The notes below the pieces were generated by a model. That model did not search any database. It saw nothing but the letters and a program-made list of their open reading frames with translations, and was not told where the DNA came from. 64,000 nucleotides of DNA from Sminthopsis crassicaudata (Eukaryota), in assembly GCF_048593235.1 (NCBI RefSeq), contig NC_133617.1:171886937-171950936 (forward strand). Reading direction: 5' to 3'. The position numbers and the translations under genes were made by a program. Position 1 is the stretch's first letter; every line of letters starts with the position of its first letter. This document shows positions 1-64,000 of this stretch, one piece after another.

Positions 1-11200: not shown

Positions 11201-13639
11201 GATCAAATAAGATAACGTAGACAAATATTTTATAAACTGTAAAGTACAAAATTGCAAATTATATAATATAAATAAATTCATCCTCTTCATCTTCATTTGC
11301 AATCTGTTTTTCCACAGAAAATGTCATGATAAATGAGGTTTAGTTCCTATTGTTAAGACATTTCTAGTCTAGTAGGAATGTTAAAATACATACATGGATT
11401 TTTTAATCATTTTGCAAATTAGCATTGAGAAAGTACATAAGGGCAAGATATACAGAGTACAGTAAAGTCAGTAGTGAGTTTGATTATTAGGAAAGATACA
11501 TAAAGAAGGTAGCAGTTGAACTTGGCCTTGAAGGATTGGTTGGATTTTACTAGTCAAAACTAGAAGTAGGATATATTAAACATAGAAAGTAGTCATGATC
11601 AAGGCCTGATATGGAAAAGCACAATGGGACTCATTTAGATGGAAGAACAACCAAAAATATTTCATATTTTAGAAACTTCACCTTGAAGTAGTGCTGTGTT
11701 ATACCTAAATGTTCATAAAACTTTGGTGCATTTCCATAGATTCTGATTTATAATATACAGATTTATTTAAGAGGCATCAGGATAAGTTTACAGCAAAAGA
11801 ACAAATGTCAGAGAAGACGGGTATTCTTTCCCCTATCCCCTTCCCACAGTGAGGAATGAGCTTCTTTATTACTATAACTTTGTCACCTCTAAACCTCACC
11901 AGAATTCTAGAAGGCAAGAAAAATTTGCAGGTTTGTGATTAAACCTCTTTAAAGAAACTTCCCCTTCATTGGAGGGACCAAATGAGCTGCTGACTAGCTA
12001 TGTCATTAGTTTTATTGTTATTCTTCCCACTACAATATGATTACTATTCTTCTTCCTTGCTTCTCTCTCCTACTACCCTGGTCCCCTAATGTCTGAGTTT
12101 TATAAGTTATAGCCCAAGACAAATGTTTAGCTATATAATATTGATGGGGGTGGTTAAGGGAAAATGGGGTAGAAAGAATCAAGATATGAGATGATAACCC
12201 TAGATGTACAGAGTTCTCCAACGAGAATAATTCCTTTATCAAAGCAATTGTTTTATCACGTATAGTCTTAAAATTTATGTAGATCACTGAGAGTTTAAGT
12301 GACATTCCCAAGATCATATAACCACTATATACAAGAGACAAAATTCAGATCTGTGGGATAGCTAGAGAAGACTATGACTCCACTCCCCTAAGCCTGTCTC
12401 CTGTTATATAACTGGCATATTTAAGGTTTAAACTGAACCCAGTTCTGATTGGAACTAGCCATTAAAATTCGCTGGTAAACTTGATGTTCATCCTGAACAG
12501 GGCTTCCTGGTTAATTTGTAGAGACTCTCTTTTTGCTGCTGATCACATCACCCCATGGGCAATTTGAAACCTGCCAAAGGAAATTCTTTTTTGAAAGCCC
12601 TACATAAACCCAAAGTCCCTGAAACTTTGTGCCTTTAAGCAAAGAGCATATCCCATTGCTCCACTGGTCGATGACCTAACAGTGCCCCAAATAATAAGGT
12701 AATTGGATAATGGGAATGAGAAAGGCTACAAGTGATTTCATTTCTAATTGAACTGCTGTTCATCTATCCATACTCTCCTATCCTGTCCTTTGCAGGAATA
12801 TTAATAAACCATTTGAACCCATTCAAGTATAGTTGTGTATTATTCACCCAAACTCCACCATACATCTTTATGACAGCTGTATGTAACATTTTAGGGTTCA
12901 TTAGCATCTTTCATATGTTTTAGTTAACCTTGCAACAAGTCTGTGAGGGGAAATTACTATTATAACCATTTTACAGATAATAAAAAACAAGATTTAGAAG
13001 ATTGTGTCTTGTCTTTTTGTTTCATGTTGTCCAAACTTAGAAAAAATTGTTAAGTAGCTAATTGTCTATATGAACAAAATCAGTATCATTAGAATGACAT
13101 TTAGAAGCTATTGAATAGGGAATACAATATTTGCCTAAAATGTTCCTGATTAAAATCTGATATGTAAAATATATAGAAAAATGACAAATAACATGTGTAA
13201 ATTCTGTAAAGTCTTACTCTGGTGCACATTGTGGCATTGAAATGAGCATGGCTTGTTTAAGGCTATGCTAGCATAGCAAAAAGTCTGGAAGATTCTACAA
13301 AAATGAGAAAGGCTTCAAGCATAATTTTAGCAACAAAAGCAATTATCCTGTCAACTACATAAAAATTCACTGTCAATGAATTGGCCACGTGATAATTCTT
13401 CAGATATGGCAACATATCAAAATATTAAAAATATAGTATAGCTTTCCATGCTGTGTGACCTGTGTGGGTTTTTCAGTCTTACTAGAGGAAAGCCAAAAAA
13501 GGGATGAAAGAATATTAAAAATTATACCATTTTTTAGATATGTAACTTAGTGTAAACACTAATTTAGTCATTGTTACTCTAAATGTGAGATGTTTGTCCA
13601 TTCACTAATCAGCAGAACTAATTATCTCTGAATTGTATC

Positions 13640-14810
13640 AATATTGACACTCTCAGTATAAATCAAAGAAGGAGGCAGGGAGGGATAGACTTGGCAGCTA
13701 AATCAGAGAATTCAGCTAAATAGAAGAGAGTTTCTACTATGAAAGGCAAATTTAAAAGCTGCTCAAAGTAGTTTTATGATGTATCCAAAAATAACAAGAG
13801 ACACCATTTCATGGGATATTTGTCCCTTCTAGTATCACAATACTTGCAATAAATATTTCTACACCTTATGTGCCAATTTCTTTTATAAAAAATGAAGAGA
13901 TAGAGAAATTATGTAAAGGAAGTGATATGATCCTCAATATTATATCAGTATATACTTTGAAACTTGGTAACCTCAGTGCAAAGATGGATTTAGACAAACA
14001 TGCTACCAAAAAAAATTTGAAATTGATTGTTCAAGAATAAGGCACAAGAGAAACCAAAAACTTGGATGCTACACAGAAACCTCATATTTATATATTGTGA
14101 ATATTTCCTTTGAGAAAAAAATTGGAGTCACTAAACCTGATGAGCACCAAATAACATCATTAGAAATAAAATTGATCATATTTTACACATAGGAAATGAG
14201 TCATTACTGAAGTGGCAATCATCTGTGAATCAACTGTCTGTGTACAAGCAGGCTATCCACATGTTAGAACAAAGATCAAAATTGATATAGAGTAGGAAGA
14301 AAGAATAAAAATGAGAAAAAGATCTGACATGTAATTAAAACAGCTCCAAAATGAGTTAACATAGAAAAAAAATGGGGGATGAAAATACATCAACAATGAT
14401 TATAAACAATTCCATACAAAATTGTAGATAATTAAAATCAATTGAAGGAGCAAAGAAACAAAATGAAAGAAAAAAGAAATATAAAAAATGTTTCAATTAA
14501 CAAACAGTTGACCTAGTTCCCAAGCAAAAAGATGTAGTATTAAAAGACGGCAAAAGTTAAGAATATTGACTCTTTAGAAAAAAAATCTAACAGATAGAAG
14601 ATAATGAAAAGCAATCAACTCAAAAAATAAAACAATAGAAGGAAAAAACAATTTAAAGAAAGTTTGGCAATGACCCCACTAAACATTCATCCTGGTCTTA
14701 TTTAAGGATGAAACTGGAAGACAACCAATAAAAAAAAGAGGTCTCTAAGGATTTTCAGCACTTTTTTCACCATCAAGGACAATAGAACCACTCACTACAT
14801 TATACACAAA
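13640..14810 (+). mobile_element. Decayed RTE-clade LINE, endonuclease and linker region
   Basis: Frameshifted motifs EEIEKL, LGNLSAK (cf. LGDFNAK), LYIVNISFEKK (cf. LYIMNTFF.K) and IRNKIDHIL (cf. TKNEIDYIL), in the order expected for an RTE AP-endonuclease. Confidence 0.75.
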
Positions 14811-15029
14811 ACCAAACATGTGCTTAGAAAATATAAATCATAATCATTTATAGGAAAAAATAGGAGGGGGAGGGAAATGGAAAAACTAAATATACAAAGA
14901 GTGAGTCCAAGTTGGAGATGGTACAAGTATGAGAGAAGGTTGAGGAACCAATGTTTAAAGTGTCTGAAAGAAGGGAAGAACTGAAGAAAGATAGAAGTAG
15001 AAAAGAATTAATTTAAGAAAGGAATCTTC

Positions 15030-15270
15030 ACTGTAGCTTACTCAAGTGTTAGTTCAGTTTCTGCTCAAAGATCCCCAAGAAGGTAAAACCCAATTTTTTT
15101 AAGCAGCCTATTTTAAAACAGCTCTAATTGTCACAAAAGTTGTCCTGATATTAAATCTAAATTTTCCTCTCAACTCGCACACTCAGTTCATTGATATGCC
15201 CACAAGGGGCAGACAAACAAATCAAATCTAATTTCTCTTCCATTCAGCAAACTTTTCAGATATTGAATTA
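15030..15270 (-). mobile_element. L3/CR1 3'-end fragment
   Basis: gctctaattgtcacaaaagttgtcctgatattaaatctaaatt... matches antisense L3 3' UTR text also seen at about 880-910 and 47030-47070. Confidence 0.55.
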
Positions 15271-15309
15271 TTTGAAAGTTCCAAGAACTTTGATAGAACT
15301 TTTATTCCC

Positions 15310-15800
15310 CAATATTCAGTAACAGAAAAGGAAGAGGTAGCAGTACCTATGGTGACATCTGACAGATTCTGTCTTCCCAAGGGTCATTCATTTCCTTATA
15401 AAATAACTGCAGGTGCTACTTTGCTAGTAGGTTGGTGATCTAGAGTCACTGTTATTCTCAGAGCCCCAGGGCTAATTTATTCATCACTAGATAGGTGAGA
15501 CGATTGATACTGGTAAGTGACAGGGATGGTGGATCATTTCTCTACTAAAGTTGTTCTTCCTAATGAGGGTCCAAAGTAGAATCATGATTATCTGGGGGGA
15601 GGTAGGGGAGAAGTGAGGAGAGAGAGAAGGTAGGAAGGGAACTGTAATTCCTAGGCTTCTTGGGCTCTGTCCTCTGCTGTCTTTATGAGGGAAGCATCTA
15701 TTTCAAAGAAAGATGGTGCTCAAGATGATAACAATGGTTTGACCCAGAAAACACATAGCTTGCTATTTAAATTATGTGGCCTTGTTTGCCCTACTGGTAT
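15310..15800 (+). mobile_element. Tentative upstream RT portion of the Gypsy fossil
   Basis: Very decayed, correctly ordered fragments: YSVTEKE, KG(F)IH..TAGA, SLDR, FSTKVVL, YVALFAL (cf. YSLSEPE, KGFIRPS.SPAGA, LLDRL, FTKLDL, YLVMPFGL). Confidence 0.35.
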
Positions 15801-15969
15801 CAGTTGATAGTTGGTGGTGGCAATGGTAGAGATAGTGGACCCTTTCTCTACAAGATTTGCTCCTATGGATAAGGGTTGAGGAAAATAACAATTGAATAGT
15901 TCCTGAAGACCATTTTATGTCCTCTTGAATGGAGGGTAGAAGTAAGACTAAGGGGAAGAAAAGTAATTA

Positions 15970-16175
15970 TTCTGTCATCAAGTATATATTAAGCAACTAC
16001 CATGTTCCAGGTTCTGTACTAAGTAGTAGGAATAAAAAGAAAAACAAAATAAAACAGAACAATAGCCCTACTCTCAAGGACCTCTCATAGTTCAATGAGG
16101 GAGACAACAGATTACAACTATACACAAACAAGATGTATATAGGATAAATATGACAGGGAAGGCACTAAGAATAAG
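15970..16175 (-). mobile_element. L2 3'-end fragment interrupting the Gypsy fossil
   Basis: tattaagcaactaccatgttccaggttctgtactaagt...ccctactctcaaggacctctcatagttcaatgagggagacaac is the antisense L2 tail. Confidence 0.7.
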
Positions 16176-16289
16176 GAGGACTTATCTATTTCAAAGAATC
16201 TATCCAGCTAATCCAGACTCATCTTCCTTCTTATACTACTGTCTCTAGATCGAACTGAAGAAGTATCACTTTTTCCTGAAAGTGAAAAT

Positions 16290-17660
16290 TGGAATATGCC
16301 ATGAAGTTGTACAGGATTAAGATGAAATCCCTTCAAAGTCCCTCAAAACTGAAAAGACTTGCAACTATTTCTGGGTGCCACCTTTTTTGTTTTGTGTTTT
16401 GTTCTCTAATAGCATTCCTAGTAAAATTTTTGCAGAATATTTTTAGTAGTCTGCTACAGACTCCCAAGCTAAACCAGTTTATGCCTGCACTCATCCCAAC
16501 TTGTCTTGACGCATGCTGGTCATTTGTGGAAGCAGGTTCTTCCAATATAATGACAAAAAAAGCATAAAATCTACTAATCTTCTCTGCTCCTTCCATATAT
16601 CTACTATTCCTGCAAGTTAAATTCTGATGGATGGGAGCTTCTAGTCTTAAGGAAATGTCTGAAGCCTCAGCATACCATAAGAGTGAATTCAACATCTAAT
16701 CATTATGCAAACTGACCATACTAGAAATACCTTTGAATGCCTCAAAAGATGATTCAGACTACATCTTCTCTTTTCAATAGATTCAGTTTATTTTTTTTAA
16801 TCTTTCTTGTCACAGGAAGACCCTTATATCTAGTTATTATTATCTACCTATCATGAGGGCTCTAAACTGGGGAGGGCTCTATGTAAGTTGGGATATTACA
16901 ACTACATTTTCAATTTTGCACATTCCCAAAGAATGCTAGCGCTGGAGAATTGTATCAATGCCATGAAATTCTTCATGATTCTTCATATTACCACCTACAA
17001 CTTTTGATAATCTTGATTCTGGCATGATATCAAGTAAGATTACGGCTATCAAGCTCCATTCCCAAGTAAAGGACCCTATAGGAAAACTGTAGACCTGTTG
17101 TGGGCATTCACTGGCATTCAGACTACAGTGGACCAAAACTCCATTGGAATTTATTACAGACTTACCCAAATCCCAGTAACATGATGACATCTTATCTTAA
17201 CTAAAACAAAATCAAAGACTTCCTCCTCTGGCTTAGACTTCTCCTACTGCTGCCAAGTTCCTCCGAGCCCTCATACTACATATCTGATTATGGCCCTGTT
17301 TTTACTTTCCACTTTTTAACCTTGTTCTTTCTTGTCCTGTGAAGTTTATTAAAATCACTGTGTACTTATATACAGTTCAGTTCCTTTCAATGCAACTAAA
17401 TCTCCATTTCTGGTATTTCTTTTCCCTCATGACATGGACTAAGTTCCCCATATTGTTATCATAACACTATATGATATAATAGAAAGAACTGGATTTGGAG
17501 TAATATGATTCCCCTTTCCATAACTTACCTCTCCCAATCAAACTGATGATCAAATTTTCCAAAAAATTCTTGAATAATGCCCCTTGTTCTTGATTACACC
17601 AAGATGGTTAGCATAAACATTTCTTCTTGCATCTGAATTCTCGTAAAATAATTCTACCTA
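16290..17660 (+). mobile_element. Ty3/Gypsy LTR-retrotransposon pol fossil (RT thumb - RNase H - integrase)
   Basis: Ordered motifs: KDLQLFLG 16353-16376; PALIP..FVEAGSS 16484-16543; PYIYYSCKL ending 16619; ELLV 16635; TDH 16711-16719; LFNRF 16770-16784; PIGKL 17075; LEFITDLPKS 17144-17173; PTAA..LILHI from 17243; QTDDQ..ILE 17539-17574; EFS*NNS 17635-17655. Many stops and frameshifts. Confidence 0.85.
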
Positions 17661-18879
17661 GAGGAAGACCTTCTAAGACAACAAACTTCCTATCCATGTT
17701 TTTTTTTTTTTTCCCAGAAAGTATACCATATCATAGACCATGGTCTTTAATGTGGTATGATGGAACAACATGAAAGAGTTTTCACCTCAAAAAGCTTTGT
17801 CAAATTCTAGCTCTTCTCTGTCTCTCTTTTACTTAATTTAGAAAAGTCAGAGATTAGACTGAATAATCTCTGAAGACACTTTTTCCATTCTTGATCCCAT
17901 AATAGCTAGAAGCAACCTAGTCTGAACTACAGGTGAGTATTTTTAAAATCCAAAAGTCAACTTTATACCTTGAGAAAAAAAGACTCATTAAATGTCATAT
18001 CAAAGTCATTGGAAAATACATAGACTTCAGTCTTAAGATATGCTTGTCTTACATGAACTATATCAAAAATAATTACTACTGAAATTAGAAATTCAGCATT
18101 ATAATTTAAGCAAATTAAAACTAAACTTTTTCAAAATTGGTCTATTTTTACTTAACTTATAATTTCAAACAAGTAAATTAATATTTTCCTTTCTTAAAAA
18201 ATTATGGGGGGAAAAATGCTCCTGGGCTAAGACCCTGTAAGCAGAGTTTAGCCTGAAGCCAATTTTTACAGCTGAGTTATAAACCCCTGAAATAGGAGTT
18301 CATAATGGAAACAGCTGCTCAACCTTAGCTATTGCGGGTGCCACTATAATAAAAACTGCAGGAGTTCACATTAACAATGGCTTCCCCTTACACTCTTTCC
18401 TGTTACCCATCCATTAACCAAACCACACTACTTAATGGAGGTAAAGGCTACAGCTTTATTCACAACAAAAATAACGAGATAGGCGACTTACAGGTGGTAA
18501 ATAACATATTCCCCAAACATCAGAGTGTACAAACATCCCCTGGAGGGCTGCTCACCAATCTAGGGGATAACATCCCACTCCAATGATTTCCAATTAGGAA
18601 TAACATCCCAGCCCACAAAACACTACTAAGCAATGTCATCTACTTCCTGTTTATTTCTTAAAATGTATTGCACATGCAAAACATGCAAAAAGGAAAGACT
18701 GTGTAAAACAGGAAAAGTTTCATAGGAAAATAATCCACAGTTTTTAATAGTTCTGTCTCTAATGTCCCTGCAGAAATGCACTGAAATAGAGCAATACTCC
18801 ACTCACATTTTTCTGCCTCTCTGTGCTTTAACTCATGGCATTCCTCAAATGTCTTCACCATTGGTCTGCTCTTCCTAAC

Positions 18880-19950
18880 ATCTTATATACTGGCCCAGAT
18901 CCAGCTTAAAAACATCTTCCTCCATAAAATTTCTCTGAATTCTTAACTCCACACTGAGAAATGATGCTTCCCTCCTCAGACTTCTCAAACTACTTTGTGT
19001 ATCTCCTGGGGAATTGCCACCTTTTATTTCCTATTATAGAATCTTTATGTATGTGCCTTATCTCCCCTACTAAATTTTAAGCTCCTTAAGAAGAGGTAGA
19101 CCCTCTTATTCCATATCTAATCCATTCCTCACACAATTACCAAAATGTTTTAAGTAAAGCATAGGTCCAATTGTTATTCCCTTGCTTAATGAGCTCCACT
19201 GGTTCCCTATTTATTACCTCTAAGATCAAATAGAGACTCCTCTATTTGGTATTTAAAATACTTTGCAGCCTAGCCCCAACCTATCTTTCCAGTATTATTA
19301 TATACTAATCCCTTTTAGGGCAGCTAGTTTGATAGTCTTAAATTTGGAGTCAGGAAGACTCATCTTCCTAAATTCAAATCTGGCTTCAGACACTTCCCAG
19401 CTCTGTGATTCCAGGCAAGTCATCCCCATTTGCCTCAGTTTCCTCAGCTATAAAGTGAACTGGAGAAGGAAATGGCAAATTACTTCAGTATCTCTTCCTA
19501 GAAAATCTCAAATAGGGTCATGAAGAATCAGAAATGACTGAAAATGACAACTTCCCTTCAGACACTCCATAACCCAAACTACCCCTCTCCTCATCCTCAT
19601 ACATAACCTGATTCACATCTGTGTTACTGTTGTCTCCCCACTTTCCCATGCCTGAAATGCATCCCATCCTCACCTCCACCTCTTAAAATCTTAGTTCTTC
19701 CTAAAGTTTACCTCAAGTTCTACCTTCTGAGGCCTTTTTTTGATTCCTTCCCCCTACTAAGAAAAATGTCCTCCAAAAATTATCTCAGATACATTTTGTG
19801 TGTAGGTATATTGCATGTATGTGTATTTGCATGCACATACAAATAACATAGGAGATAGATAAAAATAATCTGTATTTTTACCCTGATAGAATGTAAACTC
19901 CCCAAGGAATTTCATTTTTGTATCCCCCATAGCTGATATATAGGATATAT
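18880..19950 (+). mobile_element. L2 3' fragments with a nested Mar1 SINE (about 19317-19550)
   Basis: L2 tail text (aagctccttaag..., gatagaatgtaaactcccc..tttgtatcccc). The SINE head agggcagctag...ggagtcaggaagactcatcttcctaaattcaaatc has an RTE-like tail. Confidence 0.7.
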
Positions 19951-21232
19951 AGGATAAGAATGACTGCTAATTGATTATTTATAGCTATATATTTCACAAT
20001 AAAAAGTATAAGATTCTACATGTAGTTTTCGCCAACTAATCTGTTGGTTGTTGTTAACTCAGGTAAGTGATTACTTTAATATTAGGTATTACCCTAGAAT
20101 GGGTGCTATTGACTCAGCAAAACTGTGGTAGGTCTACAATACTGTCTTTTGGGCAAATTCCATAAGATTGCTACTTTATGATACCCTTTTGGTACATCAG
20201 GAACTAAGCCCCACTTTGTGTTGATTATTATGACTGAGATTCCAGCATTCAGCTCAAAGTCATATTCTTTCTACATAATTGGGCAAGCATTATTTGAAAC
20301 CTACAAACATTTTAATTTTTGGTTGAAAATATTCAATTCCATTATGTTCCTGAATCCAAAAAAAAATGTAATTATCTTCTATTTGCATATAACCAAAATT
20401 CAGTCAAATTCACAAATCACCTGAGGTTATTTTGGCTGTGAGATGGATGGAGAGAATGAAAAAAAAAAAAAAAAGTTCAACTGTATATAATTCACAGATC
20501 TTTTCCTGATTAACTGGAAGGGAGGTAATGATTTCTTCCTTACTTTATCTTGTCTGTACATGCAACTCTTGTGACTCCTCAGTAAGTATCTTTGTCTACA
20601 TTGCAAATGCCTGATTATTTCCTGATATTTCTATATTAGTTCCTTGTTTATGCTATATATTCTTTTATGGACATTTTCCCACCAAAGTTAACAGTCTAAG
20701 AATGTAACTTTCAAAAGAATATTGATTCTGGTATTTAAATTCCACTTTATGACACAAAGAAAATCACTATGCACAGATCTATTTTAATAAATTATTTTAT
20801 GATGTGGACAATAAATGTAATGATCACAAATAGCAGCATTAAACAGTTCTTAATTAATATAAGTATTTAATTCCTAAAATTTTAAAAGGTGAGTTTAATC
20901 ATAGAGCCTTGAGGCATACTTCAATGGATCTATTATCCACTCATATGGGTAATCTCTCTCCAAAGGCCAATCTATCCCTTCTCATCTTGTGTAAATAATG
21001 TACTTGTTCTCCCATAACTTTTCCACAGGGGATCTACTCAACACACTGATGGTTTTCCTCTAGAGTTCTGAACATTTCCTAGGCAAGCAGAGCTCCTGAG
21101 CTATCCATTTATTCTTCTTTGATCTCCCTTAAGGCAAAATGGGAAATCAGATAAGTAAGTTTTATTAAGATTTATGTGGAGGTTTTAAAAATATTTTTAT
21201 TTAGTTTTGAGTTCCAAAACTAAATTCTCTCC

Positions 21233-21236
<4 letters not shown>

Positions 21237-21310
<74 letters not shown>
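21237..21310 (+). repeat. (TC)37 microsatellite within the L1 3' UTR
   Basis: Direct reading. Confidence 0.97.
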
Positions 21311-21312
<2 letters not shown>

Positions 21313-22232
21313 TGCCCCCCTCCCTGAGACAGTAAGCAATCTGATTGTTATACATGTGCGATTATGTATAACATTTCCACATTAGTCATTTTATATAAGA
21401 CGACTTGAATAAAAAGAAAAAAATGAAAAAAAAAAGTGAATATGGAATGCTTCAATTTTCTTTGTCCTAAATTCTTCTGTTATCCACAAATCTGGCAGAC
21501 AAACTATTCTATGCTCTCTTGATTTGTTTATGATATCACCCTTTCTGTGTAAATTATGTACACATTTTGATTTTGTTTTAATATAGAGTATGAGATGTTG
21601 ATCTATACCTAGTTTCTACCATATTGTTTTCCAGTTTTTCCAAAAGATTTTGTCAAACAATGAGTTTTTGTGACAAAAGTTTGGATGTTTAGGTTTGTCA
21701 CATACTATATTACTATGGTCATGTGCTATAATGAAAATTGTATCTAATTCCATTGATACTTCATTTGGTTTCATAGCCATGACCAGATTGTTTTGATAAT
21801 TATTACTTTATAAAACATTTTGAGATCTGGTATGGCTAGACCACCATCTTTTGCCTTTTTTTAAAATTGATTCCCATGATACCCTTGAGCTTTTGTTCTT
21901 CCACATATTTTTTCTAGTTCTATAAAATAATTTTTGATAGCTTGATTGGTATGACACTGAATAAGTAAATTAACTTAGGTAGAATAGTCGTTTTTATTAT
22001 ATTGACTTAGTTTGCCCATGAGCAATTAATATTTTCCCAATTGTTTATATCTGACTTTAATTATGTGAAATTGTGGGAAATTTTATAGTTGTGTTGATAT
22101 GGTTAGTAAGTTTGCTTTGGCAGGTAGATTCCCAAGTATTTTATTTTGTCTACAGTTATTTTTAAATACAATTTTTCTCTCTATCTCTTCTGATGGACTT
22201 TGTTGGCAACATATGGAAATTTTTGTATCCCA

Positions 22233-22334
22233 TAATTTTGCTAATATTGGTAATAATTTCAAGTAATTTTTAAATTGAGAATTGAGAACCAATTTAAAAA
22301 TTACTTGAAATTATTTCCAACATTAGCAAAATTA
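22233..22334. repeat. 45-bp-arm inverted repeat (2 mismatches, 12-nt spacer)
   Basis: Left arm 22233-22277 taattttgctaatattggtaataatttcaagtaatttttaaattg. Right arm 22290-22334 is its reverse complement apart from 2 positions. Confidence 0.93.
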
Positions 22335-25300
22335 CTACTAATTAATAATCTTTTTCAAATAAATGCCATTTATTCCTATATTCTTTAATAATTTTAATAG
22401 GAATGGATGTTGTATTTTGAGAGAGTCTTTGTGTGTCTATTGAGATAATCATGTGATTTCTGTTGGTTTTGTTACTGATATGGTCAATTATGCTAATAGT
22501 TTTCCTAATATTGAACTAGCTCGGTATTCCTGGTATAAATCCCACCATTTTTGTGATATAGTGCTGCAATCTCTTTGCTCGCATTTTCTTTAAAATTTTG
22601 CATCAATATTCTTTAGAGAAATGTGTAATTTTTTTTGGCTGATTCGGTTCCTCTTCATTTAGGTATCAGCACTATAATTGTATCATAAAAGGAATTTGGC
22701 AGGACTCCTTCTTTGCAGATTTTCCCCAACTTTAACATGCATTGGGATTAATTGTTCTTTAAATGTTTGGTAGAATGTGCTTGTGAATCCATCTGCTTCT
22801 AGGGATTATTTTTTAGAAATCCATTGAAGGTTTGTTTGATTTTTAAGATTGACAAAAAAATAAAGTGCTTAAATAACTCAATCTGGATAATTTATATGTT
22901 TGTACATAGTCATTTCATTTAAATTGTCAAATTTATTAGCATATAATTGGGCAAAAAAACTCATGCAATTGCTTTAATTTTCTCTTCATTGGTAATTCAC
23001 TCCTTTTGTTTTTGATACTAGAAATTTGGTTTTCTTCTTTTCTTTTTTTAATAAAATTAAGCAATGAATTATTATTGATCAAATTTTTTTTTCAGAAAAC
23101 CAGTCTTCAGTTTTATCAGTTAAATGATTTTCTTCTTTTCAATTTTATTAATTTCTCCTTTGATTTTAAATTTTTGCAACATAGTATTTAGTTGGGGATT
23201 TTAAGTTTGTTCTTTTTCTAGGTTTTTTTTAGTTATATGTCCAATTCATTGATGTAAGTGTTCTCTATTTCATTGAAGTAAAAAAAATATAATTTTTCCC
23301 CTAAGTACCACTTTGGTTGTATCCCATAGATTCTGGCATATTCTCTCATTGATGGCATTTTCTATAATGAAATTACTAATCATTTCTAAGACTCTTTTGG
23401 GAATTAGATTTATTTCATTTCCAATTAAGTTTTAATCTCTCTTTCTAATGTCCATTATTGAATGTAATTTTATTGCATTATGATCTGAAATACTACTATC
23501 TGCTTTTCTGCATTTGATTGTCAGATTTTTAATATCCTAATACATTGTCTGTTTTTATATAGTGCCATATATTGCTGAGAAAAAGATACATTCCTTTCTA
23601 TTCCCATTCTGTTTTCTCCAAAGGTCTGTTATAGCTAACTTGTCCAGAATTTTATTTACTTCCTTAATTTTTTTTTCTTTTTTAGTTGGATGTGCGTAGT
23701 TCTGAGAAGGGAAAGTTAAGGTTCCCCACTGTCATAGTTTTGTTATCTATTTGTTCCTGTAACTCATTCAACTTCAAAAACTTAGATGCTATAACATTTG
23801 GTGCATAGATGTTTAGTATTAATATGATTACATTGTCTATAGCAAGATACAGTTTACTCCTGACTTCATTGTCTACAGTAGCTTTTAGGAACTTCTGGTT
23901 TCCTTATCTCTTTTAATTAGATCTATTTTGGTTTTTGCTTTTTCTCTGAAATTATGATTGCTGCTTCTGATTTCTTTGCTTCAACTAAAGAAATTTTGCT
24001 CCAGCCCCTTAGCCTGTGTATATCTTTCTGCTTCAAATATGTTTCTGGTAAACAACATGTTATAGGATTCTAGTATCCATCCTGCTATCCACTTCTATTT
24101 TGTGGGTGTAATTAACTGTATATTTCCCTTCATGCTGTTTTCCCTTTATCTCTTTTAATCCTTCTCCTCATAAGTGTTTTACTTCTGTTCACTGCATTTC
24201 CCAGTCTACCCTCCCTTTTATGAGCCCTCCATTCCCCTTCTATATCCCTTTTTACTTCTTTATAGGGTAAGATAGATTTTTGTATCCAAGTGACTGTGAT
24301 TTGAATCAATTTTGATGTAAGGTTTAAACTTTGGCGAACCACTCTCATCCTCTTTCATCTTCCTCTCCATTACAATGGCTTTTTCATGCATCTTTTATGG
24401 GATAATTTACCTCATTCAATTTCCCCTCTCTTGCTTCTTATATAACTTTTTTCTCACCCCTTTATTTTGTTTTTTGGGGGTACCATTCCATCAAAGTCAC
24501 CAATATCCACATCCATACAGAAATATAAACAATTTAACTTTATTGCATTTCTTGTTTTCTCTTTTAATAGTCTACAAATACTAAGCAACAGGAGAATAAG
24601 GAAGAACAAACTTGTCATTTTAATGATAGCTAACTAGCTTAAATATGGTGATTTAAGATTTGTAAAGCACAATATAAATGTTAACTCACTTGATCCTCAC
24701 AAGAACCCTGTGAGGTTGATTCTACTTGTTCCCAGATAGGTGATTCAGTGGTTCACTGGACCTGAAGTCAGAAAAACCCGAGTTCAATTTTAAACTCAGA
24801 TGTTTCCTAGCTGTGGAATCCTGGAAAAGTCACTTAATTTCTGTACGTCTGTTTCCTTAAATATAAAATTATAAAATCTATTTCATAGGGTTATGAAGAT
24901 CAAAAGTGATATTTGTAAAGTGCTTGGCACATTAAGATATTTAATAAATGCTTCTTCCCTTCCTTTCCCTGTTTTACAGATGAGAAAACTGAGGTTCAGA
25001 GAAGTTGTGACTTGCCAAGGTTCACACAGCTAATAAACACCTGAGGCAGGACTTCTTCACTCCAGGTCCAACACTTTACTATGCCATTTGGTTTTGAGTT
25101 AAATCTTGTTCTTAAAAAAAATTCTATGCAGTTTTAGATGCATCCTAATGTTTCACATATATTTTTGCTTCACACCAGTTTGTCTAAACTTTCAACATCT
25201 GGTTCTTAATCCTACAAAAATTATTAGTGTCTTCCTCACAGAAATTCCTTTACATTTTTAAAGTTTTCTTTGCATTGTTTTGTACTGACTTATCTTTGCA

Positions 25301-26220
25301 TGCATTGTTTTTCCCTGTAAGATGTAGGCTCCTTAGAAAGAAATCACTTTCATTATCATCTTTTTTCCCAAAACTTAGCATAGCACAGAACTCATAGAAA
25401 ATGTTCAGTAAGTGCTAGTTGAATTGAATTGAGTTGCATTTAATTAACAAATTTAAATGACATGAAAATGCATTAAATCAATTTTAGTCAAGTAAATAAG
25501 AATCTTGTTATTTAACAGATTTAACTATACTACAGAATTCCAGAAGTGTGAGCAATATATTCCTACAGAAGCTACTTCAAACAGGTTTACATAACTGGTG
25601 GTGGCTTTCACCTCCAATTTAAAGAGCTGTATATTTGTGTGCAGAGGCAAACCCCCTTAAGCTTTTATGAGAAGTGAACCCAAACATTTCTTCAGAATCT
25701 GAATGAATCTTTGAAATATGCTATTTAAATCTAGGGAATCCAGGAGATGTAGGATCAGAAAAAAGAGGCAGACCAATCCCATTGTAAGAAATTTCAGTTA
25801 GTTAGGTTCTAATAACGATGTGTACCGGAAAAATTAGTTTTGTTTATTGCTTTCCAAAGTCTTGACAATCAGCAGAACAATAAACCATACCCTGATTTGT
25901 AGTGTTTGCCAATTTCATTAAGCTCTTATGAGCTGGTTTGATCTAGCTTTAGTGGATCCAACTCTGAAAGACCAACTTAGATTATAGGAAAACAAAATCA
26001 CAAAATTTCAGAGTTGTAAGGAGCAGTCAACATGATATGATGAAAATGGCTTAGGGTCTACATGTCAGGGGATCAGAGTCCAAGCTTAACCTATGTGATA
26101 GAAGACAAGTCATTCAGCCTCCATTGGCTTCAATTTCTATCTTTTTATGACTAGTGAGGTTTTTCCCAGCTCTATATCTATCAGCTATGATTTAACTTCT
26201 ATGTTTTCTAATTCTACTGA

Positions 26221-26465
26221 TGTTATTGTTCATCACAGTCACATCTGATTCTTTCTGATCCCACTTGGGGTTTTCTTGACAAAGATATTAAATGGTTCAC
26301 CATTTTCTTCTCCAGCTAATTTTACAGATGAGGAAGCTGAATCAAACAGAGCTAAGTGATTTGCCCAGGTTCACACTGCTAATAAGTATCTGAAGCTGAA
26401 TTTGAACTCAGTAAGATGAATCTTCATCATGGGGCTTAGTGTCCTATCTATTGCACTAACTTGCC
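26221..26465 (-). mobile_element. Mar1-type CORE-SINE
   Basis: Antisense RTE-like tail (tgttattgttcatcacagtc...ggggttttcttgacaaagata), MIR core, and tRNA-like head. Confidence 0.78.
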
Positions 26466-27529
26466 AACTCCACTCATACCTTACCAAGTATCCCCTCTAG
26501 AACATCACTAATACATTAGTATAAAAAACAAAATATTTATACCTTTTAATTATTATTGTTTGTATTTGGCACATATCCCATAGTTTATTAATATCCAAGG
26601 AAACTATATTCAGAATTACTCCAGAGACTCATTGACAATACTCATCACTGGAAAAAATCCTAACACTTTAAATTACAGTTACAAATCATGTTTGTTTGGT
26701 TTTTTTTTAACTTTTAATTTTCACTATATTGTATAAATATATCTAATTATTCTCACTCTACATAAAATGCTATAAGTGCCTTTGGGGGACGGATTAAGTT
26801 TATCAATTCAGTTAGAAACTTGGTTGTTTTGATTAACGTCAGCTATTATCTATTATAGTGAATGTCATAATGCCACCTAATTAAGAAAAAGTAAGTGCTT
26901 AAAATTACCAAACCTATATCCTGCATGGTTAAAAAATACAGCAACACAGTCTCTGAGTTTTCAGTAGTTGAAGTCAATATAGGCCTAATTAGTGCAGTAT
27001 CAATCCACCAGACCCTCTGCCCCAAAAACACTGGTCTTGCCAAGGTAGGCTATGAATATATAAAAATAGAATAATGTCAATTAATTTAAAAGAAAAAGCA
27101 ATAATATCCACAAATCTACTGGTTGGATTTCATGGAAACATTTATTATTCTAAAAATATCCTTGAATCTAGAAGTGTCCAAAAATGGTCTCCAAATAAAG
27201 AGAAAATTGGCTATTTAAAGGCCAAGGATCATACATAAGATAAGAGTTTATTACACTTGAAATTGTATACTAAATTAAGCTTATTGATTTCACAAATGTA
27301 ATTTTCCAGTTTTCACCTGAAAATTTCAGTTGTTACCAAGTTATAGAGGAAGAATAGACTGAGGAAAATGTAGAAGAGGGAGAAAGAGAGTGCTAGGTAA
27401 CAAATTTGAGAAATAGAAATTAACAAAAAGAAAGAAAAGAGCAGAAACAATATAATTATCAACTATAAAGCATTCAGGCAATTTAATGTAGGGGGAAATT
27501 GTTCTATATATATATCAATAGCCCCTGAA

Positions 27530-27720
27530 GACCTGATCATATTCAAGTATACTAAAATTAATTTCTGACCACTATAATCTTTTTGAGAAGATAGTGAGAC
27601 ATAACGATATGATTTAGAAGATTTAAGAATAACAAATAAATCGTTTTTTTAATTTAAAGAAAGTGATATACCGATTGCTTCTTCTTTGAAATTGCTAACA
27701 TTCTCAAAAATCTTGATCTA
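27530..27720 (+). mobile_element. L3/CR1 RT-domain fragment
   Basis: taatctttttgagaagatagtgaga...agaagatttaagaataacaaat...tttaaaga resembles the CR1 IIFEKSW..GEVP.DWR.ANV.PIFKK segment. Confidence 0.45.
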
Positions 27721-28612
27721 ACTATACACAAGAGAAAAACAAAGTGGATTTAAAAAATGTCTATTTCTATACTGACATCATAATAATTAGATATAGGTGC
27801 ACACACATATATAATAGCAATATATATTAATTGCAAAAAAAGATGACTGAAAGAATCTTTAAAAAATACCTCATGTGCCTACTTTTCTATTTAGACAAAA
27901 TATGAGCTTCACCTATACATGAGTAAATGGGGATATTAGTAAGGACCAAGAAAGTATTCATAAGTGATATTCAAAAACAGATCACATCTTTACCATGAAT
28001 GAAAAAATAGAATATTATGTCAATTTACTTCTTTCCTATTTATGGAAAAGACAGTGCAGGTAGACATACAAACACATGTGTATACATGTATACTACATAC
28101 ATATATATATAACATGGTAGAAATGAATAACTATATAATTATAATGTAATAATAGCTAATATTTATATAGTGACAAAAGATTTACAAAACACTTTACATA
28201 TGTTATCTTACTTGATCCTCAGCAAGTTTTTTGAAGTAGATTCTATTATTATCTCTATTTTACAGAAGAGGAAACTAAGGCTTTCCTGGGTCACATTGCC
28301 ACAGCTAATAAGTTTTTAAGGAAGGATTCATACTCAGGTTTTCTTGACACCAAGTCTATCCAGGGAGGCATCTAACCCTACAGACAGTGAAAGAAAAGCC
28401 CAGGTTTCAATAGACTCCAAAATTCCCATAAAAGAAAAAATGCATCATTTTAATACTAATATTCTATTGATGGTTGCATGTGGCAGTAAGGCATGAAATA
28501 CAACTTCTTCCAAAGAATTAAAAATTATTACATACAGAAACTAATGGAGAGGAGTACTGTCAGCAAGCTATGACATAAAGCCAGTGAAAAATTATAAAGA
28601 ATAATAGAAATA

Positions 28613-28757
28613 GGGACAGCTAGGTGGCACAGTGGATAGAGCACTAGCCCTGAAGTCAAGAAGACCTGAGTTCAAATCTGGTCTCAGACACTTAAAACGT
28701 TCTAGCTGTGTGACCCTGGGCAAGTTACTTAACCCCAATTGCCTCAGGAAAAAAAAA
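28613..28757 (+). mobile_element. WSINE1-type young SINE with 10-bp TSD
   Basis: gggacagctaggtggcacagtggatagagcact...gagttcaaatc...aaccccaattgcctcagg-A9. TSD aatagaaata at 28603-28612 and 28762-28771. Confidence 0.9.
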
Positions 28758-28789
28758 GAAGAATAGAAATAAATATGTCTGCATAGAAT

Positions 28790-29040
28790 TGTAAGGCAAG
28801 AGAAGAAAACCTACTGGTCATGTGCCAAGAATGAGTAGTTACAAGTAGATAACCAAAGTGCTCTCCTTGTATCTTTACAATGTTAAGAAATTGGCCCCCA
28901 AAGATGGCCTCCAGCGTACTGGGTACATCCTCTATTGCAAACTTCAGGACATAGAAAAGAACTAAATAGATTGGGTAGATTGGAAAGACATGGATGGTTT
29001 AGTATCTGTGTAGGAAGAAATCTTGGATCCATTAGATTGC
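28790..29040 (+). mobile_element. RTE-clade LINE 3' end
   Basis: ctactggtcatgtgccaagaatga...gatggcctccagc..tgggta resembles W.GHV.R....GRP..RW.D. Confidence 0.55.
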
Positions 29041-29716
29041 AGGTCCATTTCAGTATTTAAGTGATAAGTATCTAAAGTTTTCACAATAAAGTGATCTGGA
29101 GAAGGAAATAAGACACTAATCCAGTATCATTACCAAGAAAACCCCAAATGGGGTCATAAAGAATTGGATAGAACTGAAAAAAAGGACTTGAACCTGAATC
29201 TTTCTAAGTCCAAGTCCAGGCATTTATCTAATCTTCCACAATGCATCCGCATGAGATATTAATCTTTGAGAATATTATAGTTAATAAATGAGAATATTAA
29301 TGCTTTCCTGACAGCCTCAGCAGGTTGAAGAAGAAACCAATAGTAATGTTTGCATTAGAGTGTAGCAGCACACAAACTCATGCTCTATGTATACCAACGT
29401 TCTCTGATTCTGTTTCCTCTGTCAAATGAGGGGAATGGACTAGAGACTTTATAGTCTCTTCTAATTCCAAATGTGTGATTGCATGAAATGCATGCTTATT
29501 TTGTTTTGTTTAATTCAAGAACCATGTGAGACAAGCCCATGAATCTTGATATCCCTCTTTTACAAATGAGAGATAGTGGGGTATAATGTCTGGATAGAAT
29601 TCTAGATAGAAGAATTTGGAAAACCCCAGAACAAACCCAGATTTGAAGTCCTGTCATTGTCATGTACTGGCTGTATGATCTCAGAGCCCCCAGTCAACTT
29701 TCTAAGGTAGAACTCT

Positions 29717-29890
29717 AGTCCCTAAGCTTAGCAGTATGGGACTCTCTCTTCTTAGTAGAGACTGATGCTAAATTGGTGAGTGGGTTGGTGAGTTGAAGAA
29801 AAGATCTCTTACTCTGAGCAGCCTCTCAAGAAGGTGGAAGGCATCATATCAAGCAAAGAAGAGAGTCCCATACTAATGGACTTTAGGACT
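29717..29890. mobile_element. MITE-like element with ~35-bp imperfect terminal inverted repeats, nested in a CORE-SINE
   Basis: Arms 29717-29753 and 29856-29890. Perfect core agtatgggactctc (29733-29746) pairs with gagagtcccatact (29861-29874). About 100 bp interior. Family unknown. Confidence 0.6.
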
Positions 29891-31529
29891 CAGATTACAA
29901 AGCCTTTAAGTTATAGGGGAGTTTCTGATCTATATTAATAGAAACAGCTTCCACAACCAGGGTCATCCCATAAGAGTGAAATTATAGATCTGGACCAAAG
30001 GAAAAAATAAAGAAAAAAAGAAATAGAGTATCAGAGATATTTTTGCTAGCTCATAGCTCTACCATTCCTCACAACAACCCTAAAAACCAGTCACCTGCAT
30101 TCCTCCTCTTGCTGTTTCCACTAAAACTCAGACTCTGCCTCTGGGATGCTAAATGCTGAAAGGCAAACTTTTCACTCTATCTTATCCAGGACCAAACTAC
30201 CAAGACATTTTCCAGCTATTTTCAAATCATGCTGCCACATGTGAGGTTATGCCTTGCGTGATCATATTTCTATATAATGTAAATGCCACATAGTAGGTAT
30301 TTAGCAAATTTTTTTATTATTTTATTATCAACTACCCTCAGAGAATTGTTGTAAGGAAAGCATATTGCAGATTTTTAATTTTTTTTTATTTTTATAAATT
30401 TACATAAATTTTATAAATTTATTTTTAAAATAAATTTAAAAGTATAAAAAATAAAAAATATATAAAATAATATTTTTATTTAATTAAACTATTCATTTAT
30501 CCAACAAGAATGTATAAAATATCTACTATGTGCAAGGCACAGTGTTAGGCACTAGATACACAGAGACAAAAACAAATAATTCCTGATAAGAGAGCCTACA
30601 TTACATATAAATGTTAGCTATCAAAATTATTATTAGTATTATTATTATAATATCCCAGTAAGTCAACAAAAATGCTTGAAGTATCAACATAAATGCATGG
30701 TATTGACATTATCAGTTCAAAATAGAAAATATTTTAATTTCTAATTTCCAGAAGCAATTTTTTTAAATCATAGTAGAACATAGCCTACTTAGGGTGAAAT
30801 TTGTAGAAATAGCATGGCTTCTTTTTTTAATGAAAGCCAGGGACTTTATTCTCACCCTATGCATGTACTTATTTTCAATTAAAGTTAATTGAAATAATAT
30901 TCATACATACAGAAATGCAATTAGTAAAGTCATTCATATTGATTATTAAAACAACCATTGTGCATGTTGAGCTATCTACAATTATCAGAACTCAATATTA
31001 TTTTGATAATTTGTTGAGCACATTATAATAGCTTTCTCAGTATAGTTAAAACTACAAATTTTTAATTTAAAGTTTTCCCAAATCTAACACTATTCCTTTT
31101 TGGCAGCTATATCTTTGGAGAAAAATATATAATGTCTTCTCTTTAATAATTACATCATCATTATAATGGATTCTTATCCTAAATACATCATATTAAAATT
31201 AATGCAGTAGCTAAATTCACAAAATTGTCACAATATGAATTCTGGTATATCTCTGCTTCATGCAGAAGTATTATTTGCTGAACTCAAACCAAATTTCTCT
31301 ATCTTCCTCTTACATTCCCATGAATATGTACATGAGAACATATATACACACTCATACACACAGTCTGTTCATGCTTCTATAAGACAATTATGTTTATTAT
31401 TTATTTTGAATGAAGTCCATTTTTTCATCATTTTACTTTGTTGTGCCATTCTGTTTGGAACACAACAAAAAGGAACCTTAGTGGAGGCCCTCATCTCTCA
31501 TTTTACTGCAGAAGTATTTTTCTTGTATT

Positions 31530-33960
31530 CCCAACTCCTGGATTCTCCCCTCTCTAGTCCATCTTCCATATAGATGAATGAATTATCTTTCTAAAGCATA
31601 GGTCCAATCATGTCAATCACTTTCTCCAGAAACAGTTCCCTACTGTTTACAGAATAATATATAGATCCCTCAGCATAGCATTTAAATGCCTTAAAATCTG
31701 GCTACAATCAACCTTTACAAATCTCTCCAAATCTGCTATTTATTTATATTTAATATAATTTAAATTAACATATATGTAAATGATATTTCTCCCAGTAAGC
31801 TCTTTGCAGTCAGATTTTTATTTACATTCCTTTCAGTACTCTACTGCCCAGCACCAGACAGGTAATCTAGTCAAAATGGCCTGCTCACTTTTCCCTCAGA
31901 ATTTTTTTCCAGATCATTATCCTTTCTTAAGCTATATGCTCTTCCCTTCACAACTTCAAACACTTAGCAAACCAGTTCAGGTCTTCATTTACTTTTATTC
32001 TTAAGTCCCTTGTTCCCATATCCTAGCATTGCTCATGCATCACAAACCCCAAGGATGTGTTATTCCTTCCATCTTCCATCCACTTTTTCTAGTCCTATTT
32101 AAGTGCTAATGAACACAGTTGAAGAAACTAAAATAATTATGCTGACTAGATCCACTACAGATTTATATTCTCTAATCTTAATTGAGCTCTCATTGCAGCA
32201 AGGAATCCTTTCCCTTAGCTGATCATCTAATCACAACACCATTCCAAATGTCTTTTCTCAAACTTTTATCTACACCTCTCCTCTTCTTTAGAAAATGCCC
32301 TTATTTCCTACTTTGCTAAATAAATAAATAAATAAATGAAAAGAGGCTCTTTCTCAAAGAACTACCTATTTTCTCTTCATTCTTATCTTATAATTTTACA
32401 ACATCCTCAAAGATTCTTTTTTTTTTCCTCTAGTCTCTAAGACTTGAGATGACTTCTCACCAAGACTAACAGGTTCTCTTGATCCCATTCCCTCTTGTCT
32501 TCTCCAGTATATTGCTCCCCCCTCTCATCTTTTCTCTCTTCTTCAATCTCTCCTATCTACTGGCTCTTTACTTGCTTCCTATAAACATTCCCAAATCTTC
32601 CCCATCCTCAAAAATTTCTTCCTAGCATACTGCTACAAGCCCCACCATCTACTATCATATATTTCAATCTTTTCTCAGCAAAACTCTCTGAAAATAACTT
32701 CTTTCACTCTTCTCAACCCCTTGGGTCTGGTGTTTGTCCTCACTGTTCAACTGAAATTGCTTTCTTCAAAGTCACCATAATTTAAATGTCAAATCTAATC
32801 TCTTTTCATTCATTTTCCATATTCACTTCTTTAGTTTTTAACACAATTTATCACTCTTTCCTAGATATTCTTTCCTTTCTAGATTTTTGGGATACTATTT
32901 TCTCCTGGTTCTCCTCCTATCAGTCTGACTGTTCTTTATCAGATTCCTTTTCTATTTATAGCATACAAGCTAATTTTAAGTATATCACAAGGCTTTATAC
33001 CAAACTTTCCCCTCTTTTTTCCTATAAACTCTTTCCTGATTATTTTATTGTGATTATCATGCATGGGTTCAATTATTTCAATAAAATTGATTTATTTATA
33101 TATGCATGCATAGCCTCTATCTGATCTCTAGTCCATATTAACAATTATCTATTAGACAATTCCAAATGGAAGTACTGGAGAAAACTCAAATTCAACATGT
33201 CCAAAATGTAACCTATTTTATTTTCACCTATTACTGAGAATACCACCAACTTTCCACTTCACCTCAGGGTCATTTCTTGCTTTTTACTGTCACTCATTTT
33301 ACTTGGTATTTAGTTGTTCAGAGTACAGTGTACAGAGTGATGGACCTAAAGTCAGGGAGACTTGATTTCTAATCCATCTTTAGATACTTACAAGCTATGC
33401 AATTTTGGACAAATTACTTACCTCTGTCTACCTATTCCCTTTATTATAAAATAGGAATAATAATAATAAATGCTAATATATTTATATCCCAAAATTGTTG
33501 TATCATATTTATTCTTCTATATAACCTCATTTTTTATCTCCCTAACTCATGTCTCAGTCTATTTAAATCTATCCTCCAATCAAAGTCGTTTTCCTTAAAA
33601 AAAAAGTTTCATAATATCATTACCCATGCATCTCCACAAAATCCAATAGCTTATTATTGCTTCTAGGATTAAATAGAAAATCCTCTGCTAGACATTTAAT
33701 TCTCTTCACAACCTGGCTTCTTCCTACCTTTGTAATGTTATACTCTACTCCCCTCTTCAATCTTTTCATATTGTCTCAGGCACACTGGCCTGATTATGAT
33801 TCTATATTTCTGAACCTTTCTTCCTCTGCTCTTTGCCTTTGCTCTAGCTGCCCCTAGATCTGGAATACTTTATCTCCTCATCTCTGCTTCTTGGAATCTA
33901 TGATAATCTTGAAAACAGTTCAAGTACCACCTTCTTCATGAAGTCTGTTCGTGTACCCTC
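31530..33960 (+). mobile_element. Long L2 relic (RT domain to 3' end), interrupted by MIR
   Basis: gatcccattccctcttgtcttctccag...ttcaatctctcctatctactggctc...cccatcctcaaaaa...cactgttcaactgaaattgctttcttcaaagtcacc corresponds to L2 DPIPS.LL, FNLSL.TG, PILKK and HSTETAL.KVT. Confidence 0.8.
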
Positions 33961-34001
33961 AGCTGCTAATTATCAGCAGCCCTTCTCAAAGCATCCTTAT
34001 A

Positions 34002-34647
34002 CACACATACTTCAGATATACTGAGGGTACAGTTCCAGACTACTACAAAAAAGTAAATATTGTAATAAATCTATAACATACTTTTTTATTTCCAGTATAT
34101 ATAAATGTTATATTTATACTATATTGTAGTCTATTGTGTCTAATGTCTAAAAAATTTTTAATATTATAATTAAAAATACTTTATTGCTAAAAATGCTAAA
34201 AATCTGAGCTTTAAGCAAATAGTAATTTTTAGGGGTGGAGGATCTTACTTCAGTGTTGATAACTGCTGACTGATCAGGGTAGTGGTGGCTAAAGGCTGAG
34301 ATGGGTTGGCAGAATAGAGCACATACAATGTTCTTTGATTAAGCTCAGCATTTTATATGGAGGCCATTTGTGTCACCCTAAAACATTTACAATAGTAACA
34401 TCAAAGGTCACTAGTCATTGATCATATATCACAGACAACAATAACAGATATAATAATGATGAAAAAGTTTGAAATATTGTGAGAAATAATAAAACATGTT
34501 ACAGAGACATGGATGTGAGCATGTGCTGTTGGAAAATGGCACTGATAGACTTACATAGTGCACAATTGTCACAAATTTTCCAATTGTAAAGAAAAAAAGT
34601 ATCTGCAAAGTACAATAAAGCAAAGCTCAATAATTTAGGGATGCCTG
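34002..34647 (-). mobile_element. Internally deleted Tigger1-like DNA transposon (Tigger1a_Mars type) with TA TSDs
   Basis: The minus strand begins caggcatccctaaattattgagctttgctttattgtactttgcagatact (Tigger1 5' end). The other end reads TA-cacacatacttcagatatactgagggtacagttccagac (Tigger1 3' end). TA at 34000-34001 and 34648-34649. Confidence 0.85.
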
Positions 34648-35529
34648 TATTCATTCATTTGTATATATTCTTTCGAGGCATGAATTCTTCTCTCCCAACT
34701 TTGAACACAAGCTCTTTGAATGCAGGGACAATTCTAATTTCATCTGTGCTTCCCTAGTTCTTAGTGCAGGTCCTCACACATAATAAGTGCTTAATAAATA
34801 CTTGTTGGTTGAATGGTTGGTGAAGTTTGGCATGTTCTTTCTCTCATTAGAATGTAAGGTCCTTGAGAAACTCACTTTTGTATTTGAATTGTTTTTGTAA
34901 CCCCAGAAATTAGCACAGTGCTTGGCATATAGATGGTACATAATAAATGATTTTCATCCAAACATTCATTCATAGAGAAAGTGCTTAATAAATGATTTTT
35001 TTCATTCACATATTCATTCATTCAACTGGCATTCATCAAGAGCTACTTACTTATCTGCAAAGAATATGAAAACAAAAATAAAACTAGCCTTGAGCCAAAA
35101 ATAACCCGATATTCTAATAGGAGAAATGCAGATATATAAACTTTTAACTGTACAAAGTAATAATAATGCAGGACAATTTTTGAAGACTTATGATGACAAA
35201 CGCTACCCAACCCTCAAGAGAGACCTTATGGAGTTTGAATGCAGATCAAAATATACCTTTTAAAACTTTTTTCATTATTACTGTTTATTTTATTTGATCC
35301 GTGTTTTCTTTTACAACATAATATGAAAATATATTTTGTGTGACTGCACACATATAACCTATACTAAATTGTTATATCAAGGAAGGGAGAAGAGAAGGAG
35401 AAAAAATAGCATTTGGAATTTATAATTATAAAAAATGAATATTAAAAATTGGTTTTACATATAATTGAGGAAAAATAAGTATTAAAGCTATTTACACAGT
35501 ACCTGGCATATAGTAGATATCATTTAAAG

Positions 35530-35591
35530 GATGATGATGATAATTATGATAATGATGATGATGGTGATGATGATGAGATGATGATGATGAT
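35530..35591 (+). repeat. Imperfect (GAT)n microsatellite
   Basis: Direct reading. Confidence 0.9.
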
Positions 35592-35923
35592 TAGCCAACC
35601 ATATTCTAGCATTCCACTCTTAAATGGGCATTTTTCACATTCCAAACAATTTGCAGAGAGAAAATAATAAATTTCTCTCAGTTTATTAGGTTAATGGATC
35701 TATAGCTGGATGATACTTTCAGAAGTATGGACTCAGGTCCATTTAGTCCAAACCCCACATGGTGCATATGAGAAACTTGAAGACTTTGGGGACTAAGATC
35801 AAAGGTCATAAAGGTCTGATAGTTAAGTGACAGAGATGATATTTGAATAAAGGTCCTTTGCTTGTAGGGTCATTGCTCTTTCTACAAAATACATTATTAC
35901 TGAATTGTAGTGTGCTTTCTAGA

Positions 35924-47334: not shown

Positions 47335-48790
47335 AGAACTTGATGACACATCCTAGAAAATGAATTCAAGTGGCCTATAGGAAATATTACTACCAAATAG
47401 ACTAGTAGAAGGGACAGAATTCTAGTTGAATTATTTAAAAATCCTAAAAGATGACACTGTTAAAGTGGTACACTTTGCATGCCAGCAAATTTGGGAAACT
47501 CAACAATGGTTACGGAATTGGAAAAGATTCATTTATGACCCAATTATAAATAAGGGCAATGCCAAAAAATGTTTAAGTTACCAAACAATTACACTTATTT
47601 TACCTAACAGAAAGGTTATGCTTAACATTCTGTAAGCTAGACTTCAGCAATATGTGAACCAAGAATTAGTAGAAAAGCATTTTTTGAAGAGTCGGAGAAA
47701 CTAGAGACCAAATTGCAAACATATTCTGGATTATGGAGAAGGCCTTTAACAGGATGGATCACAACAAAATGTGACAAATTCTCAAAAAGAGGATTACCAG
47801 ATCATTTGATTTGTCTTCTAAGGAATCCATTAAGGGGACCAAAAAGCAACAGTTAGAACCCAACATGGAATAACTGCTTTATGTAAGATTATGAAAAGAA
47901 GTACAAGACTATATATTGTCACCTAATTTATTTATCTTAGTAAGAATATCATGCAGAAGATAGGCTGAATGAAGCAAAAGTCAGAATCATATTTGCCAAA
48001 ACATATATCAACAATCTCAAATATGCAGATACAGTGTTAAGGCAGAAGGTAAAAAGGAATTTAAAAGCCTCTTGACAAGGATGAAGGCAAAGAGTATAAA
48101 ATCTGGCTTGAATCTTAACATCAAAAAAAAAAAAAAAAACTAACTAAAAACTAAAATCTTGGCATCTAGTCCCACCACTTCCTGACAAAGAGAGGGGAAA
48201 ATAATGCAAACAATATCAGATTTTATATTCTTATTCTCAAAGATCAATGAGACAGTAATTATATCTGAGGAATTAAAAATGTTTGTTTCTTGGAAGGAAA
48301 GCTATGGCAAATCTGGACACCATGCTAAAAAGCAAAAACATTATCTTGTCAACAAAGATCCATATAGTCAAAGCTATGATTTTTCCAATGGATTGCTGTG
48401 AGAGTTGGACTATAAGGAAAGCTGAATATCAAAGAATTGACATTCTCAAATTACAATGCTACTGGAGAAGACTTTTGAGAATCACTTGGACAGCAAGGAG
48501 ACCAAATCAATTTGTATTTAAAGAAATTAACTCAGACATTCTCTGGAAGGTCAAATACTGAAGCTGATGCCTTAAAACTTTGGCCATTTAATGAGAAAAT
48601 AGGATTCATTTGAAAAAACTTTGATACTAGGAAAAATTGAAGGCAAAAGGAAAGGGGAATGGCAGAGGAAGAGATGGAGAGAGTGTTTTGGATGAACTTG
48701 GACAGACTTCAAAAGACAGTGAAGGACAGAAAGATTTGGCATCCCTGGGTCACAAAGAGTCAGACAAGACTGAACAATTGAACAATACAA
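47335..48790 (+). mobile_element. BovB-type RTE LINE, 5'-truncated, decayed RT through 3' end
   Basis: ORF fragments ILKDDTVKV..CQQIWETQQW..WKR...KGNAKKC.SY.TI, LGRKAMANLD..KS..I.L.TK..IVKAM.FP...CESWT..KAE and GKIEGKRK.G closely follow BovB ORF2. Ends cacaaagagtcagacaagactgaacaattgaacaa. Confidence 0.92.
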
Positions 48791-50445
48791 AAATAAACAC
48801 ATATTATATGCTCAGATATTTTAGACTAATAAGTGTATACATTCAAAAAGTGTGTTTCACAACATAATTTCCTATCTACCTCTATTTTATTGTCTGCTTT
48901 ACATAGGATAGAAATTCTAGGTCTTCCAATCATCCTAGGTCTTAGAATACACAGCAAGATCTGTTCTTTATGAATAAATCTGAACATTTAATTTCTTTAA
49001 TTTGTTCCTTCATTTCTCCCCCTTGATTTTATGACAAGGAATTTATTTAGTAGCTGATTGTTAGAAGTCTTGGAAGGTATTTATTCCCATTAGCATAAAC
49101 AATGTTTCTTCTTTTCTTTGAAGTACATGAATTTATTCTCCTCACTTCTAATTATCTTTCCTAAAGAACTTGGAATAACAACAACAGCAGCAATTAACAA
49201 TAATAAAAAGAATACTCAAATGTACTAAAAAATAATACTCAAATACTGTAAAATGCTTTGCATATATCATCTTATTTGATTGTCACAGCAATTCTAACCA
49301 TTTTACAGATAAAGAAACTAAGGCCTAATGAAGTGAAATGACTTGATCTAGGTCACACAGCTAGCCCATATATGAAGCCATATTGGGACAGAGTTTCCTG
49401 ACTCAAAATCTACTACAAGCTCCACTCTGACCTCAGATTCATCTTCTGGGGAGCTCACTTAAAAAGATAAATGATACTAGTTTGCTTCTCTAAGTCCAAA
49501 ATTAATTTTGTATCTCCCAGTGATTTGCAAAATACCTTGTACATATTAGTCATTTAAGAGATAATTGTTAAATTGAATTTGGTTTAACAAGGAGAGATAG
49601 TGCAGTGTAATAGAAAGAACATTGCATTTAAAATCAAAAGACCAGGATTAATATCTGGCTTTCCTATTTCTACTACTGTGACCTTTGGGAAAAACTACTT
49701 TATATTTCTGGACCTCAGTTGGTTTTTTTTTTTTAATAAATGAAGGAATTATTCTACACGAAGAAAAGAATATGGTAAAGTAAAAAGAATATTAGCTCTG
49801 AAGACACATTATTAAGTTTCAAATCCATCTCTGGTATTTACTACCTGTATCACCTCAAGTAAGTCACAGCATCCTTGGACCTCAGTTTCCTTATCTATCA
49901 AGTGAAGGGAATGGACTAATTTTTTGAGGAGTCTTCCAGCTCTAGGGATATGATCTTACAATCTCTAAAGTGCTCCCTCAACCTAAAGTCAATTTGTAAA
50001 GAAAATATTATTTCTACAAAGGGCTATTACAGAATTTGGTGTTCTCCTCTAGAGACAATCATCTAAATATCAATAAAATAATGCACTTTTCAAAAGGAAA
50101 GCAAGATGGAAACATCAGGATTAAGGATCCTATCTGAGATCACCGCTTCATCTTCCTTAAAGAAAGAAAAATTTCAACACCTAAAAACAGCTATGTGGCC
50201 CATTATACAGACTGCAGATCCTGAAGTCAGAAACACCCAAGTTCAAACCTGACTTCCAACATTTATTAATTGAATAATCCTGGGAAGATCACTTAAACAC
50301 TAGATGCTTCAATTTCCTCACCTGTAAAATGGAGAGAATAAGAAGCACCTACCTCCCAAGGTTGTTGTGAGGCCAGATGAGACGAGGGAGATTTATGCTT
50401 GAAAATCACAAAGGGAAAAATAAATTAAAAATAAAAAATTAAATA

Positions 50446-50484
50446 AATGAATGAATGAATGAATGAATGAATGAATGAATGAAT
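50446..50484 (+). repeat. (AATG)n microsatellite
   Basis: Direct reading. Lies inside a split MIR. Confidence 0.95.
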
Positions 50485-50868
50485 CAGTGCTTTGTAGGAT
50501 GCCTGTCACATACTAGGCACTTAATAAATACTTGTTTCCTCCTTCCCTTAAAGGGGCTATCTTGGGAATAAATTTCTCCTATATATCTTTCTCTATATTC
50601 TTTTGGGGGACTATGGGCAATGCAAGCAATTCATAGTCTCATCAGATCTTAATACTGGAAAGATACAGAGATGGCATCCTATCTAGTCTCTGATAAAGGT
50701 GATGCCTCAGGAGATAAATGATTTGCCCAGCATCTTGGTAGTGTAAGGATTCAAATACAAGCCTGCTTAATCAAAACACTCTCCACTGTACTATACTCTG
50801 CCTTTTCCATGGCTCATTTTTCTCATAAAAAAAAATTAAAATCTGTGGGAAGAAGTTAATTCTGAAAG

Positions 50869-50896
50869 CCCACAAAGGATTACCCACAAAGGATTA
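50869..50896 (+). repeat. Perfect 14-bp tandem duplication (cccacaaaggatta)x2
   Basis: Direct reading. Confidence 0.92.
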
Positions 50897-51435
50897 CTCA
50901 ATAAGCCATTAAATACTCCCCCTTTACCACACCCCCTTGGCAGAAAAGAGAGATCTGGCATATGAGTATTTTTCTAGGCACATAATTGGTTAGGAAATTG
51001 CAATAAGGAAAGATGAATTTGAATAAGAAGAGGCTTGTCATAATTTACTTAAAACTTATCACATGTGAATGCATGGGTGGGGAGTATATGTAATCCTGAA
51101 AAATGTAAGCTCATCAAAAGTAAGTACGTTATGACACCAAAGTTTGCCATCATCTACATCAGTTCAGTGTATTGCTTCATATATGATCTTGTCAACTGCC
51201 TTGAAGTTCTTTTAAGATTCTGGTCAAATTTTGTAAGCAATTAATATTAACATTTTTTTCAGGAAAGGATTATATCAATCGATATACTTCTTGAAACTTG
51301 AAAAGATCCTTGGGGGATGGGGGAAGACAATAATATTGCCTCTACCACTGACAATCCATTTGTGGGCTTTAGTACAAATTATTAGAATGCCAAGTATACT
51401 TTGAGCTGGGTACACACTCTATACATACCAATGAT

Positions 51436-51568
51436 ATGAAGAGAAAGAGGGAGAGGGGAAAGAAAGAGAGGAAGAGGAAAAAGAAAAGGAAGAAGAGGGG
51501 GAGGAATAAGAAAGGGGGAAAGAAGAGGGAGAAGGAGAAAGAAAAGGAGAGGAAAAGGGAGAGAGAGG
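51436..51568 (+). repeat. GA-rich purine tract running into an assembly gap
   Basis: Direct reading. Source of the spurious K/R/E ORF 51436-51735. Confidence 0.93.
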
Positions 51569-51720
51569 NNNNNNNNNNNNNNNNNNNNNNNNNNNNNNNN
51601 NNNNNNNNNNNNNNNNNNNNNNNNNNNNNNNNNNNNNNNNNNNNNNNNNNNNNNNNNNNNNNNNNNNNNNNNNNNNNNNNNNNNNNNNNNNNNNNNNNNN
51701 NNNNNNNNNNNNNNNNNNNN
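51569..51720. other. Assembly gap (152 N)
   Basis: Run of N. Confidence 0.99.
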
Positions 51721-51872
51721 AGACTCCAGAGTTAACTCTAACAGAGTTAGATATTATTTATGCAACTAGAGAATAGGGTATGAAATCAGAAAAACCTAGG
51801 ATGAAGCCTTTCTTTTGATGAATCCTGACTGCATGATTTGGACAAATCCCTTAATCACTCAGTGCTCTAAGC

Positions 51873-52052
51873 CAAGGCTACTTAATTTTTTTTTCCACTT
51901 GCAACCCCTTTTTGCCTGAGAAATTTTTACATGACCCTGAGTATATAGGTATACAAAACAAACATTTACTGATAATAAATCATAACTTCAGGATCCCCAC
52001 ATTCAGTTACGAGACTCCATGTAGGGTCTCAACCCACACTTTAAGAAGCAAG
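51873..52052. mobile_element. hAT-Charlie MITE (Charlie4a_Marsup-like) with degenerate 8-bp TSD
   Basis: caaggctacttaa..ttttccacttgcaaccccttttt...acactttaagaagcaag. Flanks ctctaagc (51865-51872) and ctctaggt (52053-52060) fit the Charlie nTCTAGAn target preference. Confidence 0.72.
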
Positions 52053-54041
52053 CTCTAGGTATCTCTCACAGATTGAAAATTGCATAAAAGGTATGTTGAG
52101 AGGGGATTCTTCACTTGGAAGTTCCTTATAGAAATTAAATCACAGGACCACTCCATATATATGGTCTTAAAATCATAACAAATAAAACTATAGCAAATAT
52201 TATGGGGTATTACATCAGTCATTTCTTCTAGTGTCTAAAGACAAAATTATTGGACTATAGTTATATTTTCAAACTCACTGAGAACTAAAACCAGAATGAA
52301 ATCCAGAAATATAGAGAGGATATCCTAAAAATTTTGGTGCAGTACTAAACTTTAGTGCCTTAAAATCACATTAAGACTTTGATGACATCTTGTATGAATG
52401 TGTGTCTCAGTGTGTACATGTACATGTATGTAAGTCATATGTGTGCATGTGTTTTATATGTGTGTCTACATGTATGTATTATGGTATGTGTGTTTCTAGT
52501 TTTTAAATTATAACAAGTAAAATTATTGAATGTTATATGCCATTTTATAGATCATTTCTTCTAGTTTCTAAACTTCTAATTCTTTGGCTATGAGTTATAT
52601 TTTCAAACTCAATGGGGAGAAATAATAACAGACTTACCTCTAGCTCCATATTCTAACATTTCATTTTATTGTCTGGACTCTTGTTTTCTTCTGCTCTGTT
52701 TGTTACTATTGGCTATTTGAAAAAAAGCCTGTCTTCAGGAATTTGGTGTGGGAGATGGAGTCTAGGACTTGAAAATATTTCTAAGTTCTGGCACAGTTAT
52801 ACACTGCTCCAGTTGACTTGAAAGTACTGCTTTGTATTTCCCTAGATGACTCTCACTTCAGATATATTAGTCATCTGACTAGTTGTGCTCAAGACTGTGG
52901 CTAACTAAGCATTCTTGTTCTTCAGGGAGGTTCTTGCTAACTTTTGGCCACAGACAAAACACTAAATTGCAAAATGTATTTCTCAGCTCTGAGTATAATT
53001 ACATTTTGATGATGATTTGATTTTGTAGTTTGGTAAAGAGAAAGCTGGCATAATTTAGAGTAATTTATGACCTGGTTCATTAAGAGTGAGATCCAGATAT
53101 TTAATGGGACTTCTAAAATTTTATATACAACAGCTTCAGTAGTATATAGCATTGAATATTTGTAAATATATCTACAATGATTTTGGAGATGTGGGAGGTG
53201 AGAAGATGCAAGCCTATGATTTCATCAGTAGAGAAAATCATCAATGAACAATTCTGCCAATTAAAATCTCTTCTAGTTATGTGAAACACTGAGATATTTA
53301 AAAATTTGATATGGTCACCCAGCTGCAATTTTGGAGGCAGAAAGGCCAGCTCTTGGCCATCAATACACATATCCTCTTCTATATATTACTACTATAGATA
53401 CAGACCCTCTATATATTATTGTATAATAAATTCCAGAGACAAGAATATGCAATTGTCTATAGAGTTAACTTTCAATTAGTCATGCTAATTAAGAGAAGCT
53501 TCAATTAAAAACCCTCCTCCAATGTCTCAACTTGGCATGGAGGTGACCCTGAGTACTTAAAGGCTGTGAGATAATTCCAGAACCATCTGGCAATGAAGGC
53601 ATAGGAACAGCCTGTCTAAGTCCATCAACAAGTTGGCCCACAAAGTAATCGACTCTTCAGGCACAATAACTCTCAAAGCCCCTCTTGACAAAACCAGAAA
53701 TTTCCCAAGTATTAAAATAATCAAGGAGAAAGGGGCATTAAGTAAATTTAGTTGAGCAATTAAGTCAGCTGACGAATCACTTTCTGAACTGCTATTATAT
53801 TGTGAGGCAGAGTGGTGAATCCAGAATCACATGCCTGGGTTCATATCCTAATTCTGTGATATTCTACTTCTGCATATCCAATTCATTTCATTTCTCTGGG
53901 ACCTTAATTGTCTCATCTGTAAAATGAAGGGCTCGGATTGAACGACTTCTACCATCCTTTCTACCTCTAAATCTGTTACTATGGTTTTGTCCTAGGGCAA
54001 TAACGTCATTCAAAGATCCACCTGCATTCAAATATAAAAAT

Positions 54042-54239
54042 NNNNNNNNNNNNNNNNNNNNNNNNNNNNNNNNNNNNNNNNNNNNNNNNNNNNNNNNNNN
54101 NNNNNNNNNNNNNNNNNNNNNNNNNNNNNNNNNNNNNNNNNNNNNNNNNNNNNNNNNNNNNNNNNNNNNNNNNNNNNNNNNNNNNNNNNNNNNNNNNNNN
54201 NNNNNNNNNNNNNNNNNNNNNNNNNNNNNNNNNNNNNNN
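54042..54239. other. Assembly gap (198 N)
   Basis: Run of N. Confidence 0.99.
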
Positions 54240-57200
54240 TATGTCCTATGTGTCCAGCACTGAACTAAATATCAAAATAACCCAAGATGATGCAGCTTAG
54301 CCCCCATCAAAGCAAAGACTAAACCATGTGTAAGCCAGTGTTTTTTTTTTTTCCTACTAGTTCATTTCAGTTTCCAGAACATAGGCCTTTTTCCCAGTAA
54401 TATTTTAGATATTCAATAAAAACAAATGTTTAATCTAAAAAAAAAGAAAAAAGAAAAGAAAAGAAAGCCTCTCCCTTTGACATAGATTTTTGTGATGCTG
54501 AACAAGTTAACCTCCTAGTATGGGCTTAAGCAACAGTCGAAGAATATAAAGTTGAGGAACAGTTGTGATCTGCATCTTACATTGGAAACTTCCTACACTA
54601 GTGAAATCATAGGTCTGGACTCCATCCTTCCTAACCCCAGGGAAATTTTTAAAGAAAAAATGTTGAGCAGACCTGATTTCAAATTCAGCTCCTTTGTGTC
54701 AGAATTTATTTTCTTTATTTTCTACTAGTCAGCCTCATTGATAATTAGTGTCTCTTTGTCCTTTGTACAAATATACATATAAAGAATTATTTTGAAACTA
54801 TTAAAGCTACTTAGCTCACCAAGACAGTTCTTGATCAATGACTAGAGACACTGGTAGAACCAATCAAATTGTCCATGCACCTCATGATGCTCTATACTTT
54901 ATGACATGCAGTCATGTTTTTTTTTATTAAATCTAGAAGCACTAACAAGATGAATTCTCTAAAAATCTACCTTGAACAAATAGTAAAATTTTGTTTGCAA
55001 TGTTTCAAAGCTGTTGTTTTATTTTATTCTTCCTCTAAACAATGGAACAAAAATACTGCCTGATTTTTAACACTGTATTTTTGCCCTTACTTCTTATTTA
55101 TCTTTCTTAATAATGGTATGTTATTTACAACTCTCCTTCCAGGCTGATTTTGATGGAGTGGTAGAAAAAAAGTAATCACCAAGGGGGAAAAAATCTGAGG
55201 TAAATTGATAGGATGATTATAATGCAAGTAAATAATAATTACACAATGCTATATTTTGTTCTAAAAAAACTTATTCTGCCCACCAAGCCTACAATTAGAA
55301 CCGATGTTTTTAACACCAGCCAAATTAATTTCATAACTGACATTTCAAGCACAAAGCATTAGTAATTTTCAGCCTTGTGGTTTTTAATCCCAGCACCACC
55401 TACTAATACTATAGAATGTTTAAAACTACTAATAACACTGTTTTAGTGCTTCTGAATTACATTGTGTTTAAGTGTATATTCTGATAACTGAGGTTCTATA
55501 TATATTTTAAAGGGATCCTGAGCCTTAATTCTGAGGATCAACCTGATCAGAATTGATCTTCTGGTGGAACAAATGACAATAGCCCTGGTTGAAAGTAGGA
55601 GAAAGGTGGAATTTTAATATTTATGAAATTCTACTTGTTAATAGAAAATATGATTTGTGTCTCTTTAAGATTGTCTGTATAAGGGAATTTGACCCTAGAG
55701 AACCTGGGCTCAAATCTCTATTCCACCACTAACTACTTCTATGACTTTGGGCCAGGGCTTTTAGCTTCTCTAAATCCCAGTTTTTTCAACTATAAAGTGA
55801 GAGAATAAAAATAGATGACCTCAAAGATTCTTCCCAACACTGAATCTAAGTCCTGGGGCAAATAAAAGATGTGCAGATAGTACTGGAATATAAAAGATCA
55901 GGCATTAAAGGAAAATTGTTAAGAAAGAGAGGAAAGAAAAACTCCCAATCATTTTTGGAATTATAAAATGATATAGGATTGGATGTGTTATTAGTTTAAT
56001 GTGTGAATGAGTTTGGTTTGTGTAGGTATCTAGCCAGGAGTTCACTGTTAAAAAAAAATAGGGGCTCCCAGTCTTAAGGTAGGTTTACTACTTGCTTACT
56101 ACTTGATCTAAATCAAGACAGTTATTCAGAATAACCAGAATAGAGATCTTTCATGCTACCTGAAAAGGAGCTCCTTTTGATTTCACCGATAAGCTCGAGG
56201 AAATTGGGTTATTGTGGTAGAAAGTAATTAATATAACAAGTAAATATATATTATTAATATAATAATAGTGAAAATAATAAGCAGAAGCATAAGAGCCATG
56301 ACAATTGGCTTATAGATTATGATTGCTAATAGGGTGAAGATCATCTGGTATATAAGGTTTAAAATGATTTATTATTTCATTTCTTTGATTTCAATATTTT
56401 CACCTTCTCAAAATTTGATAATGATGGTTTCAGATTTTTCTAACTCTCCACTATTCATGGAGAACAGAATTATAATTGGAATAAGTTTGAACTCTTTCTA
56501 TAAGGATAGTACAGTGGATAGAGGACTAGTTTTGGTAGATCTTAGTTCAAATCTACATTCAGACACTTATTAGTTTTGTGATCCTGAAGAAGTCATATAA
56601 TCGTTGTCTACTTCAGTTTCCTCAACTATAAAATAGAGATATTAATAACACTTACCTCAGAGGGTTGTAGTGAGGATCAAATGAGATATTTGTAAAGCCC
56701 TGCATTTGCCCTGATAATAAATGCTTCTTTCTTGTAAGAATATCTAGATTTTAGATATCTACCCATAACCTTATATAATTCAACAAATATTTGTTATCTC
56801 CTGTGTTCATAGCACTGTGAAAGATGGTGAGAGAAATTTAGATAAATTATATAGTCCCTTCATACATGGAACTTACAATCTAATAGAGAAAGGTATGAGA
56901 TATAAAAATTTAATTGTAAAACAAAATAATACAATATAAGGAAGATGTAAAATGAAAGATTATACTCTACTCCAAGTCTACTGAAGCTGAATAGAGAAGT
57001 GTTATTATAAAATCATTGAATGTTAGAAAGAAATCATCTGAGCTAACGCTCTCATTTTACAGATGAGAAACCAGAGATCCAAAACACTGTAAGTAATTGA
57101 CCTGATCACCAGGTCTCTCCACTTGGTCTCAAGTCTCCTGCCATCTCAATATCTCAGCATGAATTTTACAGAATAATAGAATGAGAGAGGGGGAAGGAAA

Positions 57201-57890
57201 GGACTTAAGCCTCTATATAGCACCTAGTATGTACTGTGGTACTAAGCACTTAACAAACATCATCTCATTTGATCCCAACAACAAATAGATTATTATTGTT
57301 TTTATTTATTATTATTATCATTATTATTATTCCTAATTTATAATGAAGAAGTTGTAACAAATAAAGATTAAGTGACTTGACCAGGACCATACAGCTAGTA
57401 AGTGCCTGAGGCTAGATTTCAACTCAGGATTTTTAGCTCAGGTTATGCATTAGAATGCTTAGGGCAAAAGTCACAAAGGTTGGTCTTCCTGAGTTCAAAT
57501 CTAGCCTTGTATACTTAGTTAGCTCTGTGAACCTAAACAAGTCATTTAATCCTTTTCGTTTCAATTTTCTCATCCTAAAAATGAGGTTGAGAAGGAATTG
57601 GCAAAGTGCTACAGTATCTTTGCCAGGAAAACTCCTCATAGGATCATAAAGAATTGGAAATGATTGAACAACCACAAAAACTTCCTGAATCCACACTCAT
57701 TGAGCCATCTAGATGTCTAATTAGAATTGAAACAAGAACTGGAGAAAGACATGAGAATATCTAGTCTATTTCCTCCTCAATTTATAAACAAGGGAACAAA
57801 AGTTAACAGAGCTGAATTGTCTTGAATGGTCACACTCAATGTGAAGGAAAAAACCTAAATTCACAATTATCCAAAAGTAAAACAGATTGC

Positions 57891-57965
57891 CTGTGGAACA
57901 ATGTTCTCCTCATCACTGCAGTTCTTTATCAGTACTATGACCACTTGTGATGGACAATGTCGATA
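57891..57965 (-). CDS. Candidate exon (75 nt, phase 0-0, would need a GC donor)
   Basis: Acceptor cattttatag, end CAG|gcaatc. Open frame YRHCPSQVVIVLIKNCSDEENIVPQ. Confidence 0.18.
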
Positions 57966-58124
57966 CTATAAAATGTTTTCCAAAAAGTGAATTGGATTAC
58001 ATAACCAATGACATTTTTTTTCCATTTTCCCAATCTAGTGTGGTTTCGGTATACTGCCTCATAAATTTGACCAACTTCTCCTTCACTATTTTCCAGTAAA
58101 TTGATTATTAATTCATTTACTTAC

Positions 58125-58176
58125 ATTAATTTCAACATTTTCACTTCCTCCAAGTTTGATTATGAAGTGTGAACTT
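58125..58176 (-). CDS. Candidate exon (52 nt)
   Basis: Acceptor gttctagttaccttccag, donor AAT|gtaagt. Single open frame xSSHFIIKLGGSENVEIN. Confidence 0.3.
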
Positions 58177-58229
58177 CTGGAAGGTAACTAGAACATTCAA
58201 CAAATATTCTTTAAAAAGTACTTCCCAAA

Positions 58230-59618
58230 ACTGGAAATTAGTATGGCAGAAACTAGGCATGGACCCACATTTAACACCACATACTAAGATTAGATCAAAA
58301 TGGGTCCAAGATTTAGGCATAAAAAACGAAATCATAAATAAATTGGAGGAACATGGGATGGTTTACCTCTCAGACTTGTGGAGGAGGAAGGAGTTTGTGT
58401 CCAAGGGAGAATTAGAGACCATTATTGATCACAAAATAGAACATTTTGATTACACCAAATTAAAAAGTTTCTGCACAAACAAAACTAATGCAAACAAGAT
58501 TAGAAGGGAAGTAACAAATTGGGAAAAAATTTTTACAGTTAAGGGTTCTGATAAAGGCCTCATCTCCAAAATATACAGAGAATTGACTTTAATTTATAAA
58601 AAATCAAGCCATTCTCCAATTGATAAATGGTCAAAGGATATGAACAGACAATTTTCAGATGATGAAATTAAAACTATTTCCACTCATATGAAAGAGTGTT
58701 CCAAATCACTATTGATCAGAGAAATGCAAATTAAGACAACTCTGAGGTATCATTACACACCTGTCAGATTGGCTAAGATGACAGGAACAAATAACAATGA
58801 ATGTTGGAGGGGCTGTGGGAAAACTGGGACACTGATGCATTGTTGGTGGAATTGTGAAAGAATCCAACCATTCTGGAGAGCAATCTGGAATTATGCCCAA
58901 AAAGTTATCAAAATGTGCATACCCTTTGACCCAGCCATACTACTACTGGGCTTATACCCCAAGGAACTACTAAAGAAGGGAAAGGGTCCTGTATGTGCCA
59001 AAATGTTTGTGGCAGCCCTTTTCATAGTGGCTAGAAGCTGGAAGATGAATGGATGTCAATCAATTGGAGAATGGTTGGGTAAACTATGGTATATGAATGT
59101 TATGGAATATTATTGTTCTATAAGAAATGACCAACAGGAGAAATACAGAGAGGCTTGGAGAGACTTACACCAACTGATGCTGAGTGAAACGAGCAGAACC
59201 AGAAGATCATTATACACTTCAACAATGATACTGTACGAGGATGTATGCTGATGGAAGTGGATTTCTTCAACATAGAGAAGAGCTAATCCAATTCCAATTG
59301 ATTAATGATGGACAGAACCAGCTACATCCAGAAAAGGAACACTGGGAAATGAATGTAAACTGTTATTTTTACCTTCTGAATCCAATTCTTCCTGTGCAAC
59401 AAAAAATTCGGTTCTACACACATATATTGTATCTAGAATATACTGTAATATATTTAACATATATAAGACTGCTTGCCATCTGGGGGAGGGGGTTGGGGGA
59501 GGAAGGGAAAAAATCTGAATAGAAGTAAGTGTAAGGGATAATGTTGTAAAAAATTACCCATGCATATGTACTGTCAAAAAAAGTTATAATTATAAAATAA
59601 AATAAAAATTAAAAAAAA
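58230..59618 (+). mobile_element. Young 5'-truncated L1 with stop-free ORF2 C-terminus, 3' UTR, poly-A and 17-bp TSD
   Basis: About 340 uninterrupted codons including the CWRGCGKTGTLMHCWWNC zinc knuckle. TSD aaaaagtacttcccaaa at 58213-58229 and 59619-59635. TT/AAAA endonuclease site. Confidence 0.97.
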
Positions 59619-60861
59619 AAAAAGTACTTCCCAAAGATCCTGAATTTCTCCCAAGGAGAACCTCTCTATCTGAGTAGCCTTAGATCTCATTAGTAGGACA
59701 ATAGCAGAGAGTACATTTAGTTCTAGGCAAAATTTAAAACTATTTTCAAGTCTCTTCATCATTCCTTCTTAAGTCATTTGTAAGAGAACCTTACTTATCT
59801 TTATATTTTAAATTGTCCAACTGATTTTAACTTAGTAATAAAATATATTCATGACCATGTAAACTTTTTTCCTTGAATTGTGATATTATTGGATTTTTTA
59901 TCATAGATAAAAGATCCATACTGAAGAGACTGATTATTTAAAGAAAACAATGTATAAAACATCTTAACATTTTTAATTAGATGAAACAAAAGTAGATCTC
60001 CTATGAAATTTCTTTAAGCAATTTGCATGATATTTCCTACCCTTCTGTATAGTGATTCTTAAAATTAAGTTATACAATTGTATGATAATAATATTACTAT
60101 ATCAACTTTTAATTTATGCCAACAGTGCTTTAAGCACTTTTCAAAACACTAAGCATCACTACTAGCTTGAAGTATAGGATATTAAGGAGCAAGGTCCTTG
60201 ATCAATTATTATAATCTAAGACATACATATATGTACAAATATACATGAATACAGATATATGAATAAATACATAGCCTGCTCCTCAATCTATTAAATACAT
60301 ATGTATATGTATACAGATATTTTAATATATCAATAAACAAACATGTATGCACATTCACATGTAAACTCTGTATATAGGTGTGACATTAGTGTGTATGTAA
60401 TCTACATATATATTGCTGGATGGTGTGTGTAGTGTGGATGTGCATGGATATATCTGCATATATACCCGCATATAGATGTATTTAAATTTATCATGTATAC
60501 TTCAGATACACATATGTATCATGCACATATTTATACAGATGATAAATATGTACAATAATTATAAATGGACTTCAGTTAAATATTAAATACAATCATTGAT
60601 GAGGTGTTACTACAACCCACAATAAGACAATAGCTATATTACATTACACAGTTGAAATGTTCCTTTGAAAGTGAAATCTGAAGCAAATTTCTGTACATCA
60701 ATTCTTCTAAATGCATGAGGAACTCTACTTATTAATCTAATTTTTTAAGTGTAAGGTAATTTTCCCTTAATTTTTTTCCCTTAAAAGATATTGGAATAGT
60801 TTGTTATTAAGTTGTCTGCTTTGACTATTTACTTATGTGGGGCATAGGTCTCTGCTCAGAC

Positions 60862-61825
60862 TTTAAAAAAAATAAGCTTTTTATTTTCAAAACATATGCA
60901 CAGATAATTTTTCGACATTGACTCTTGCATAGCCTTGTGTTTCAGATTTTCCCCTCCTTCCCCCCACTTCCTCCCCTAGATGGCAAGCAATCCAATATAT
61001 GTTATACATGTTAAAATATATGTTAAATTCAATATATGTAAACATATTTATACAATTCTCTTGTTTCACAAGAAAAATCAGACCAAAAAGGAAAGAAACT
61101 GATTAAGAAAACAAAATGCAAGTGAACAACATAAAAAAGAATGAGAATGTTGTGTTGTGATCCACATTCAGTTCCCACAGTCCTCTCCTGGATGGAGATA
61201 GCAATCTTTATCACAAGATCATTGGAACTAGCATCAATCATCTCATTGTTGTAAAGAGTCATGTTCATCAGAATTGATCTTCCTATAATATTGATGTTGC
61301 TGTGTACAATAATCTCCTGGTTCTGCTCATTTCACTTAGTATCAGTTCATGTGAGCCTCTCCAAGCCTCTCTAAAATCATCTTCCTGATCATTTATTATA
61401 GAAAAATAATGTTCCATAACATTCATATACCATAGCTTATTCAGCCATTCTCTAACTGATGGGCATTCACTCGCTTTCCAGTTTCTTGCCACTATGAAAA
61501 AGGCTGCCACAAACATTTTTGCACATGTGGGTCCCTTTCCTTCCTTTAAAATCTCTTTGGGATATAGGTCTAAGAGAAACACTGCTGGATCAAAGGGTAT
61601 GCACAGTTTAATAATTTTTTGAGCATAGTTCCAAATTGTTTTCCAGAATGGCTGGATCCATTCCCAATTCCACCAACAATGAATCTATTATTATCCCAAT
61701 TTTCCCACCTCTCCTCCAACATTCATCATTATTTTTTTCCTATCATTTTAGCCAATCTGAGAGATGTGTAGTGATATCTCAGAGTTGTTTTAATTTGCAT
61801 TTCTCTTATCAATAGTGATTTAGAT
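60862..61825 (-). mobile_element. L1 3' fragment (ORF2 C-terminus + 3' UTR), older subfamily
   Basis: ORF 61283-61582 (GPTCAKMFVAAFFIVARNWK..MSRTRRLLY) is homologous to the end of the young L1. Confidence 0.92.
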
Positions 61826-61975
61826 ATGCTCAAACTTTCTATTCCTGGGTTTTTGTTTGTTTATTTTCTTACTTGAAGCCTTGAAATAGTATTTCTCATC
61901 TTGAATGGTGATGAACAGAAGTATACTGGAGCAATATGGCCACCAAAATTGTTTTATAATTGGAGAACAAATTCA

Positions 61976-62005
61976 GCATCCACTGATTTTGCATCCACTG
62001 ATTTT
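61976..62005 (+). repeat. Perfect 15-bp tandem duplication (gcatccactgatttt)x2
   Basis: Direct reading. Confidence 0.92.
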
Positions 62006-62419
62006 GAAGGTGAAAATTATGAATATGAATAACAATCTCTATTCGGGATCAAATCCAATTGAGCAGAGGAAGACCTTCAAATCAAAGAATCAGAGAAGTC
62101 ATCCAGCAAACTGACTGTTTAGGCTGAGTTCTATCCATTGAAACAATAAATATTAAATCATATTTTCAGTGGATGTTTCTGTCTAATGCAGAAGCTACAG
62201 TGATCAAGGAACTTTTTTTTACAATTCTTGAAACAGAAAAGGAATCTCATAGTTTATGTTTCTAAAGATTTGAGTTATATAATGTGAATTTTCTTCATTC
62301 TTGTGCCTTCTCAGCAATTTTCTTGGTACGTTTATATTATATGAGCCCATTCTTCTTCACATATACTGAGTGCATTGGTTAGAGAAATAACAATTTTCTA
62401 TATGGGTTCGATTTGGGAG

Positions 62420-63140
62420 ATTCAGGGAGGACCAGGTCTGGTGTGAAGACTTGCCAAGACTCTTTCAGGGTTGCTTATCCTCCTACCATCCTATTCTCTC
62501 CTATAGTTCTAATAAACTATACATGCACATTAGCTACATCCTGATTTCAGGTCTATTACAACACCTAACAGACTTTAGCATACCAATTTCATATGCCCTA
62601 CATAATTTGCTTAAAGCAAAGTAATTCTGTATATTATAATCTACCCTAAGAAATGAATAAAAACATAGTGGCATCTTGAAACTATAACGAATCTTAAATG
62701 TGGAATGTTACTAACCTAATGGATTAAAGTTCTGAAATTCTACTTCAGGATCCTCAGGAAATCATCAAAGCAGATGGACTAAACCAGATTAATGGAAACC
62801 AACAGATCTCAAACCCATTGTTGACCTGTTCCAAGCATATAGACAGACTTCTGGAATGTGTGAATGAAAACAATTTATTCCAACAGCCATGAAGATAGCA
62901 GACACATATGCTGTAGAATGCTTAGAGCTTGGTCAAACATTGAAAATACCAGTTACCCACTGCATCTCAGACCATTGCCAGTCATTTTGACTTTTGTCTC
63001 ACCACTAGACTCTTAAAGAGAAAGTGAAGCTGATGCCTCTATATAACTCTGCCTTACTTAAATCCAATTTGTAAGTCAAGACATAACCCTGTGATATCAT
63101 TAGTCCTCCTTGAAAACAAAGAATGGACAACAACAATAAT
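62420..63140 (+). mobile_element. RTE-derived SINE (WALLSI/RTESINE class), copy B, with an internal interruption
   Basis: Collinear similarity to 46060-46615. Ends gaaaacaaagaatggacaacaacaa. Confidence 0.62.
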
Positions 63141-63888
63141 GTACTTATTATTTCTACATTTGCTTAAATATATGAATAATCATGTTTTTTGCCTTATTTT
63201 TAGTAAGTAGTTATATTAAAGTTTCATTTTCACTAGTACCTACCTCTTTATAATTGGGAAAACACTGATGGGGACTCAATAGTATAACATTTCAACAAGA
63301 TTCCTCCTAGGATCCTAAGAAAATTATAGTATAATTTCATGATAGTAGTCCTTCTCTGGGAACTCAAAGCTGTCAATATAAAAATAATTTGAAATGATCA
63401 AGACAACCCACAAAGTAAATAGATGTCTATATATTCTGTGTGAGAAATATGACATTCTATATAGTAAATACTCACACTGTACAGAGTTACATTCTATAAA
63501 TAACTTTTATTTTTATTCCAAACTCATTTCCTTATACTCCTCCTACTACTAAACCTTTCCTTATAACAAAGAAAAAATGTTTAAGAAAGAGTTGATACAG
63601 TGACCTCCTATGTCAGTGCATTCCTCACTCTATTCCTAAAGTAGCCTCACCATTCTATTGAAGATAAGCAGTTGTGCTTCATCATCTGTTCTCCAAGCTG
63701 AGATCAAATTATTCAGTTTTTGAATGCCTTTTAGTGATCTAATTTATACTATTATAGTCACTGTGCATATTATTCAGTCTGCTTACTTTGCTGAATCTGT
63801 TCATATAAAGGTTCTCATATTTCTCTAAATTACTCATATTTATGGGTTTGGGGGTATGATCTTACTCCACGGACTTTACAATTTAAGG

Positions 63889-64000
63889 TAGAAGTTCTTA
63901 ACCCAGAGTGGGAGAGGTGTCATGACATTGGTCATTTTATATGTATTTTTATAATTTTATTTCAATATTATTTGTTTCCCTTGTAATTCCATGCATTTTC
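63889..64000. mobile_element. MER5A-like hAT-Charlie fragment running off the window
   Basis: agaagttcttaacc...gtatttttataattttatttcaatattatttgtttcccttgtaattccatgcattt resembles MER5A1 text. Confidence 0.5.

Follow-up and report, generated by a model that had tools for sequence, protein, structure and literature searches.

Background

Mammals are described as having no active Metaviridae, only rare and fragmented fossils being left in their genomes, and the mammalian sushi and PNMA genes are assigned to Chromovirus and to Barthez, respectively (PMC3670739, Table 1). For human, Repbase is reported to hold MamGyp-int together with four internal Gypsy portions without LTRs, X1-X4_LR (PMC5753468, Table 4), and MamGyp-int is given as the source of PNMA2 (PMC9934673). 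Human also carries 83 pre-amniote Gypsy fossils (PMC9004415, Table 5), the same report describing ancient protein fossils as conserved and as lying nearest developmental genes. Among marsupials, three degenerate sushi gag relics have been described in the wallaby (PMC3158469), and Gypsy12-type gag matches, 20 in the wallaby and 14 in the opossum, are mostly remnants (PMC3789554). The available portions of PMC11011659, PMC4408412 and PMC9447858 contain nothing on pol relics.

Here, I describe a pol relic in the marsupial Sminthopsis crassicaudata. The window, namely the whole stretch of 64,000 nucleotides that was analysed (G000:C1:171886937-171950936), belongs to an assembly of 3.24 Gb in 8 contigs; its GC content is about 33% and its CpG frequency 0.07 of expectation. 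A PEG10-like gene and SINEs of apparently marsupial type agree with a marsupial host. In the literature covered, which included few subscription papers and no repeat databases, neither this locus nor any family of chromovirus pol in marsupials was found to be described.

The relic has in common with MamGyp-int, and with the other mammalian Gypsy internal sequences of Repbase and Dfam, that it is ancient, dead Gypsy internal sequence; MamGyp-int differs in being tied to PNMA2, hence to the Barthez clade, by the literature (PMC9934673, PMC3670739). Like the fossils reported by Frith in 2022 (PMC9004415), it lies below the reach of BLAST and is found only by frameshift-aware alignment; those fossils were demonstrated to be old and conserved across species, whereas the analysis of the relic covered one genome.

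Results and discussion

Motifs and reading frames

An initial annotation, made by reading the letters of the window, had proposed eleven motifs of a Ty3/Gypsy pol in the order RT, RNase H, integrase. All of them are present on the + strand between 16353 and 17652, in that order and spread over three frames:

16353, + strand: KDLQLFLG
16484 and 16523, + strand: PALI and FVEAGSS
16602, + strand: YYSCKL
16635, + strand: ELLV
16708, + strand: (Q)TDH
16770, + strand: LFNRF
17075, + strand: PIGKL
17147, + strand: EFITDLPKS, with Glu at the first integrase Asp position
17243, + strand: PTAA
17539, + strand: QTDDQ, with KILE at 17563
17635, + strand: EFS*NN

The copy is broken, as had been supposed from its stops and frameshifts: each of the three frames holds 22-31 stops, the longest open stretch of the + strand is 93 codons, and over the 344 codons that align to pol about 18 breaks of frame and 8 stops were counted, figures which depend on the alignment. 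The replacement of the first catalytic Asp of the integrase by Glu was likewise read correctly, at 17147. Two features had been overlooked, namely a significant block in which the second integrase Asp is retained (ISDYGPVFT, at 17280) and an old repeat adjoining the 5' edge of the relic.

Standard searches and frameshift-aware profiles

Pfam finds no relevant family in any of the six read-through frames, and tblastn with 26 Gypsy proteins reaches a best E of 0.18 at the relic, which is non-significant. Nor is the relic among the matches listed in genome searches with PF17917 (150 matches), with PF17921 (150 matches) and with two RNase H queries (150 and 19 matches); ERV-like frames swamped the genome searches based on integrase. 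Intact Gypsy pol proteins were gathered via a better-preserved relic elsewhere in the genome, and profiles made from them were aligned to the DNA allowing frameshifts.

With the first profile and strict penalties, the relic narrowly outscores every other peak in the window (25.8 bits versus 23.4 for the next). With looser penalties it scores 58.9 bits against 24.3±4.2 (maximum 36.8) for 60 shuffles and a maximum of 38.7 for the 61 other tiles of the window, and it stands above all of these shuffles and tiles under three looser penalty sets. The initial annotation had made the Gypsy identity hang on a significant HMM or TBLASTN match: Pfam and tblastn miss the relic, and a broader, frameshift-aware chromovirus profile detects it, with 72.5 bits against 31.9±5.1 (maximum 45.1) for 40 shuffles. 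The frameshift-aware reconstruction that it had proposed recovers RT, RNase H and integrase in order and above all shuffles, the RT C-terminal half, the RNase H and the integrase core being collinear on one strand and each out of reach of all 100 shuffles. Block windows were picked after the alignment had been seen, so that block figures are optimistic; the whole-window comparison is free of this bias.

Among single references, a frog chromovirus and fish Tf2-like proteins score highest, exceeding the shuffle mean by as much as 25 bits. The protein P0180 of Leptobrachium leishanense (UniRef100_A0A8C5MI22), selected after 108 proteins had been ranked, gives 48.7 bits versus a maximum of 23.0 in 12 shuffles. 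ERV and NYNRIN-like frames of the same genome give at most 3 bits in all nine cases, and by these scores the relic is nearer to Gypsy pol than to retroviral pol.

Anatomy of the relic

Recognisable pol extends over about 1.5 kb, from the RT thumb to the integrase core. Its parts and immediate surroundings are the following:

15969..16179, no strand: old interspersed repeat (4 matches, 61-73% identity, in 718 kb of other loci plus the window)
16170..16196, + strand: possible RT YxDD remnant (NKEDLSISK), whose spacing to the thumb fits; 67 of 300 shuffles reach its score, unsupported alone
16289..16435, + strand: RT thumb including PQNXKDLQLFLG; 31.4 bits, 0 of 300 shuffles
16484..16543, + strand: candidate RNase H N-terminal part; 49 of 300 shuffles reach its score, unsupported alone but collinear in the full alignment
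16593..16875, + strand: RNase H C-terminal half (YYSCKL, ELLV, QTDH, LFNRF, TYHEGSK); 29.9 bits, 0 of 300 shuffles
16956..17103, + strand: candidate integrase zinc-finger region; 42 of 100 shuffles reach its score, unsupported alone
17129..17284, + strand: integrase core, first catalytic block (EFITDLPKS, PTAA); 30.9 bits, 0 of 300 shuffles
17268..17339, + strand: integrase core, second catalytic block (ISDYGPVFT); 21.0 bits, 0 of 300 shuffles
17340..17535, no strand: surplus of about 160 nt; from the second Asp block to QTDDQ the window has 259 nt and P0180 96 nt
17539..17652, + strand: candidate last part of the integrase core (QTDDQ..KILE, EFS*NN); 35 of 300 shuffles reach its score, unsupported alone

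Four blocks are thus significant each on its own, namely the RT thumb, the C-terminal half of the RNase H and the two blocks of the integrase core, the first of which is also the best tblastn stretch at the relic. In the candidate N-terminal part of the RNase H, HPNLS lies in one frame and PALI with FVEAGSS in another. The zinc-finger region admits two incompatible registers, the broad profile and P0180 disagreeing on its placement. The integrase surplus presupposes that the last motifs, QTDDQ and EFS*NN, are real; a SINE suggested there by eye was discarded, its best repeat match (E 0.006) being equalled by a control piece.

The RT signal starts where the old repeat at 15969-16179 stops, which fits, without proving it, a later insertion of the repeat into the RT, no RT being demonstrable upstream. 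I take this repeat to be LINE-2 3'-end-like. RT traces near 15700-15990 in one alignment were not counted, for 38 of 100 shuffles reach the score of the RT N-terminal half. Just upstream of the relic there is also a 49-nt direct repeat (15522-15570 and 15828-15876, 71% identical, 306 nt apart).

No gag or protease signal was found upstream (76 of 100 shuffles reach the score), nor a chromodomain in 17640-19300 (99 of 100), where loss by decay is indistinguishable from absence. No LTR-like pair turned up in 8-26 kb of the window, nor in 7-26 kb, where a search gave three short repeat matches only. The lack of LTRs, gag and protease is expected for an eroded fragment.

Clade placement

Vertebrate chromoviruses, such as P0180 and the 'Tf2' polyproteins of Labeo rohita, have their domain order and motif style in common with the relic; compared with the intact ones, it lacks an open frame, any detectable gag, protease, chromodomain or LTR, and has its first integrase Asp replaced by Glu. 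A single chromovirus-type query supplied every intact reference, and searches for intact references of other Gypsy clades, one of them with a frameshifted query, returned none. Since relics of other Gypsy types score well on chromovirus references too, the assignment to a clade is based on motifs and on the tree.

The motif blocks ELLV, DH.NL and ISD.GP.FT agree with the chromovirus-type relics of the genome and not with its two other Gypsy types. In the tree (35 rows and 280 columns, the profile-guided rows leaning towards the profile, with L133, L139, L140, L141 and most database proteins omitted), the relic groups on a long branch with six marsupial relics and three squamate proteins (support 81/43), and the wider group that holds it is separate from the two other Gypsy types (support 93.6/80). 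L135, itself a chromovirus-type relic, falls outside that group. Membership of the relic in the chromovirus (Sushi-type) clade is accordingly worded as likely, not proven: of the Sushi-like pol first proposed, the Gypsy order of RT, RNase H and integrase was recovered, and the clade is what motifs and tree point to.

Sister relics and other Gypsy fossils

The relic had been presented as a rarity, which was overstated: of the 20 candidate loci examined in the genome, at least eight are chromovirus-type pol relics (L128-L135), and mammalian Gypsy fossils are in print (PMC3670739, PMC9004415, PMC3158469). Five and three of the other loci are Gypsy relics of two other types, three are ERVs and one is without type. 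These counts are lower bounds, further places being listed by the RNase H query. Four of the sister relics are better preserved than the relic of the window:

C1:475.95 Mb (L128): dead chromovirus-type pol, RT signal kept
C3:118.09 Mb (L129): dead chromovirus-type pol
C3:251.23 Mb (L130): dead chromovirus-type pol
C1:116.41 Mb (L132): dead chromovirus-type pol, RT signal kept

Compared with one another over their best stretches (RNase H), these four show 62-69% identity; the proteins that come nearest to them are squamate Gypsy ones. With the first profile the sister relics score 61-162 bits versus 64 for the window relic, six of the eight scoring higher, and seven of the eight are among the top 10 of 19 matches of a separate RNase H query. 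Among the chromovirus-type pol relics of this genome, which are few and dispersed, that of the window is one of the most eroded.

Its kinship to L128-L135 is plausible and weakly supported by the sequences compared. The RNase H motif style, the dead state and a break density of 5-10 per 100 codons are common to all, and the highest residue identity to the window relic is that of L130 (33% of 161 columns). In pairwise DNA comparisons of 18 loci, only L130 matches the window relic in register above its 12 shuffles (55 of 91 bases), weakly and in the RNase H stretch 16629-16720; L143 reaches a comparable score out of register. When a DNA profile was built from the sister relics, it recovered seven of its eight members, each being withheld once, and did not detect the window relic. 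The best reference is a squamate one for seven of the eight sister relics and a frog one for the window relic.

As to the two other dead Gypsy types, L138, L141, L145, L146 and L147 make up one, L142, L143 and L144 the other, each with distinct RNase H motifs; L145 covers the span from RT to the integrase C-terminus. One of the two may correspond to MamGyp-int. Two chromovirus-type RNase H matches lie on the same strand 90 kb apart, at C3:327.74 Mb and C3:327.83 Mb, the second being L135, and weak RNase H matches occur at C4:10.55 Mb, C2:587.74 Mb and C4:144.32 Mb. A 1005-codon open frame at C2:514.93 Mb (L020/L032/L106) with matches to RNase H and to the integrase zinc finger is presumably NYNRIN-like. 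At C1:80.42 Mb (L149/L152) a 425-codon frame has a weak gag match and might, as a guess, be PNMA-MS1-like; at C2:141.15 Mb (L150/L153) a broken gag match has a pol-like signal of 57 bits nearby.

Genomic neighbourhood

At the sensitivity of the DNA search used, the relic is single-copy in the genome, its only match being itself. A scan of 260 kb of flanks found two exons of OFCC1, the nearer one 160 kb from the relic, and not the first coding exon of that gene; exons of the TFAP2 family lie 363 kb away on the opposite side. Because the mouse gene order is Slc35b3, Ofcc1, Tfap2a (PMC3723895), the interval is identified as that between OFCC1 and TFAP2A, to both of which the relic is antisense.

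Within the window itself, a crude exon scan gave no convincing host exon, and Rfam gave no match. Between the window and the OFCC1 exons there are two exon-like open frames without Pfam match, L155:27-374 (+) and L162:6934-7095 (-), the latter on the strand of OFCC1. A stretch of 91 nt at 17842-17932, from a pyrimidine-rich acceptor-like site to a GTGAGT donor-like site, has stops in all three frames and is either a non-coding exon or due to chance. At 22233-22334 there is a near-perfect inverted repeat, whose 45-nt arms are 96% complementary around a 12-nt loop, possibly the remnant of a small DNA transposon. Two minus-strand frames, of 361 codons at 58166-59251 and of 133 codons at 61283-61684, resemble the C-termini of LINE-1 ORF2.

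Part of the segment 15500-18600 occurs in 20 of 24 listed sequencing runs. Two possible RNA runs of the same organism have shares of 0.42 and 0.31, and runs of five other organisms have 0.10-0.17; these shares were not counted as evidence.

Relation to SIRH/RTL genes

PEG10, RTL1 and SIRH12 stem from the chromovirus clade (PMC3670739), probably that of the relic as well; they retain gag-derived frames at other loci, and the relic has none. An RTL1 remnant has been reported in marsupials (PMC2408620), and SIRH12 sits between ENC1 and RGNEF (PMC3158469). In the present genome, a single-exon DIO3-like gene is on C2:373 Mb, hence the relic is not that RTL1 remnant; a PEG10-like gene is on C5:0.75 Mb; and no ENC1 is near the relic, since none of the 54 BACK-domain matches falls on C1 between 110 and 248 Mb. 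PF03732 has three matches in the genome, none at the relic. Orthology to PEG10, RTL1 or SIRH12 is ruled out by position, the neighbours being OFCC1 and TFAP2A, and the suggestion of a pseudogenised SIRH-like locus fails for these three marsupial loci. The suggestion of an undomesticated relative of the SIRH progenitor holds as far as the probable common clade goes; no tie to PEG10 or RTL1 was found that is closer than that of other chromoviruses. Behind the PEG10-like protease and an RT-like frame on C5:0.75 Mb, L151:3850-4540 shows what may be weak collinear traces of an RT end and RNase H.

Origin and alternative explanations

The relic is probably the dead pol of a chromovirus-clade (Sushi-type) Ty3/Gypsy LTR retrotransposon that entered the germ line of an ancestral mammal. 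The element would have inserted into the gene desert that separates OFCC1 from TFAP2A, antisense to both, and would at no time have been retained as a protein-coding gene. Point mutations, small indels and later insertions would then have eroded it, presumably under neutrality, to some 1.5 kb of pol (RT end, RNase H and integrase core) with neither protein nor mobility. Its divergence from the sister set may point to a Mesozoic age.

It is highly improbable that the motifs were merely picked out by chance over three frames in AT-rich DNA or that they derive from an endogenous retrovirus. Such a reading could appeal to the failure of Pfam, tblastn and genome-wide HMM searches, to the thin margin under strict penalties and to the lack of support, when taken singly, for about half of the motifs listed; yet the relic tops the 61 control tiles and all 60 shuffles under three penalty sets, its four blocks are in the correct order and spacing, and the ERV controls stay at or below 3 bits. 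A decayed orthologue of a domesticated SIRH/RTL gene is scarcely credible, even though degraded RTL1 and SIRH12 orthologues are known from marsupials (PMC2408620, PMC3158469): synteny (DIO3-like gene on C2:373 Mb, PEG10-like gene on C5:0.75 Mb, no ENC1 nearby) largely refutes it, and gag, which defines SIRH genes, gives no signal upstream (76 of 100 shuffles).

It is somewhat unlikely that the relic is a copy of a Gypsy repeat already catalogued in Dfam or Repbase, be it MamGyp-int, MamGypsy2-I, X1-X4_LR or a marsupial entry. Repbase does list MamGyp-int and four LTR-less internal Gypsy portions for human (PMC5753468), and some of the three Gypsy relic types of this genome must correspond to catalogued families; identity with MamGyp-int, however, is unlikely for the relic because of the link of MamGyp-int to PNMA2 and the assignment of the latter to Barthez (PMC9934673, PMC3670739), the relic being chromovirus-like, an argument that leaves MamGypsy2-I and X1-X4_LR uncovered. 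Retention as a non-coding regulatory element, for instance as a long-range enhancer of TFAP2A, is very unlikely. The relic does sit in the OFCC1-TFAP2A desert, and ancient protein fossils are reported as conserved and nearest developmental genes (PMC9004415), but it is among the most degraded chromovirus-type relics found, the window has no Rfam match, one supplement of PMC9004415 does not mention OFCC1 or TFAP2A, no literature joining OFCC1, TFAP2A and a retrotransposon was found, and closeness to a developmental gene is expected for much gene-desert DNA.

Conclusions

The decayed, probably chromoviral pol described here shows that an unaided reading of sequence can catch a fossil missed by Pfam and BLAST. 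The chromovirus lineage behind the placenta genes PEG10 and RTL1, as well as the date of its extinction in mammals, has been argued mostly from gag, and pol-bearing relics offer an independent handle on both; the copy in the window is a poor witness, L128, L130 and L132 are better ones, and the family of sister relics is a better lead than the window locus.

A further-reaching possibility, which for the time being is to be held unlikely, is that the relic, together with at least seven sister loci, preserves what is left of the pol of a chromovirus lineage that is absent from the catalogues and comes closest to squamate elements. This lineage would have been active in the germ line of therians or of early marsupials and would have been the source of PEG10, RTL1 and SIRH12. 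If so, marsupial genomes would preserve RT, RNase H and integrase from a progenitor of which mainly the gag is known, and this progenitor could then be placed and dated.
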